Positions 1-64,000 of a stretch of 64,000 nucleotides of DNA are shown here, piece after piece. Made by a program: the position numbers and the translations under genes. The stretch's first letter is position 1; each line of letters opens with the position of its first letter. Source of the DNA: an uncultured Chloroflexia bacterium (GTDB taxonomy: Bacteria > Chloroflexota > Limnocylindria > Limnocylindrales > CSP1-4); assembly GCA_963721655.1 (NCBI GenBank), contig CAVRKH010000008.1:1026-65025 (forward strand). Direction: 5' to 3'. The notes below the pieces were generated by a model. It was not told the origin of the DNA, did not search any database, and saw nothing but the letters and a program-made list of their open reading frames with translations.

Positions 1-2
1 TC

Positions 3-857
3 ACGCCGACCTGGTCGCGCGACGGGCTCAACCTCGCGTACTGGCATCGCCCGGAGCCATCCGGGCCATGGGCCCTTGTCGTCGTGGATGCCGCCGGTGC
101 AAATCGGCGGATCCTGGCCGAAGGGGTGTCATTACGTGCTCGCGAGGCAATGTTCAACTGGCCAAGCAATCTGTCCTGGTCGCCCGACGGCAAGGCGATC
201 GCATTCGCCGCCGATGTGGGCGTCGATTCGTCGATCTTCGTCGCCGACCTCGCCTCTGGGTCCGCTCGTCAGATCGTTGACGAGAAGCTGCGCGCGGTCG
301 ATCCCGCGTGGGCGCCGGATGGCTCGGTCATCTCCTTCCAGAGCGAGGCGTCGTCGTCGCTGCATGTCGTGGCGCCTGACGGCTCCGACGAGCGCCAGCT
401 GGGCTGGCTGACTGGTACGTTCCTGTGGCCCGAATGGGCTCCCGACGGGAGTGCGATCGCGGTCGCCGCAGACGTCAACGGCAACGCCGAGATCTTCACC
501 GTGTCGGCCAACGGATCGGTCGTGACCAACGTCTCGAACAACCCGGGCGGCGATTTGTCGCCGAGCTGGTCGCCCGACGGGTCCCGGCTCGCGTGGGGGC
601 GTGCGATGGGGTCAGGAACGCGGGGCTGGGTGGTCGTGGCCAACGCTGACGGCAGCGCCCAGGTGCAACTCGACGAGCCGGCCGATCTGGCGCCGCCAAC
701 GTGGTCGCCCGACGGGAGCCGTGTCTACGGCTACGTGAGCGACGAGGAGGGCAAATTCCAGGCCCTGCTCGTGCTCGACCCGACCGGCGTCACGCCGGCC
801 ATCCAGGTGCCGGCCGAGGGAAACGTCGGGAACGGCAACTGGCAACGACTTCCCTGA
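3..857 (+). CDS. TolB-like PD40/WD40-like beta-propeller repeat protein, 5' end outside window
   Basis: Frame of ORF 84..857 stays open back to the window edge (TPTWSRDG..). It has repeated W(S/A)PDG..(I/L)AF blade motifs. Confidence 0.75.
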   Translation, partial: TPTWSRDGLNLAYWHRPEPSGPWALVVVDAAGANRRILAEGVSLRAREAMFNWPSNLSWSPDGKAIAFAADVGVDSSIFVADLASGSARQIVDEKLRAVDPAWAPDGSVISFQSEASSSLHVVAPDGSDERQLGWLTGTFLWPEWAPDGSAIAVAADVNGNAEIFTVSANGSVVTNVSNNPGGDLSPSWSPDGSRLAWGRAMGSGTRGWVVVANADGSAQVQLDEPADLAPPTWSPDGSRVYGYVSDEEGKFQALLVLDPTGVTPAIQVPAEGNVGNGNWQRLP

Positions 858-873
858 CGAATTGGAGAACACC

Positions 874-1455
874 ATGCGCCGATTGACTCGGTTCCTCGCC
901 ACGCTCTCGTTGGGAGCGGGCCTGCTGCTCGCGGCTGCCCCGGCGTCCCTGGCTGCAAGCGTCGATCCGTCCACGCTCCAACCACCACCACCGCCGGGGG
1001 CGAAATGCCACACGGCGGGCAACCAGGTCATCTGCGACACAATTCTGAACTTCGACCTTGAAAACGAGCCCGACTTCGATCTCCCCTGCGGCACGCTCTA
1101 CCTCACGGGCACCGACTATCGCGAGGGTTTCCGCTTCTACGTCGACGGCAAGATCGTCCGTCGGCATGTCACTGGCGCCTTCAACGTGACTGGCAGCCTG
1201 TCGCCGGCTGGCGACGGACCGACGATCAGGCTCATCGCTCGCTGGAACATTTGGTCGGTGTGGCCCATTCCGGGCGGCGGCGACGACGACGCGGTCGCGA
1301 TCGAGCGGGGCCTGAGCTTGAGAGCTATTGGGCCGGGCCTCGGATCGGACTTCCACATCTCCGGTCAATTCGATCCGTTCGGCAACCACACGGGCCTGTT
1401 CACCGCGTTCTCGGACGAGTCGATGGATGCGCTGTGCGAGGCACTGGCCGCCTGA
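874..1455 (+). CDS. secreted hypothetical protein
   Basis: ORF 862..1455. ATG at 874 follows GGAG. The N-terminus MRRLTRFLATLSLGAGLLLAAAPASLAAS is signal-peptide-like. Confidence 0.65.
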   Translation: MRRLTRFLATLSLGAGLLLAAAPASLAASVDPSTLQPPPPPGAKCHTAGNQVICDTILNFDLENEPDFDLPCGTLYLTGTDYREGFRFYVDGKIVRRHVTGAFNVTGSLSPAGDGPTIRLIARWNIWSVWPIPGGGDDDAVAIERGLSLRAIGPGLGSDFHISGQFDPFGNHTGLFTAFSDESMDALCEALAA

Positions 1456-1486
1456 TAAGAGGGGCTGTAACGCGCAATCGGTATTA

Positions 1487-1586
1487 GCCAGATATCAGTC
1501 GGGGTGATGAGCGGCAAGAGAATCGGGCCTGCAACGCTCGCAAGGGCTCGAATCTCACGCCATACAACATTCCCGCTGATATCTGG
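1487..1586. repeat. perfect 12-bp inverted repeat closing a ~76-nt lower-GC insert (candidate structured RNA or MITE-like remnant)
   Basis: GCCAGATATCAG at 1487-1498 and CTGATATCTGGC at 1575-1586. The stem extends by about 5 more bp (CGGGG/CCCCG-like). Intergenic, upstream of ispH. Confidence 0.35.
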
Positions 1587-1748
1587 CCGTGAACCGCCGC
1601 TTCGAGCTTGCCGTTGATTACCAGGGCTGATGATTGGCCAGAACTGCGCACGTTCTGGCCAAACCGGTCCCGTGGACTGGTCCTGCCGCGCAACCCGGAC
1701 AAGGCGCGCCGACCCGGGTTTTGGCGGTCCCCGTGCGATAATCGACCC

Positions 1749-2723
1749 GTGGGAACAGTCGAAACAGTCCGCATCGCGAAGCGGACCGGGTTCTGCTACG
1801 GCGTGCGCGAGGCGATCGACAAGGCGAAGGAAGCCTCGGCCGCCGGCAAGACCACGCATACCCTCGGTCAGGTCGTCCACAACGAAGGCGTCGTCCGCGA
1901 CCTCCAGTCGCTCGGCATCGAGACCGTGGAGACGCTCGACGACGTCGATGGCGGCGCAGCGGTCGTGATCCGCGCGCACGGCGTCCGGCCGGACGTCATG
2001 GAGCGTGCGAACGAGAAGGGCCTCGAGGTCATCGACGGCACCTGCACCTGGGTGATCCAGGAGCACCGCGAGCTGACGAAGCTGGTCGAGGAGGGCTACA
2101 CCATCGTCCTGCTCGGCACGCCGAAGCACGCCGAGGTCGTTGGCATGCTCGGGTTCGCACCGGACGCGATCGTCGTCGACGAGGAAGAGGAGTGGGACGC
2201 GGCGGTCCCGCGCAAGAAGCGGATGGCGCTCATCTCCCAGTCGACGCAGCCGCCGTGGAAGTTCGAGAAGCTGGCCGCGTTCATGGTCGGTCGCGCCCAC
2301 GAGCTCAAGATCGTCAACACCGTGTGCCCGGTCACGATCCGCCGCCAGCAGGACACGATGGAGATCGCGGCCGAGGTCGATCTGATGGTCGTCGTCGGCG
2401 GCCGCTCGAGCGCCAACACCAAGGAGCTGACCCGGCTCTGCGAGATCGCCGGCACGCACGCGATCCAGATCGAGAACGTGCGCGAACTGACCGATCCCTC
2501 GGTGTTCGACGGCAAGCGCGTCGTCGGCGTCACCGGTGGCACGTCCACGCCGATCGAGGACCTTCGCGACGTCACCGAGCGGATCCTCGAGATGGCCGGC
2601 ACGTCGGACGTCAGTGCCCGCGCCGCCGAGCTCGCACAGGAAGCGCTGCTCGTGGCCGCGACCCCGGCCGGCCGCACGACCTCGCTCCCGACACCGTCGA
2701 CGGCCACCGCAGGCGCGGCGTAG
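1749..2723 (+). CDS. ispH: 4-hydroxy-3-methylbut-2-enyl diphosphate reductase
   Basis: ORF 1608..2723. Conserved part starts at GTG 1749 (VGTVETVRIAKRTGFCYGVREAIDKA.. HTLGQVVHNEGVV.. GGRSSANTKEL). Confidence 0.9.
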   Translation: MGTVETVRIAKRTGFCYGVREAIDKAKEASAAGKTTHTLGQVVHNEGVVRDLQSLGIETVETLDDVDGGAAVVIRAHGVRPDVMERANEKGLEVIDGTCTWVIQEHRELTKLVEEGYTIVLLGTPKHAEVVGMLGFAPDAIVVDEEEEWDAAVPRKKRMALISQSTQPPWKFEKLAAFMVGRAHELKIVNTVCPVTIRRQQDTMEIAAEVDLMVVVGGRSSANTKELTRLCEIAGTHAIQIENVRELTDPSVFDGKRVVGVTGGTSTPIEDLRDVTERILEMAGTSDVSARAAELAQEALLVAATPAGRTTSLPTPSTATAGAA

Positions 2724-2727
2724 GGCG

Positions 2728-4341
2728 GTGAGCCCCGCGAGCAACCCGCTCCCGATCGTCGCGATCGTGGGGAGGCCGAACGTCGGGAAGAGCACGCTCT
2801 TCAACCGGATCGTCGGCGGACGCCCCGCGATCGTCGAGGATCGCGCGCGGACGACCCGTGATCGCCTCTACGGCGACGCCGAGTGGAACGGCCGTCGCTT
2901 CGTCGTCGTCGACACCGGCGGGCTCGAGATCGACCCGAACGACCTGATCGAGGCCAAGGTCCAGGAGCAGGCGCGCCTCGCGATCGCCGAAGCGGACGCG
3001 ATCCTCTTCGTCGTGGACGCCGCGACCGGCCTGACGCCGGCCGATCAGGAGGCGTCGGAGCTGCTGCGCCGCGCGACATCACCGGTGATCGTCGCCGTCA
3101 ACAAGGCCGACAACGACAAGCGCGAGCTCGAAGGAGCCGAGTTCCACTCGCTTGGCTGGGAGGAGACCTACCAGATCTCGGCTTCGCACGGGCGCGGGAC
3201 CGGCGACCTGCTCGACGCGATCGTCTGGGCGCTGCCGCCCGAGAGCGAGCAGGAACAAGCGCGGAAAGCTCGAGAGACAGAGGCCGAGGCGTGGGCCGAG
3301 GAAGTGGCGGCCGGCAAGCTGGAGCCGTTCGTGGTCGACGAGCCCGAGGCCGACGAGGACGGCGTCGATGCCGAAAAGGAGGACGCCGGTGCAGCACGCT
3401 GGGACGCCGCGATGGCGGCCGAGGCCGACGAGCCGGCTGCGATCGCCTTCGTCGGCCGTCCGAACGTCGGCAAGTCGAGCCTCGTCAACGCGCTCCTGGG
3501 CCAGGATCGCGCGATCGTGTCCGAAGTCCCGGGGACGACCCGCGATTCGATCGACACGCGACTCGCCTGGGGCCGAAGCGAGATCGTGCTCATCGACACG
3601 GCCGGGATTCGACGCCGCGGAAAGGTCGCCAGCGGACCGGCCGCCGAACGCTATTCGACCCTCCGCGCGCTGCGCGCCATCGCCCGTGCCGACGTCGCAG
3701 TCCTCGTCATCGACGCGGTCGAGGGGCTGACCGCCCAGGACGCCCACGTGGCCGGCTACGTGCTCGAGGAGGGGAAGGGGCTCGTCGTCGCGGTCAACAA
3801 ATGGGACCTCGTCGAGGAGAAGACCGACCGGAGCTTCGACCAGTACGTGTCGTGGATCCGCGACCAGGCGCCGTTCCTCGAGTTCGCGCCGATCGTCTCG
3901 ATCAGCGCGAGGACGGGCCAGCGCGTCAGCAAGGTGCTCGAGCTTGCCGTGGACATCTGGGGGGAGCGCCGCCGCCGCGTGCCGACCGGCGAGCTGAACC
4001 GCCTGCTGGCGACCGCGACCGAACGCGTCCTGCCGGCGATGAGCCGCGGCCGGCGCCCGAAGATCTTCTACGCCACCCAGGCGGCCGTCGCGCCGCCGAC
4101 GTTCGTGTTCTTCGCGTCGGACGCGTCTTCGGTGCACTTCTCGTACCGGCGCTACCTCGAGAACCAGCTGCGCGAGGCGTTCGGCTTCCACGGCACGCCG
4201 ATCAAGCTGGTGTTCCGCGACCGGGCCAAGGTGCGAGTGCCGCGCCGCCGCAGCACGAGGTCCGGGCGAACTCCGGAGACCGCCCGGAAACCATCGCGTT
4301 CGAAGCCGGCCGCGGGCCGACGGCAGCAGGGTCGCCGCTGA
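2728..4341 (+). CDS. der: ribosome-associated GTPase Der/EngA (two GTPase domains plus KH-like domain)
   Basis: In-frame GTG at 2728 within ORF 2536..4341. Two P-loops (GRPNVGKSTLFN, GRPNVGKSSLVN). Acidic linker between the G domains and an Arg/Lys-rich C-terminal tail. Confidence 0.9.
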   Translation: MSPASNPLPIVAIVGRPNVGKSTLFNRIVGGRPAIVEDRARTTRDRLYGDAEWNGRRFVVVDTGGLEIDPNDLIEAKVQEQARLAIAEADAILFVVDAATGLTPADQEASELLRRATSPVIVAVNKADNDKRELEGAEFHSLGWEETYQISASHGRGTGDLLDAIVWALPPESEQEQARKARETEAEAWAEEVAAGKLEPFVVDEPEADEDGVDAEKEDAGAARWDAAMAAEADEPAAIAFVGRPNVGKSSLVNALLGQDRAIVSEVPGTTRDSIDTRLAWGRSEIVLIDTAGIRRRGKVASGPAAERYSTLRALRAIARADVAVLVIDAVEGLTAQDAHVAGYVLEEGKGLVVAVNKWDLVEEKTDRSFDQYVSWIRDQAPFLEFAPIVSISARTGQRVSKVLELAVDIWGERRRRVPTGELNRLLATATERVLPAMSRGRRPKIFYATQAAVAPPTFVFFASDASSVHFSYRRYLENQLREAFGFHGTPIKLVFRDRAKVRVPRRRSTRSGRTPETARKPSRSKPAAGRRQQGRR

Positions 4342-4369
4342 CGACCCGGTGCTAGACTGCGTTGCCTGT

Positions 4370-4446
4370 CGGGGCGTGGCGCAGTCTGGTAGCGCACCAG
4401 TCTGGGGGACTGGTGGTCGTGGGTTCGAATCCCGCCGCCCCGACCA
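4370..4446 (+). tRNA. tRNA-Pro (anticodon GGG), CCA encoded
   Basis: Hand-folded cloverleaf: acceptor CGGGGCG/CGCCCCG, D stem GCGC/GCGC, anticodon stem CCAGT/ACTGG with loop CTGGGGG, T arm GTGGG-TTCGAAT-CCCGC. Confidence 0.9.
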
Positions 4447-4614
4447 AATTCCCCTCACGAAATGGCACTCGGAGGGCGGAGTGTGCCAGCGCGCATGCAG
4501 CGGCGAGGACGGACAACGCGATGCCGAGGGTGACGGGCCGCAGCACGGCGTCATCCTCGCACGCCGATGAGGTGCTCGAAGAAGCAGGCCTGCCCTCGCG
4601 TGAGCACCGCCTGC

Positions 4615-5331
4615 TTACGTCGTCCGCAAGTTCATACCCGCCAAAATGGTCACTGCGAGTGCCACGACCGGCGGCCCCACCATGGCGAAGGCCAGCGCGA
4701 CTTCCTCCGCGTGGTGGCGGTAGCGACGGATTGGCAACGTAAGACGGAGTCCCGCCTGCGCCAAGAAGAGACCCGAAACCCAGCCGACGACCGCACCCGC
4801 GAAGGCCGCTCCGACCGCGGCAGGGAACGCCGTAACTCCCGTCGCGACGAGCACGATAAGACCGACGATGGCTCCGATGGGTGCGGACAGGAATGTGAAG
4901 CACATCGAAGCCTGTCCAAGGCCAGGGTCGGTGCCCAGGGCCTGCCACCGAAACTGGTGCTCACCTGGGGGGCCGATCCGAGCCAGTGCGCCATTCACGT
5001 CCTGAATGAGCACCGACCGGTCCGCGGTCGATCGCACGACCCACTTCTTGCCGAGCCCGACGCGATCGGTTTGATCAAAGTTCACGACCCAGCCATCCGC
5101 CGTGAGACTTGGGACCACGTCCTTGTCGGACGTCGTGATCCCGAACCCAATGACGTACCCGTCCCGGACAGCGCCGTGCACGAAAATTGCCGCCGTTGGA
5201 GCCCTGGCAGCAGCCCTGGCAGTCGTGGCAGCGAGATTTGGCGTGATATCCCATGCCGTGCCACCGCGCCGTTCGACCTCGCTCAGGGCGGCTTCAAGTG
5301 AAGAGATTCCCGGGCCGTTCGCCGTGTTCAT
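4615..5331 (-). CDS. hypothetical protein with soluble N-domain and C-terminal transmembrane segments
   Basis: ORF 4615..5337, likely ATG at 5331 (MNTANGPG..). C-terminal hydrophobic runs (IGAIVGLIVLVATGV, VVGWVSGLFLA, VGPPVVALAVTILAG). Confidence 0.55.
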   Translation of the reverse strand: MNTANGPGISSLEAALSEVERRGGTAWDITPNLAATTARAAARAPTAAIFVHGAVRDGYVIGFGITTSDKDVVPSLTADGWVVNFDQTDRVGLGKKWVVRSTADRSVLIQDVNGALARIGPPGEHQFRWQALGTDPGLGQASMCFTFLSAPIGAIVGLIVLVATGVTAFPAAVGAAFAGAVVGWVSGLFLAQAGLRLTLPIRRYRHHAEEVALAFAMVGPPVVALAVTILAGMNLRTT

Positions 5332-5372
5332 CCCCAACGGCCTCGGCTCCTCCAGCCGGGGCCGTACCTATC
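5329..5372 (+). repeat. intergenic hairpin repeat, copy 1 (left-hand part only)
   Basis: CATCCCCAACGGCCTCGGCTCCTCCAGCCGGGGCCGTACC. Matches the reverse complement of 9289-9328 with one mismatch. Confidence 0.8.
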
Positions 5373-5425
5373 CCTCGGCTTATCGGCCCGACCGCCCGAG
5401 GCCGCGCGTTAAACTAACGCAGTAG

Positions 5426-5539
5426 GGCGAGTGACCTATTGCTGTCGCCGTCGTCTGACGCCGAGGATTGACGAGCTTCCTCCGCACCGGGGAACACAAA
5501 GAGCCGACGTACCCCAGGACGTCGGCTCTTTCGTTTGTG
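5426..5539 (+). repeat. ~115-nt module, left copy of an inverted pair: 17-nt perfect tip plus long hairpin
   Basis: GGCGAGTGACCTATTGC at 5426-5442 is the exact reverse complement of 7825-7841. Hairpin AAAGAGCCGACGT/ACGTCGGCTCTTT at 5498-5531. The spacer is roughly 60 percent similar to its partner by eye. Confidence 0.75.
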
Positions 5540-5574
5540 GCCGTGGAGGCCCCCCGGACAATCACCGCCGGGGG

Positions 5575-5760
5575 ATGATGGTCTCGCCCGAGGGACCCGA
5601 TAGTCATATCGTCGCGACTGGTCAACCGTTAGGCTGCGACATGTCGAAACCCCATCGCGTTCACCCCCCTCGGGCCGCGATAGGGTCTCACTCTTACAAC
5701 GATCCCGCCGCCGATTCGTTAGGCACAATGCGGCGACACCCTGCAGACGGCCCCCCCTGA
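5575..5760 (+). CDS. possible small ORF (61 codons) directly behind a conserved hairpin
   Basis: Hairpin CCCCCCGGACAATCACCGCCGGGGG (5550-5574) abuts ATGATG. No recognisable family and weak coding look. Confidence 0.2.
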   Translation: MMVSPEGPDSHIVATGQPLGCDMSKPHRVHPPRAAIGSHSYNDPAADSLGTMRRHPADGPP

Positions 5761-6200
5761 CTTGCCGTCGCGCAGGGCCTCGGGGAGGTTAGGTCAGCGG
5801 CAGACAGTGCGCAGTACTGCGAGATGCACGGCGACACTGCGACTACGTGTCGATTTCGCACCTACGGACTTGCCGCACGCCGGACAACGAGGGTGAACAT
5901 GCCGCCGCCTTCGCTCGCATCAGGGACCGATCGAGGGGTCGCGGGTACGGAGTCAACTTGATGCACGACGGATGCATCCACTTGTCTGGATGGAGGGTGA
6001 CTACTCGCGGATCGGTGGCGGACAGACCGGCGTCGACGGCGCCGCGGAGCGACGCTTCACGTCCTGGAGACGGGTGGCCACACGCGCGGGATCACGCTCG
6101 CCAGCGATCCGTCGACGTTCGATGCCCGGAACGCGGAACGCCGACAATGCTAGACTCGATCACCTTCGAGTAGCCAACGGTTCGCCGTTCGGTGAGCCAC

Positions 6201-6295
6201 GGCCCGACCCACGGTCGGGGCCGTACCCTGTCCGCCATGACCGAACCCGCGAAGCGTGAGCGTGCCGCGCTCGACGTCTTGGAGCTCTTCCCGGA
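6201..6295 (+). repeat. intergenic hairpin plus mini-ORF repeat, copy 2
   Basis: GGCCCGACCCACGGTCGGGGCC-GTACCCTGTCCGCC-ATGACCGAACCCGCGAAGCGTGAGCGTGCCGCGCTCGACGTC... The mini-ORF is 49 codons (ATG 6237). Confidence 0.8.
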
Positions 6296-6443
6296 ATGGA
6301 CTCAATCCCAGCGAGCGCCGCGGCCTGCACAACCTGACCGACTGACTCGGCCGCTGACGGCCGACGAGGAGGGGCGGGTTACCTAGCGATACGCCGGCTG
6401 ACGGGATAGACCTTTCCATTGGACTGGTACTCGGCCGCCTCGG

Positions 6444-6776
6444 TCAGGGGCGGAATTCCTTGCCATGGTCGAACACGTAGAGGCCCACCCGGGTGATGTT
6501 GTGCAGGTCGCGCTCCTTGACCGCGTCCGTGCTGCAGACCTGGGTGATCGCCTTCAAGTAGGCGGGGGCGAGTTCCTCGATTTCTTTCGCCCTGACGTCC
6601 GCGATCCGGAGGGTCGCCAAGAGGCGGTCCGCCATAGCGAGGCGCTGTGGCTCGGTCATCTCCCCGGCCCATTGCTCACAGGTCGTCTGGTTGGAACTAT
6701 GTGGCCAGCCAGCGGTGATCGCGCTGACGTCGCACCCAACGAGCACGACTGCGAGCACGGCGATGAGTCGCTTCAT
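6444..6776 (-). CDS. lipoprotein, function unknown
   Basis: ORF 6444..6776. MKRLIAVLAVVLVGC is a signal peptide with lipobox. Confidence 0.6.
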   Translation of the reverse strand: MKRLIAVLAVVLVGCDVSAITAGWPHSSNQTTCEQWAGEMTEPQRLAMADRLLATLRIADVRAKEIEELAPAYLKAITQVCSTDAVKERDLHNITRVGLYVFDHGKEFRP

Positions 6777-7038
6777 CTCCGGAACATCCTGAAGCGCCCC
6801 TCCTCTGATTGTGCGCAGCTTGTTGGACGGACGTTACTCCCGCACTGCGCAGGCGAGGCTCCGCGAGAAGTCCCGCCTGCCGACGTCCCGGGTCTCCCTT
6901 TCCGCGCGAGGTCGATGTAGCGTTCCTGTCGTCAAACCAAACCAAGGAGGTCCCGATGTCAAGGTCACCGGCGCGGAGGGCCGGCCTTCGGACCGGCCCT
7001 CCTTTTTCTCCACCCCATCCATTACTGAGGGCTACCCC

Positions 7039-7465
7039 ATGCGCACCCGGCTTTTTGCCGCTCCGTTCGCGCTCTTTCTCCTGCTGACCTCGGTCGGCAT
7101 CGCCGCCGCGGACACCGTTCCGCTCAGAGGCAAACCTGTCCATCGTCGTCACCTCGGCCACGGTTCAGGTGCAGACGGGCGTCGTTACCGTCACAGGTCA
7201 GATCACGTGCGAGGTCGCCCTCTACGACCTCAGCGCGTCGGTCGATATCTCGAAGGGACGCGTCAGTGGTTCCGGCGACGACATTGGGCTGAGCTGCGCC
7301 GCGGGCGAGACGGTCCCGTTCACGACCTCCTTCTCCGCTGACTCCGGTCGGTTCTCCCCCGGTCCGGTGGAGATGGGCCTTGAGGCCCAAGGTGTGGGTC
7401 ACGGTCAGCGCTATGGCTTTGTAACCGAGGGGCTGAACTCGATCGTTCTCGAACCCACTCGCTAG
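7039..7465 (+). pseudogene. secreted protein, signal peptide out of frame with mature part
   Basis: MRTRLFAAPFALFLLLTSVGIAAADTVP is in the frame of ORF 6811..7341. The mature-looking part (..SEANLSIVVTSATVQVQTGVVTVTGQITCE..) is in the frame of ORF 7169..7465, which is open from 7088. Frame change near 7110-7125. Confidence 0.45.
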
Positions 7466-7721
7466 CCGATCTGTAGAGCCAACAGGAGGGTCGGTCAGCG
7501 GCCGGCCCTTCCGCGGCTTGAGACTGCTCCTCGGCAGCAGGCCACACCAAACCGGCAGGCCAATCGTTACTGGGATGGAGGCCCGCCGGTGCGGCGTTGG
7601 GGGGATACGTCGCAACGCGGGGCTCGATACCCTACGCCGCCGTGCAATACCTACTGACCCGGGCACCGCCTCGCGACGCGCTCCTGCACCTCCGCCACCG
7701 CCGGCGGGCCCTCGGGACAGA

Positions 7722-7841
7722 CAAAGAGCCGACGGTCCCAGGGGGGCTAGACCCGTCGACTCTTTGAGTTTTCCGCCCTGGGGGGCCAAGGCTTCGCGAT
7801 CGTGGGCGTAGAACAGCATTCAGCGCAATAGGTCACTCGCC
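7722..7841 (-). repeat. ~115-nt module, right (inverted) copy
   Basis: Hairpin CAAAGAGCCGACGG/CCGTCGACTCTTTG (7722-7766), then the 17-nt tip GCAATAGGTCACTCGCC (7825-7841). Confidence 0.75.
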
Positions 7842-7996
7842 GTATCCAAATGGCGTCGTGATCCCGCGCCTCCGGGGTCGAAGCTGGTGGGTCCATGTGC
7901 GCTGTGGCGGGCCCGCGCGGTCCGTGCCTCCCCCCAGAGGCCGATCGCGCACGGGCCCCTACCCGAGGCCGACAACCGAAACGCACGTCGTGGGCA

Positions 7997-8164
7997 TTAC
8001 GGCCGTCGAGACCCCCGGCAGGAGCCATCGTCAGCCGACTCGGGTTCGCTGCGGATCATCCGAAACACGCATTTCTTCGGGCGGACCGGCACAGCCTCCG
8101 CCGGAGCCAAATCCAAACGGCAGCGGCATTCGTTGAAGCTTAGGAGAACCCCCGGGCAAGCCAT
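7997..8164 (-). CDS. possible small Cys-rich ORF (55 codons) behind the same conserved hairpin
   Basis: Minus strand reads CCCCGGGCAATCACCGCCGGGG-TAACG-ATG (8191-8162). Peptide is MACPGVLLSFNECRCRLD..KKCVFRM..SC. The stretch is locally AT-richer. Confidence 0.25.
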   Translation of the reverse strand: MACPGVLLSFNECRCRLDLAPAEAVPVRPKKCVFRMIRSEPESADDGSCRGSRRP

Positions 8165-8226
8165 CGTTACCCCGGCGGTGATTGCCCGGGGACTCGCTCG
8201 TGCCTTGGCGCGATCGCCGACCCGGC

Positions 8227-8322
8227 TCAACGATCCGGGAGGAGCTCGATGACGTCGAGGGCGGCACGCTCACGCTTCGCGAGGTCGGTCATGGCGGACA
8301 GGGTACGGCCAGGCGTCTCGGA
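8227..8322 (-). repeat. intergenic hairpin plus mini-ORF repeat, copy 3 (inverted)
   Basis: Minus strand reads GGCCGTACCCTGTCCGCC-ATGACCGACCTCGCGAAGCGTGAGCGTGCCGCCCTCGACGTC... The mini-ORF is 21 codons (8292..8227). Confidence 0.8.
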
Positions 8323-8662
8323 GTGAAGTTGGGCCAGATGGGGCTACTCCGGCGAGGCGGGCGGCGGGCTCAAATTGGGTGAATCCCTTCGGCTTGAAGG
8401 TCCCAATGATCGCCTCCGACTCAGGCTCATAGGTCGCGACCGTTTCGGGCAAGCTCTGGAACAGACAAACCATGAGCATGTCGTCTGCCGCGAACGCGTA
8501 CGCGACGGCGGCCTGCTCCGTTCCCCCGTCGCCCTCCCAGTCCCAGCGGATTTGGACGGTTTCTCCGAGGGGCAACGAGATGTGGTCGGAGACCGGCGTC
8601 GTCGTGATGTTGGGAGCGCGCGCGATCGCGTCGACGTTCTCTTGTTCAAGGGAGAAGAGCAC
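8270..8662 (-). CDS. hypothetical protein whose last ~17 codons and stop codon lie inside repeat copy 3
   Basis: ORF 8270..8662 (GTG start overlapping the upstream stop region). The body looks coding (..QIRWDWEGDGGTEQAAVAYAF..). The tail ..WPYPVRHDRPREA* is repeat-encoded. Confidence 0.5.
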   Translation of the reverse strand: MLFSLEQENVDAIARAPNITTTPVSDHISLPLGETVQIRWDWEGDGGTEQAAVAYAFAADDMLMVCLFQSLPETVATYEPESEAIIGTFKPKGFTQFEPAARLAGVAPSGPTSLRDAWPYPVRHDRPREA

Positions 8663-8663
8663 G

Positions 8664-9044
8664 TCAGCGCGGGACGCCCGCCCGTATCCGCCTGGCTGCG
8701 GCCAACGAACGGCTTGATGCGGTCACCGGCGCGCACGTGGACCGCCCGAATTCACCAGTCAGCCAGCTAGCGACCCAATCGGCGAGGCGCTCGGCCTCCT
8801 GTCGGTCGGTCTTGCCGACTTCGTCGAGGTAAGCCGCCCAGCCGGCTCCGTCGCCGGTCACGTAGGTCCATCCCTCCGGGAACGCGAAGGTGTACGGAAC
8901 GTCGCCCGGGAACGGCTGGGGCGTAGACGGCGCAGCCGAGCCGGTCGTCGCGGAACACGCTGCTCCGAATACGATCGCAACCAGAGCGAGCGCCATACCG
9001 ACGCGGATCACGGGAAGCGCAAGCTGAACGCGACCTCGCCCCAT
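8664..9044 (-). CDS. lipoprotein, function unknown
   Basis: In-frame ATG at 9044 within ORF 8664..9212. MGRGRVQLALPVIRVGMALALVAIVFGAACS carries a lipobox. Confidence 0.55.
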   Translation of the reverse strand: MGRGRVQLALPVIRVGMALALVAIVFGAACSATTGSAAPSTPQPFPGDVPYTFAFPEGWTYVTGDGAGWAAYLDEVGKTDRQEAERLADWVASWLTGEFGRSTCAPVTASSRSLAAARRIRAGVPR

Positions 9045-9288
9045 TTGGCAACCACCCTTCTGAGCCCGCACGCCTGTCAACCAAGAGGTCCGGTCCCGCA
9101 ATTGGCCCAGAACGACGGCGACTGTGACGGGACGCCACGCTCCCTCGGGTTCGCGCCGCCCCACGCGCTCCCTGTGCCCTCCCCTTGGTCGCGGAAGTAT
9201 CGCCATCGGCACGGTCAGGTGCGTCGTTCATCTGACGTAATTCGTTCGGCGGTCATCCTCGTAGGCCGGTGGACAAGGGCATGGAAAG

Positions 9289-9328
9289 GGTACGGCCCCG
9301 GCTGGAGGAGCCGGGGCCGTTGGGGATG
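9289..9328 (-). repeat. intergenic hairpin repeat, copy 4 (inverted partner of copy 1)
   Basis: Plus strand reads GGTACGGCCCCGGCTGGAGGAGCCGGGGCCGTTGGGG-ATG. The ATG (9326) opens a 40-codon ORF. Confidence 0.8.
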
Positions 9329-9621
9329 AGTCTGAGAAGGAGAAGGCTCATTCCCGTGACGACATCCTGGTCGACCCGCGAGCGAGTTTCCACGCCTGAA
9401 CCGCGCAGACCCGCGCGCCGTTTCTTGCTGCCTTTGAGCAACTCGTGACCCCGAACCGAAGCTGGCATCGCCCGTTGGTGTGCGGCTTGGCTTCGGCCAG
9501 TTGGATAGTTCCGGGGACAGTGTTCGGCCCCGCCTGCTGGGACCGGTCGTGGTGAGATCGAGATGGACCTCGCAGAGCTGGAGGCCGAGACGCTCGACTA
9601 CGACCAGCGGGTGCTTGAGTT

Positions 9622-9700
9622 CGGTGCAGGCACCTAGTGGCACCACCTTGGCCGTCTGGGGACTGGTGGTCGTGGGTTCGAATCCCGCTGCCCCGACCAA
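9622..9700 (+). pseudogene. tRNA-Pro remnant: 3' half near-identical to 4400-4447, 5' half degenerate
   Basis: 9654-9700 equals 4400-4447 apart from one G deletion and one C>T. The anticodon stem cannot pair (GCCGT vs ACTGG) and the D arm is not foldable. Confidence 0.75.
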
Positions 9701-9800
9701 TTTATCCCGCTCGAATTTGACCACTCAATGGCCGGAGTGTGTTCCGAAGCGGGAGATCGCGCGCGTGTTTTGCGCCGGAACCGTGTGCAACAGCCGGCGT

Positions 9801-11702
9801 TCAGGGGGCGAGGCGCTGGTAGGAGGCGGTTCCGAAGTGTGAGATCTCGGTCGTGACCGGCTGGAGCTGCCCGGATGGGTCGAACTCGATGATGGTGTTC
9901 TCGTTGGCATTGGGACCCTTGTCAGCGTCCGCGAACGCCAGGCCGAGCAGGCGGGCGCCATCGGGCGACCAGAGCAGCTGGTACGGACTCAACCGGGGAC
10001 CGGGAACGGGGCGCGCGTTCGAGCCGTCGGCATCGGCGACCATGAAGAACGCGTTGGCATAGGAGGTGTCTGGATTCCGAACATATGCGAGGCGCGTGCC
10101 GTCCGGCGACCAGGCCACGCCATTCTCATCCTCGGCGCTGTTCGAGACGTTGCGGAGGTTCCTTCCGTCTGCGTCGACGACGTGCACGTCGCGCAGGTCG
10201 CCGACACCCCGCGCCAGGAACGCGAGCCGCCGACCGTCCGCCGACCATGTGGGCTGCGCGCCCCCGCCCGGGTTCGACCTCGAGTGACCGGACATCGTCT
10301 GTACCCGTGAGTCCCAGATATCGGGCGCAGCCTCGTGGGCGTTCGATCCATCGACATTGATGACCCACAGCGAGTCGAGCGCTTCGCCGCAACAAGTCGT
10401 CCGGTGAAAGGCGATTTGGCGGCTGTCCGGAGACCAGGCCGGATCGCCCCCGAACACGTCCGGCCCGCCGAGCCGCACCGCGCCGGGGTCGTCGATCGCG
10501 CCGATGAGGATCTGCCGTTCCTCCTCGCCGACCGGCCGAGCCGCGACCGCGACGTGACGGCTGTCCGGCGACCAGGCGATCGGACTGTTTTCGGCGAGCC
10601 CTTCGATCACTTGGACGCGCTCGCCACCGTCGGCCGGCATCACGAACACGTCGAACGAGAAGTCCGGCTGCTGCGATTCGAAGGCGATCAGCGTCCCGTC
10701 CGGGGAGTAGGCGGGGAGGGCCTCGAACTCGGGCCCCGAGGTCAGCTGGACCAGCCCTGAGCCGTCGGGGTTCGACGCGAACAGGTCGCCGTTCGCGTCG
10801 AAGGCGATCAGGCCCGGCTTCGCGAGACCGAACGGAGGTGCGGGCCTGCGCGACGAGCCGATCACTGCCAGCACCGTCGCAAGCGCGATCAACAGCAGGA
10901 CGACGGTCACCACTGCGACGACCCTCGGGCTGAGGCTCGCGCGGTTCACCAACCGCCGCGGCCGCCACCGATCGGCGACGAGCAGGCGCGGCCGCTGCCG
11001 GGTCGACTCGACGCCAGCCAGCGCGGCTTCGAGCAGCCCGTCCGGGGCCCGGCCGACGGCCTGCTCGTCGAAGTAGACCCGGAAGTCGCGGTCGAGGTCG
11101 CGCTGGGTGGTCATCGCATCGCTCCCGTCGCGAATCCGCTCGCTGCGGCGTACGTCGGCGTCCAGCTCCGCGCGCATCGCGGCCGTGGCGCGATGGAGGC
11201 GCGACTTGTAGGTGCCGGTCGGGATGTCGAGCATCCGGGCCGCCTCGTCGTCCGACAACTCGAGGTAGTGGTGGGCCACGAGCACCGCTCGGTGCTCGGC
11301 GCTCAGGCCGCGAAATGCCCGGTGGATCGCGTCCCGCGTCTCGAGTGTCCGCGCCGGGTCCGGCGCGCTGTCCTCGACCGCCGGCAGGATCTGTCGCAAC
11401 GCGACCTGCCGCCGCTCGCGCCCGGCCGCCCGGTAGACGCAGCGGACGAGCACCCGGTCGAGCCAGGCCCGGAAGCTGTCCGGGTCGCGGAGCGAGCGCA
11501 GGTCGCGCCACGCCGCGATCAGGGCCTCCTGGACGGCGTCCGAGGCAAGGTCGGGGTCCGCGAGCATGAGCTGCGCGAGGTTGTAGAGCTGGCCGATCGA
11601 CGCGGCCGCCAGGACGCCGAAGGCGTCCCGGTCGCCTCGTTGTGCCCGCTCCACCAGATCCCGCTGCACGCTCGCAATTGCCTCCGGCCTGCTGCTCCGC
11701 AC
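9801..11702 (-). CDS. single ORF joining an ECF sigma-70 factor, a linker, one TM helix and a TolB-like PD40 beta-propeller
   Basis: Uninterrupted 633-codon ORF. Sigma regions 2 and 4 are present (AVQEALIAAWRDLRSLRDPDSFRAWLDRVLV.. IPTGTYKSRLHRA). Internal Met at 11114. TM segment VVAVVTVVLLLIALATVLAVI. PD40 blades (YSPDG.., WSPDS.., WSADG..). Likely start GTG 11669 or 11702. Confidence 0.75.
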   Translation of the reverse strand: MRSSRPEAIASVQRDLVERAQRGDRDAFGVLAAASIGQLYNLAQLMLADPDLASDAVQEALIAAWRDLRSLRDPDSFRAWLDRVLVRCVYRAAGRERRQVALRQILPAVEDSAPDPARTLETRDAIHRAFRGLSAEHRAVLVAHHYLELSDDEAARMLDIPTGTYKSRLHRATAAMRAELDADVRRSERIRDGSDAMTTQRDLDRDFRVYFDEQAVGRAPDGLLEAALAGVESTRQRPRLLVADRWRPRRLVNRASLSPRVVAVVTVVLLLIALATVLAVIGSSRRPAPPFGLAKPGLIAFDANGDLFASNPDGSGLVQLTSGPEFEALPAYSPDGTLIAFESQQPDFSFDVFVMPADGGERVQVIEGLAENSPIAWSPDSRHVAVAARPVGEEERQILIGAIDDPGAVRLGGPDVFGGDPAWSPDSRQIAFHRTTCCGEALDSLWVINVDGSNAHEAAPDIWDSRVQTMSGHSRSNPGGGAQPTWSADGRRLAFLARGVGDLRDVHVVDADGRNLRNVSNSAEDENGVAWSPDGTRLAYVRNPDTSYANAFFMVADADGSNARPVPGPRLSPYQLLWSPDGARLLGLAFADADKGPNANENTIIEFDPSGQLQPVTTEISHFGTASYQRLAP

Positions 11703-11732
11703 GATAGGGGACGCGAATACCGCTTTCGTTCC
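11701..11732 (-). promoter_or_regulatory. candidate ECF-type promoter upstream of the sigma ORF
   Basis: Minus strand reads GGAACGAA-N15-CCCTAT about 30 nt upstream of GTG 11669. Same bipartite spacing as the two plus-strand copies. Confidence 0.35.
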
Positions 11733-11740
11733 ATTTTCTG

Positions 11741-11828
11741 GGCCGGGCGCTGGCGGCGGCGTCCAGTGGAACGAATCGACCCCACGTCATCCCTATAGGT
11801 CGGCAACGGGCCGCCGACGATGGAGCGA
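11741..11828 (+). promoter_or_regulatory. ~88-nt direct repeat copy 1, containing GGAACGAA-N15-CCCTAT and a GTCGGC/GCCGAC hairpin
   Basis: Near-identical to 12349-12433. GGAAC is at 11768-11772. Confidence 0.45.
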
Positions 11829-11839
11829 CGGCAGCGGCC

Positions 11840-12338
11840 AGCACGAGATCGGCGACCTGCCCTATGGCGATCCGAACGTGTCACCCGACGGCGAGCACGC
11901 TGCTGATGCTCGGCTTCGCAGGACGACGACGAGCGCCAGCAGGCGCTCGTCACGGCCAGCATGTCGGGGGGCGACGTCGAGCGGATCACGTCGTTCGCGC
12001 TCGACGCCGCGGGCAAGAGCGACTGGGCGCCGGACCGTCGCCGCGTCACGACGAGCGACAACGCGAACATCCCCGAGCTGTCAGCCAACGTTGTCACGGT
12101 GCCGGCCGACGGCGGCGAGCCGTTCCATGTCACCGAGTACAGCGACCCCGCCGTTCGGGCGTACGTCGGCGGCTACTCGCCGGATGGCAACTGGATCGTG
12201 TTCCGCCTCGAAGACCACGGACAGCACGCCCTGTGCCTGGTGCGTCCTGACGGCACGGGGCTGCGCACGATCATGCCCCTCTCGGACTTCCGGCCCCGAG
12301 GGATCGACTGGGGTCCCCCCGCCGTGCGATCGAAATAG
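11840..12338 (+). pseudogene. PD40 beta-propeller fragment (C-terminal remnant, several frame changes)
   Basis: PNVSPDGEH.. is in the frame of ORF 11878, and LLMLGFAG in the frame of ORF 11864. The rest is ORF 11961..12338 (YSPDGNWIVFRLED..LVRPDGTGL). No intact N-terminus. Confidence 0.4.
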
Positions 12339-12348
12339 ACCTCGGCGC

Positions 12349-12433
12349 GGGCCGGGCGTCGGCGCGTCGAGTGGAACGAATCGACCCGACGTCGTCCCTA
12401 TAGGTCGGCAGCGGGCCGCCGACGATGGAGCGA
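12349..12433 (+). promoter_or_regulatory. ~88-nt direct repeat copy 2, about 80 nt upstream of the 12514 gene
   Basis: GGAAC at 12373-12377, CCCTAT 15 nt later. The sequence is otherwise almost identical to copy 1. Confidence 0.45.
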
Positions 12434-12513
12434 GCCCTCGCCTGAACCTCGAGGGAGTCGACGATGGGGATCAAACGCCGAGCCGCGCATGGGTTGATCT
12501 GGAGGGATCCGTC

Positions 12514-13467
12514 ATGAAGCGGCCGTCGCGCCGCGCGAGTGGAGGGAGGCCGGCCATGCGCCGCGTCAGTGCAATCGTCGGAGTCGTGCTGCTGCTGGTC
12601 CTGATGCTGCCAGCGGCGGCTATCGCTGCTGAACCGGGGGACGAGCCAGACACCGCCATTCCGGTATCAGCCGGCGAGGCCATCTACGACTCCACCGCGA
12701 TGACCTCAAACGCGGCCGTCGACCCGGCCAGTTGCGGCGAGTTCGAGGACTTCAGCAACACGATGTGGTTCTCGTACACTCCGGCCAAGTCCGGCGTGAC
12801 GTTGGTCGACATCAACTCATTCGTGTCCGAGGACGGATCGACGGACTTCCAGGCGATCGCCTTCGTCTACCAGGTCGAGTCGAGCGGCAGCCGGACCCTG
12901 GTCGGCTGCTCGGCCTTCCCGGCGACAGTCGTCTTCAAGGCCTCGGCCGGGACCACCTACCTGATCGTGTCCGCAGCGCTCGACGCCGAGGATACCGGCG
13001 AGCCTGAGTTGTCGGACCACGGTGGCACCTTCAACCTCGCGGTCATTCCGGTTCGCGGGCGCGTCCTGACCTCCCGCGATCATTTCGAAGACTCCTTCGT
13101 CGATGAGTCCGCGAGCGAGCAGTGCGGCACCGAGGTCACGGTCTCGTTCGATGACCGGGTCATGGAGAAGACGTTCGTGACCGCCGACGGCTTCCGGATG
13201 TTCACGTTCTTCGTCGTCGGAAGCACGACCTTCTCGACGGCCGACGGCTCCGAGGTCACCATCGCCTACGCCCAGCCATTCCGCGACACCCTCGACGGGA
13301 CAGTCACGTTCCTCGGGCTGCCGCTCAAGTTGATCGTCGATGGTGAGGTGGTCTCGCTCGACGTCGGCCGGCTGGTCGTCGACGAAGAGGGCAACGTCGT
13401 GTTCGAAGCCGGCTCGCACCAGTTCTTCGGCGAAGGCGTCGACATCTGCGGGCTGCTCGCTGGCTAG
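12514..13467 (+). CDS. secreted hypothetical protein
   Basis: ATG 12514 preceded by GGAGGG, in frame within ORF 11878..13467. Signal peptide is ..VSAIVGVVLLLVLMLPAAAIAAEP. Confidence 0.7.
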   Translation: MKRPSRRASGGRPAMRRVSAIVGVVLLLVLMLPAAAIAAEPGDEPDTAIPVSAGEAIYDSTAMTSNAAVDPASCGEFEDFSNTMWFSYTPAKSGVTLVDINSFVSEDGSTDFQAIAFVYQVESSGSRTLVGCSAFPATVVFKASAGTTYLIVSAALDAEDTGEPELSDHGGTFNLAVIPVRGRVLTSRDHFEDSFVDESASEQCGTEVTVSFDDRVMEKTFVTADGFRMFTFFVVGSTTFSTADGSEVTIAYAQPFRDTLDGTVTFLGLPLKLIVDGEVVSLDVGRLVVDEEGNVVFEAGSHQFFGEGVDICGLLAG

Positions 13468-13554
13468 AAGACACACTCCGCGCAGGCGACGGCCACCCCC
13501 GACCGTCGCCTGAGCGCCCGGGCGGCGGCCAATGTAGCCGTCAGGCTTGAAATC

Positions 13555-13665
13555 GGCCCCGGCCCACGGTCGGGGCCGTTACCCTGTCCACCCTGACCGA
13601 CCCGGCGAAACGCGAGCGCGCTGTCCTCGAGGTGCTCGGACGACTCCCGGATCGTTTCGGCCGTC
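13555..13665 (+). repeat. intergenic hairpin plus mini-ORF repeat, copy 5 (ATG replaced by CTG)
   Basis: GGCCCCGGCCCACGGTCGGGGCC-GTTACCCTGTCCACC-CTGACCGACCCGGCGAAACGCGAGCGCGCTGTCCTCGAGGTG..CTCCCGGATCGTT. Confidence 0.75.
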
Positions 13666-13873
13666 GGCCCGACTTTCTACGATCCCGGGACGCGCCGCTG
13701 GTCGGCGACGTGAGGACGGGGGCGGCCCTGGGCCTTGTCGCCGGGTGGAAAATGGGGCCAAGGAACGACCGTGATCGATCGACGATGATCGGAGTCGTCG
13801 TCGACGCGCTGGGGCCTACTCGGACGTCCTGCTCCCGGCCGTCCCGTCCGTGCGCCTCGAGGAGGGTAGCCGC

Positions 13874-14344
13874 ATGGGCCGCATCCACCACGAGTACCAC
13901 ATCGATGCTCCGCCCGAAGTCGCCTGGGCGCTCGGGCGCGACGCCAATCGGATACCCGAGTGGAATACGACCACGGTGTCGGTCAAGGACGTGAGCGGGC
14001 CGCTCGACCGCCAAGGCGCCACGTACACCGCGGTCTCGAAGATCGCCGGCCGGCCCCTCGAGGTCCAGTGGCAGGTCAAGCAGGTCGACCCAGGCCGCAT
14101 GGCGGAGGTGACGGCGAGCTCGCCCAGAGGAGGGAGTGCCCACCTGATCGTCCGCTACGAACCCGATGGTTCGGGCACGAAGTTCAGCATGGATCTCGAC
14201 TACGAGCTGCCAATGGGGTTCCTCGGCGATGTCGCGGACAAGCTCTTCGCGGAGCGGTCGATGACCCGGGACGTGCAGCACTCGGGCGAGAACTTCAAGG
14301 CGCTCGTCGAAGAGGCGGCGATGGTCCCGACCACATCCGGCTGA
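13874..14344 (+). CDS. SRPBCC (START/polyketide cyclase-like) family protein
   Basis: ATG 13874 after GGAGGG. MGRIHHEYHIDAPPEVAWALGRDANRIPEWN.. is typical of the SRPBCC N-terminus. Confidence 0.7.
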   Translation: MGRIHHEYHIDAPPEVAWALGRDANRIPEWNTTTVSVKDVSGPLDRQGATYTAVSKIAGRPLEVQWQVKQVDPGRMAEVTASSPRGGSAHLIVRYEPDGSGTKFSMDLDYELPMGFLGDVADKLFAERSMTRDVQHSGENFKALVEEAAMVPTTSG

Positions 14345-14492
14345 AGCTCCACCTCCACCCCGTCCAGCTAACGCCCTGGTTCCGTCCGGCCAGACCGCTC
14401 GACACGCGATCGTGCGGGGCCACTCATTCGGGCCCCCGTTACGGCGTCCTGCAGCTCGCTATGCTCAAACGATGTAGCTCGAGGTCCGTGCA

Positions 14493-15047
14493 ATGGGCTG
14501 GCGAGACAAGCTTCTGGGTAAGCAGCCCAGCTTCCCGCACGACGCACCTGACCTGGAGGCGACGATGCCGAGCAGCGTTGCCGGCCGGACGTTGGTCACA
14601 TGGTCAGTTTCAGGCGACCGCTTCTGGGCCAACCTTGACCGACAGGGTGGTGGTCGCCTCCGGTCGGCCCTCGGTCCTGAACTCGACGATGCCGGGTTGC
14701 CGCCAGATTCGATCGCGATGGCCGTCGCGGGTCGCGAGGACAAGAGCCATCCGCCATCCATTGTCTGGGCTATGCGCTTCGGAGAGGAGAGGGCCGCTGC
14801 CTTGCCCGCGCCTGCGACCGCACTCGCGATGGAAGTCATGCACGTCGATGCCAACCAGGGCGCGAATTGGCAGGACGCCATCGTCGCCGACAAGGCGGTT
14901 CTCGTGGGCCATCACAAGATGGTCCGCCAAGACCAACATCACCGCGGGAAGCCCTACGTCTACCTTGGTGGGTGGGCCTTGTACGCTCTCATCGCCGACG
15001 ACGAGGCATGGGCGGCTGAGGTGATTCGACACTTGCCAGCATCCTGA
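14493..15047 (+). CDS. hypothetical protein
   Basis: ORF 14493..15047 with a protein-like composition. No family recognised. Confidence 0.5.
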   Translation: MGWRDKLLGKQPSFPHDAPDLEATMPSSVAGRTLVTWSVSGDRFWANLDRQGGGRLRSALGPELDDAGLPPDSIAMAVAGREDKSHPPSIVWAMRFGEERAAALPAPATALAMEVMHVDANQGANWQDAIVADKAVLVGHHKMVRQDQHHRGKPYVYLGGWALYALIADDEAWAAEVIRHLPAS

Positions 15048-15199
15048 AGCCAATCACGCGGCGACCCATGACCGACCAGCGAACCGAGAGCGTGTCTCGC
15101 TCGACTGCGCCCTCGGGAACGCCTCACGGACGGCTCACGAAGGCGGCTTAGCCAAGGCAAGCCAGCGGTGAGTGGACCCTTCCGCTACGACCGGCGCCG

Positions 15200-15997
15200 C
15201 TAAGCGCGGGCGGGCGCGGACGCGGCGACCGCGTCCCGGGCGGTGAGGACGAGCGGGCCGTCGGCGGTGATCGCCACGGTGTGCTCGACGTGGACGCCCC
15301 GCGACCGGTCCACCGATCGGATCGTCCAGCCGTCGCGGTCGATGACGATCTTCGGGCTGCCCGCCAGGAACCAGGGCTCGATCGCGATGACGAGCCCGGG
15401 CTGCAATGCGAGGCCGCGCCCCGCGACCCCGTCGTTCGGGACGTTCGGCGGCTCGTGCATCACCCGCCCGACTCCGTGCCCGCCGAACGCGGTGTTGACC
15501 TGGTAGCCCGCGCCCCGGATCACGCCGCCGACGGCCGCCGAGACGTCGCCCAGCCGGTTGCCTGGCTGCGCGGCGGCGATCCCCGCGGCGAGCGCCCGCT
15601 CAGCGGTCTCGACCTGACTCAGGTCCTCGTCGCGTGGCGTCCCGACCGGAATCGTGATCGAGGAGTCGGCGACCCAGCCGTCGACCTCCGCGGCGAAGTC
15701 GAGGCTGACGAGGTCCCCGTCCCGCAGCCGCCGGTCGTGCGGCAGCCCGTGGAGCACCGCGTCGTTGATCGAGACGCAGAGCACCTTGCCGAACGGCATC
15801 GCGCCGAACGAGGGGTGGTAGTCGATGTAGCAGCTCGTCGCGCGGCGCTCGCGGATCATCGCGTGCGCGATCCGGTCAAGCTCCAGCGCGTTGATGCCGA
15901 CCCGGGTCCGCTCGGCGAGCTCCATGAGCACCGCCGCGACGAACCGGCCGGCGGGTCGCATCGCCTCGATCTCGGCGCGGCTCCGAAGCTCGATCAC
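15200..15997 (-). CDS. map: type I methionine aminopeptidase
   Basis: ORF 15200..15997. Motifs: DGDLVSLDF, GHGVGRVMHEPPNVPN, IAIEPW, HVEHTVAIT. Confidence 0.9.
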   Translation of the reverse strand: MIELRSRAEIEAMRPAGRFVAAVLMELAERTRVGINALELDRIAHAMIRERRATSCYIDYHPSFGAMPFGKVLCVSINDAVLHGLPHDRRLRDGDLVSLDFAAEVDGWVADSSITIPVGTPRDEDLSQVETAERALAAGIAAAQPGNRLGDVSAAVGGVIRGAGYQVNTAFGGHGVGRVMHEPPNVPNDGVAGRGLALQPGLVIAIEPWFLAGSPKIVIDRDGWTIRSVDRSRGVHVEHTVAITADGPLVLTARDAVAASAPARA

Positions 15998-16073
15998 GCG
16001 CTGATCGTAGGGCTTCGATGTCAGTCGGTCGGCAATGGACCTTCGCGCCCGAGGGCTCAGTGTCCTTGGCGGC

Positions 16074-16565
16074 TCATCCGCGAGGTCGACCGGGCCAGGG
16101 GATGAGCCGTCGGGTCCGCGCCCGGTACGCCGCGTAGTCCGGGAAGCGCTGCTCGAGCCAGGCCTCCTCGCGCACGGACTTCACGAGCAAGAAGGCCGCG
16201 AGCGCCACGGCGAGGGCGACAGCGACGATCGACGCTTGGCCGATCGCCCAGCCGAATGCTGCGAGAATGAGCCCGCCGTAGATCGGGTGGCGAACGAACG
16301 AGTACGCGCCCGTTTCAACGAGGGCGGCACCGTCGCGTGGCTTGGGAAGCGGCGTGAATGCGCCTCTGAGGTCGATGGCTCCACGGACGGCGAGGACGAT
16401 GCCACCGGCGATCAGCACGATCCCGACGACGATGCCCGCGAGGCGCAGCGTCCCGGACCAGTCCGGCCCGAGCGACCAGCCAGCGGCCGCGACGACGACG
16501 AGCAATACGCCCTGGATGAGGACCCATCCCTCCCCACGCGGGCCGAGCGACGGCAGATGCGTCAT
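16074..16565 (-). CDS. isoprenylcysteine carboxyl methyltransferase (ICMT/PEMT-like) family membrane protein
   Basis: Polytopic ORF with FVRHPIYGG..EEAWLEQRFPDYAAY. Confidence 0.75.
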   Translation of the reverse strand: MTHLPSLGPRGEGWVLIQGVLLVVVAAAGWSLGPDWSGTLRLAGIVVGIVLIAGGIVLAVRGAIDLRGAFTPLPKPRDGAALVETGAYSFVRHPIYGGLILAAFGWAIGQASIVAVALAVALAAFLLVKSVREEAWLEQRFPDYAAYRARTRRLIPWPGRPRG

Positions 16566-16766
16566 CCATGGATGCTAGGCGCCCGACGGCCAGCCGCGCG
16601 CCTATCGACGTTGCGTGATCTCCGGCGCCCTTGACGGGCGTCGGAACGGTGCTAGCGTCGGCAGTCGGGGCCAGAGACGGAGCCCGCGACGGCACCGAAC
16701 GCGCTGGCCCTACCGGCCTGCTTCCGGAGCGACAACCGGGAGCGGCGTCGAGGAGGAGGCGCTGGC

Positions 16767-17348
16767 TTGGACGACTCTCAAATCCGGCCAATCTCCGTCC
16801 ACGCATTCCCCACGTCGGATCGTGTCTTCAAGGAGCGCGTTCGCGAAGTTGGCGCAGAGATGCGCGACTCGCCGGCATCCGCGGTCATTGAAGCCCTGGA
16901 GCGGCGCCTTCGTCCGATCCACCCGAACCTGACCGTCCAGCTTCGCGACGACCTGGCAGGTCCGGACTACAGCTCGACCGTCTACGTGTTCCGGGATGGC
17001 GCGGTTCACGACGGGCTCGGACCCGAGTCCTGGACCGAGGAGGCCACCACGGTCCGCGTTGTAACGGATGCGGATGGGCAGTACGTCGAGGCCAACGACG
17101 CTGCGGGTCGCCTGTTCGGTGTGCCGCCGCCTGAGATCCTGGGTCGACGAGCCGGCGAGTTCACACGGCCCGACGCGCGGATCAAGGACGCAGCGGCGCT
17201 ATGGGACGTGCTGCGTTCCACCGGTCGGCTCAACAGCCTGGCCGTTGTCATGCGGCCGGACCAGACGGAGACGCGCGTGGAGTTCCTGACCATCCGCGAT
17301 GGAGACGGCCCGGGCCGGAATGTCACCTACCTTCGAGCCATCGATTAG
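16767..17348 (+). CDS. PAS-domain protein
   Basis: TTG start after GAGGAGGAGG. PAS-like core VVTDADGQYVEANDAAGRLFGVPPPEILGRRAGEF. Confidence 0.55.
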   Translation: MDDSQIRPISVHAFPTSDRVFKERVREVGAEMRDSPASAVIEALERRLRPIHPNLTVQLRDDLAGPDYSSTVYVFRDGAVHDGLGPESWTEEATTVRVVTDADGQYVEANDAAGRLFGVPPPEILGRRAGEFTRPDARIKDAAALWDVLRSTGRLNSLAVVMRPDQTETRVEFLTIRDGDGPGRNVTYLRAID

Positions 17349-17448
17349 TCGGAGCGACGATTGCTCGAAGGCAGCAGCCTTCAGGGCGCGGTTCTGCTTG
17401 GCTGATGCGTTCGAATTCGCACCCAGGTCGATCAGGCTCTATGCACGG

Positions 17449-17523
17449 TCCCGGCTCTCCCCCAGCCGGGGCCGTACTCTGTCCCCCGAGACCGACCCCG
17501 CGAAGCGCGAGCTGCGGCGTTGA
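17449..17523 (+). repeat. intergenic hairpin plus mini-ORF repeat, copy 6 (truncated, ATG replaced by GAG)
   Basis: CCCGGCTCTCCCCCAGCCGGGGCC-GTACTCTGTCCCCC-GAGACCGACCCCGCGAAGCGCGAGC, then divergence. Confidence 0.75.
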
Positions 17524-17907
17524 CGCAGTACAAGCTCCTCAATGCTCTTGCGATCACCGTCGGCTTCGTCCTCGCGGGCTGCTTCGCGAGATTCCGCAGT
17601 CGGTCCCTGCACCCTTCAGATCGAGGCCAATGAGAATGGGCACCGCGTCCTGGAGCCGCCCTACAGTGTTCGCCTGGGACCGGGCAGCGACCCCACCGTC
17701 CTGTACGTCTCCGGGACAGGCTGGATGCAAGCGAGCATCGTCTTCCGACATAGCTCTGGCTACGAGAACAGCTGGCAGCTAACTCGGCACGACATCACCG
17801 GGAACACCACGGGCTTCCCTGTCAACCGGCCCGGGCAGTGGCAGGTTCGAATGTCCGACCCGGTCAGCGGGTGTGTGCAAGAGTTTGCCGTCGAGGTAGT
17901 TGAATGA
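17520..17907 (+). pseudogene. small lipoprotein, lipobox out of frame with mature part
   Basis: TTG 17520 frame gives LTQYKLLNALAITVGFVLAGC. The mature part is ORF 17542..17907 (..DSAVGPCTLQIEANENG..). Frame change near 17585-17600. Confidence 0.45.
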
Positions 17908-17960
17908 CCGACCCCGCGAAGCGCAGGCGTGCCATTGCCCGGCGACGCAGTTCTCCCGAG
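17904..17960 (+). repeat. intergenic mini-ORF repeat, copy 7 (no hairpin)
   Basis: ATGACCGACCCCGCGAAGCGCAGGCGTGCC... The ATG 17904 overlaps the TGA 17905-17907 of the upstream gene. The mini-ORF is 48 codons. Confidence 0.75.
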
Positions 17961-18204
17961 GCCGTCCGCCGCAACGCGTATTGGCGGATGTTCGGGATGC
18001 GGCCTCGCGTTCCTCGCATTGGGCGTGGCGATCATTTCATGGCGTCCTGATCCGCAGGGTTCGCAACGCTCGAACGAGCGTCCGTGGCGACGAGTGACCT
18101 TGTTGCCCTGGCCTCACACCCCCGGGTTCGCTAGCTCCCCGGCGAGGATGCTGTACGATTCCCGTCCTTCACGGGGAAGAATCGCGCCGAGCTGGAGGAC
18201 CCCA

Positions 18205-20057
18205 ATGTCCAGCCTTCGTGACCGCACATCTCGCTTCGGCGTCCTGGCGGCCCTTGGTGCCACGTTCGCTCTTGGCGCGTCGACCGTGCTGGCGTCGTCG
18301 CCAGGCGTCGACGTTCGGCTCTCGAACGACTTCCCGGACGGCGGCTACGTGAGCGCCGACGACATCGCCGGGCTTCCGCATTACTCCGACGACACGCTCG
18401 ACGAATGCTCGCGCGCCCGAGGGCGCCAGAACGAACCCGCCCTCGCGATCAATCCGCGCGACAGCCGGGTCATGATCGGATCCGCGAACGATTACTGCGG
18501 AACGTTCAACGACGGCGATGACGACGACGGAGCGCCAATCGCGTCCGGCCCCATCTGGCTCGGCTACTACCGCTCCGAGAACGCGGGCGAATCCTTCGTC
18601 AGCTCGCTGGTCCCGGGATATCCGGGCGACACGTCGACCCTGGGCCAGTTGGCCAGGATTCGAACGGCGAGCGCCGGCGATCCAGTCGCCGCGTGGGACG
18701 CCGACGGCCGCGTGTTCATGGGCGCCGAATCGAGCGACGACCCCGCCGGCTCGAAGAAGACGTTCGGCGACGAGTGGGTCGCCAGATACGTCAATCCCGA
18801 CGGACCCGATGGCGACACCATCAACGACGGCAGCCGCTTCGCCGGCTCGGTCGTGGTCGCCAAGGGGTCCTCCGCGCCGAACCTGCTCGGCAAGTTCCAC
18901 GACAAGACGGCGATCGAAGCCGACCGCACGGACACCTCGTGCCGCGGCAACGTGTACTTCGCGTGGTCGCGCTTCACGGGCAACGGCGACACGGCGGGTG
19001 GGCATCTACTTTGTCCGCTCGACCGATCACGGCGTCACGTTCTCGCAGCCGATGAAGCTGACCGCTGGCGTGCACGACGTCCAGCTGCCCGAGATCTCGA
19101 TCACCGGCAACGGCCACGTGTACGTGACCTACCGACAAATCGAGGACAGCGGCCACCAGGTCGACAGCGTCGGGGTCGTGAAGTCGACCGACTGCGGCAA
19201 GACCTTCTCGAGGCCGGCGACGATCACGAACGTCGCCGCCATGGGCCTGACCGACGCCCTGCTCGGGGGCGGCAACGCCCGCGACTGCGGGGACGGGGTC
19301 GGGACCGGCTGCGAGAGCGGGTACACCTTCTTCCGCGCCGACACCGGTCCGCGCGCCACCGCCGACCAGGCCGACACCAATCATGAATGGGTCTACGTGG
19401 CCTACGAGGCGATCGTCCCGGGCACGGAGGTCGACACGGGCACGACCTTCGGCTGGGCAGACGAGCAGGGTGCCGGTGGCCAGTCGGCCGTCTACTACGT
19501 TCGATACGACGGCGCGGCGAACACCCACACGACGCCTGAACGCATCTCGCCCATCAGTGACGGCCAGCAGCTGTACCCGGACCTCGCCGTCGACGACGGC
19601 GTCGTCCATGCGCTCTGGTGGGACACCCGAAACGACGCGAACAACGACGCCACGTCGATGCTCGTGCGACCGCCAGGCAACGACGCGGACGGCAACGTCG
19701 GGCCGTCGTTCGACGTGTACGCGGCCACCCGGCCCACGGACGGTGGCTCGTGGACATCCGACGTGCAACTGACCGACTTCACCTCCAATGGCCAGTGGGA
19801 GCAGTTCGGGGGCCGGACGGTCCCGTTCGGTGGCGACTACCTGCTGGATCGATTCGCAGGACGGCACGACGTTTGGGACGTGGACGGATTGGCGGAACAC
19901 GGTCCCCGGCACCGACCTTCGCGAGGAGGAGGAGGACGAGACCGGGGCGGACGTGCTCCAGTGTCGGTTCGACACGGGTGACGGCGTCATCTCCGGCGAC
20001 ACGTGTCCGCGAGACGGCGGGCTCGACCAGGACATCTACGGCGACGCCGCGCCGTAG
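18205..20057 (+). pseudogene. secreted BNR/Asp-box (sialidase-fold-like) protein, two frame changes
   Basis: Signal peptide MSSLRDRTSRFGVLAALGATFALGAS (ORF 17929 frame). Asp-boxes STDHGVTF and STDCGKTF (ORF 18518 frame). C-terminus lies in ORF 19788..20057. Breaks near 18985-18995 and 19840-19850. Confidence 0.6.
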
Positions 20058-20117
20058 TCACCGAGCTACGGATCGCTGAGGCCCGCAGCAGCACGGACGT
20101 TGCGTCGTTCACGGTTC

Positions 20118-20209
20118 TGGGCCGTGCCCTGTCCGCCATGACCGATGACGTGGCGAGGCGTGGGCGTGCCGCGCTCCAGGGTCTTTCTTCCGGGGTCGCG
20201 AGCGGCTAG
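20118..20209 (+). repeat. intergenic hairpin plus mini-ORF repeat, copy 8
   Basis: GGGCCGTGCCCTGTCCGCC-ATGACCGATGACGTGGCGAGGCGTGGGCGTGCCGCGCTCCAGGGTC... The mini-ORF is 23 codons (ATG 20138). Confidence 0.7.
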
Positions 20210-20354
20210 ACTTCCGCGACCCAGAGGAGGGCACCGGAGCCGCGCGGGGGACGTTTCCCAGCAGCGCGACAAGCCGTCACGGTCGCCGGTCGCGCTGGGC
20301 CAATGGCGAGACCGATCCTCGGGAGTTGGGCGTGCGCGCCCAGGGAGGTGTCAA

Positions 20355-20790
20355 GTGAAGCGCCTTTCATTGGTTCTCGGCGCCCTGCTGCTCGGGCTGT
20401 TCGTGGCTGCTCCGACCGGTCCAGGCTGCTCCGGCAGCGACGGCGTTTACCGGGGAATGGATCGGCGAGGATCCTGCGCCGCCCGACGGCGATGGCAGTA
20501 CCGTCCATCTCTTCGTCTCCGGGGGCGACCACCCGCGGGTCGAGTTCACCGACGAGTTCGGCACGGTCTGCGAGGACGTCGGGTCGCCCGTCACCGTCTT
20601 CTCGAGCATGCTTCGGGGATTCGTCGATGGCGACACGCTGTTCGCTCTGTTCAACGTCGCGAAGTGCGGTCCTGTGACGATCAAATTCCTGACCGGAGAG
20701 CAGGCGATCTGGACCCTCGACGACCAGGGGAATGCCGATCCAGCGGACGACACGCTCTTTGACGGAAGCGTCGTCTGGCATCGGGTGTAG
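20355..20790 (+). pseudogene. small lipoprotein, lipobox out of frame with mature part
   Basis: GTG 20355 after GGGAGG gives VKRLSLVLGALLLGLFVAAPTGPGC. The mature part (TGEWIGEDPAPPDGDGSTVHLFVSGG.. to ORF 20608..20790) is in another frame. Break near 20440-20450. Confidence 0.5.
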
Positions 20791-20842
20791 AGCCTCCTCG
20801 ACTCTCGGTCCCGGACTCGCGACCCCGGGTCGCGCGGCTCAC

Positions 20843-20885
20843 GGCCCCGGCTTCGGTCGGGGCCGTACCGCGTCGAAGCGCGTGA
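20843..20885 (+). repeat. intergenic hairpin repeat, copy 9 (internally deleted)
   Basis: GGCCCCGGCTTCGGTCGGGGCC-GTACC-GCGTCGAAGCGCGTGA. Confidence 0.65.
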
Positions 20886-21085
20886 CTACCCCAGGCAGCC
20901 TCGATGAGATCGAGCAGAAGCGCGAGGTGACGCTGCCCAGAGACGCCTCGCACTCGACCGGCAGCCGGATCGCCTGCCGCACCGTGCTCGAACGCAGCAA
21001 CATGTCGCGCGTCGGTCTGCATGGTTGATGTGTAGGAACCAGCTCCTGGATCGATCAGGCTGTCTGTATCCAGGAGGACGAGCAC

Positions 21086-21196
21086 ATGAACGAAATGGAC
21101 CGCTTCAGGTTCAATGTCAGTTGGTATCTCTACAAGTTGCGAGCGTGGTGGCGTGATGCCAAGGCTGTGAAGACGCCGCCTCCGCCGCTTCGTTAG
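21086..21196 (+). CDS. possible 36-codon small protein
   Basis: AGGAGGA lies 7 nt before ATG 21086. Peptide is MNEMDRFRFNVSWYLYKLRAWWRDAKAVKTPPPPLR. Locally lower GC, followed by a GC hairpin. Too short for the ORF track. Confidence 0.35.
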   Translation: MNEMDRFRFNVSWYLYKLRAWWRDAKAVKTPPPPLR

Positions 21197-21221
21197 GCCG
21201 CCGCTGGGAATCGCGGCGGCC
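21196..21221. terminator. GC-rich hairpin between convergent genes (terminator-like, no clear U-tract)
   Basis: GGCCGCCGC-TGGGAATC-GCGGCGGCC. Confidence 0.3.
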
Positions 21222-21231
21222 TTCGGGAGGG

Positions 21232-21589
21232 CTAGCCTTCGGCAGCTCGCTCGGCGGCCTGGCGATATCGGTCGTGCGCTGCCGCTTCCTCGACATCCGC
21301 GATCGCCGAGGCGCGACGTCGTATCGGCGGAGTCAATGCGAGCCGCTTCCACCGCGAGCCGCGATGCCGTTGCCGTCTTGGTCGCGGACGACTCTGCCAG
21401 CTTTGACGACTCAAGGGCCGCCCTGGCGGCCGTTGCAGTTGCCATCGCAGCAGTGGCCGCCTCCTCGGCGGCAGCCGCCGCGGTCTCCGCTGCCAGCCGC
21501 CCACGGCGAGCGACGGCAGCCGAGCGCTCGGCCTCGCGCCACCCGTTGAGCGCACTCGCAGTGCTGAGCGTCTCGTCTTCGTCCGTCAT
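21232..21589 (-). pseudogene. Ala-rich coiled-coil protein (paralogue of 63282..63683), one frame change
   Basis: ATG 21589 after GAGGAGAGG gives MTDEDETLSTASALNGWREAERSAAVA... The C-terminus ..ASAIADVEEAAAHDRYRQAAERAAEG* is in the frame of ORF 21232..21555. Break near 21310-21330. Confidence 0.45.
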
Positions 21590-21653
21590 GCCCTCTCCTC
21601 GGTAAGACCTCGGGATGAGGCCATTCGACACGCAAGGGTACGCCCCTATGTGC

Positions 21654-22316
21654 TCAGGGGCGAACTTCGTCGAGAAGCGCGCCGGCCGCGTCGTAGCCGC
21701 GCACCACGACGTCCGGCGGCGGGCCCGGATCTCCGAGACTGGCCCGGCGGCACGTTGGAAGGCCACCATCCGGCGAACCAGCCGTTCTCGAGCGTGGCGA
21801 GGATCGGCGGGACCACCGACGGGCTCGATCTCGACCGATGCGATGCCCGGTCCGGCACGGCCGATCACCGACCATCCCTGGACCTTCAGGCTGCCGCCGC
21901 CGATGGACCCGACCTGGGCTTCCGCGAGCTCGGTCGCTTCGATTGGTGCCAGCTGCTCGACGCCGTTTCCATCCAACCGCCGCCTGCGCCGTTGATCTGT
22001 CCGGCGGCAGTGATCTCCAGCGCGTCGCACGTGCCAGCTCCCTGGCCGACCATGCGCACCACGGCGACCGCTCCGCCACGAACGTCGACGAGCGCCGCGA
22101 CGCTTGCCGGGCCCTAGCTCCATGTCGCGGCGACAGCCTTGTTCGACGCGGCTGCGCAGGGCCGGCTCGAGAACGAACGGCCGCGGCTGCCACGGGCCGA
22201 TGAGCTGCTGCAGGGACGCCGGGGCCGGCCCGCACGGCGAATGGGGTGTCTTCTCCTCCGCAGGCGGCAGCGAGGAGCAGCCCGACGGCGAGGATCGCGA
22301 GCGGGACGCGAGCCAT
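21654..22316 (-). pseudogene. lipoprotein, at least four frame changes
   Basis: MARVPLAILAVGLLLAAAC carries the lipobox. Protein-like stretches then alternate between all three minus frames: SLQQLIGPWQPRPFVLEPAL, GPASVAALVDVRGGAVAVVRMVGQ, VEQLAPIEATELAEAQVGSIGGGSLKVQGWSV, PILATLENGWFAGWWPSNVPPGQ, DVVVRGYDAAGALLDEVRP*. Confidence 0.5.
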
Positions 22317-22561
22317 GGCCCCTCCGAGATGGATGCCGCCGCACGATACGCCCTCGTCGGCGTCAGATTGACAGGTTGTGCGGGCGTCGGCCCGCCCTAT
22401 GCTCTCGCCGTGACGATGGAGCCAGCGTCCGCCCGAGGACGACGACGCCACCGGGAGTCCCGGGGAGGCGCCTCCCGAACCCGTCACCGATGCGCGGCCC
22501 GCGCCGCTGCCCTGGGAGCACACGGTCGAAGCCGCACCATCCGTCACGCTCGAGCCGCAGG

Positions 22562-23132
22562 ATGTCGACCCAGGCGGCCGAGGTCCCCTGGACCCAGGCC
22601 GAAGACCACGCTCGCGACGTCCCGGGCGCGCCGGGGCTGATCTACGCCGGCGTCCTGCCACGGAGCCTGGCGTGGTTCGTCGACGGGTTCGTCATCGCCC
22701 TCCTCTCGCTCGTGATCCTCGGCGTCCTGATCGCCCTGATCGTCGGCACGCCAGAGCAGGGCGATACGACCCTGAGCACGATCACGTGGGTCGGGATCGC
22801 GGTCATTGCCGCGGTGTACTTCATCGTGTTCTGGACCGGCCGCAAGCGGGCGACGCCGGGCATGCGGCTGCTCAGCCTGCAGGTCGGCAACGTCGAGACG
22901 GGCGCCACCCTGACGCCGGACCAGGCCGCGATTCGGGTCGCTGCGCTCGGCATCGTGATCTGGCCGCTCGTTGCCGTGCCCACGATCGGCGTCGTCGGGG
23001 GTTTCGCGTTGTTCGTCTGGCCGCTCGTGCTGCTTGCCTCGACGGCGCCTGAACGCCCGCCGGCGGGGCATCCACGACCGGATTGCCGGGACCGCCGTGG
23101 TTCAGCCGGGTGGGGCAACGTCGTCGTCCTGA
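22562..23132 (+). pseudogene. RDD family membrane protein, one frame change near the C-terminus
   Basis: ATG 22562 in ORF 22139..23287 (..YAGVLPRSLAWFVDGFVI..). The expected ending RGIHDRIAGTAVVQPGG.. is in another frame. Break near 23050-23065. Confidence 0.6.
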
Positions 23133-23346
23133 ACCGGAACGCATCCGGAACTGGCGTTTTGACGTATCTCCATGTGTCCGGGTCAGATCCGGCCGACCAT
23201 CGCACCCTCCTGGGGGTTCGGGATCCCGCGGCAATCCCTCTGCCGCGGGGTCCCGACGTCTCGACCGTCGGTACACTCGACGCGTGACAACGAGCGAGCG
23301 CGCGGCAGGATTGCCGACCGAAGGCCAGTTGACCGGCCTCGGGGAC

Positions 23347-24815
23347 ATGGACCCCGACGAGTTCCGCGCCGCGGCGCACGCGGTCGTCGACCTCATGGCC
23401 GACTATCTCGAAACGGTCGACGCGCGGCCGGTCCTGCCGCCGATCGAGCCCGGTAGCCTGCGCGGCCGATTTCCCGAGACCGCGCCCGAGGATCCGGAGG
23501 CGCTGGACGCGATCCTCGCCGACTACGGCAGGCTGGTCGAGCCGAACGCGACCCACTGGCAGCACCCGGGCTTCATGGCCTATTTCGCCTCGACGGCCTC
23601 CGGGCCCGGGATCCTCGGCGAGATGCTCACCGCGGCACTCAACCAGAACCCGATGCTGTGGCGCACGTCGCCGATCGGGACGGAGCTCGAGGGCGTGGTC
23701 GTCGACTGGCTCCGGCAGGGCGGTCGGGCTTCCGGAGGGGTTCGATGGCCTGCTGACCGATACCGCCTCCACCTCGACGCTCATCGCACTCGCGGCGGCG
23801 CGCGAGGCGGCCGGAGTCGATGCGTCGGCCGAGGGCCTTCCGGCACGGCGCGACGTGCCGCCGCTCCGTGTCTACGCCTCGGCCGAGGCCCACAGTTCGG
23901 TCGAGAAGGCGTGCATGACGCTCGGGCTCGGCCGTGCGTCGCTGGTGCGGATCCCGGTCGACGAGCGGTTCGCGCTCCGCCCGGAGTCGCTCGAGGCCGC
24001 GATCGAGGCCGATCGGGCCGCGGGCCGCCTGCCGATCGCGATCGTGGCGACGGTCGGGACGACGTCGTCGACATCGGTCGACCCCGTCGCCGCCATGGCC
24101 GACATCGCCGAACGCGAGCGGACGTGGCTCCACGTCGATGCGGCGTATGCGGGCGCGGTCGCGCTGGTGCCCGAGCTGCGGGCACCGTTCGAAGGCTGGG
24201 AGCGCGCCAATTCGATCGTGGTCAATCCGCACAAGTGGCTGTTCACGCCGCTCGACGCATCGCTGCTGCTCACGCGCCGCATGGACCGGCTCGCCGCGGC
24301 GTTCAGCCTCCATCCCGAGTACCTGCGGACGCTCGACCGCGTCGCGCCGGTCCGCGACTACACGGATTACACGCCCCAGCTCGGTCGGCGCATGCGCGCG
24401 CTGAAGCTGTGGATCCAGCTGCGCTGGTTCGGCCTGGAGGGAATCCGCCGGCGGATCCGCCATCACCTCGAGCTCGCGGCCCGACTTGCGGCGGAGGTCG
24501 AGGCCAACCCCGACTGGGAGCTGCTGGCGCCCGTCCCGTTCTCGACCGTCTGTCTTCGATGGCGACCGGCGCGCCTCGTGGGCAGGGAGCGGGACGCGAC
24601 GGTTGCCGCCGCGCTGGATGCGCGCGAACGCCGCGATCATGGATGCGGTGAACCGCTCCGGGGAGGCGTTCCTGTCGCATACGCGCCTCGACGGCCGGTT
24701 CACGATCCGCGTCGCGATCGGCAACCCGCGGACGCAGGGGCGCCACGTCGAGCGCGTCTGGGAGCTGCTCCGCGAGGCCGCGGCGACGGTCGAGGCGACA
24801 ACGGCCCTGCCGTGA
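23347..24815 (+). pseudogene. group II pyridoxal-phosphate-dependent (aromatic amino acid type) decarboxylase, two frame changes
   Basis: N-part HWQHPGFMAYFAS is in ORF 23083..24651. The middle with NPHKWLFTPLDAS is in ORF 23855..25399. The C-end ..AIMDAVNRSGEAFLSHTRLDGRFTIRVAIGNP.. is in ORF 24486..24815. Breaks near 23715-23720 and 24600-24625. Confidence 0.7.
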
Positions 24816-25399
24816 GTCCGGCGCCCACCCCGCACGACGTCATCTTCTTCGCGAGCCCGGACGAGCTCCGCGCGTGGTTCGAGGAGCACCATGCCGAGGC
24901 CGACGAGCTGTGGGTCGGCTACCACCGCAAGGCCACCGGCCGGCCGACGATCACGTGGCCGCAGGCCGTCGACGAGGCGCTGTGCGTCGGCTGGATCGAC
25001 GGGGTGCGTTACCGCCTCGACGAGGAGCGTCACGCCCAGCGCTTCACGCCCCGCCGCAAGGGAAGCATCTGGAGTGCCGTCAACACGAAGCGCGCCCAGG
25101 AGCTGATCGACGAGGGACGCATGGGCCCGGCCGGACGGAAGGCGTTCGAAGCGCGGTCCGAGGAGCGGACGGCGGTCTACTCGTACGAGCGGGCGACGGC
25201 CGCGTTCAGCGACGACCAGCAGCAGCGCTTCGAGGCGGACGCGGCGGCCTGGGCCTTCTGGGAGGCGCAGCCGCCGTCGTATCGCCGCGCCATCACGCAC
25301 TGGGTGTCGAGCGCGAAGCGCGAGGAGACCCGCGAGCGACGGTTCCTGAAGCTGCTCGAGGACTCCCGGGCGGGGCGGAGGACCGGCCCCTTCGCCTGA
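24812..25399 (+). CDS. YdeI/OmpD-associated family protein
   Basis: GTG 24812 overlaps the TGA of the decarboxylase frame. FFASPDELRAWFEEHHAEADELWVGYHRK.. is typical of YdeI. Confidence 0.7.
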   Translation: MSPAPTPHDVIFFASPDELRAWFEEHHAEADELWVGYHRKATGRPTITWPQAVDEALCVGWIDGVRYRLDEERHAQRFTPRRKGSIWSAVNTKRAQELIDEGRMGPAGRKAFEARSEERTAVYSYERATAAFSDDQQQRFEADAAAWAFWEAQPPSYRRAITHWVSSAKREETRERRFLKLLEDSRAGRRTGPFA

Positions 25400-25413
25400 G
25401 ACCCGCGCTCGGC

Positions 25414-25933
25414 CTACCAGAGGCGGGGGCGGCCGAACCTCGATCGGGACGGTGCCGGCCGTGTCGCCGTGGCAGTCCGGCCGGGATAGGCGGCCGGCCG
25501 TCGCGCGAGCTCCGTGTAGATCTCCTGGCGGAACGTGAGCCCCGCGGGCGCCCGAGCGAGCCACTCGAGGTAGTCCGGGTCGTGCGCCGCGAGCTCACTG
25601 ACCGTCCAGCCGGCGTAGCGCCCGAAGCGAGAGCGTGCGCCCGCGCGGGTCGACGCCCCGGCGGGCTGCAGCAGCGGAGATCGGTCCGGTCGGCGCGGGC
25701 GGCGGCGTGCTGCCATGCCCCGCGGGCCGTTGCGTAATTCGTCGCGTGGCGTCGTACGCCAGGCGCGTTTCGTCCCGCCCGAGGACGCTCCACGCCTCGT
25801 TGAGCGCGGCCATCTTCGACCCGTCGCCCCCGAAGTCCGGGTGGTGGCGGCGGGCGAGGTCGCGGTAGGCGGCCTGGATCGCGGATCGGTTCGCGTCGGG
25901 TGAAACGCCGAGGACGGCATAATGGTCGGCCAT
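25414..25933 (-). pseudogene. J-domain (DnaJ-like) protein, one frame change
   Basis: MADHYAVLGVSPDANRSAIQAAYRDLARRHHPD is in ORF 25595..26242. The C-part FGRYAGWTVSELAAHDPDYLEWLARAPAG.. is in ORF 25414..25959. Break around 25640-25700. Confidence 0.6.
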
Positions 25934-25957
25934 TGCCCTTTGAGTCTTGGGGTGGCC

Positions 25958-27526
25958 ATGCTTCAGCTCCCATCCCCCGGAAGTCACGGGGCGCGCTCGT
26001 CCGAAGCGCGTACGTTGACGCGCCTTCCCCTGCACCCGGTCCTGTTTGCCGCGTACGCGGTCCTCTTCCTGTACGCGCAGAACCTGAGCGAAGTCCTGCT
26101 CGTCGACATCGGCGCGCCGCTCGCGCGGGCCGTGCTCGGGGCGGCGGCCGCGCTGCTCCTGCTGGCGTTGCTCTACCGCTCCCCGGAGCGCGGCGCGATC
26201 GTCGCGTCGGCCCTCGTGGTCGCGTTCTTCGCCTTCGGCCACGTCGCGTCCGTGCTCGACTCGAGGGCCTCGGACGCCGCCCAGCTCGCGGCCTGGCTCG
26301 CTGCTGATCGTGGTCGCTGCCGTCTACGCGGCGCGGGCAGGCTCGGTGGCGCGCGTGACGCGCGGGCTCAACCTGGTCGCGGTCGTGCTGGTCGTCCTTG
26401 CCGCGATCACGATCGTCCCGTATGAGGCGCAGCGGGCCGGCCGTGCCCCGGTCTCGGTGGCGGGGCCACTGACTGCCGCCTCGGGCGCGACCCATGCGCC
26501 CGACATCTACTACCTCGTCTTCGACCGGTACGGCTCGGCGGACGCGATCGAACGCCGCTTCGGGATCACCGGCAACGACCTCTATGACTGGCTGGCGTCG
26601 CGCGGCTTCCAGGTCCCGCGCCGACAGCCGCGGCGCCTACCGCGCGACCGACTTCTCGCTCGCCGCGATCCTGAACATGCAGTACCTCGACAACCTGACC
26701 GAGGAGATCGGCCGAGTGAGCGACGATCGGACGCCGGCCCACGCGATGCTCGCGCAGCACGCCGTCGGTCGGTTCCTCAAGGAGCAGGGGTACCGCTACT
26801 ACCACATCGGGGCGTGGTTCGAGGCGACGGCATCGATCCCGATCGCCGACGAGAATCTGAGCTTCGACACCACGAGCGAGTTCGAATCGGTGTTGCGCGA
26901 CACGACGATCGTGCCGGCGATCGAGCAGCTCGTCGGCGTGCAGACGCCCGAGACGACGTTCCGCGACCGCCATCGCGAGGGGACGCTGTTCGCGTTCCGG
27001 CAGCTCCACCGGCTGGCCGACGGCGCCCGGCCCGAAGTTCGTGTTCGCGCACGTGCTGCTGCCGCACGATCCGTACGTGTTCCGTGCCGACGGGTCGGTC
27101 ATCCCCGAGGAGGAGTCGAAGCGCGAGGAGGAGAAGGACCTGTACCGAGGCCACCTGGCGTTCGCCAACGCGAACATCAAGTCGATCGTGGACGACCTGC
27201 TGTCCGGGCCCGACGACGAGGATCCGATCGTCATCGTGCAGGCCGACGAGGGCCCGCTGTTCTGCCGCAGCGTCGACTGCCCGGAGGAGAGCGTGGAATA
27301 CGCAGCGACCCGCTTCGGGGTGCTGAACGCCCTGTACCTGCCAGGGTTCGACGGCCAGCTGCCGGCAACGTTCAGCACGGTCAATACGTTCCGGACGATC
27401 TTCCGCGAGTACTTCGGGGCGGACCTGCCGGACCTGCCGGTCCACAGCTACTCATGGCCGGACAACGACCACATCTACGACTTCCGCGACATGACCGACC
27501 TTCTGGAGCAGCGCGACACGCCATAA
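25958..27526 (+). pseudogene. membrane-anchored sulfatase/LTA-synthase-like (alkaline phosphatase superfamily) protein, three frame changes
   Basis: TM region is in ORF 25922. It continues in ORF 26310 (..DIYYLVFDRYGS..), ORF 26494 (..YYHIGAWFEAT..) and ORF 27041..27526 (FAHVLLPHDPYVF..VIVQADEGP). Breaks near 26300, 26620 and 27030. Confidence 0.55.
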
Positions 27527-27563
27527 TGGCCGCGCCCATCGCATCACGGAGGTCGTCCACGTC

Positions 27564-27954
27564 GTGCCGCCGATCGACGAGCTGACCCGCATCGAGCCCG
27601 TCCTGCTCGACCGTCTCGAGCACCAGGGCATCTTCACGACCGGCCTGCTGCTGGAGGTGTCGGAGACACCGACCCGCCGCCAGACGCTCGCCGACCAGGT
27701 CAAGGCGACGCCGAACGACGTGCTCGACGTGGCGGGACGAGGCGCTGATGCTCAACCTGGCCGGCTTCGGGGAGGACGAGCACCAGCTGCTGATCCAGTC
27801 CGGGATCGAAGGGCTGCGCGACATCCTCGCGCTCAGCGTCGACGAGTTCCGCGAACGGCTCGCCCGCGGGGCGACCGAGCTGAAGGTGGACCCACCGAGC
27901 GACCTGACGATCCAGAGCTGGTGGGATCAGGCGCGCACGCTCGAAGAGGAGTAG
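27564..27954 (+). pseudogene. DUF4332-like helix-hairpin-helix protein, one frame change
   Basis: ORF 27564 N-part (..LLDRLEHQGIFTTGLLLE..) joins ORF 27748..27954 (MLNLAGFGEDEHQLLIQSGIEGLRD..). Break near 27720-27730. Confidence 0.5.
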
Positions 27955-28016
27955 GCGCAGGACTGGTACTCAGTCGCTCCTTGCCATCCTCATCCCGCCG
28001 CAGATTTGATGCCTGC

Positions 28017-28829
28017 CTAGGCGCTCGCGATGGCGCTTCGTTGGTCAGCGGTGTTCCGTCCCAGGTTGGAGCCGGTCGCGGCGACCAATCCGAGTACGAC
28101 GAGCCACGCCACAACGGCGGTCATCGAGAAGGCCAGCAACGGCACGGTGGTATCGATGAGCGGAGCGACACCAATCGCGACGGTGTCGTACATCGCGTGT
28201 ACGAACGTCACGACTGGCACTGATTCGCGTGATCCGTTGAAGACGAAGGACATGATCACGCTGATCGCGATCAGCTGGATCGTGCTGACGGCGACGTAGG
28301 CGAGCGGCGCGTCGGCGTTGCCGGCGAGCGCAACCCAGTGGAACGCGGCCCAGATCAGCCCAAGGACGAGGGCCGCGGCGAGCGGGCTCATCCGGTCCTG
28401 GAGCGTTGGCAGCGCGTAGCCACGCCAGCCGATCTCCTCGCCGAAGTTGGTCACGAGGAAGAGTGGCAGCAGCGCAATGAGCTCGGGGTGCCACGGGAAA
28501 CTACCTCCCCAGAGGGTGGCAATCGCCACACCGACAAGGTGTGCGAGCGGCAGGATGAGCAGCCCCACCACGTACCACTGCCACCCGACGCGCACCCGCG
28601 TGAGGCGTCGACGCCACGCGAGACGTTCGTGGGGTGTGCCAGCCACGCGAAGCACGAACCAGGCCATGATCGCCGGGACGTAGCTGACAGGGATCGCGAT
28701 GAGCGGCAACACCAGCGGGTTCGACGACAGCTGGGCGGATGCGATTGTCACGAGCCACCCAAGGCCGACCGATCCGACAAAAAACGTGGCAAGCGGGCGG
28801 CGAATGATCAACGCTTTGACGGGTCCCAT
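28017..28829 (-). CDS. CPBP family intramembrane glutamic endopeptidase (CAAX protease/Abi type)
   Basis: Polytopic ORF with the NFGEEIGWRGY motif and the downstream AAFHW motif. Confidence 0.75.
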   Translation of the reverse strand: MGPVKALIIRRPLATFFVGSVGLGWLVTIASAQLSSNPLVLPLIAIPVSYVPAIMAWFVLRVAGTPHERLAWRRRLTRVRVGWQWYVVGLLILPLAHLVGVAIATLWGGSFPWHPELIALLPLFLVTNFGEEIGWRGYALPTLQDRMSPLAAALVLGLIWAAFHWVALAGNADAPLAYVAVSTIQLIAISVIMSFVFNGSRESVPVVTFVHAMYDTVAIGVAPLIDTTVPLLAFSMTAVVAWLVVLGLVAATGSNLGRNTADQRSAIASA

Positions 28830-28965
28830 CTCAGGCTCCCTTCGCCATGCGTCGGCGGTCCGCGGCGATCATCTTGGACCACCATCCGTCGACGTCCGAG
28901 TGTCCGGAGGCACAGTCGGTGATTGCTTCGCGAAGTGGGCGCTTCGCAAGTGGGCGCCCCGCGAT

Positions 28966-29688
28966 CTACGCGGCTGTTGCCTCCACGTGCTCCGTGTCTG
29001 GACGCCGCGGTCCCACGCCTGCCGATTCGCCACCTTTGGCGCCTTCGATCAGGAGCCACACGAACGGAAGCAAGAGGCTGAGGACCCCGAGACTCGGGAT
29101 ACTGATTGCGAGGATGATGCCAGCCAGGCTGATCAGGTGATACGCCGTGATGATGGGAATGAGGGCCCACCCAAGGAGCCGTGTCCTGCCTTCGGTGCCC
29201 AGCAGCAGGAGACCCAGGAACCAGACGTCGATGCCGAGCACGAGCACAAGTTCCGGCCAATTCCCAAGCAGACCGAAGGCGAGGTCGTCCAGGGCGGCGT
29301 TCTCGGGAAAGAGACGGCTGACCGCCTGCAGGAGAAAGACCACGGCAAACGCGCCCGCGGATAGCGCCCCAATCACGTTGATCCAGCGGGGCAGCGCGAA
29401 GTCGAAGACTGCCCGGACGAAAAGCAGCATCCCGGTGCCCAGGACAACGTGAACGACGATCTCGGGCGCGCTCTCCCCGAGTGCCGAGGACGCCACTGCC
29501 AGGGGTATGGACGCAGCATCGTGACAGCGGCCGCAACGGCCCAGTGGATCGCATGGCGCATCCCCCGGTCGATAGGATTCCAGGTAGCAGTGGGTCAACA
29601 GTGACGCTCCTCGTCTGATCCCGAGGGACCTATCACCCCGGGATGGGAGCGATGTGGTCTCGGCCACACGGCCGCCGCACTTAGCCAA
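28966..29688 (-). CDS. polytopic membrane protein, N-terminus uncertain
   Basis: ORF 28966..29688. The first ~65 codons are Cys/Arg-rich and unconvincing. A TM-like start (MRHAIHWAVAAAVTML, ATG 29561) sits in another frame, so there is either a frame break near 29510 or an internal start. Confidence 0.5.
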   Translation of the reverse strand: MAKCGGRVAETTSLPSRGDRSLGIRRGASLLTHCYLESYRPGDAPCDPLGRCGRCHDAASIPLAVASSALGESAPEIVVHVVLGTGMLLFVRAVFDFALPRWINVIGALSAGAFAVVFLLQAVSRLFPENAALDDLAFGLLGNWPELVLVLGIDVWFLGLLLLGTEGRTRLLGWALIPIITAYHLISLAGIILAISIPSLGVLSLLLPFVWLLIEGAKGGESAGVGPRRPDTEHVEATAA

Positions 29689-29897
29689 ATTCCCATGCAG
29701 GGAACGTTAGGCCGGATCTGACGCGCTCTCGAGGGGTCCGGCGGCCTCGAACGGCTGATTCGGGGCGAATCCACGCCAATTTCCCGGCTGGCGGGAATCT
29801 GGCCGAAGCACGTCCGCTTGATGGCCTAAGCGCCCGGGGGTGCGAATTTGGCCAGGTTTGCAGGGCGGCATCCGGCGCACCACGGCTACCATGCTGC

Positions 29898-30608
29898 GTG
29901 AGCGCCATCGAACCGGAACAGTCGTGGCGCGGCCCCGTGGCGACGATCCTCGTCGGCATCGCGACGGCGATCGTCATCGTGAGCGTGGCGATCGCGCCGT
30001 TCCTGAGCTCGCCGTGGCTCGCGTTCGAGCAGGGCCGGGCTGAGGCCACGGCCTGGACCGGCTTCTCGGAGGCCGAGCTGGCCCGGGTGACCAACGCGAT
30101 CGTCGAGGACCTCGTCGTCGGACCGGCCGATTTCGACGTCTCCGTGGATGGCTCACCGGTCCTCAACGAGCGCGAACGCGGCCACATGCGCGACGTGCGA
30201 ACCGTGTTCGTGGGGCTGTGGGTCCTGACCGGAGTCGCGCTCATCGTGCTCGGGCTCGCCGCGCTCCTCGACCGGCCGCGCTTCTGGCGAGGCGTCCGGC
30301 GCGGCGCGGCCGTGCTCGCGGTGGGCGTCGTGGTCCTCGGTGTCGTCGCGCTGGTCGCATTCGACACCCTGTTCGAGACCTTCCACCGGCTGCTCTTCGC
30401 CGGCGGCAGCTACACGTTCGACCCCGCGTCGGATCGACTCGTCCAGCTGTTCCCGTTCGTGTTCTGGCAGGAGACCGCGATGGCGGTCGGCGTGGTGATC
30501 GTGGGGCTGTCGGCCCTGTTGTGGTGGATTGGCGGGGACCGGGAACGTGCCGCGCACCGGGCTGCGGCCACCGGCAGTTCGGCCAACCCGGCCCCGGAGA
30601 GCATATGA
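29898..30608 (+). CDS. TIGR01906/DUF1461 family integral membrane protein (Lit-like)
   Basis: N-terminal TM, ERERGHMRDVRTVF motif, and three further TM segments. Confidence 0.55.
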   Translation: MSAIEPEQSWRGPVATILVGIATAIVIVSVAIAPFLSSPWLAFEQGRAEATAWTGFSEAELARVTNAIVEDLVVGPADFDVSVDGSPVLNERERGHMRDVRTVFVGLWVLTGVALIVLGLAALLDRPRFWRGVRRGAAVLAVGVVVLGVVALVAFDTLFETFHRLLFAGGSYTFDPASDRLVQLFPFVFWQETAMAVGVVIVGLSALLWWIGGDRERAAHRAAATGSSANPAPESI

Positions 30609-31948
30609 CCGCCACCATCGACCGCCTGCTGTCCGTCGAAGAGGCCCGCGCAGGCGTCCTCGCCGCGATCACGGGTCCCGTCGGAACAGAAACGATCGCG
30701 ACCGCGGACGCCCTCGGCCGGGTGCTCGCGGAGCCGGTCGTCGCCAGGGTCTCGCTGCCGCCGTGGGACAACTCGGCGATGGACGGCTACGCGGTCCGGG
30801 CCGCCGACACGGTTGGCGCGTCCGAGGAGCACCCCGTCCGGCTCGTGGTGACCGGCGACGTGCCGGCCGGGAAGGCGGCGACGGGCACGGTCGGTCCCGG
30901 CGAGGCGTTCCGCATTGCGACCGGTGCCCCGATCCCGCCCGGCGCCGACGCGGTCGTCCAGGTCGAAGCCACGACGCCACTCGACACGGACGGCACGCCC
31001 GGTCCTCGCGGCCGCGATGCCACGGGTCCGCTACCGGCCGCGTGTCTCGTCCACGAACGAGTCGAACCCGGCGAGGCAATCCGCGCGCGTGGCAGCGACC
31101 TGGAGGAGGGGACCACGCTCCTCGAGCCGGGTCGCCGCCTCAGCGCACCGGCGATCGCGCTCGCCGCCGGGGCGGGCGTCGCGCAGCTCACCGTCCATCG
31201 CCGCCCCGTGGTTGCCGTGCTGGCCACCGGCGACGAGGTCCGGCCGCCCGGCGAACCGCTCGGCGAGGCCGGCATCCCCGACGCGAATGGTCCCGGACTT
31301 CGCGCGCTGCTCACCGCGGCCGGCTGCACGCCGCTGGATCTCGGCATCGCCCGCGACGACCTCGATGACGTCCTCGGGCGGTTGCGGCATGCGCTCGACG
31401 AGGGCGTCGACGCGATCATCGTGTCCGGCGGGGTCTCGGTCGGCCCGTTCGACGTCGTGAAGACCGCGATCGAAACGATCGGCCGGATCGACCTGTGGCG
31501 GGTTGCCGTCCAGCCCGGCAAGCCGTTCGCCTTCGGGACCGCGGCGCGACCGGCCGGCGGTCCCGACGCGCTCGTGTTCGGCCTCCCGGGCAACCCGGTT
31601 TCGAGCTTCGTCACCTTCGAGCTGTTCGTGCGCCCTGCGCTTCGCCGGCTCGCCGGCCGCCGCGATCTGTTGCGCGCCGCGGAAAAGGCGACGCTGCTCG
31701 AGCCGGTGCGCAAGAGTCACGGCAGGCGGGCGTTCATCCGCGTGATCAGCGAGCGTGACGATGCCGGAACGCCGCTCCGGGATGCGGATGGCCGCGTGAA
31801 GGTCAGGCTCGCCGGCGGCGCGGGCGGGCAGGGGAGCCATGTCATCTCGGCCCTCGCGAAGGCCGATGCACTTGCGATCATTCCGGAGGCCGACGACGAG
31901 TTGCCGGCCGGTGCCCCGGTTGCCCTGTGGTGGCTGGACGAAACGTGA
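30605..31948 (+). CDS. moeA: molybdopterin molybdenumtransferase
   Basis: ATG 30605 overlaps the previous stop. [12 protein letters not shown].. [17 protein letters not shown].. [10 protein letters not shown].. Confidence 0.85.
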
Positions 31949-31961
31949 CCGAGGAGGAGCG

Positions 31962-32558
31962 ATGGACCGCAAGCCCCCCCGCGCCGAGCGACGTCGGCTG
32001 ACCCACGTCGACCGGTCGGGGCGGCCGCGGATGGTCGACGTCTCGGCCAAGCCGTCGACGGCGCGCCGAGCGGTCGCCGAGGCGGCGGTCGCAGTGAGCC
32101 AGGAGACCCTCAGCCTCGTCATCGACGGCGGTGGCCCGAAGGGCGACGTGCTGGGCGTGGCCGAGATCGCCGGGGTCATGGCCGCGAAACGGACCTCGGA
32201 GCTGATCCCGCTGTGCCATCCGCTGCCACTCACCGACCTGCTCGTGGCCATCACGCCGGACCGTGCCGCGGGTCTGCTGCGAATTCGTGCCGAGGCCGCG
32301 ACCACCGGTCCGACCGGCGTCGAGATGGAGGCACTCACCGCGGCGTCGGTCGCGGCCCTGACCGTGTACGACATGGTCAAGGGCGTCGAGAGGGGCGTCG
32401 AGATCCGCTCGGTCCGCCTCGTCTCGAAGAGCGGCGGCAAGAGCGGCGACTGGACGCGGCCCGCGGACGACGCCGCCGAGCTCACCGCGCCGCCGCGTCG
32501 CCGGCCCGGAGACCGCGTCGCCGGCCGGGTGGGCTCGAAGCGGAAGCGGCCGTCGTGA
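31962..32558 (+). CDS. moaC: cyclic pyranopterin monophosphate synthase accessory protein
   Basis: ATG 31962 after [26 protein letters not shown].. [10 protein letters not shown].. VYDMVK. Confidence 0.85.
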
Positions 32559-33103
32559 CGGAGGGGGACTCGAAGGCGGCCGCGCCCGAAGAGCCGGCCC
32601 GCACGGCATTCGTGCTGACCGCCAGCGACCGCGGAGCAGGCGGGGACCGCGAGGACACGTCCGGCGCTGACGTGAGCCGCCGCCTCGAGCAGCTCGGGTT
32701 CCGCGTGGAGCGGATGATCGTCCCGGACGAGAAGGGCCGGATCTCCCGGGCGCTCGCGGCAGCCGCGGTCCGCCACCCGCTGGTCGTGACCACCGGCGGA
32801 ACGGGCCTGACCCCGCGCGACGTGACGCCGCAGGCCACCAAGGCCATCGTCGACTACGAGGTGCCGGGGATGGGCGAGGCGATGCGCGCGGCCGGTCGGG
32901 CGAAGACACCCTTCGCGGACCTGTCCCGTGGCGTTGTCGGCGTGCGCGGCCGCGCGCTGATCATCAACCTGCCGGGCAGCCCGAAGGGCGCGATCGAATC
33001 GCTCGAGGCCCTCGTGCCGCTGCTCGACCACGCGCTCGAGACGCTGGCCGGGCCGCACGACCACGGAGCCAGCCCGCAGCCGAAGCGGACGCCGTCGGGC
33101 TGA
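32555..33103 (+). CDS. MogA/MoaB family molybdenum cofactor biosynthesis protein
   Basis: GTG 32555 overlaps the moaC stop. [19 protein letters not shown].. [10 protein letters not shown]. Confidence 0.75.
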
Positions 33104-33105
33104 CC

Positions 33106-35235
33106 GTGTTCGAACCGTTCGCCGAGGTGCCCGGCTACCCGCTGGTCTTCGTGCTGTTCTGGGGCGCAGCGGCGTTCTTCGCGCTCGCGATGGCCCGCCA
33201 CCTGCGGGTCTTCGCCGCGGCGCGCGCCGCCGGCCCGAGCCCGTTCGCCGACATCCCGCAGCGGTTCGCCGGCCTGGTCCAGTACGCGTTCGTCCAGAGC
33301 CGGATGTTCCGCGACCTGCGCGCCGGGCTCATGCACGCGGGCATCTTCTGGGGCTTCATCCTGCTCACGATCGGGACCGCCAACATCGTCACGGGCGGCC
33401 TGATCGAGACCGTGCTGTCGATCCCGTTCGACGGCCTCGTGTGGGCCGCCGTCAGCGCGATGCAGAACGTCGTCGCGGTGATCGTCCTGGTCTGCATCGC
33501 CTGGGCGTTCTGGCGCCGCCTGGTGACGAAACCGGCTCGGCTGACCTTCAACCGCGACGCCCTGATCATCCTCGGGATGATCGGCGGGGTCGTCGCCACC
33601 GAGCTGCTGGCCGAATCGTTCGAGTTCGCCCTGTACGGCGACCAGCCGGGTGCCTTCGTGTCGGCGGCGCTGGCCGTGCCGCTCCGGTCGACGCTTTCAG
33701 AGGGCGCGCTCGAAACCGGCTTCGCCGTGCTGTGGTGGGGCCACATGCTCCTTGTCGCGGCGTTCCTCGCCTACCTGCCGTTCTCGAAGCACCTCCACAT
33801 CGCCTCGAGCTTTCCGAACATCTGGTTCCGCAAGCTGCGCCCGCGCGGTGAGCTGCCGAAGCTCGACATCGAGGACGAGACCGCGACGTTCGGGCTGCGG
33901 ACGCTCCAGGACCTCGGCTGGAAGGACCTGCTCGACGGCTTCACGTGCACCGAATGCGGGCGATGCCAGGAGGCCTGCCCGGCCTGGAACACCGGCAAGC
34001 CGCTCAACCCCAAGACCTTCATCATGGGCATCCGGGACATGTCGGTCGAAGCCGAGCACGGCGTCGACCTCATCCCGAACTCGCCGATCGTGCGCGACAC
34101 GTACGGGCTCGACGACACGCAGCCGAATGCGGAGGCGCTCGCCCGGCCGATCGTCGACACCGCGATCCCGTACGAGGCGGTCTGGGATTGCGTCACCTGC
34201 GGGGCGTGCGTCGAGGCCTGCCCGGTGCTCATCGAGCACGTCGACAAGATCGTCGGGCTGCGCCGCAACCTGGTGCTCGAGGACTCGCGCTTCCCGCAGG
34301 AGCTGACCACCGCGATGCGGGCCATGGAGGGCCAGGGCAACCCGTGGGGTCAGCCCGCGTCGGCGCGGCTCGACTGGACGAAGCCGTTGCCCTTCGACGT
34401 GCGCACGGTCGCGGAGGTGCAGTCGGCCGGGGAGCTCGACGGGCTCGAAGTCCTGTACTGGGTCGGCTGTGCGGCCGCCTTCGACCCGCGGAACCAGAAG
34501 GTGGCCCGGGCGGTGGCGACCTGCCTGCATGCCGCGGGCGTGTCGTTCGCGGTGCTCGGCCAGGAGGAGTCGTGCACCGGCGACCCGGCTCGCCGGATGG
34601 GCAACGACTACGTGTTCCAGATCCTCGCGTCGGGCAATGTCGACACGCTGAACCGTTACGGGATGGGGGAGCGGACGATCGTCACGGCGTGCCCGCATTG
34701 CTTCAACACGATCGGCAACGAGTACGGCCAGCTCGGCGGCTCGTACCGGGTCGTGCATCACTCCACGTACCTCGCCGAGCTGGTCGCGTCGGGCCGGCTG
34801 GCGACACTCCCCGAGGATGCGACGTCGGAGACCGGCGACCACCGGCCGGGGAGCGTGACCGTTCACGATTCCTGCTACCTGGCCCGCTACAACGGGGTCA
34901 TCGCGGCTCCCCGGGACGTGCTCGGCGCGGCGGGCGTGGCAATCACGGAAATGGAGCGGTCGGGCCGCCAGACGTTCTGCTGCGGAGCCGGCGGCGGCCG
35001 GATGTGGATGGAGGAGACGCGCGGGACGCGGATCAACGCGGAGCGCGCCCGCGAGGTCATCGAGACCGGCGCCGACGCGGTCGCCACCGCCTGCCCGTTC
35101 TGCATGGTCATGCTGAGCGACGGCCTCGCCGCGGCCGATGGTGGCGGCCGGAGCGTGGCGACGCTCGACATCAGCGAGGTGCTCGCATCGCGGATCGCGG
35201 CCGCCCCACCGGAGCGCCAGCTGCCGGTCGTCTGA
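33106..35235 (+). CDS. membrane-anchored (Fe-S) oxidoreductase with two 4Fe-4S motifs and two CCG domains (EtfD/HdrD/GlpC-like)
   Basis: N-terminal about 5-6 TM helices. [12 protein letters not shown] and [12 protein letters not shown] motifs. Cys-rich CCG-type segments (..ESCTGDP.., ..CPHCFNT.., ..FCCGAGGG.., ..CPFCMVM). Confidence 0.8.
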
Positions 35236-35403
35236 GGTCGCGCCGCCGCACGCGCCGCGCGGTTTGTGCCAGATACGCACCACACGCGTGCTAGGCGTCG
35301 GATCAGGGTGGATCGCGGTCGGGATAGTCGCTACGGCACGGGGCTTTCGGCTTGGATCGCGCCACACGCATCACACGCGTAATGGCAAGGACCGTGGCCG
35401 GGA

Positions 35404-35631
35404 TCAGCCCGGCAGGCGCTTCCCGCAGGACACGCAGGTCGCGTCGGTGACGAGGTTGCCCATCCCGCAGTAGGGACAGCGCTTCATGCCTTCGGTCGCG
35501 ACCGCGAAATGGCCCTCGACGTCGCCGGCCGTCGCTTCCGCCTCGTGGCGCTCGCGCCGCAACAGGCTCAGCACGGCGAGCAGTCCGAGTACCGCGGCTC
35601 CGATCAGCACGAGCAGGGTCAGGTCGTCCAT
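35404..35631 (-). CDS. small membrane protein with C-terminal zinc-ribbon
   Basis: TM segment LTLLVLIGAAVLGLLAVLSLL, then CPYCG..N12..CVSCG. Confidence 0.55.
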   Translation of the reverse strand: MDDLTLLVLIGAAVLGLLAVLSLLRRERHEAEATAGDVEGHFAVATEGMKRCPYCGMGNLVTDATCVSCGKRLPG

Positions 35632-35783
35632 GAGCGCCTCCTGGCGGCTGGAGTCATGCCCCGCGCGACTCGCCGCCTGGACCCGAAATGTACGCCTTGC
35701 AGAAACGCACCGGCAAACCCGGTTTCACGTTGCGGCGGCATGTCAAACGGAGTCTGCCAAGACCGCTGATGCGCGCTGCTACG

Positions 35784-36971
35784 ATGCCCGTGGTGACTGC
35801 CCCGCCGCCCGGCCCCGGCTCCGCCTACCGACTGACCGATGAGCAGTCGATGCTGCGCGACGCCGTCCGCGTCCTGGCCGACGAGCAGATCGCGCCGCGA
35901 GCCGCCGAGATCGACCGGACCGCCGAATTCCCCCAGGACGTGCGCGCGCTCCTCGCCGCGCACGACATCCTGGCGCTGCCGTTCGCCGAGCGCTTCGGCG
36001 GGCTCGGTGGGGAGCTCCTGACGCTGTGCCTCGCCATCGAGCAGATCAGTCGCGCCTGCGCCACGAGCGGCCTGATCCTGGCCGTGCAGGAGCTCGGAGC
36101 GCTGCCGATCATCCTCGCCGGCTCCGAGGAGCAGCAGGAACGCTGGCTGCCGGATCTCGCGGCAGGCCGGCAGCTGATCGCGTTCGCGCTGACGGAGGCC
36201 GAGGCGGGCTCGGACGTCGCCGCGACGCGGACCCGTGCCACCCGCGACGGCGACGCCTACGTCATCGACGGCTCGAAGCGGTTCATCAGCCACGGCTCGG
36301 TGGCCGACCTGATCACGGTCTTCGCGCTGACCGACCCGGAGGCGCCACGCTCCAAGCGGCTGTCGTGTTTTGTTGTCGAGGTCCCGACCGAAGGGTTCTC
36401 GGTGCCGCGCATCGAGCACAAGATGGGGATCCGCGGCAGCCCCACGGCCGAGCTGGCGTTCAACGGCGTCCGGATCCCGGCCGCGAACCGTATCGGCGAC
36501 GAGGGCGACGGCTTCGCGATCGCGATGCGCACGTTCGAGCGCTCGCGACCCGGCATTGCCGCCCAGGCGGTGGGGATCGCACAGGGCGCGCTCGAGGTCG
36601 CCACGCGCTACGCGCAGGAGCGGCGGCAGTTCGGGCAGCGCATCGGCGATCTCCAGATGGTGGGCGCGATGCTCGCCGACATGGACGCCGCGACCGAGGC
36701 CGCCCGCCAGCTGCTGTACAAGGCGTGCGCGGAGATCGACGCCGGGTCGCCGGACGCCGGTCGATGGGCGGCGATGTGTAAACTCGTGGCCGGTGACACC
36801 GCCATGCGGGTCACGACCGACGCCGTCCAGGTGCTCGGCGGATATGGCTACATCGACGAGTTCCCAGTCGAGCGGATGATGCGCGACGCGAAGATCACCC
36901 AGCTCTACGAAGGCACTCAGCAGGTGCAGCGTCTCGTGATCGCCAGGTCATTGCTCGGCAAGGACGCCTGA
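35784..36971 (+). CDS. acyl-CoA dehydrogenase
   Basis: ATG 35784 in ORF 35688..36971. LTDEQSMLRDAVR.., FALTEAEAGSD, ..YEGTQQVQRLVIAR. Confidence 0.85.
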   Translation: MPVVTAPPPGPGSAYRLTDEQSMLRDAVRVLADEQIAPRAAEIDRTAEFPQDVRALLAAHDILALPFAERFGGLGGELLTLCLAIEQISRACATSGLILAVQELGALPIILAGSEEQQERWLPDLAAGRQLIAFALTEAEAGSDVAATRTRATRDGDAYVIDGSKRFISHGSVADLITVFALTDPEAPRSKRLSCFVVEVPTEGFSVPRIEHKMGIRGSPTAELAFNGVRIPAANRIGDEGDGFAIAMRTFERSRPGIAAQAVGIAQGALEVATRYAQERRQFGQRIGDLQMVGAMLADMDAATEAARQLLYKACAEIDAGSPDAGRWAAMCKLVAGDTAMRVTTDAVQVLGGYGYIDEFPVERMMRDAKITQLYEGTQQVQRLVIARSLLGKDA

Positions 36972-37031
36972 CGGGGGAGCCCGCCATTCGGCCTGCCACC
37001 ACGCCCAAGGGCAGGGGAGGGTACCCGCTTC

Positions 37032-37832
37032 GTGCGCATCGTCGTTCTCGTCAAGCCAGTCCCCGATCCCGCGTCGGGCGCCGAGCGCCTCGGGCCGGAC
37101 GGCCGGCTTGACCGGGCCGCCGGGCCCGCCGTCGTCAACGGCAACGACGAATACGCGCTCGAAGCGGCGCTCAAGCTCGTCGAAGCGCATGGCGGCGAGG
37201 TGACGCTCGTGTCGATGGCGCCGGCGAATGCGCCCGAGACGATGCGCAAGGCACTCGCGATGGGCGCCGCGAGCGGCGTCCACGTGACCGATCCGGCCCT
37301 CGAGGGTTCGGACATCGTGTCCACGGCACGCGTCCTGGCGGCGGCGCTCGAGGGCCTCGAGTTCGACCTCGTGCTTGCCGGCGTCGACACCTCGGACGGG
37401 GTGTCGGGCGTCGTGCCGGCGGGCGTCGCGGCGCTGCGGCGGCTGCCGTACCTGTCGTACGCGGCGAAGATCGAGCCCGACCCGGGAGCCGGCACCGTCC
37501 GCGTCCAGCGCATCAGCCCGACCGGGTACGACGTGCTCGAGGCCCCGATGCCCGCGCTCATCTCCTGCACACAGGCCCTCGGCGAGCCGCGCTACCCGTC
37601 GCTCAAGGGGATCATGGCCGCCCGCTCGCGCACGATCGACACCCGCGCGCTGGGCGATCTCGGCGTCGATGGCGCGGGTGTGGGCGGGGCCGTGACGACC
37701 ACCGCGGTCGTCGACTCGCGGCCGCCCGAGGCCCGGGCCGCCACACGGGTCGTGCGCGAGGCACCCGAGGAGGCCGCCAGGCAGGTCGTCGCGTTCCTCG
37801 CCGAGCGTCGCCTGGTCGGGGGTGCGCGCTGA
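37032..37832 (+). CDS. etfB: electron transfer flavoprotein beta subunit
   Basis: VRIVVLVKPVPD.. is typical of the EtfB N-terminus. Stop overlaps the etfA start. Confidence 0.85.
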   Translation: MRIVVLVKPVPDPASGAERLGPDGRLDRAAGPAVVNGNDEYALEAALKLVEAHGGEVTLVSMAPANAPETMRKALAMGAASGVHVTDPALEGSDIVSTARVLAAALEGLEFDLVLAGVDTSDGVSGVVPAGVAALRRLPYLSYAAKIEPDPGAGTVRVQRISPTGYDVLEAPMPALISCTQALGEPRYPSLKGIMAARSRTIDTRALGDLGVDGAGVGGAVTTTAVVDSRPPEARAATRVVREAPEEAARQVVAFLAERRLVGGAR

Positions 37833-38809
37833 TGGGCGGCATCTACGTGATCGGCGAGGTGACCGCCGACGGGCACCTCGCGAACATCTCGGCGGAGGTC
37901 GCCACGCTCGCACGGAACGTCGCCGCGGAGGGCGGCCAGCAGGTCTCGGGGATCGTCGTCGCGGCCGATCCGCAGCCGGCGGCCGAGGAGCTCGCCCGCT
38001 ATCTGCCGCGCGTCCTGACGGTCACCGAACCGGCCGCCGCCGACCGGCCGTGGTCGATGGTCGCGGCCGAGCGGATTGCCCGCATCCTGGGCGACGACGT
38101 CCGCGAGTTCGAGTTCGTCGGCGCCGGACCCGACGGCCGGGATTTCGCCGGGGCGCTGTCCGCGCTCATGGGCTGGGGCGTCCTGGGCAACGCCGTCGCG
38201 GTCACCTGGGCGGACGGCTCGCCGGTGGTCGAGATGAGCGTGTTCGGCGGCAAGCTGACGACGACGAGCCGGTTCACGACCGACGCGGGCATCGTCACGG
38301 TGCGCCCGAACGTGGTGACCGCGCAGCCCGCGGACACGGCCGGGACCGTGGAGCCGTACGTGTCGGAGGAGCCCCTCGAGCAGCCGTCCGTCAAGGTCGT
38401 GGAGCGCATCTCCGAGGCGTCGGCGGCAGTGCCGATCGAGGAGGCCAAGATCATCGTCGCCGGCGGGCGGGGCGTCGGTGGAGCCGAGGGCTTCGCGCTG
38501 GTCGAGGAGCTCGCCGAGGCAATGGGCGGGGTCGTCGGGGCGACCCGGGCGGCGGTCGATTCGGGCTGGATCCCGTACAGCCAGCAGATCGGCCAGACCG
38601 GCAAGATCGTGAAGCCCCAGCTGTACTTCGCGCTCGGGATCAGCGGCGCCATCCAGCACAAGGTCGGCATGCAGACGGCGGGCACGATCGTGGCCGTCAA
38701 CCGCGACCCCGACGCGCCCATCGCCGAGTTCGCCGACATGGTCGTGGTCGGTGACCTGTTCGACGTCGGCCGGGCAGTGCTCGCCGAGCTACGCTCCCGG
38801 TCGGGCTGA
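37832..38809 (+). CDS. etfA: electron transfer flavoprotein alpha subunit
   Basis: ..IIVAGGRGVG.. GATRAAVDSGWIPYSQQIGQTGKIVKPQLYFALGISGAIQH. Confidence 0.85.
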   Translation: MGGIYVIGEVTADGHLANISAEVATLARNVAAEGGQQVSGIVVAADPQPAAEELARYLPRVLTVTEPAAADRPWSMVAAERIARILGDDVREFEFVGAGPDGRDFAGALSALMGWGVLGNAVAVTWADGSPVVEMSVFGGKLTTTSRFTTDAGIVTVRPNVVTAQPADTAGTVEPYVSEEPLEQPSVKVVERISEASAAVPIEEAKIIVAGGRGVGGAEGFALVEELAEAMGGVVGATRAAVDSGWIPYSQQIGQTGKIVKPQLYFALGISGAIQHKVGMQTAGTIVAVNRDPDAPIAEFADMVVVGDLFDVGRAVLAELRSRSG

Positions 38810-38821
38810 GGCAGCGGCGGC

Positions 38822-39418
38822 ATGGAACCGGTCCTCCTGCTGCCCCTGCTGGCATTCATCGCGTTGGCCGCGCTGTCGCTGATCGTCCTCCGCCGCGCCG
38901 GTCGGCTCATCGCCACGACCCGTGAGATCCAGGGCTTCCGTGCCGCGGTCCGCGACCTCGACGCACGGATCGGGATGTCGCTCGACGGCGCCGCGCAGCG
39001 GATCGACTCGGTCCGCCGTCAGCAGCTCTCGGCGGATGGCCTGGGCGACACGATCAGCGCGACCAGCGACGCGATCGGGCGCTACACCGATGAGGCACGC
39101 GCCCTCAAGGGGCCGCCCGAGGCGGCCGCCATCGCGGTCGACATCGTGACGGACCTCGGCCGCGCCAGGCGGGCGATCGACATGGTCGAGCACGGCGCGA
39201 CGATCCTGGCCTCCGTCCGCCGCGGTCAGCGCGAGCTCGAGGCGCAAACCTCGATCAAGCGCGGCTATCTCAACCTGATCCACGCTCGCGAGGCGATCGC
39301 CCGGCACGCCGCCCGGGCGGAAGCGCTCGATCCCGGCCGCTCCCCGAAGCGCACCTGGCAGCCGCTGGCGCCCGAGCTTGGCGAGGCTCACGACGACGCC
39401 TCGAACCACACCATCTAG
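38822..39418 (+). CDS. hypothetical protein with N-terminal TM helix
   Basis: ORF 38822..39418. MEPVLLLPLLAFIALAALSLIVL is followed by a helical-looking domain. Confidence 0.5.
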   Translation: MEPVLLLPLLAFIALAALSLIVLRRAGRLIATTREIQGFRAAVRDLDARIGMSLDGAAQRIDSVRRQQLSADGLGDTISATSDAIGRYTDEARALKGPPEAAAIAVDIVTDLGRARRAIDMVEHGATILASVRRGQRELEAQTSIKRGYLNLIHAREAIARHAARAEALDPGRSPKRTWQPLAPELGEAHDDASNHTI

Positions 39419-39452
39419 TGGTATCCTCCCGGTAGACCACTACCCCTAGTGG
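39406..39452. promoter_or_regulatory. two tandem NrdR-box-like 16-bp palindromes
   Basis: CCACACCATCTAGTGG (39406-39421) and CCACTACCCCTAGTGG (39437-39452). Both are CAC-N8-GTG, with centres 31 bp apart, directly upstream of nrdR. Confidence 0.6.
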
Positions 39453-39472
39453 TATGTGCCAGCAGGAGAAGG

Positions 39473-39949
39473 ATGCGCTGCCCCCAGTGCGGGACGCGGG
39501 ACACCCGCGTCATCGACTCGCGCGACCTCGACGACTCAGCGACGATCCGCCGCCGCCGTGAATGCGCCTCGTGCGCGACCCGGTTCACGACCTACGAGCG
39601 CGTCGAGGCGGCGCGCCTGGTCGTCGTCAAGCGCGATGGGACGCGCCAGGAGTTCGATCGGTCGAAGCTCGTCTCCGGCCTGCGCAAGGCGCTGACGCGA
39701 CGACCGGTGCCGGACGGCGCGGCCGAACAGGCCGCCGACGAGATGGAGGCCGAGCTGCGGGCGGCCGGCGTCTCGGAGATCCCGTCGTCCCGGGTTGGTG
39801 CCCTGGCCATGGAGCAGCTGCGCGCGATCGACCACATCGCGTACATCCGGTTCGCCAGCGTGTACCAGAGCTTCGAGGATCTCGAGGACCTCAAGCGCGA
39901 GGTCGACACGCTGTACGCCGAGAAGGGCGACGGGAGCGGCCGCACGTGA
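39473..39949 (+). CDS. nrdR: transcriptional repressor NrdR
   Basis: ATG 39473 after AGGAGAAGG. MRCPQCG..DTRVIDSR.. C..C..RFTTYE (zinc ribbon), then an ATP-cone (..IAYIRFASVY). Confidence 0.9.
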   Translation: MRCPQCGTRDTRVIDSRDLDDSATIRRRRECASCATRFTTYERVEAARLVVVKRDGTRQEFDRSKLVSGLRKALTRRPVPDGAAEQAADEMEAELRAAGVSEIPSSRVGALAMEQLRAIDHIAYIRFASVYQSFEDLEDLKREVDTLYAEKGDGSGRT

Positions 39950-40002
39950 GCGGCGCTCTGCGGGGATGACCACGGTGGCCTGAAGGGGTCCTCCCGAGAC
40001 AG

Positions 40003-41181
40003 GTGCTCCGGGAGTTCATCGAGGCGGGCTACATCGTCTCGGACACCGAGATCCCGGATCGCAATCTCCAGCCGGCGAGCATCGACCTGACGCTTGGACC
40101 CGTCGCATACCGCCTTCGGAGCAGCTTCCTGCCTTCCAACGGGAAGGTCCGCGAGAAGCTCAGGGACTACCACATGGGCGACCTCGACCTGTCCGGCGAT
40201 GGGGCGGTGCTCGAGCAGGACCGGCCGTACCTGATCCCGCTCCAGGAGCGCGTCCGACTGCCCGCTGGCATCCGCGGCCGGACGAACCCGCGGAGCTCGA
40301 CCGGCCGGCTCGACGTCTTCACCCGCGTCATCACCGACAACGGCGCGCACTTCGACGAGGTCCGTGACGGCTACGAGGGAGAGCTCTTTCTCGAAGTCGT
40401 CCCGATGTCATTCACGGTCAAGGCCCGAGCCGGGATCACCCTGAACCAGTTGCGCCTGGTGTCCGGTCAGGCTCGGCTGTCGGACGGCGACCTGATCGAG
40501 CTGAGCCGGACCGACCCCATCGTGTTTCCGGGCTCGTCGTCGCTGCCGGGCGATCGCGCGGTCGTCGCCGACGGGCTGTTTCTCAGCGTCGACCTGTCCG
40601 GACAAGGGAAGTCGTTCGCCGGGTACCGCGCTCGACGGAGCAGCGCGCTCCTGGAGCTCGACCGGGTCAAGGCGTATCAGGTCGCGGACTACTGGGATCG
40701 GGTCGAGCCGAAGGACGGCCGGCTCATCCTCGACTCCGGCGAGTTCTACCTGCTCGTCTCGCGCGAGCGGGTTCGGGTGCCACCGGACTACGCTGCGGAG
40801 ATGGCTGCCTACGATCCGACGAGCGGCGAGCTTCGAACCCACTACGCGGGCTTCTTCGATCCCGGGTTTGGCGACGTGGCAGGTGACGCCCCTGGAACGC
40901 CGGCGGTGCTCGAAGTGCGGGCCCACGATGTCCCGTTCTCGCTCGAGCACGGGCAGCGCCTGTGCAAGCTCACCTTCGAGCGGATGTCGACCCGCCCCGA
41001 CCAGCTGTACGGCGCCGGGCTCGGCTCGTCCTTCCAGCGGCAGTACCTCGCCCTGAGCCGTCAGTTCCGCGCCGATCAGGCGGGCGTACCCAAGCCGCGC
41101 ATCCGGACACGCGTCGACCAGGCACCGCTCGCACTGGTGCAGGAAGCGCCGGCCCCGCTGCCGGTGTCCCCGCGCGAGTAG
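40003..41181 (+). CDS. long-form 2'-deoxycytidine 5'-triphosphate deaminase-like protein
   Basis: GTG 40003. ..NLQPASIDLTLG.. GRTNPRSSTGRLDVF.. This is a two-lobe DCD-like layout of about 390 aa. Confidence 0.6.
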   Translation: MLREFIEAGYIVSDTEIPDRNLQPASIDLTLGPVAYRLRSSFLPSNGKVREKLRDYHMGDLDLSGDGAVLEQDRPYLIPLQERVRLPAGIRGRTNPRSSTGRLDVFTRVITDNGAHFDEVRDGYEGELFLEVVPMSFTVKARAGITLNQLRLVSGQARLSDGDLIELSRTDPIVFPGSSSLPGDRAVVADGLFLSVDLSGQGKSFAGYRARRSSALLELDRVKAYQVADYWDRVEPKDGRLILDSGEFYLLVSRERVRVPPDYAAEMAAYDPTSGELRTHYAGFFDPGFGDVAGDAPGTPAVLEVRAHDVPFSLEHGQRLCKLTFERMSTRPDQLYGAGLGSSFQRQYLALSRQFRADQAGVPKPRIRTRVDQAPLALVQEAPAPLPVSPRE

Positions 41182-41189
41182 GTCCGCCC

Positions 41190-42044
41190 GTGAACGACGC
41201 AGTCGACTGGGCCCGCGACCTCGGTGGCGGCACGCGCGTCTCGCTCGTCCAGGCCGGCACGTTCCGGTCCGACGCCGGGGCGCTGTTCGGGCCGGTGCCC
41301 TGGCTGCTGTGGAACCGCTGGGTCACCGACGAGATCGACGATGAGAACCGCCTGCTCCAGGCGCTCAATTGCCTGTTGATCGAGACGCCCGCCGGTCGGG
41401 TCCTCGTGGAGACCGGCATCGGCGACCGGCTGGACGAGAAGACCCGGGCCATGCGCGGCTACGAGGGGCCGTGGGTGGTCGCCGCCCTCGAGAACGCGGG
41501 CTTCGAACCGGAGTCCGTCGACGTCGTCGCGATGAGCCACCTCCACTTCGACCATGCCGGGGGCCTGCTGCGGTCCGATGGTTCGCGCGCCTTCCCGAGG
41601 GCCAGCATCGTGGCCCAACGTTCCGAGTGGGAGATCGCGCTCGGCGACAACCCGCGGCTCGTGGCGAGCTACATCCAGCCGGAACTGCGGCTCGTGCGCG
41701 ACTGGGGTGCCGAGGGCTGGGCCGAGGGCGAGAAGGAGCTGCTCCCCGGGGTGACCGCCATCCCCACCGGCGGGCATTCGACCGGCCACCAGGCCATCGT
41801 CGTGCGCGCGCCCGGCAGCCGTCCGCTCGCGTTCTTCGGCGACCTGTGCATGCGCCCGTGGGCCGCGAACCCGCGCTGGGTGTCGTCGTTCGACGACTTC
41901 CCGCTCGACTCGGTCATGGTCAAGGCGTCGCTCTTCGCGCAGGCCGCCGACGAGGACTGGATCGTGGTGCTGTCCCACGAACGCGACCAGCCGATCGGGC
42001 GCCTGGTCCGCGACCGGGACCGCTTCCGCTACGAGGCGGACTGA
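41190..42044 (+). CDS. MBL-fold metallo-hydrolase
   Basis: GTG 41190 in ORF 40962..42044. The SHLHFDHAGG motif is present. Confidence 0.75.
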   Translation: MNDAVDWARDLGGGTRVSLVQAGTFRSDAGALFGPVPWLLWNRWVTDEIDDENRLLQALNCLLIETPAGRVLVETGIGDRLDEKTRAMRGYEGPWVVAALENAGFEPESVDVVAMSHLHFDHAGGLLRSDGSRAFPRASIVAQRSEWEIALGDNPRLVASYIQPELRLVRDWGAEGWAEGEKELLPGVTAIPTGGHSTGHQAIVVRAPGSRPLAFFGDLCMRPWAANPRWVSSFDDFPLDSVMVKASLFAQAADEDWIVVLSHERDQPIGRLVRDRDRFRYEAD

Positions 42045-42732
42045 GAGGGAGTTGCGGTCGCGTCCGGCAGGATCGCCTCGACCCGCTGGGATGCGCCCTC
42101 GACGCTCAGTGGCCCCTGGGCGACGAAGCGGATCGCGCCGTCCGGGTCGATGAAGAACTGGGTCGGCAGCGCGTAGACCCGGTACTCGTGGAACACGTGT
42201 CCTGAGCCATCGAAGCCGACCGTGTACTCCAGGTCGATAGCGCTCGCGGTACTCGCGCACGTCGTCGGCGGTCGTCTCCTGGACGCTGACCCCGACGACT
42301 TCGAGGCCCTGGTCCTTGTACTTCTCCGCGACCTCGCGCAGGACCGGCGTCTCGCCCTGGCACGGCGGGCACCAGCTCGCGAAGAAGTTGACCCAGACCG
42401 CCTTGCCGCGCAGGTCCGAGAGGCGGACCGGGTTGCCGTCGACGTCGTGCAGCTGGTACGTCGTGCCGTCCGGCGAGAGCGATGTCGAAATCGGGCGCGA
42501 GGTCGCCGACGTGCAGCCCTTCGACCGCCTCGCCGATGATGAACGGGGTCGCCTGCGGGTCCTCGAACATCGGGCCGCCGGCCGTGTTCCCGAGCGGCGT
42601 CGTCGCGATGGTCAACCCGACGATCGCCACGACCACCGCGCCGAACGCGATCAGCAGCTGCCGCCCGCTGAACGGGCCGATGAGCCCGCGCCGCTCCGGC
42701 GTGTGCCGGAACGCCGGTCGCTGGTCGGCCAC
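42029..42732 (-). pseudogene. TlpA/ResA-like membrane-anchored thioredoxin, two frame changes
   Basis: N-terminal TM plus ..DLAPDFDI is in ORF 42106..42732. The core LSPDGTTYQLHDVDGNPVRLSDLRGKAVWVNFFASWCPPCQGE is in a second frame. The end ..YALPTQFFIDPDGAIRFV.. is in the frame of ORF 42029..43483. Breaks near 42480-42490 and 42235-42250. Confidence 0.65.
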
Positions 42733-43548
42733 TCAGATGCCCGACAGGAACGTGAAGCGCTGGGGCAGCAGCGACAGCCAGTCCATCATCATCGCGATGC
42801 CGATCGCGACCACGAGCAGCCCGCCGATGATCGACACCGCGCGGCCGTGGCGCACCAGCGGCCGGAGGATCGCCGGCGCGCGGTCGAAGGCGAACGCGAT
42901 CGCCAGGAACGGCAGGCCGAGCCCGGCCGTGTAGGCGACGAGCAGGATCGCGCCCTGCGCGACGGTCGTCGACGTCGCGGCCAGCGTCAGGATCCCGCCG
43001 AGGATGATCCCGATGCAGGGCGTCCAGCCGATCGCGAAGATGGCGCCGAGCCCGAACGACGCGAGCCAGCCGCCCCGCGAGGTCACGAGCCGCCCACCGA
43101 GCCGCTGCCCGAACCCTCCGCCACCCGGGGTTGCGAAGGCCACCGAACCCGTCGCGGTCGCGACCGATTCGGCGGCGCCGGCGTCGAGCGGCCGCCAGGT
43201 CCGCTCGAGGATCGGGATCCGCACGAGCCCCGTCAGGCTGATGCCCAGGATCACGAGGATCAGGCCGCCAATCCAGCGAAGCTGGTCCATGTACTGGGCG
43301 AAGCCGCTGGCGGCATACGTGGCGGTGACGCCCAGCAGCGTGAAGACGGCCCCGAAGCCCAGCACGTAGGCGAGGCCGTGGCGGAGCGCCGTCCAGCGCG
43401 TCGGCGGTGCGCCCGAGGCGTTCGACGCCACCGCGACCGCGGTCAGCTGGCCGACGTACGCGGGGACGAGCGGCAGCACGCACGGCGACAGGAAGCTGAC
43501 CACGCCGGCCGCCAGCGCGACGAGGATCGTGAGGTCGGTGCCGCCCAT
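42733..43548 (-). CDS. ccdA: cytochrome c biogenesis protein CcdA (DsbD-family thiol-disulfide transporter)
   Basis: Six-TM ORF with ..FLSPCVLPLVPAYV.. and ..GWTPCIG.. Confidence 0.8.
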   Translation of the reverse strand: MGGTDLTILVALAAGVVSFLSPCVLPLVPAYVGQLTAVAVASNASGAPPTRWTALRHGLAYVLGFGAVFTLLGVTATYAASGFAQYMDQLRWIGGLILVILGISLTGLVRIPILERTWRPLDAGAAESVATATGSVAFATPGGGGFGQRLGGRLVTSRGGWLASFGLGAIFAIGWTPCIGIILGGILTLAATSTTVAQGAILLVAYTAGLGLPFLAIAFAFDRAPAILRPLVRHGRAVSIIGGLLVVAIGIAMMMDWLSLLPQRFTFLSGI

Positions 43549-43552
43549 GGAG

Positions 43553-43834
43553 CTAGCCGCGCGCGGCGGCGGGCACGTCGAGGACGTCGGCGAGGAGCCG
43601 TCGGATGCGGGCCGGGCTGGTGGCGAGCTCGAGCCGCCGGTCGCGGAGCTCGATCACCGGGATGGTGGCCATGAACGCGCGCTGCCAGTCCTCGTTCGTG
43701 TCGATGTCGCGCTCGACGAGGGTCGGGGAGGGGAGGCCGGCCGCTTCGCGTTCGGCCAGCAGCTGGACGAGGGCGGTGCGCGTCTCATCGCACAGGTGAC
43801 AGCCCGCGCGGGCATACAGGTAGAGGTCGTCCAT
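43553..43834 (-). CDS. glutaredoxin-like protein (DUF836 type)
   Basis: MDDLYLYARAGCHLCDET.. has a CxxC motif in a 93-aa protein. Confidence 0.7.
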   Translation of the reverse strand: MDDLYLYARAGCHLCDETRTALVQLLAEREAAGLPSPTLVERDIDTNEDWQRAFMATIPVIELRDRRLELATSPARIRRLLADVLDVPAAARG

Positions 43835-44079
43835 CGGTCGGCCATTCTAGTCCGTAGACGCTTCGAACCGGCCGGACGCTCTCTGGGACGCCGGCCGGCA
43901 CCGAAGCAGGTCATCGCAGGGAGGGGCGATGTCCTGAGCCCCTGACGACGGCCGTTCGCGCGCCGGTTCCGCACCGAAGGTTGCACGTCGGTATCGACGG
44001 CGGGCGTACGCTTCGCCCAATCCGGCGTCCAGTTCGCGCTGACGGGGATGGCGCCGCGATCGCGCTCGAGGGTGTACCC

Positions 44080-44583
44080 ATGCGAACCAACCGTCATTCG
44101 TCGCGGGCCATCGTCCTTGTCCTTGCCGCCGCGCTGGTGGCCCTGGCTGCCGCGAGCCCCGCGGCGGCAGCGACACCGATCGCCGTCGAGATCGTGTCGC
44201 ATATGGACTTCAACCAGGAGGGCGGGTTCAACACCGGGGACTTCGAGGCCAGCGGCCCGGCCGTCGACCAGGGCCTGATCTGCGAGTCCGGGACCGTCGA
44301 GGACACTCGGCTCATCCTCGCTGGGTTCCAGAGCCGCGTCGGCAAAATCCAGATCCCGGTCCGCAAGACGTTCACATGCGACGACGGCAGCGGCGAGATC
44401 TTCATCAAGATCCAGGTCCACCTCGATCTCAATGCCCAGACCGAGACGTTCAGCTGGGTGGTCCTTGGCGGGACTGGCGACTATTCGGATCTGCACGGCA
44501 GCGGCGGCGGCACGACCGTCGGCGACGGCTCCGATCCGCAGACCGGAAACTTCAACAACTACGTCGGTTTCCTGATCGGCTGA
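44080..44583 (+). CDS. secreted hypothetical protein
   Basis: ATG 44080 in ORF 43981..44583. Signal peptide is MRTNRHSSRAIVLVLAAALVALAAASPAAAA. Confidence 0.6.
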   Translation: MRTNRHSSRAIVLVLAAALVALAAASPAAAATPIAVEIVSHMDFNQEGGFNTGDFEASGPAVDQGLICESGTVEDTRLILAGFQSRVGKIQIPVRKTFTCDDGSGEIFIKIQVHLDLNAQTETFSWVVLGGTGDYSDLHGSGGGTTVGDGSDPQTGNFNNYVGFLIG

Positions 44584-44646
44584 ACGCCTCGCCACCGGTG
44601 GCGCGTGTCCAAGGCCGCAGCGCGGCACGCGCTACCATGCCTTCAG

Positions 44647-44722
44647 GCCCCCGTAGCTCAGTGGATAGAGCGCAGCCGTCCTAAGGCTGGCGTCGGCGGT
44701 TCGAATCCGTCCGGGGGCGCCA
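44647..44722 (+). tRNA. tRNA-Arg (anticodon CCT), CCA encoded
   Basis: Acceptor GCCCCCG/CGGGGGC, D arm GCTC-AGTGGATA-GAGC, anticodon stem CAGCC/GGCTG with loop GTCCTAA, T arm GGCGG-TTCGAAT-CCGTC. Confidence 0.9.
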
Positions 44723-44987
44723 TACCCACGCAGCTTCCCCGACGAACGGGCGACCAGGCAGGGTCCACTCGATTCCGCCTAGACGGTCCCTGGCTACTGA
44801 ACGCCCGACGGCCCTGACGGCGACGGTCTCTCGGTGCGCCAGGCATGGAAGGGAGATCCCGGGGTGGCCTCTCACGTGACGCCGTCCGAGCTGCGTGCCT
44901 GCAGCGAAACCTGGCCGGTCGACCCGGTCGGCGGCAGCTCCTTGCCGCGGAAGACCTCGACCACGCGCTCGGTCGATGAGCTGGACG

Positions 44988-45974
44988 TCAGGCGGGGGCG
45001 AGCGCGTACACCCGGTGCCGGCCGGCAATCCCCTTGAGCTCCACCTCGCGACCCTCGAGGAACGTTACCGCCGGGGTCGAGGCGTGGACGAGCTCGTACA
45101 CGGCGCTGGACACGAGCACCTCGCCGCCGATCGCCTGTCCCGCGACGCGTGCCGCGAAGTGCACGGTGCTACCGATGTATTGCTCGGCCTCCTTGATCGC
45201 GTCGCCCGTGTGGATGCCGATCCGCACGCGGATCGGCGGCGCGAGGTCGCCGAACTCTCGCTCGATCTCGAGCTGGATCGCCTGCGCGCACGCGACCGCC
45301 CGGCGGGCGCTCGAGAAGGCCAGCATCGACCCGTCGCCCTGCGTCCCGGCGACGGTGCCGCCGTGGGCGGCCGTCACCGCCTCGATGAGCCGGTTGTGGC
45401 GCCGGATGACCTCGAGCCAGGCCCGGTCGCCGAGGCGGGCGAGCATGGGTGTCGAGTCGACGATGTCGGTGAACATGATCGTGACCGTGCCATCGACGGC
45501 CAGCGAAGCCGACAGGTCCGGCCGCTCGCGCTGGATCGTCCGCTCGAGCTCGTCGAGCGAGACGGTGAGCGACCGGCCGAGGGTCTCCAAATTCGATCGC
45601 GCGAACGACCAGTGGACGTGGACGACCTTCCACTCCCCTCGCTCGAGGTGGAGGATGTAGGTCGCGCGCGACTCGAGCGCTTCGCCCTCCCAGCTGATCA
45701 ACTCCTTCACCCCGGCCCAGCCGACCGACCCTTCCTCCCAGGCCTGGATCTCGGTGGCCGTGACCGGGAAGGCGCCGGTCTCCTGCATCTGTCGGGCCCA
45801 GATCGCGCGGGTCTCGCTGCCCCGAAACCACTCGGCGGGGTCAGTGCCGATCATCAGGGTGCCAGCGTGGTCGGAAAGCCGCCCGAGGTACGCCTCTTCG
45901 TCGCCCGCCGCGATCGCGATGGTCCACCGCTCGACGACGCGACGGATCTCCTCGGAGGGCTCCACGCGGCGCAT
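44988..45974 (-). CDS. class III adenylate/guanylate cyclase with N-terminal SnoaL/DUF4440-like domain
   Basis: ..VTIMFTDIVDSTPMLARLGD.. GTQGDGSMLAF.. RIGIHTGDAI.. Confidence 0.8.
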   Translation of the reverse strand: MRRVEPSEEIRRVVERWTIAIAAGDEEAYLGRLSDHAGTLMIGTDPAEWFRGSETRAIWARQMQETGAFPVTATEIQAWEEGSVGWAGVKELISWEGEALESRATYILHLERGEWKVVHVHWSFARSNLETLGRSLTVSLDELERTIQRERPDLSASLAVDGTVTIMFTDIVDSTPMLARLGDRAWLEVIRRHNRLIEAVTAAHGGTVAGTQGDGSMLAFSSARRAVACAQAIQLEIEREFGDLAPPIRVRIGIHTGDAIKEAEQYIGSTVHFAARVAGQAIGGEVLVSSAVYELVHASTPAVTFLEGREVELKGIAGRHRVYALAPA

Positions 45975-46082
45975 GGTGCGACACCGATGCCGATGGACGC
46001 AACCCGCCGGTCGGCGTTCGAACCTATCGTCACGCGACGACCGATGAACGGTGACCCGAGGTCGGAACGTTCGTGACTGGGA

Positions 46083-47414
46083 TCACGAGATCTCGGTGTG
46101 CTGTGCTGATCCACGAACTCCGGCCAGATCATCCTGGGACGAGGGTTGGGGACAGCTCACTTCGAGATACCAGTCCGCGCTCGTTGGACTGGGGGGTCGA
46201 GCCGCCCGCCACGGAGCGCCGTTGCCATCGCCGGCGACACGGAGGGCTCGTGTTCGCACGCGAGCGCGGCGTCGGCATCTGTCCCGCCTGCGACGGACCA
46301 TCGTACGCCGACGACAGTCGACAGGGGTCGTACAGCCCGCTGCGCTGTCGCCGTAGCCGATCCCTGAGGACCGTGCCATCGCCGGAGCAACGAGGCCGTG
46401 CTGCCGCAGCACGTTGACCATCTGTCCGCGGCGGCGCGACGTCGCGATCGCCGCCGACCGGGTCGAGCAGGCTCCGACTGCCACCACCGGTCGTCCCCGG
46501 TCAGGAGCTCGAGCAGTCACTCGCCAGGTCGACGCCAGCACGTGCCATCGGCGTGCACTAGCCACGGTCCGGACGCCGTCAGTCCGGTGCCCGGCGTAGC
46601 CGTCGACCACGTCCGACTGCAGGTCGCACGAGCGGTCGTGCACCGACGTCCGCCGATCGGAGCGCATCGCGCAGCTCACGTCGTCGACAGCTCGGCGGTC
46701 GCGGATCCCGACCGGAGTCGTGGCCGCCCGACGCCTGCCGCAGGCGCGACGGCATGGCGCGATCCCGGCATCGCCGAGGCGGACGTCCACGTGACGCGAG
46801 TCGCGCTGCCGCGATCAGCTCGCCAGCGTCCGCGATCGATCCGCGGTACGATGCGTCGACACGCTGCAGGACCGGCTCGGACGAGCGATGTCGGGTCAGG
46901 TCCGCGACCGGCGTCGACTGCGTGCCGGACGTCGGCCGTCCTCTTCAGACCGCTCGATGGCCGCCACCACGAGCACCCGGCCATCAGGAGCCGCACCGCG
47001 GCCGTGAGAGCGGGCGTGCCCATCGACCCGGTCGGGATCCAGACACGTCGGACCCGCGACAGGGATCGGACTTGCGGATGGTGCGCGACTCGCTCGGGGA
47101 CGTCGCCTGGCGATGCCGTGGCGACCGCAATCACCGATGGTTCAGGCACAGGCGGGACGACGGTCGGCAGCCGCAGAAGCCGGAGCCCGCCGCCAACGCC
47201 CCGCCGACGAGCACAGGGCTGCGGCCGCGAGAAGCGTGATGCCGCGGCCCCGGCCGAACCGTCGGGCTGGGAAGGTCCTGGTCCAGCCGGGCCGCTGGCG
47301 CAGAGTCCGGGCGCGATCCATGACCGTGGCGTGGAACCCCGCCGGCGCGCTCGCGGGCGCTTCGGTCTGGAGCCACTGCTCCAGGTCCCGTTCGAACTGC
47401 GCGTTCGGGTTCAT
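46083..47414 (-). pseudogene. membrane-anchored partner of the ECF sigma at 47411..47968, with Kelch-like repeats, many frame changes
   Basis: ATG 47414 overlaps the sigma stop (ATGA). MNPNAQFERDLEQWLQ..RQRP is followed by TM-like LLAAAALLVGGALAAGSG in another frame. Fragments such as PDGRVLVVAA and VAGGTDADAAL are scattered over all three frames. The 3' limit is uncertain. Confidence 0.4.
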
Positions 47415-47968
47415 CGGGCCACCTCCACGGCGCCCACGGCGGGTCGCTCATCGGCGTCGAGGGCCGCCCGCATCGCCTGCGTCGCCCTGCTGAGACGGGA
47501 TTGCATCGTGCCGAGCGGGATCGCCAGCGCCTCGGCGGACTCGGCCAGCGAGAGGCCGAGGTAGTGGTGGAGGACGATCACGGCCCGCTGCTCTGGCGAC
47601 AGGCGCTGGAAGCCCCGGTCGAGCTGGTCACGCACGGCCACGGCGCGCTGGGCGTCGGGCGTCGTCGGCTCCAGCGTCGCGTCGAGGGCGAGCTCGACGA
47701 CCGCCCGCTGTCGGCCCCGTTTCGCGGCGCGGTAGCAGGCACGGACGAGCAGTCGATGCAGCCAGGCGTCGAACCGGTCCGGGTCACGCAGACCGCGTAC
47801 GTCGAGCCAGGCTTGGAGGAGCGCATCCTGCACGGCATCGGCGGCGTGCTCGTCGTCGCGGAGGATGAGCCGGGCGGCCCCGAAGAGCCGATTGGTCGTG
47901 CCGACGGTCAATGCCGAGAAGGCATCGAGATCTCCCCTCTGCGCCCGAACCACGAGGTCTCGCTGCAT
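47411..47968 (-). CDS. ECF (extracytoplasmic function) sigma-70 factor
   Basis: MQRDLVVRAQRGDLDAF.. AVQDALLQAWLDVRGLRDPDRFDAWLHRLLV.. IPLGTMQSRLSRA. Confidence 0.85.
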   Translation of the reverse strand: MQRDLVVRAQRGDLDAFSALTVGTTNRLFGAARLILRDDEHAADAVQDALLQAWLDVRGLRDPDRFDAWLHRLLVRACYRAAKRGRQRAVVELALDATLEPTTPDAQRAVAVRDQLDRGFQRLSPEQRAVIVLHHYLGLSLAESAEALAIPLGTMQSRLSRATQAMRAALDADERPAVGAVEVAR

Positions 47969-48184
47969 CGGTCAACCTTCGGCGTGGCGGTCGTCTGGCC
48001 GCTCTGTCCAGTCTGGGGCAGGACCGAACTGGTTTGTTCCATCTTCGCGAGTCGCTGGGTGTTCAGCGTGCACTAGGGAGCGCGCCGGACCTACCTCGTC
48101 TGGGCCGTCACGCGACGCCTGCGTACCATGCGAGCGCGTCGGCATGTGACCGCCGTTCCCCCAGGACCGTCCGGGGGCGCCAGT

Positions 48185-48683
48185 TCATGCCTCGGACGTT
48201 GGCTCCGATGTCGACGTGAGCAACTCCCAATCGTCGGGGACCGTCGTCGGGTCGTATACGTCCGGCTCGCGTTGGAGCGCGAGGGCCCGGCGCGCGGCCG
48301 TCGGCAGGGTCGCGAGGTCGGCGGCGCGGCGCAGGTAGTCGGCGAGGATCGCCTCGTCGACGTCGATGGATGGCTCGAAGGTGAAGTAGCGGAACTGCTT
48401 CAGCCGCTCCTCGGCGCCGTGCAGCAGCCGTTCGGGGTCCGCGAGCAACGTGCCGTGCTCGAAGCCGAGGTGGATGTGCTTCCGCTCGGGTCCGATCCAG
48501 GCGAAGTTCCGGACGCGTTTGCCCTCGGGCAGCGAGTAGGCGATCCAGCGCCAGCCGGGGCGGATCGTCTCCGACGGTGCCAGCGACCGTGCGAAAGATC
48601 AGCGATCGGAGCGCCATGCCGGTCTCGCGGATGGCGTCGGGATAGTCGTCGAGCATGAACTCGACGGGCTGCGGCTCTTCCAT
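48185..48683 (-). pseudogene. DUF1801-type protein, one frame change
   Basis: MEEPQPVEFMLDDYPDAIRETGMALRSLIFRTVAGTV is followed in a second frame by ETIRPGWRWIAYSLPEGKRVRNFAWIGPERKHIHLGFEHGTLLADPERLL.. (ORF 48185..48448). Break near 48565-48575. Confidence 0.6.
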
Positions 48684-48755
48684 GGCGGGATCATGCGACC
48701 CGTTGTCGCCGCGTCGTGTCAGGATTGGATGACCCTGAGGAGCGTGAGGAGCGAG

Positions 48756-49133
48756 ATGAAGGTTGACGGCATCACGTGGCACGCGGTCGTGCTCGAGGCT
48801 GAGCCGTTTGCCGCCACCCGCACATTGCTGACGGAGACCATGGGCCTGTCGCCCGTGCTCGAGATGGAAGGGTGGTCGCTGTTCGGCATGCCGAACGGTT
48901 CGATCATCGACCTGTACGCTCCCGAGGCTGCGGAAGGGATATGCCCGTGGGGCCTCAACGACGGCGTCGTCTTCGGCTTCCGGGTGGACGACATCCAGAC
49001 TGCCTCCCAGGAGCTGGAGGCGGCCGGCTGCGAGCTTCTCGGTGACGTCAACTTCATCGAGCAGCTGAACTATTCCTGGCGCCACTTCCGTGGCCCCGAT
49101 GGCCGCGTTTACGGGATCAACCAGCAGCACTGA
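48756..49133 (+). CDS. VOC (glyoxalase/bleomycin resistance/dioxygenase) family protein
   Basis: ATG 48756 in ORF 48693..49133. MKVDGITWHAVVLE.., with a second beta-alpha-beta-beta-beta module. Confidence 0.65.
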   Translation: MKVDGITWHAVVLEAEPFAATRTLLTETMGLSPVLEMEGWSLFGMPNGSIIDLYAPEAAEGICPWGLNDGVVFGFRVDDIQTASQELEAAGCELLGDVNFIEQLNYSWRHFRGPDGRVYGINQQH

Positions 49134-49180
49134 CGGTTCAGCCAGTTCGTCCGATAGGAGCGCATTTCCGGGAGTCGCGC

Positions 49181-49543
49181 ATGAAGGTCGGATACGTCGT
49201 GCTGTACGTGAATGACGCGGAGGCCTGCCGCAGGTTCTGGGTCGAGCAGATCGGCATGGTCGAGAAGCGGCGGTCCGAGGCGGGGACGTTCACGATCGCG
49301 CAGGTCGGGTTCGCCGACCAGCCGTTCGCGTTCGAGCTCGTGCCGCTCGAGCTGATGAAGGACAACCCGGACGGCCTCGACCTCGCGACACCGTCGATCG
49401 CCTTCACCGTCGACGACCTCGAGGCCACGCGCGCCGCCCTCGTCGAACGCGGGGTCCAGGCGACGGACGTGGGCGATCACCAGGGCACGGCGAGCTTCGC
49501 CTTCTCGGATCCCGAGGGCCGCTGGTTCGCGGTGACGCAGTGA
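49181..49543 (+). CDS. VOC (glyoxalase) family protein
   Basis: [26 protein letters not shown].. ..[14 protein letters not shown]. Confidence 0.7.
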
Positions 49544-49976
49544 GCACGACGACCGAACACCGGATCTTCTCGATGACCGTGGCCTCGGTCTACCCGCTCT
49601 ACCTCGCGAAGGTGGAGAAGAAGGGCCGCACGCAGGACGAGCTCGACGCCGTGATCCGCTGGCTCACGGGATTCGACGAGCGAGCTCGAGCGGCACCTCG
49701 CCGCCGGCACGACCTTCGCGGACTTCTTCGCGGTGCGCGACTGAACCCGAACGCGGGCTGATCACAGGCGTGATCTGCGGAGTGCGCGTCCAGGAGATCG
49801 AGGACCCGCTCATGCAGCAGATCCGCTACCTCGACAAGCTCGTGGACGAGCTCGCGAAGGGCCGGGCACTGGAGAAGGTGCTCCGCACCTGGAGGCGGTC
49901 AGGCCCGCGCGACGACGCCGTCGCGAACCGGGTGGTCAGCGGGTTCATCGCGTACGGCAGCGGGCGGTCGGGCTGA
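49540..49976 (+). pseudogene. DUF2200-like protein, three frame changes within ~100 nt
   Basis: [39 protein letters not shown] (frame a), [17 protein letters not shown] (frame c), RLNPNAG (frame a), [35 protein letters not shown] (frame b). Confidence 0.55.
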
Positions 49977-51251
49977 GCTTGGCTTCAGGAGCCCGAACTC
50001 CGCTTGTCGCAGCAGCTCGGCGAGGCTCGCCGTGGCCAGCACCAGGGCGAGGTTCCGGCCCGCGCACTGTGCGCCGCCTCGTGAGAAGAGGTTGAGCGAC
50101 CAGTCGGAGTCCCCGGACCCGTCGAGCCAGATCTCCGGCGCCAACCGGTTCGCGTACGGGAACCTTCGCGCGCGATGGAATACGGCTGCGGGGATCAGCA
50201 CGCGAGTTCCGGCGGGCACGGTTGTGCCGTGCCATTCGGTGTCGGTCGTTGTCCGCCGGACGAGCGTCGGCGCCGCCGGCCACAACCGGATGCTCTCCTG
50301 GACGCACGCCCGAACGAAGCGAAGATCCGCCAGTCCGGCGACCGTGCCGCGGCCGTGGGTCGCATCGGCGGCGGCAATCTCCTCGACAGCCTGTGCCCTC
50401 GCCGCGGGATACGTGGCCAGCAGCGCCAACGTATTGGCGACGACGGTCCGCACGGCATCGAGCGCCATGAGCCAGAACGGGACCTGGCCGTTCGGGTGCG
50501 TCTCCTGCGCCTGCGGCGCGCTCGGGAAGAGACTGACAAGCGTGCCGGGCTCGGCGGCGTCGACGTAGCCCCGGATCCGCTCGTCCATCGACGCCCGGAG
50601 CCTTGCATTCCGGCCGCGATTCCACACCTTCAGGCCGAGCCAGTTGCCGTCCTCGCGCAGGCGGCTGTGCTCCTCGCTCAACTCGGTGTCATCGGCCGCC
50701 GCGTCGCCGAGCACGCAGCGGCGGCTGATCCGACGGAAGCCTGCGAGCGATCGCTCGTAGTCCAGGACGCCGGCCGTCGCGAGCATTGCCGTGATCTCCT
50801 GGCCGACGATCGCGAGGAACCGCTCAGCGAACCGATGCGGCTCGTGGCCGTAGTCGAGCACCGCCTCGTTGAACGGGCGGCGCTGGACGCGGAGGGACGG
50901 CGGTGACGCGTTGAGCGCGTCGGGCGCGAACGGTTCGAGCGCGCGCTGCTTCTCGCGGGCGTCCAGCGCGAACACCTCGACGGGCGAGTCGAGGACGCGG
51001 CGAACGTCCTCTGTCGTCAGGATCAGGAGCGTCTCCCCGAGGGCGCCGCGGAGCAGCAGGGAACGGCCGTCATGCCGCCCGGAGAGCCGCTCCACCGTCG
51101 CCACGGCCCACTGCCCGGTGTTCAGGCGGGTGGCGAGCTCGGTCCAGAACGGCTGCGGGATCAGGGCTCCGCGGAGCAGGCTCGGGAGGGCGTAGGTCAG
51201 CGTGAAGCGGGCGTTCTCGAGGAGCGAGGCCCGCGGGAGCCCGGTCGTCAT
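49899..51251 (-). CDS. cytochrome P450
   Basis: ATG 51251 within ORF 49899..52025. ExxR (VQESIRLWP) and heme loop [14 protein letters not shown] are present. Confidence 0.8.
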
Positions 51252-52096
51252 CCCGCCACGTCGCTGAGCTCGCCGGGCGCCGGTTGATCGGTCGGCCGAC
51301 GCCGATCCTGGAGCACGTGGAACGCGGCCATGACGCCGGTCCCGACCGCCAGCGCCACGGCGAACCCGATCGGCGTCCCCCGTCCCGGCAGGAACTCGTC
51401 GCGGTAGAGGACCGTGACCACGAGCAGGGCGACGCCGTTGAGGATGAACAGCCTGGCCGCGGTCCGGATCTCGTCCCAGTCCTGCGCGAAGGCCATCGTC
51501 CCGCACCACACCGACCAGCCGAGGAACCACGCCGAGACCATCCGCGCGTCGAGCGGATTGAGCTCCCAGGCCCAGCGGGTCGCCGCAAACTCCGGGTTGA
51601 GGAGGAGGAGGAGGCCGTTCATCAGGAGCAGGCCGGTGACGAGGACGAGAAACCGCTTGAACCAGATGTCGATCGGACCACCGGAGATCGGTGCCGGCGC
51701 CGAGAACGTGCCCCGCGGGATGAGGTAGATCATGACGACGGGCTCGAAGATGTAGAGGACGATCCAGATGTGGGCGAGCGGCGTCTCGAACGGGTTCCAG
51801 TGGAACTCCTCTGCGTGCCAGTACGTGGCGAACAGGAGGACCCCGGTGAACACGAGGTTGCCCCACACGATCCAGCGAAGCCGCAGCCAGCTCCGCTCGA
51901 ACGCCGCGTTGAGGAAGAAGAACGTCCGGAACACGTAGCCGGCGCCGATGAACACCTGCGCGAAGCGCGGCTCGATGTCCCAGGCGAAGTAGGGCGGGAC
52001 GAACTGCGGGAAGAAGAGGAACCACACCGCGAACCAGGCCGCAGCGGCGGCACCGAGCAGACCCCAGCCGAGGCGTGCCGGTTGTGCCACGTCCAT
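51248..52096 (-). CDS. aromatic-rich polytopic membrane protein, function unknown, translationally coupled to the P450
   Basis: ORF 51248..52096. Its stop TGA overlaps the P450 ATG (ATGA). About 7-8 hydrophobic segments rich in W/F/Y. Confidence 0.6.
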   Translation of the reverse strand: MDVAQPARLGWGLLGAAAAAWFAVWFLFFPQFVPPYFAWDIEPRFAQVFIGAGYVFRTFFFLNAAFERSWLRLRWIVWGNLVFTGVLLFATYWHAEEFHWNPFETPLAHIWIVLYIFEPVVMIYLIPRGTFSAPAPISGGPIDIWFKRFLVLVTGLLLMNGLLLLLNPEFAATRWAWELNPLDARMVSAWFLGWSVWCGTMAFAQDWDEIRTAARLFILNGVALLVVTVLYRDEFLPGRGTPIGFAVALAVGTGVMAAFHVLQDRRRPTDQPAPGELSDVAG

Positions 52097-52206
52097 CGCT
52101 CCCCCTCCTCGCCGGACCGCGGAGCCGCGCGCTCGGCGACAGATTACGCCTCGGCGCCGGCGAAATCTCAGAACACGCCTTGCAAAACTGATCGGACTGG
52201 GTTAAC

Positions 52207-52226
52207 GTACAACCAGATGGTTGTAC
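52207..52226. promoter_or_regulatory. perfect 9-2-9 palindrome overlapping the ArsR start codon (candidate operator)
   Basis: GTACAACCA-GA-TGGTTGTAC. The ATG at 52217-52219 lies inside it. Confidence 0.5.
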
Positions 52227-52558
52227 TTCAAGCAGAGAGCGACGAGACGCTCAACCAGCTGTTCCGTGCCCTGGCCGATGGCACGCGACGCGACATCCTG
52301 GCGCGGTCGCTCACGGAAACGCCGTCGGTGTCGGCTCTCGCCGCGCGCTACGAGATGAGCTTCGCCGCGGTGCAGAAGCACGTCGCCGTGCTCGAGCGCG
52401 CGGGTCTCATTCAGAAGCGTGCAAACGGCCGCGAGCAACTGGTCTCCACCAACCATGCGCGGCTCCAGCGCGCCGGCGAGCTCCTCGACGAGTTCGAATC
52501 GATCTGGCGTCAGCGACTGGCGCAGCTCGACGATGTTCTGCTACCGAAAGGAACGTGA
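52217..52558 (+). CDS. ArsR/SmtB family transcriptional regulator
   Basis: ..LFRALADGTRRDILARSL..SVSALAARYEMSFAAVQKHVAVLERAGLI.. (winged HTH). Confidence 0.8.
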   Translation: MVVLQAESDETLNQLFRALADGTRRDILARSLTETPSVSALAARYEMSFAAVQKHVAVLERAGLIQKRANGREQLVSTNHARLQRAGELLDEFESIWRQRLAQLDDVLLPKGT

Positions 52559-53055
52559 TCATGCCGCTCACTTCGGTCACCAAGGATCCCGCGACGCTCA
52601 GCCTCACCGTCGTCGGCGACTATCCGGTTCCGCAAGAGCGCCTGTGGGAGGCCTTCGCCGACCCGCGCCAGCTCGAGCGCTTCTGGGGACCACCGTTCGC
52701 GCCTGCCACGTTCACGCGCCATGACTTCACGGTTGGCGGTCGCGCCGAGTACTTCCTGACCGGGCCGGCAGGGGAGCGGTGGAGCGGCTCCTGGAAATTC
52801 ACGGCGGTGAATCCAACGACCTACTTCGAAGCGCTGGACGGCGACGACAACGTCGATGACGAGAACATGCCGGCGGCGATGCGGTTCGCCTTCGAAGCCA
52901 CGCCGACGGGATCGCGCTTCACGTGCGTCACGACATTCTCGAGCGTCGAGGCCATGGAGCAGACGATCCCGGGGATGGAGGAAGGGCTGCGGGCGGCTCT
53001 GCCGCAGCTCGACGCCTTGCTTGCGGAACCGAATCTCGTGGGGAATCGAACATGA
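52555..53055 (+). CDS. SRPBCC/AHSA1 (activator of Hsp90 ATPase homolog 1-like) family protein
   Basis: GTG overlaps the ArsR stop. ..ERLWEAFADPRQLERFWGP.. is typical of the ArsR-linked AHSA1 family. Confidence 0.7.
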   Translation: MIMPLTSVTKDPATLSLTVVGDYPVPQERLWEAFADPRQLERFWGPPFAPATFTRHDFTVGGRAEYFLTGPAGERWSGSWKFTAVNPTTYFEALDGDDNVDDENMPAAMRFAFEATPTGSRFTCVTTFSSVEAMEQTIPGMEEGLRAALPQLDALLAEPNLVGNRT

Positions 53056-53561
53056 CGTCGCCTGACAACGGAAAGCGGCAAGCACGCAAAGCCACCAAGC
53101 AAACGGCCGCGCAAGGCAACGTCCTCACGACGCTGCCGGCCGCCATGACTGGCAGGGCAAGCCCCGCGAAGGCCGCCGTCGGCGACAAGCCGGTCTTTGC
53201 CTACATCAGCAGCCTGCCGCAGCCGCAGCGCTCCATCGCCGAACGCGTCGACGCCCTGGCGGCCGAGACGCTGCCGGACCTGCAGCGCAGCGTGAAGTGG
53301 GGCATGGCGTTCTATGGCGTCGGCGACGGCTGGTGCTTCTCGTGCGGCGGCTTCGCCGGCCACGTCAAGCTCACGTTCGGGCGCGGCACGTCGCTCACGC
53401 CCGTACCGCCAGTTACGCCGATCGGGATGGGCAAGGACTCGCGCGGCGTGGACCTCGAATCAGTGGACGACCTCGACGAACGCCAAGTCGCGTCGTGGAT
53501 GAAGCAGGCCACGGCCATCCCCGGTTTCGGGAAGACGATGAGCCACGCAACGGCCGACTGA
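53052..53561 (+). CDS. DUF1801 (YdhG-like) domain protein
   Basis: ATG 53052 overlaps the previous stop. ..QRSVKWGMAFYGVGDGWCFSCGGFAGHVKLTF.. Confidence 0.65.
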   Translation: MTSPDNGKRQARKATKQTAAQGNVLTTLPAAMTGRASPAKAAVGDKPVFAYISSLPQPQRSIAERVDALAAETLPDLQRSVKWGMAFYGVGDGWCFSCGGFAGHVKLTFGRGTSLTPVPPVTPIGMGKDSRGVDLESVDDLDERQVASWMKQATAIPGFGKTMSHATAD

Positions 53562-53768
53562 CCAGTGAGGACGCTCAAGATCATCGAGCACATCTCGCTA
53601 AGGTCGCCGGGCCTTTGAAGACCGGATAGATCGCGAGCCGACGTGACCACGAGCGCGACCTTCCCCTGCGCGGCCTCGGGGCCCCTCCAGGTTGAGCTCC
53701 TTATCCGTGCCGGGCGGCACGTCCCATCGCCGCGCGCATTCCCGCGCGTCCTGGCGGAAAGGAGCATT

Positions 53769-54260
53769 TTGAGAGTTCCCACCACGCACGGCCTCCGGGC
53801 CATCGCGATCGCGACCCTCGTCGTGATCGGCGGCCTGGCCGCCGCTTCCCCGGCCTCCGCCGCGACGGACGTCCCGAACACGGGCGCCCGTGTCGCCCGG
53901 ATCGCGCTCAACCAGCGCGGAGACCAGTACGCCCTTGGCGGCATTGGTCCGAGCAGGTTCGACTGCTCAGGCCTCGTGCTGTACGCCTACCGCAAGGCCG
54001 GCGTCGGTAGCCGGATCGGCGGTGGCCACTCGGCCCGCGGCATGTATCTCTGGGGTAAGAGCCACGGTCTCACCTCCCGCTCGCATCCGCGCGTCGGCGA
54101 CGTCGTGATCTACGGGCGGGGCTCGCACGCCGGGATCTACATCGGGAATGGCCGGGTCGTCCACGCCCTCAACCGGCGAGTCGACATCGTCGTTACGAGC
54201 CTGCACGGCATCACGACGCCGTTCACCACGTTCATCCACACGCGCATCCCGCACGGCTGA
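53769..54260 (+). CDS. NlpC/P60 family peptidoglycan endopeptidase (secreted)
   Basis: Probable TTG 53769 after AAGGAG, in ORF 53643..54260. Signal peptide present. The catalytic region is RFDCSGLVLYAY.. GDVVIYGRGSHAGIYIGNGRVVHA. Confidence 0.75.
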   Translation: MRVPTTHGLRAIAIATLVVIGGLAAASPASAATDVPNTGARVARIALNQRGDQYALGGIGPSRFDCSGLVLYAYRKAGVGSRIGGGHSARGMYLWGKSHGLTSRSHPRVGDVVIYGRGSHAGIYIGNGRVVHALNRRVDIVVTSLHGITTPFTTFIHTRIPHG

Positions 54261-54330
54261 ACACGGGCCGCGGTCGCTGCGAGCGCGCCGGTTTATGCGC
54301 TCGCAACGGTCCGCCCGTCAGGGTTCGACG

Positions 54331-54934
54331 ATGGATATCAAAGAGACGTTCATCGCCGCGAACAGCGCCCTGACCGATCTGGTCCTGCGCGTGCGGCCGG
54401 AACACCTGGCCCTCGAGGTGCCGGCCTACGCCCGCTTCCATGACGGTCAGACGCTGCGCACCTCGTTGAACATCATGGCCTACGAGAACCAGTGCGTTCC
54501 CAGGGTCCTCGAGGGCGAGACGGGACTCGTGACGAACCCGGACTTCGACGGCGATCTTCTCGGCGACGATGTGGCGGGCAACTACGAGCGCCTCGCTACC
54601 GAGGCAAACGCATCCGTCCGCGCCCACGCCGACCTCGATCGGATCGTCCACATGTCATACGCCGACGTCCCTGCGAGCGGCTACCTGTCCGATATCTCGC
54701 TCAACCGAACCATGGCCCTCTACGACGCCGCGGCATTGACCGGCCTGGAGCCACACCTCACCGACGAGGTGATCGCGAGCTGTCCACGCGATCGCGTCGC
54801 AAAACGGCGAACTCCTGCGGAAGATGGGGATCTTCCCGCCCGAGATCGCCGTTTCGGGCGACGCCGCCCCGGAGGATCGCTTCCTGGCCTACATCGGCCG
54901 ACAGCCCAGGGACAGGTCCGCGGCCGTCAGCTGA
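54331..54934 (+). pseudogene. DinB/TIGR03086-like metal-binding protein, frame change near the C-terminus
   Basis: ATG 54331 in ORF 54148..55218. The plausible end NGELLRKMGIFPPEIAVSGDAAPEDRFLAYIGRQPRD..* is in another frame. Break near 54780-54810. Confidence 0.5.
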
Positions 54935-54952
54935 TCCGTCCTGAGCGAGTGC

Positions 54953-55765
54953 TCAGATGCCGGCCGCGTTCTGATCGAGGATGCCTTGCGCGGCATCTGC
55001 CCCTGCCTTCGTCGGCCGGCCCCGAAGGATCCACTCGAACCCGACCGCGATCAGCGCACCGACGATCGGGCCAACGAGGTAGACCCAGTAGTGCGTCAGG
55101 TCGCCACCGACGAGCATCGGTCCAAGCGAGCGAGCCGGGTTCATCGATGCGCCGGACACCGGCGCGCCCCACACGGACACGAGGCCGATGTACGCGCCGA
55201 TGGCGAGCGCCCCGTTGAACCCCACGTTGCGCGGCGCCGGCGGCCGTGCCGAGGACCACGCTGACGAGACAGAGCGTGAGCACGGCCTCGGTGAGGACCG
55301 CCGTCCCATCCGACACGCCCTGACCGGGCTCGGTGGCACCGTTGAGGATGCCGCCGTAGGCCAGCTGCAGGAAGACCGAGGCCAGGATCGCTCCGAGGAC
55401 CTCGGCCACGATGTAGCCAGGTACCCGCCGCCACGGGAAGTTGCCCGGACCGCGAAGGCCAGCGTGACCGCTGGGTTGAGGTGCGCCCCCGAGATCGTCC
55501 CCATGAAGAAGATGATCCCCATCACCATCATGCCCGGGGCCAGCGCCTTCATGGCCAGGGTCAGGTCGCCGCCGATGGGCAGGGCGCCGATCACGCCGCC
55601 GCCGGCGGCGACGAGCACGAGCAGGAACGTGCCCCACACCTCGGCGAACAGGCGCTTGAACTCGAGGCTGGAGTCGTCGAAATCGACTTCGCTCTTGCGC
55701 ACCGACTCGGATCGGCGAGCGAGCCAGGCCAGGATCGGCTCACCGGTTTGCGTCGCGACGGTCAT
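54953..55765 (-). pseudogene. MIP-family channel (aquaporin/GlpF-like), two frame changes
   Basis: Both NPA boxes (HLNPAVTLA, SMNPARSLGP) are in ORF 54953..55837. The middle helices (NFPWRRVPGYIVAEVLGAILASVFLQLAYGG..LTLCLVSVVLGTAAGA) are in ORF 54927..55637. Breaks near 55440 and 55240. Confidence 0.7.
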
Positions 55766-55880
55766 CGTGTCCCTCCCTTTGCGATGCCGCTCGGCACACC
55801 CGTCCGCCATCGGACGCTCAGTGTGACAAAACGGCAACCGGCCAAACGCACGGACTCGGCGCGACGCGTAGCCTAGGGAG

Positions 55881-57249
55881 GTGAAGAGCGACTGGCCGGC
55901 GGGTCATCTGCCATCCCGAGAGGAGCGCACCGCGGCGGGGGCGAAGACCCGGATCAGTTCGCCGCCGGCTTCCCTCGGAACGTGGTCGCCGAATCCCGAT
56001 CGCGTCGACCCGATCGAGCTGCTCGAGAGCCAGGCGACCACGCGCCTGCAGGATCTCGTGCCGGTCCGCTATGGCCGGATGTCGATCTCGCCGTTCACCT
56101 TCTACCGAGGTGCGGCCTTGCCGATGGCATCGGATCTCTCTGCGGCAGGACCGAATTCCGGTATCACGGTCCAGCTCTGCGGCGACGCACATCTGTCGAA
56201 TTTCGGATTGTTCGCTTCGCCCGAGCGCGACCTTGCTCTTCGACATCAATGACTTCGACGAAACCATCCCCGGGCCATTCGAATTCGACCTCAAGCGTCT
56301 CGCGGCGAGCCTCGTGGTCGCCGGTCGAGAGCTCGGCCTGAGCGCCCACGATGCGCGGCACACGGTCCACCGTGCCATGCGCTCATACCGCGATCGCATG
56401 GCGGGCTACGCGACGATGCGCGCCATCGATGTCTACTACGCGCGCGTCGATGCCAGCGGGGTCCTCGCCTACGCAAACAAGGCTGCGCGCGGGATGATCA
56501 AGAGGACGGTCAAGGCGACCGCCCATCACGACTCCGTCCACGAACTGCCCAAGCTCACCTCGCTCGTGGACGGCAAGCGCCGCATCGTGGAGCATCCACC
56601 GACGCTCATCAAACTCCGCGACATGACCCAACCACTGGCCAATTCGGCTCTGCGGGCATACCGCGAGACGCTGCAGGAGGACCGGCGTGTCCTCATTGAC
56701 CGGTATCGCCTGGCGGATTACGCGCTCAAGGTCGTGGGCGTCGGCAGCGTCGGGCTCAGCGCCTTCGTCGGCCTGATGACCGGTGGCTCGGACGACGATC
56801 CGCTGTTCCTCCAGGCCAAGCAAGCGGAGGCGTCGGTGTACGAGCGATATCTCGGACCGAGCGAACACGCGAGCCATGGCGAGCGGGTCGTGACAGGTCA
56901 GCGTCGCCTCCAGGCAGCAGGCGACATCCTTCTCGGCTGGACGGTCGGTGAACGAGGTCAACACGTCTACATTCGGCAGCTCCAGGACCAGAAGGGCAGC
57001 GCGGTCATCGACACGATGACGGCGGAGGACCTCGCGACATGGGGCGAACTCTGCGCATGGGCCCTCGCCCGCGGTCATGCCCGGTCGGGCGACCCTGCCA
57101 CGATCGCCGGCTACCTCGGGACCGACAAAGAGTTCGAGCATGCGATGGCGACGTTCGCCGAGGCCTACGCGGACCAGAACGAGCAGGACCACGCGGCGTT
57201 GCTGGCGGCCATCAAGAGCGGTCGGATCTCGGCCGTGCAGGGGGTCTGA
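55881..57249 (+). pseudogene. DUF2252 family protein, one frame change
   Basis: ORF 55881..56252 (..FYRGAALPMASDL..CGDAHLSNFGLFASPER) joins ORF 56071..57249 (LLFDINDFDETIPGPFEFDLKRLA..). Break near 56229-56232. Confidence 0.7.
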
Positions 57250-57368
57250 ATCCTGGCCGGCTGCGGATAGCGCCACACGCGCCGACGCGGCAGACCCGTG
57301 GCCTGCCGCGTCGATCGATGTGATACGCGCTCCGTCGCTGGGTCGATCCGGACGACCCGACCGATCGG

Positions 57369-57706
57369 CTACCGAAGGTCGAAGCGACCCCGCTGCTGGG
57401 TGAACGACGGAGCGCCGATCGTCAGGTTGGCCCCGAAACCGTCGCGTGCCACCGTCGAGTCGTGCGGCTGCGCGACGCTGAGCGGCCGGCTGTAGCGGAA
57501 ACTGTCTCGCGCATCGGGCGCCAAGCCGTGCGACAGCGTGTGGTGACCGCCGCCGGCTGTGCGGTCGCGGCGCCGATCCCTGCGGAAGCCGCAGCGCCGA
57601 TCAGGCCGCCCGCCAGGAGCGTGGCCGCCAGCAGCGCACCGAGGCCGGCGCGCGGGAGCGAGACCTGGCTCTTCTCCAACTTCTGTGTCGTCATCCCTGC
57701 CGTCAT
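57369..57706 (-). pseudogene. small secreted protein, one possible frame change
   Basis: A signal-like N-part is in ORF 57422..57706. A plausible mature part (HTLSHGLAPDARDSFRYSRPLSVAQPHDSTVARDGFGANLTIGAPSF..) is in ORF 57369..57785. Confidence 0.35.
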
Positions 57707-57854
57707 GGTTCCCCTGCCTCCATTTCGTCTTGTTGTGCCGACCGTCTTGGCGGTGGCTCCGATGACACGACATTGACGGGGGCACGGGCAGGCAGCATCG
57801 GTCGGACGCCTTATAGGCCCAACAAAGTTTGCCTAGGCGGAACGACCCAATTCC

Positions 57855-58362
57855 CTACGGCGCGGTCCCGGGAGCACGCGAACGCGTCCGGCTCTTCGCC
57901 TCGATGTCGCCGCGGTGGGCGTCGTAGTGACCGATCAGGACCAGCTCGATCGTCTCCGCGAGCACCTGGGATCGGGCGCGCGGCGGCCGAGTGGGCAGGT
58001 TCAGCTGCTCGTCCGTGAGCCCGAGGATGAGCTCGATTCCTTCCTCGGTTCGACGGCGCAGCAGCGCGACCGCCTCCTGTGGCGACAGGTCGGTGGTGAG
58101 CTGCTTTCGTTCGAGGACCGGACGTCGCGATGGCACCTTCTGGCCGATCGTGAGGCGGACGATCCACTGGTGATAGCCGGCGGCCTCGATGACGTGCTCG
58201 ACGTCCTTGCCGATCGACCACACGCCGGGTGCCGGAATGTGCCGCCACCGATCCGGCTCGATGTGCGCGATGACCGAGATCAGCGCGGCGGCAGCCTCGT
58301 CGAGTCGCGCCGCGAGCGTCGCCGCGCGCTCCGACCGCGCACTGCTCGTCCACGCGGCGCAT
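57855..58362 (-). pseudogene. DinB-family protein, one frame change near the N-terminus
   Basis: The frame of ORF 57855..58223 stays open upstream (ERAATLAARLDEAAAALISVIAHIEPDRWRHIPAPG) but has no start codon there. The ATG 58362 (MRRVDEQ..) is in another frame. Confidence 0.5.
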
Positions 58363-58660
58363 TCTTTGCGGACGCTGGCATGACGTCAACGGTCGCGGAC
58401 TCCACCAAAACGGGTGGTGTCGCACGGTCATGCACGGGTAATATCCGGGTTCCGGCGGGGGAATCCGATCGAGGCCCCGCGGCCGGCAGCCGCCATCCCG
58501 CCTTGTATCGCCGGAACAGGGGAGGGCCGCCAACAGTTCGTCCCACTGCCCACCATCAGCGCGAGGGTTGACCTTGGCTGGGGAGTCCAATCGCGACCCG
58601 GACCGCGACTCTGCACTTTCGCTGAGCGGTCGAAACAGCACCACACGAGGAGCAAACCAC

Positions 58661-59821
58661 ATGAGCGATCAGGAGCAGGTGCCCGAGACCCTGGCGGTCT
58701 TCGTCCTGGATAACGGAGCGGCGGCGAAGCGCCTCCTCGAGGCGGTCGACAAGATCGACGAGGTCAACGACAACGTGCAGATCGTCGACGCCGCGATCGT
58801 CGATCGGACGAAGCGGCGTGGTGCCGTCAAGGTCCACCAGACGCGGGACCGGGGGGCATTGAAGGGCGGCGTCCGTGGCACGGCGATCGGGGTGGTCGTG
58901 GGCACGATCATCGCGGGCCCGGCGGGAGCGGTCGTGGCCGGCGCGGCCGGCGGGCTCCTCCACAGTCTCCGCAGCCGCTTCCACGACATCGGCATCGACG
59001 ACAAGTTCATGAAGCAGGTCGCGAAGGAGATCGAGAAGGGCAAGAGCGCCCTGTTCGTGCAGTACACGGGCACCTGGGCCGCGTCGATCGGGTTGGTCGA
59101 GCAGGCGATCCAGGCCGAGAACGCCCTGCTCATCACGAGCACGCTGCCCGCCGAGACCGCGGCTGCACTGAGGGCGCTGGTCGAGCCCGCCGCCGAATCA
59201 CTGGGTGGCGACGAGGTGGTCGCCGACTTCGAGATCGAGGTCGAGGAAGCCCCGGAGGAGGAGGCCGCGCCGGCAGAGGAGGCCGCCCCTGTGGCAGCGG
59301 CGGCCGGCGACGACCTGACCCAGCTGGTCGGGATTGGACCCAAGGCAGCGGGTGCCTTGACCGCGGCCGGGATCGCGACCTACGCCGCGCTGTCCGAAGC
59401 GAACGAGCCGCAGATCCGCCGAGCACTCCACGATGCCGACATGACGCCACCGGGCAACGTGTCGACGTGGCCCATGCAGGCATCCCTCGCCAGCAAGGGC
59501 GACTGGCAGGGCCTGATGAAGCTCAACGAGAAGCAGCGAGCCACTGCAAAGCCAGCCGCACCGCGGACTGACGCTGCCGCCGCGGCTCCGCCCGACGACC
59601 TGACCCAGATCAACGGCATCGGTCCGCGGATCTCCACGATCCTGAACGAGGGCGGGATCACGACCTACGCCGACCTGCAGCGCGCGAACACCGGAGAGCT
59701 GCGCCAGATCATCGCGGTCGGTGGAGCCCTGCCGCCCTCGAGCCTCGAGAGCTGGCCGACGCAGGCCTCCTACGCGGCGCGCGGTGATTGGTCAGGTCTG
59801 GCGACCTACAACCGCCGCTGA
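58661..59821 (+). CDS. DUF1269-like glycine-zipper membrane protein fused to two helix-hairpin-helix repeats
   Basis: ATG 58661 after GAGGAG. ..GGVRGTAIGVVVGTIIAGPAGAVVAGAAGG.. is followed by an acidic linker and 2 x (DDLTQ(L/I)(V/N)GIGP...W(P)(M/T)QAS(L/Y)A(S/A)(K/R)GDW). Confidence 0.65.
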   Translation: MSDQEQVPETLAVFVLDNGAAAKRLLEAVDKIDEVNDNVQIVDAAIVDRTKRRGAVKVHQTRDRGALKGGVRGTAIGVVVGTIIAGPAGAVVAGAAGGLLHSLRSRFHDIGIDDKFMKQVAKEIEKGKSALFVQYTGTWAASIGLVEQAIQAENALLITSTLPAETAAALRALVEPAAESLGGDEVVADFEIEVEEAPEEEAAPAEEAAPVAAAAGDDLTQLVGIGPKAAGALTAAGIATYAALSEANEPQIRRALHDADMTPPGNVSTWPMQASLASKGDWQGLMKLNEKQRATAKPAAPRTDAAAAAPPDDLTQINGIGPRISTILNEGGITTYADLQRANTGELRQIIAVGGALPPSSLESWPTQASYAARGDWSGLATYNRR

Positions 59822-59872
59822 CATCGCACGGTCCCACGCCCGGGTCGAAGGGCCCGGGCGTGGGACGAGGAT

Positions 59873-60272
59873 TTGCCTGTGGCGAAAACGATCGTCAACA
59901 CCCCGGACGCCCCCGGGTCGGCGTCTCACGGCACGTTTCCGTACAGCCAGGCCGTGATCGCGGGCGGGCTCGTCTTCGTCAGTGGCCAGGGCCCCTTCGA
60001 TCCCGCGACCGGGTCGATCGTCGGTTCGACCATCCAGGAGCAGACCCGGCAGGTCCTGCGCAACTGCGACGCCATCCTCCGCGCCGCAGGGAGCTCGATG
60101 GACAAGGTCGTGAGCGCGACCTTCATCCTCCGCGCACCCGGAGGACTTCGCCGGGATGAACGAGGAGTGGGCTCGCTGGTTCACGACCGATCCGCCGGCT
60201 CGGCAGGGCGCCGCGCATCCCCTGGACATCGAGGGGTTCCGGATCTCGATCGCGCTCGTCGCCGAAGCCTGA
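59873..60272 (+). pseudogene. RidA/YjgF family protein, one frame change
   Basis: ..YSQAVIAGGLVFVSGQGPFDPATG.. is in ORF 59873..60331. The expected end DFAGMNEEWARWFTTDPPARQGAAHPLDIEGFRISIALVAEA* is in another frame. Break near 60135-60140. Confidence 0.65.
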
Positions 60273-60327
60273 GCGACATGAGACCGGCCCCCGTCAGGGA
60301 CAGGGACCGGTCTGAGCAACGGGAGCG

Positions 60328-61490
60328 CTAGCCGCCGAGGCTGGCCGGGAGCGAGATCTCGCCTTCCTCGACGGGCACGAAGCCCCCATTCACGACCTCT
60401 TCGTCTCGGAATGGCATTGACGAATGCCGCGCAGCCTGCGCCCGCGGGCGACGACGGGTCCTCGAACCAGAGGATCACCTGCTGGGGTGAGCCGTCGCGG
60501 ACGATGACTGCGGACCGCGTGCCGACCGCCTGCCCTTCGGATGTCGACTGGATGATCTCGCCTCCAAGGATCCAGGTCGTGTCATCGAACATTCGGGAGC
60601 ACTCGAGCCCGATCGTGAACCGGTCTGATGCGATGGCGACGGTTGCCGTTCCGGCAAGCCGCGAGCCGATCGCCGACGCATCCGCGTTGACAGTTGCGCT
60701 CTGGTCCCCGAGGGGGAACGTGACCTGTCCGCTGACCGGTGTTGCAGCGCTGGGCGGCAGCGTGATCCCGCCTTCCTTGACTTGCCCGATCATGTCCTGA
60801 CCTTCAACGGCAGAGTCCGGAATATTCCTGACGAACTGCGCGCAGTCATCCCAGGTTCCTTCCGCCTGCCCGTAGAGATTGACCTGCTGTGGCGAAGTGT
60901 CGCGGACGGTCACGGCCAGCCATTGTCCGACCGGCCCCCCTCCACCCGAGGATTCCTCGACCGCACCAGCAAGGAACCAGGTCTGGTCGTCGAACTGACG
61001 CGCGCATTGGAGCCCGACCGTGTTTTCGCCGTCACCGACATCGCCTTCGCTGACATACGTGATCACGGCGCTCCCGGAGAGTCCGGTGATGGTGTCTCCT
61101 GCGACCGCAGTACCCAGGGTGAGCCGTCAGCCAGCGCATCCATGACGACGGTGATCTCACGGTCGGCGTCGAACGTGAATTGCCCGGTGACCGGACTGAG
61201 CGTGGCCGAAGGGGCGGGTGAGCTGGTTTCGACCGGCACACCGACGATCGCGTCACCGGGCAGGAATCGAGCTCCCCACCACAACCGCGATGAGAACGAC
61301 GGCCGCAACGGCCGCCAATCTTGATGAACGCATTCATTGTCTGGGACCTCCACGGCGACCACCTGGATCGCCGCTGGGGCGTCGAGGGCAGCTCGGACAA
61401 CACGGCATCCAGGACGCGGTCCGGGATCCCATTCGAGCCAGCCTCCAGCCAGGACCGGACGATGCGGTTGGCGTCGCGTTCGGAGTTCAT
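60328..61490 (-). pseudogene. membrane-anchored partner of the ECF sigma at 61487..62039, about five frame changes
   Basis: ATG 61490 overlaps the sigma stop. MNSERDANRIVRSWLE..PQRR. The TM segment (AAVAAVVLIAVVVGSS), FLPGDAIVGVPVETSS.. and two repeated domains (..GLQCARQFDDQTWFLAG.. / ..GLECSRMFDDTTWILGG..) alternate between three frames. Confidence 0.5.
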
Positions 61491-62039
61491 TGGGCTACCT
61501 CCCGCGCCACCGGTCGCGCGTCGGCGTCGAGGGCCGCGCGCAATGCACGCATCGCGTAGAAAAGTCGGGATCGAACGGTGCCGACGGGAACGCCGAGCGC
61601 CTCGGCGACGTCGACGAGCGAAAGGTCAAGGTGGTGGTGCAACACGACGACTGCGCGGTGGTCGACCGACAGCCGCCGGAACGCACGCTCCAGCTGGTCG
61701 CGGTCAGCGACGGTCGCGATGTCATCGGAAGCGGATGATTCGTCGAAGTGCATGACGCGGAGGTTCGGCGCCAGGCGCCGAGTCTTCTTCACCTCGGAGT
61801 AGCACGCACGGACGAGCAGGCGGTAGGCCCAACCGTCGAAGCGTGCGGGATCGCGAAGCTGTGGGAGGTCTCGCCAGATGGTCGAGCAGCGCCTGCTGCG
61901 TCGCATCGTCGGCGAGGTCGACGTCGCGAAGGATCCGGTGAGCGATGGCATGCAGCCGGTTGCCGATGACGACGGCGAGGCTCGCGAACGCCCCCTCGTC
62001 ACCGTGTTGCGCCTGCACGACCAGCTCGGTGGTGTCCAC
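61487..62039 (-). pseudogene. ECF sigma-70 factor, one frame change inside region 2
   Basis: VDTTELVVQAQHGDEGAF..DDATQQALL is in ORF 61722..62078. ..IWRDLPQLRDPARFDGWAYRLLV..VPVGTVRSRLFYA is in ORF 61487..62368. Break near 61875-61880, judged by alignment to the two paralogues. Confidence 0.7.
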
Positions 62040-62171
62040 GCCGCTCCCTTGATGAGCGCCCGGCCAGTCCGGGTGCATCTATAGGTGTATGGGAGCCGGG
62101 GCAGGCTGCGCGACTCAATCTGTTCCAAACTGCCCGGCAACGGGGTATGCGACACGAGGAACTGAGGGCGC

Positions 62172-63195
62172 GTGACGGAACCGCGATTGGCCCTTGGCCG
62201 CAGCGAAATTCTGGCGCATCGGCGGATGGTCGGATCGCTCGACGTGCGGCTCCCGGCCGGCACGGCATCGCTCGAGCGCGCCGCGTGGGCGGGACTCCAG
62301 GACAGCATGCCGCGCGCCGCCCTGCTCTCGATCCACGCGCGCGTTGAGGGCACGACGCCCGTCGGCACTGGAGGATCCGTCCCTCGTCCAGGTGTGGGGC
62401 CCGCGCTACAGCACCTACGTCATCGCGGCCGCCGACCGAGCGGTCTTCACGCTCGGCCGCCTGCCGGACGAGGGCAAGGCGCGCCGCCGCGCCGAGGACA
62501 TGGCGAACCGCCTGGACGCGTTCCTCGCCGGTCGCGCGATGGGCGACGTGGAGGCCGGTCGCGGCGTCGGTGTCAATCCGAGCGCGCTCCGCTACGGGGC
62601 GCCGACCGGGCGAATCCTGATCCGCTGGGACGGCGCCCGGCAGCCGACGGTCTGGACCGTGCCACCGCCGGCGATCGATCCGGTCGAGGCCCGCCACGAG
62701 CTCGCTCGCCGCTACCTTCATGTGTTCGGGCCAGGCACGCCGGAGGCATTCGCCGCGTGGGCGGGCATCTCGGCGGCGTCCGCGCACACGGCATTCGCGG
62801 CCCTCGGGTCTTCGCTCGTGCCCGTCCGGACGCCGATCGGCGACGGCTGGATCCTGGCCGCGGATGAGGCGACGTTCCGTGCCCCGCCGATCCCCGCAGC
62901 GCCGGCGAGGCTCCTCCCCAGCGGCGACACGTTCTTCCTGCTCCAGGGCGCCGACCGCGAGCTCCTCGTCCCCGACGCGGACCGCCGGGCGATGCTCTGG
63001 ACATCGCGCGTGTGGCCAGGCGCCGTCCTCGTCGAGGGCGAGGTCGTCGGAACGTGGCGGCGCTCGCAGGCGGTCGTCAGCATCGAGCCCTGGAGGAAGC
63101 TGACGGCCGCCCAACGGAACGCCATCGAGGAGGAGGCAGCGTCGATGCCGCTGCCCGGTATGGCGGGGTCGATCCGGGTGCGCTGGCCGCTCTAG
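62172..63195 (+). pseudogene. winged-helix DNA-binding domain protein (YcaQ/AlkZ-like family), one frame change
   Basis: The N-part is in ORF 62172..62867 (..LQDSMPRAALLSIHARVEG). It continues in ORF 62194..63195 (SALEDPSLVQVWGPRYSTYV..). Break near 62358-62362. Confidence 0.55.
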
Positions 63196-63281
63196 CGCCG
63201 CTCGATTCGACCCTCCAAGGCTGAAGCGGACACAGGATCAGTCTTCGCGGCTCTGTAACGCGCCGTCATGGCCTACTGACC

Positions 63282-63683
63282 GTGCCGGACGCTCGAGTCA
63301 GCATGCTTGTGAACGTGGACGACGAACGACTGAGCACGGGCGAGCTGTTGATGCAGTGGCGAGACGCGACGCGGGCCGCGGAGCTCGCCGAGCGCCTGGC
63401 CGAGATCGCAGCGCAAGCCGCGGACCAGGCCGATCGGGGCGCGCTGGCGTCGGATCAGATCGCCCGGATGGCCGAGAAGGCTGCCGTCGCCGCGGAGCGC
63501 GCTGCGCGGAGCGCACGAAAGGCGGCAGGGCAGGCCGCCGAGCTCGCCGTCGAGAACCGCGAGCAACGCCTGCGCGGCGCGGACGAGGCGCTCGTGACCG
63601 CTCGAGCGTCCGAGACGGAGGCGCGCGATCGCTTCCAGGATGCGGAACGGGCGACCAACCACCGTCAAGGACTGCCTCGCTAG
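63282..63683 (+). CDS. Ala-rich coiled-coil protein (paralogue of 21232..21589)
   Basis: ORF 63282..63683. DDERLSTGELLMQWRDATRAAELAERLAEIAAQAADQA.. resembles DEDETLSTASALNGWREAERSAAVA... Confidence 0.5.
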   Translation: MPDARVSMLVNVDDERLSTGELLMQWRDATRAAELAERLAEIAAQAADQADRGALASDQIARMAEKAAVAAERAARSARKAAGQAAELAVENREQRLRGADEALVTARASETEARDRFQDAERATNHRQGLPR

Positions 63684-63700
63684 CACGTACCATCTCGCGC

Positions 63701-64000
63701 ATGACAGCCGACGGGATCCGCGCCGCGATCGAGGCGGCAACCGGCCATTACGCCGCGCACCCTGAAGAGGCACGCTCGACCGACAGCGAAGCGAGGGCGT
63801 CGCTCGTCAACGGGCTTGTCATCGAGGTCGAGGGACCTGCCGGGGAGCACTTGACCACCGACATGGTTCGGTCGGTGGGCGGGACCGGTACCGCCCCGTC
63901 ACCTGGCTGGTTGCTCCGGGCGGCCGAGGCCAGTTGCGTCACCACCTTGATCGCGATGCGTGCCGCCGTCCTTGGTATCACCCTCGAAACCGTCGAAGTC
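63701..64000 (+). CDS. OsmC-like protein, 3' end outside window
   Basis: ATG 63701, open to the window edge. ..SLVNGLVIEVEGPAGEHLTTDM..GGTGTAPSPGWLLRAAEASCVTTLIAM.. Confidence 0.55.
   Translation, partial: MTADGIRAAIEAATGHYAAHPEEARSTDSEARASLVNGLVIEVEGPAGEHLTTDMVRSVGGTGTAPSPGWLLRAAEASCVTTLIAMRAAVLGITLETVEV

Follow-up and report, generated by a model that had tools for sequence, protein, structure and literature searches.

Why do four copies of one repeat, all on the same strand, alternate with three genes for exported proteins in a soil Chloroflexota genome? The window studied here is a 64,000-nt stretch of DNA from an uncultured Chloroflexia bacterium, and its array lies between 17.4 and 20.9 kb. 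A preliminary description likened the region to a gene-cassette array built by site-specific recombination at a conserved repeat core. Here, we compare it with the closest genome, G003, which belongs to the same genus, and with L062, a 95%-identical strain contig from another sample. The genome bin behind the window is about 76% complete in 21 contigs, and the contig carrying the window (C8) spans 215 kb.

Layout of the array

The layout of four repeat copies on one strand, interleaved with three exported-protein genes, was confirmed. A profile built from the four copies gave same-strand matches at 17443-17566, 17904-17933 and 20112-20180 (the last, head 3, with E = 1.6e-7), while copy 4 is essentially a hairpin, GTACC and a short core relic (20841-20886). 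All copies are direct, and no inverted partner was seen in the array. Allowing up to three mismatches, the window holds seven occurrences of the 18-nt core, where shuffled sequence would give 0.57. The perfect 19-nt direct repeat GACCGACCCCGCGAAGCGC reported earlier is likewise present, at 17490-17508 and 17906-17924. The features are as follows.

17361-17445, plus strand: 'X' module, a multi-copy island element immediately 5' of hairpin 1
17445-17475, plus strand: hairpin 1, GC-rich, ACGGTCCCGGCT-loop-AGCCGGGGCCGT
17474-17519, plus strand: leader GTACTCTGTCCCCC and head 1, family codons 2-9 (TDPAKREL), including the left 19-mer
17520-17907, plus strand: lipo1, lipoprotein gene with lipobox LAGC; signal peptide and mature part in different frames
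17904-17960, plus strand: head 2, decayed family-gene start whose ATG overlaps the lipo1 stop (ATGA)
18150-18204, plus strand: 5' region of the BNR gene, with TGTACGAT (-10-like), then GGAGG
18205-20057, plus strand: BNR/Asp-box 'sialidase family' exported-protein gene, split over three frames
20110-20180, plus strand: head 3, with degenerate hairpin (CACGG..CCGTG), leader and codons 1 to about 20 (MTDDVARRGRAALQGLSSG)
20194-20345, plus strand: multi-copy leader resembling a c-di-GMP-II-GAG riboswitch; Rfam match at 20240-20326
20355-20790, plus strand: sec2, secreted-protein gene with a signal-peptidase-I type signal; frame-broken
20841-20886, plus strand: hairpin 4 (itself 20841-20866), GTACC and core relic GCGTCGAAGCGCGTGAC
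20985-21061, plus strand: 'X' module copy 2, 71% identical; closes the array
9366-9441, minus strand: 'X' module copy 3

In G003, the 'X' module is matched at 79-82% in at least five places.

The repeats as 5' ends of a small-protein family

What are these repeats? Judging from in-frame homology to the first codons, the repeat is not the end of a mobile element but combines a GC hairpin, the leader GTACCCTGTCCGCC and the opening 7-20 codons (MTDPAKRERAALDVLELLP...) from a family of proteins of about 122 residues, here called FAM. Some copies elsewhere run on into the full gene as open frames of 77-133 codons. The full protein begins MTDPAKRERAALDVLELLPEWWAVGPTSYDPG..., and a search returned 195 homologues of about 122 aa with an alignment conserved over the whole length. 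Conservation is higher at codon positions 1 and 2 than at position 3, where identity amounts to 0.61-0.71 in codons 1-20 and 0.45-0.93 beyond. Additional nucleotide-level constraint on the head was rejected, as synonymous sites there are no more conserved than elsewhere.

FAM has no match in Pfam, PHROGs or PDB sequences. AlphaFold2 models it with a mean pLDDT of 90.9 and a predicted order of helix, three strands, long helix and helix; a fold search with this model returned weak dsRBD/HPF-like matches alone (best E = 7e-3, TM-scores of about 0.45 or lower). FAM is a newly defined, uncharacterised, confidently folding family specific to an uncultured soil lineage. Copy number varies widely: five same-genus genomes hold 0, 0, 1, 5 and 23 matches, and the window's own genome 7.

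Within the window the copies are heads only, save one internally deleted FAM copy at 6237. Relics end at about codons 7, 9, 11, 15, 20, 21, 21 and 39; since these truncation points vary from copy to copy, no fixed crossover site is visible. Purely random decay should leave tails too, so the survival of heads alone points to selection or a mechanism favouring the 5' module. The end of a MITE, an insertion sequence or another transposable element was rejected as the source of the repeats, as inverted repeats are lacking, the ends vary (codon 7 to 39) and the 19-mer is common to all FAM members.

Hairpins and leaders

By inspection and folding, the hairpins of the array are perfect GC palindromes of 22-30 nt with stems of 9-12 bp and loops of 3-7 nt, followed by GTACC(C/T)TGTCC. 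Hairpin 1 has a 12-bp stem (z = -2.6 for its 91-nt context), and G003 carries a hairpin at the orthologous position. A scan of the bin for CGGGGCCGT[AT] located about nine hairpin-GTACC copies, all within four island regions (C8 at 5-21 kb, C9 at 1.6 kb, C15 at 65-71 kb and C14 at 122.8 kb). REP/BIME-type palindromes were rejected on this distribution, which is confined to islands and not dispersed genome-wide.

An Rfam search returned no family for the hairpin and head, and a scan for consensus sigma-70 promoters found no promoter-like site. The single terminator-like site in the scan, at 20343-20368, lies at the start of sec2, away from the hairpins. The hairpin itself is probably the terminator of the upstream gene. 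Heads may survive because of this probable terminator together with a start region on which the downstream genes would rely.

The 19-nt repeat and head capture

The pair of perfect 19-mers had been interpreted as the conserved core of site-specific recombination. Most likely it is no recombinase core: the 19-mer comprises codons 2-7 (TDPAKR) of a protein-coding family with variable truncation points, the best-conserved stretch of two adjacent relics. The impression that the left element stops exactly where the right one resumes was an over-reading, as both copies contain the identical codons 2-7. To these the left copy, head 1, adds the hairpin and leader, with its start codon changed from ATG to GAG, and it adjoins the lipo1 signal peptide; the right copy represents the beginning of a whole gene, now decayed, and is clear over codons 1-11 and possibly on to about codon 20.

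The orthologue of lipo1 in G003 is intact (126 aa), whereas the window has one additional nucleotide near 17587. The protein has no Pfam or PHROG match, nor a PDB sequence match. In G003 the same ATGA junction follows lipo1 and leads into a FAM relic that extends to about codon 57. There, the FAM gene lies on the 3' side of lipo1 alone and no head adjoins its 5' side, hence there is no bracketing by the core. Target-site duplication as the origin of the 19-mers was rejected, given that the core is coding and does not bracket the lipoprotein gene in G003.

Is the junction of head 1 with a signal peptide an isolated case? A 235-aa lipoprotein (C15:70771) and the three homologues closest to it start with FAM residues 1 to about 10-15, fused at differing junctions to the h-region and lipobox; in ten homologues further removed, the signal peptide is an ordinary one. 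L023:15424, which has the hairpin-leader upstream, adds another case. Lipoprotein signal peptides have taken over the FAM head as their N-terminus; in a family other than that of lipo1, this capture is in frame and has been stably maintained.

The intervening genes and their frame breaks

Over 2000 homologues of the BNR protein, about 614 aa long, exist. A PF13088 match to this protein remains below threshold, and searches of Pfam, PHROGs and PDB sequences gave nothing beyond it. The -10-like element TGTACGAT with GGAGG recurs upstream of BNR orthologues in six of the seven loci with upstream DNA, and the flanks beyond differ. The BNR unit has sharp borders and was found in at least six genomic contexts. 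On a more distant contig, L057, a full divergent FAM gene lies upstream of it.

The third gene, sec2, had been labelled a second lipoprotein gene. Its intact orthologue in G003 (144 aa, 88% identical) instead carries a signal-peptidase-I type signal (..APVVQA/AP), and the lipobox in the window is a frameshift product. No match was obtained for sec2 in Pfam, PHROGs or PDB sequence searches. The leader at 20240-20326 scores 38.9 bits against RF03169 (c-di-GMP-II-GAG) with the full model covered (1-86), where the gathering score is 40. Homologous leaders in relatives reach 33.7-39.1 bits and two in the genome G002 score 68.8; the copies are too similar to one another to show covariation.

All three exported-protein genes are frame-broken, as described earlier and as now seen against intact orthologues in the same-genus genome. 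Compared with its intact 614-aa orthologue, the BNR gene carries seven extra nucleotides at 18990-18996 and one at 19844; sec2 has one extra nucleotide at 20418 relative to both G003 and L062. L062 lacks the +7, +1 and +1 indels of the window and has private indels of its own, one of them in a GGGG run. Because the breaks are private to the window assembly, they are errors or very recent. Errors are not uniformly frequent, since the core genes at 32-42 kb of the window are intact. No biological meaning should be drawn from frame breaks in this bin without reads.

Strain variation and the island setting

G003 reproduces the order lipo1, ATGA overlap, FAM relic (longer than in the window) and BNR gene. 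L062 independently gives BNR, head 3, leader, sec2 and hairpin, with head 3 kept at the same place. The riboswitch-like leader, sec2, the hairpin and FAM (codons 1-76) form one block in G003, which lies on a different contig; the boundary of this block is at 20202 of the window. In general, the blocks conserved with G003 end about 25-80 nt from the repeat copies. The locus is not invariant among its relatives, as synteny breaks beside the relics.

A comparison of strains for presence or absence of modules had been proposed. At the precise position of the fourth repeat, between hairpin 4 and its core relic, L062 indeed holds an additional module of about 860 nt that combines a riboswitch-like leader with a secreted-protein gene. 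Its junctions do not represent a clean reciprocal product, with about 9 nt at the junction unique to the window. Secreted-protein genes with c-di-GMP-II-like leaders are therefore gained or lost between near-identical strains at these repeats. Exact-protein look-ups of the flanking genes (a PAS protein with two alternative starts and a 36-aa ORF) returned no match.

The position of a module exactly between hairpin 4 and the relic, together with synteny breaks that hug the relics, would also fit an undetected dedicated recombination system.

A tRNA-Pro gene (4370-4446) lies 13 kb upstream of the array; its 3' half is repeated at 9654-9741, and the array begins 8 kb past this repeat. FAM clusters on C14 of the window's genome and on contigs C8, C10, C26 and C25 of G003 have tyrosine integrases at a distance of 2-14 kb; among these integrases are C14:128863 and, beside a tRNA-Val gene, G003 C8:52088. 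The array is best read as part of a variable, fast-changing, tRNA-linked and integrase-associated island. As noted before, no recombinase is in view: PF00589 has no match on the window's 215-kb contig, no serine recombinase was found in the bin, and the best TIGR02249 (IntI) score in the whole bin is 84 bits against a cut-off of 265, from ordinary tyrosine recombinases on other contigs. With the bin about 76% complete, a recombinase could be missing from it.

Probable relics at the junctions of a mosaic island

How did the array arise? Most likely, the four repeats are the vestigial 5' ends of FAM genes, and the relics mark recombination junctions in an integrase-linked mosaic island. The identity of the repeats, synteny, variable truncation points, strain polymorphism and head capture were each observed. 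FAM genes in this genus are interleaved with lipoprotein and secreted-protein genes; in the array they would have been whittled down to heads, each relic retaining from one of four FAM members its GC hairpin, a leader of 14 nt and between 7 and 20 initial codons. Head 2 would be the remnant of an ancestral FAM gene between the lipoprotein and BNR genes, and head 4 that of a FAM gene once downstream of the secreted-protein gene; head 1, joined to the lipo1 signal peptide, would represent the same kind of capture as in the other lipoprotein family. Deletions, block transfers and the gain or loss of modules would occur preferentially at the dispersed hairpin/head repeats, presumably through homologous or illegitimate recombination. 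The integron-like reading is thereby replaced by a testable and mostly ordinary one: relics left at island junctions by an unstable family of small genes.

A bolder reading, which we regard as rather unlikely, takes hairpin, GTACCCTGTCCGCC leader and FAM head as a portable 5' module. This module would be a preferred junction for riboswitch-controlled secreted-gene modules, and its start and n-region would be captured by lipoprotein genes. FAM itself might bind the hairpin; its predicted alpha-beta3-alpha core bears a weak resemblance to double-stranded-RNA-binding domains. Such shuffling of the secretome would be recombinase-independent or depend on a recombinase not yet linked to it. If true, it would amount to cassette shuffling for the secretome of soil Chloroflexota.

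Could one of the two 19-mer heads instead be a copy of the other, made by a small tandem duplication or a conversion tract? Heads 1 and 2 share CGC at codon 7, whereas CGT stands there in the orthologue of the right copy in G003, and we estimate that a perfect 19/19 match has a chance of only about 4-7% given the average per-site identities of the family. CGC at codon 7 is, however, common among family members, and no flanking sequence was found duplicated, as an ordinary tandem duplication including flanks would have it. Only the left copy has the hairpin and leader, and only the right one continues as a decayed gene; as each carries parts absent from the other, neither is a simple copy. Moreover, in G003 a startless hairpin-head lies 1.4 kb upstream of lipo1 and is a possible orthologue of the left head, which a deletion would then have moved up to lipo1. 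We thus consider local copying improbable.

A true cassette system, in which the hairpin and ACCGACCCCGCGAAGCGC core form the site of a site-specific recombinase as in an integron or shufflon, is more doubtful still. Same-orientation copies alternate with single genes, a close strain differs by one module exactly at hairpin 4, the sec2 block lies elsewhere in the G003 genome, the sharp-bordered BNR unit occurs in at least six contexts and tyrosine integrases lie near sister arrays. Against this, the core encodes part of a conserved protein family, relic endpoints vary, no 'cassette' in G003 is bracketed on both sides, and block borders fall 25-80 nt off the core, not inside it. The L062 junctions, with their roughly 9 window-unique nucleotides, are no clean reciprocal product, the BNR gene and sec2 appear to have expression signals of their own, and the bin yields neither IntI above cut-off nor a serine recombinase, nor the contig a tyrosine recombinase. 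What stands of the cassette likeness is a modular, strain-variable region; no sign of an integron-like machine emerged.

Least probable, as the source of the array or of its frame breaks, is mis-assembly or consensus error in a repeat-rich, strain-mixed long-read metagenome bin, for although the bin is only about 76% complete in 21 contigs and the +7, +1 and +1 indels are absent from L062, which has private ones, gene and repeat order is independently reproduced in L062 and G003, the core genes at 32-42 kb are intact and a 7-nt insertion is atypical for a single-base consensus error.

Comparison with known systems

Integron attC sites measure 57-141 nt and are imperfect palindromes with R''/L''-L'/R' boxes and a GTTRRRY core. 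Like integron cassette arrays and CALINs, which are attC clusters devoid of an integrase, the present locus has single-gene modules on one strand, hairpin-forming repeats between them and strain-variable content. No IntI was found in the bin, however, the 'core' is protein-coding, the modules appear to carry promoter-like or riboswitch-like leaders of their own, and the hairpins are perfect GC palindromes of 22-30 nt followed by GTACC. An integron attC array was rejected for want of IntI and for its wrong site anatomy, as judged against the attC definition just given.

Orphan toxin/immunity arrays downstream of CDI or Rhs loci consist of tandem modules in which short homologous stretches allow swapping. 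Here, too, tandem modules are each preceded by a short stretch homologous to a full-length gene, but this stretch is an N-terminal head, where those arrays have a pre-toxin C-terminal motif. Pfam and PHROGs revealed no toxin or immunity domain in the array proteins.

In the Borrelia upstream homology box families and the Mycoplasma vlp/vsa/vsp families, lipoprotein paralogues share conserved 5' ends. Both there and here, an upstream region and first codons are common to otherwise unrelated exported-protein genes and are natural recombination substrates. In the present case, the shared head comes from a gene for a cytoplasmic small protein and most heads are dead relics, and no adjacent invertase, inverted sites or evidence of phase variation were found. 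Mycoplasma vsa/vsp-type 5'-end switching was rejected, as all four copies are direct and the contig is without a recombinase.

Paralogue remnants in tRNA-linked islands offer another parallel, with the tRNA-Pro gene and its 3'-half repeat, integrases in sister islands, copy number that varies in close genomes, mosaic content and relics at synteny breaks. The array differs from them in that almost only 5' ends persist, always with the same hairpin and leader, and in that unrelated lipoproteins have recruited this 5' module as the N-terminus of their signal peptides. Documented here is a cytoplasmic gene whose 5' end has repeatedly come to encode the N-terminus of signal peptides in lipoproteins.

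Repeats as probable remnants of a gene family

The repeats between the exported-protein genes are real, non-random and homologous. With up to three mismatches allowed, the window holds seven occurrences of their 18-nt core where 0.57 would be expected, and a profile built from four copies recovered three of the array's copies on the same strand; the fourth is a hairpin with a short core remnant. The preliminary description had reported such same-strand copies, alternating with three exported-protein genes that each change frame internally, as well as a 19-mer direct repeat (GACCGACCCCGCGAAGCGC), and all of this was confirmed.

Features of the array and of the X module (conserved element, ~85–115 nt)
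9366–9441, minus strand: X module
17361–17445: X module
17443–17566, plus strand: copy 1
17490–17508: 19-mer
17520–17907: lipoprotein gene (lipo1)
17904–17933, plus strand: copy 2
17906–17924: 19-mer
18205–20057: BNR/sialidase-like gene (BNR)
20112–20180, plus strand: copy 3
20355–20790: third exported-protein gene (sec2)
20841–20886, plus strand: copy 4, hairpin and core remnant
20985–21061: X module

In the repeat (head), a strong GC hairpin (consensus ACGGCCCCGGC-loop-GCCGGGGCCGT) is followed by a 14-nt leader (GTACCCTGTCCGCC), then an ATG and some 20 codons that are conserved. The 19-mer covers the third base of the start codon together with codons 2–7 (TDPAKR) of a small-protein family, here called FAM. 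At other places in the genome the repeat sequence continues into open genes, and full FAM genes of 121–122 codons, whose product starts MTDPAKRERAALDVLELLPEWWAVGPTSYDPG..., are present in the closest same-genus genome, G003. The 195 database homologues (~122 aa; none is named or has a Pfam domain) align well end to end, and conservation at codon positions 1 and 2 exceeds that at position 3, a coding signature. The predicted fold (helix, three strands, long helix, helix; mean pLDDT 90.9) has weak matches to double-stranded-RNA-binding domains and hibernation factors (best E = 7e-3). FAM matches number 0, 0, 1, 5 and 23 in five same-genus genomes and seven in the window's own. The repeats are likely to be relics, that is truncated 5' ends, of FAM genes, lying in an island that is mosaic and linked to integrases; they coincide with rearrangement junctions.

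A 49-codon mini-version at 6237–6386 has an internal deletion that joins the head (residues 1–22) to a tail like residues ~105–117 (RPLTADE..RVT). On either side of the array the X module stands as a direct repeat (71% identical); copies of 79–82% identity occur at at least five sites in G003, there too adjoining hairpins and riboswitch-like leaders.

Conserved gene order and the question of a fixed site

It had been proposed that lipo1 lies inside a split element, following site-specific insertion or recombination at the 19-nt core. This was not supported. The order lipo1, ATGA stop/start overlap, FAM, BNR is also found on G003 contig C8, with an intact 126-aa lipoprotein having its own start (VRRPRLAALAITVGFVLGGC...), a FAM gene recognisable to about codon 57 and an intact BNR frame of 614 codons; on the more distant contig L057, too, a FAM gene lies upstream of BNR. 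Given the shared order in G003, copy 2 is the stump of a pre-existing gene, and no split element has it as its right half. On the 5' side of lipo1, G003 lacks the head: the corresponding position has a hairpin, and a hairpin-head without start codon lies another 1.4 kb upstream. The block of sec2, its leader and the following hairpin recurs on another G003 contig (88% identical), where a FAM gene that extends to codon 76 comes next. Blocks shared with G003 are bounded at 17544, 20057 and 20202, which is 25–80 nt away from the relics and outside the 19-mer.

A dedicated recombination system appears improbable. Across the genome the relics end at about codons 7, 9, 11, 15, 20, 21, 21 and 39, and synonymous sites in the head show no extra conservation over those further along the gene. 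No tyrosine recombinase was found on the window's contig, which is C8 of the source metagenome bin and holds the window at 1026–65025, and neither a serine recombinase nor an integron integrase above cut-off in the bin as a whole (3.39 Mb, 21 contigs, ~76% complete). Among public genomes the bin stands nearest to MAGs titled 'uncultured Chloroflexia bacterium' that bear 'MFD' isolate labels. The array is not an integron, a MITE or a REP array.

Intact sec2 in G003 has a signal-peptidase-I type signal; the window's 'lipobox' is thus an artefact of the frameshift, and sec2 was rejected as a lipoprotein. At the G003 locus L054, a tandem pair of heads (16545–16617 and 16460–16518, minus strand) lies 3' of the sec2 orthologue: the first is a truncated hairpin-head, and directly after it the second continues into a FAM gene. 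The window is therefore not the only place with head duplication.

Modularity and strain variation

Of the cassette idea, the evidence supports the looser form, an array that is modular, varies between strains and is bounded by the repeats; it does not support site-specific recombination at the core. L062, a 4.9-kb contig from another sample, is 95.3% identical to 18182–20828 and 88.9% to 20870–22368. An extra segment of ~860 nt separates hairpin 4 from the core relic in L062 and carries a second riboswitch-like leader copy and a further signal-peptide gene, the gene being absent from the window's genome. The window has ~9 nt of its own at the junction, so the junctions do not fit a clean reciprocal product. 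The BNR unit (18150–20057) is found in at least six different contexts, and its 5' region (18150–18204), with a conserved TGTACGAT (extended -10-like) and GGAGG, is kept in six of the seven orthologue loci with upstream DNA; the sequence further upstream differs. A perfect 17-nt palindrome, CGCGACCCCGGGTCGCG, directly 5' of hairpin 4 (20818–20834) is absent from L062.

Riboswitch-like leaders
20240–20326 (leader 20194–20345): c-di-GMP-II-GAG-like, 38.9 bits (gathering score 40)
9060–9204, minus strand: paralogue
C15:65851–65966, C21:358881–358947, C17:15083–15186 (window's own genome): paralogues

Two leader copies in a same-genus genome reach 68.8 bits. Taken together, the leader copies are too alike to reveal covariation. 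In each case inspected (sec2, the extra L062 module, L023:13818), the gene behind the leader encodes a secreted protein.

Island setting

Elsewhere, FAM clusters have tyrosine integrases 2–14 kb away (C14:128863; G003 contigs C8, C10, C26 and C25), the one on G003 C8 adjoining tRNA-Val, and the hairpin-GTACC motif is restricted to integrase-associated island regions. The window's island region starts at a tRNA-Pro whose 3' half is repeated at 9654.

Island features
1710–4487: inverted paralogous segment, 97.2% identical to C9:13667–10892
4370–4446: tRNA-Pro
4486–4566: 80-nt element just 3' of tRNA-Pro
9769–11808: inverted paralogous segment, 91.7% identical to C9:6426–4387

The segments on C9, another contig of the bin, take in a second tRNA-Pro as well as the sigma/propeller genes. 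A sister island with a hairpin-head of its own (C9:1561–1616) forms the end of C9. The 80-nt element may be an island-end (att-like) sequence. Further copies lie at C14:128091–128166 (0.7 kb from the tyrosine integrase), C14:122205–122246, C15:63143–63220, C15:63602–63681 and C9:556–619, and two in G003 C8 beside the integrase and tRNA-Val.

Capture of heads by downstream genes

Heads may persist for two reasons: the hairpin they carry, and a start region that downstream genes would come to use. The hairpin always lies 50–100 nt past the end of the upstream gene, which makes it a likely terminator. The K/R-rich FAM N-terminus would fit as a signal-peptide n-region. FAM residues 1 to ~10–15 form the N-terminus of a 235-aa lipoprotein (C15:70771) and of its three closest homologues (71–98% identical), joined at differing junctions to an h-region and lipobox. 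In ten homologues that are less closely related the signal peptide is of the ordinary kind. The hairpin-leader lies immediately upstream of another lipoprotein gene, L023:15424 (MTNPAKLAPAALLAITLLLGAC). Head 1 of the window, its start codon mutated to GAG, abuts the lipo1 h-region and looks like a dead version of such capture.

Frame breaks

Relative to G003, the window has indels of +1 near 17587, +7 at 18990–18996, +1 at 19844 and +1 at 20418. The three within the span of L062 are absent there, which makes the breaks private to this assembly; L062 in turn has two indels found only there, one of them within a GGGG run. Core genes at 32–42 kb are intact. The breaks reflect either very recent island decay or errors of the consensus where strains are mixed. 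A fourth exported-protein gene (21657–22228, minus strand) is likewise broken, across three frames; it is a pseudogene with homology, at 45–81% identity in pieces, to the C15:70771 lipoprotein family (P0244).
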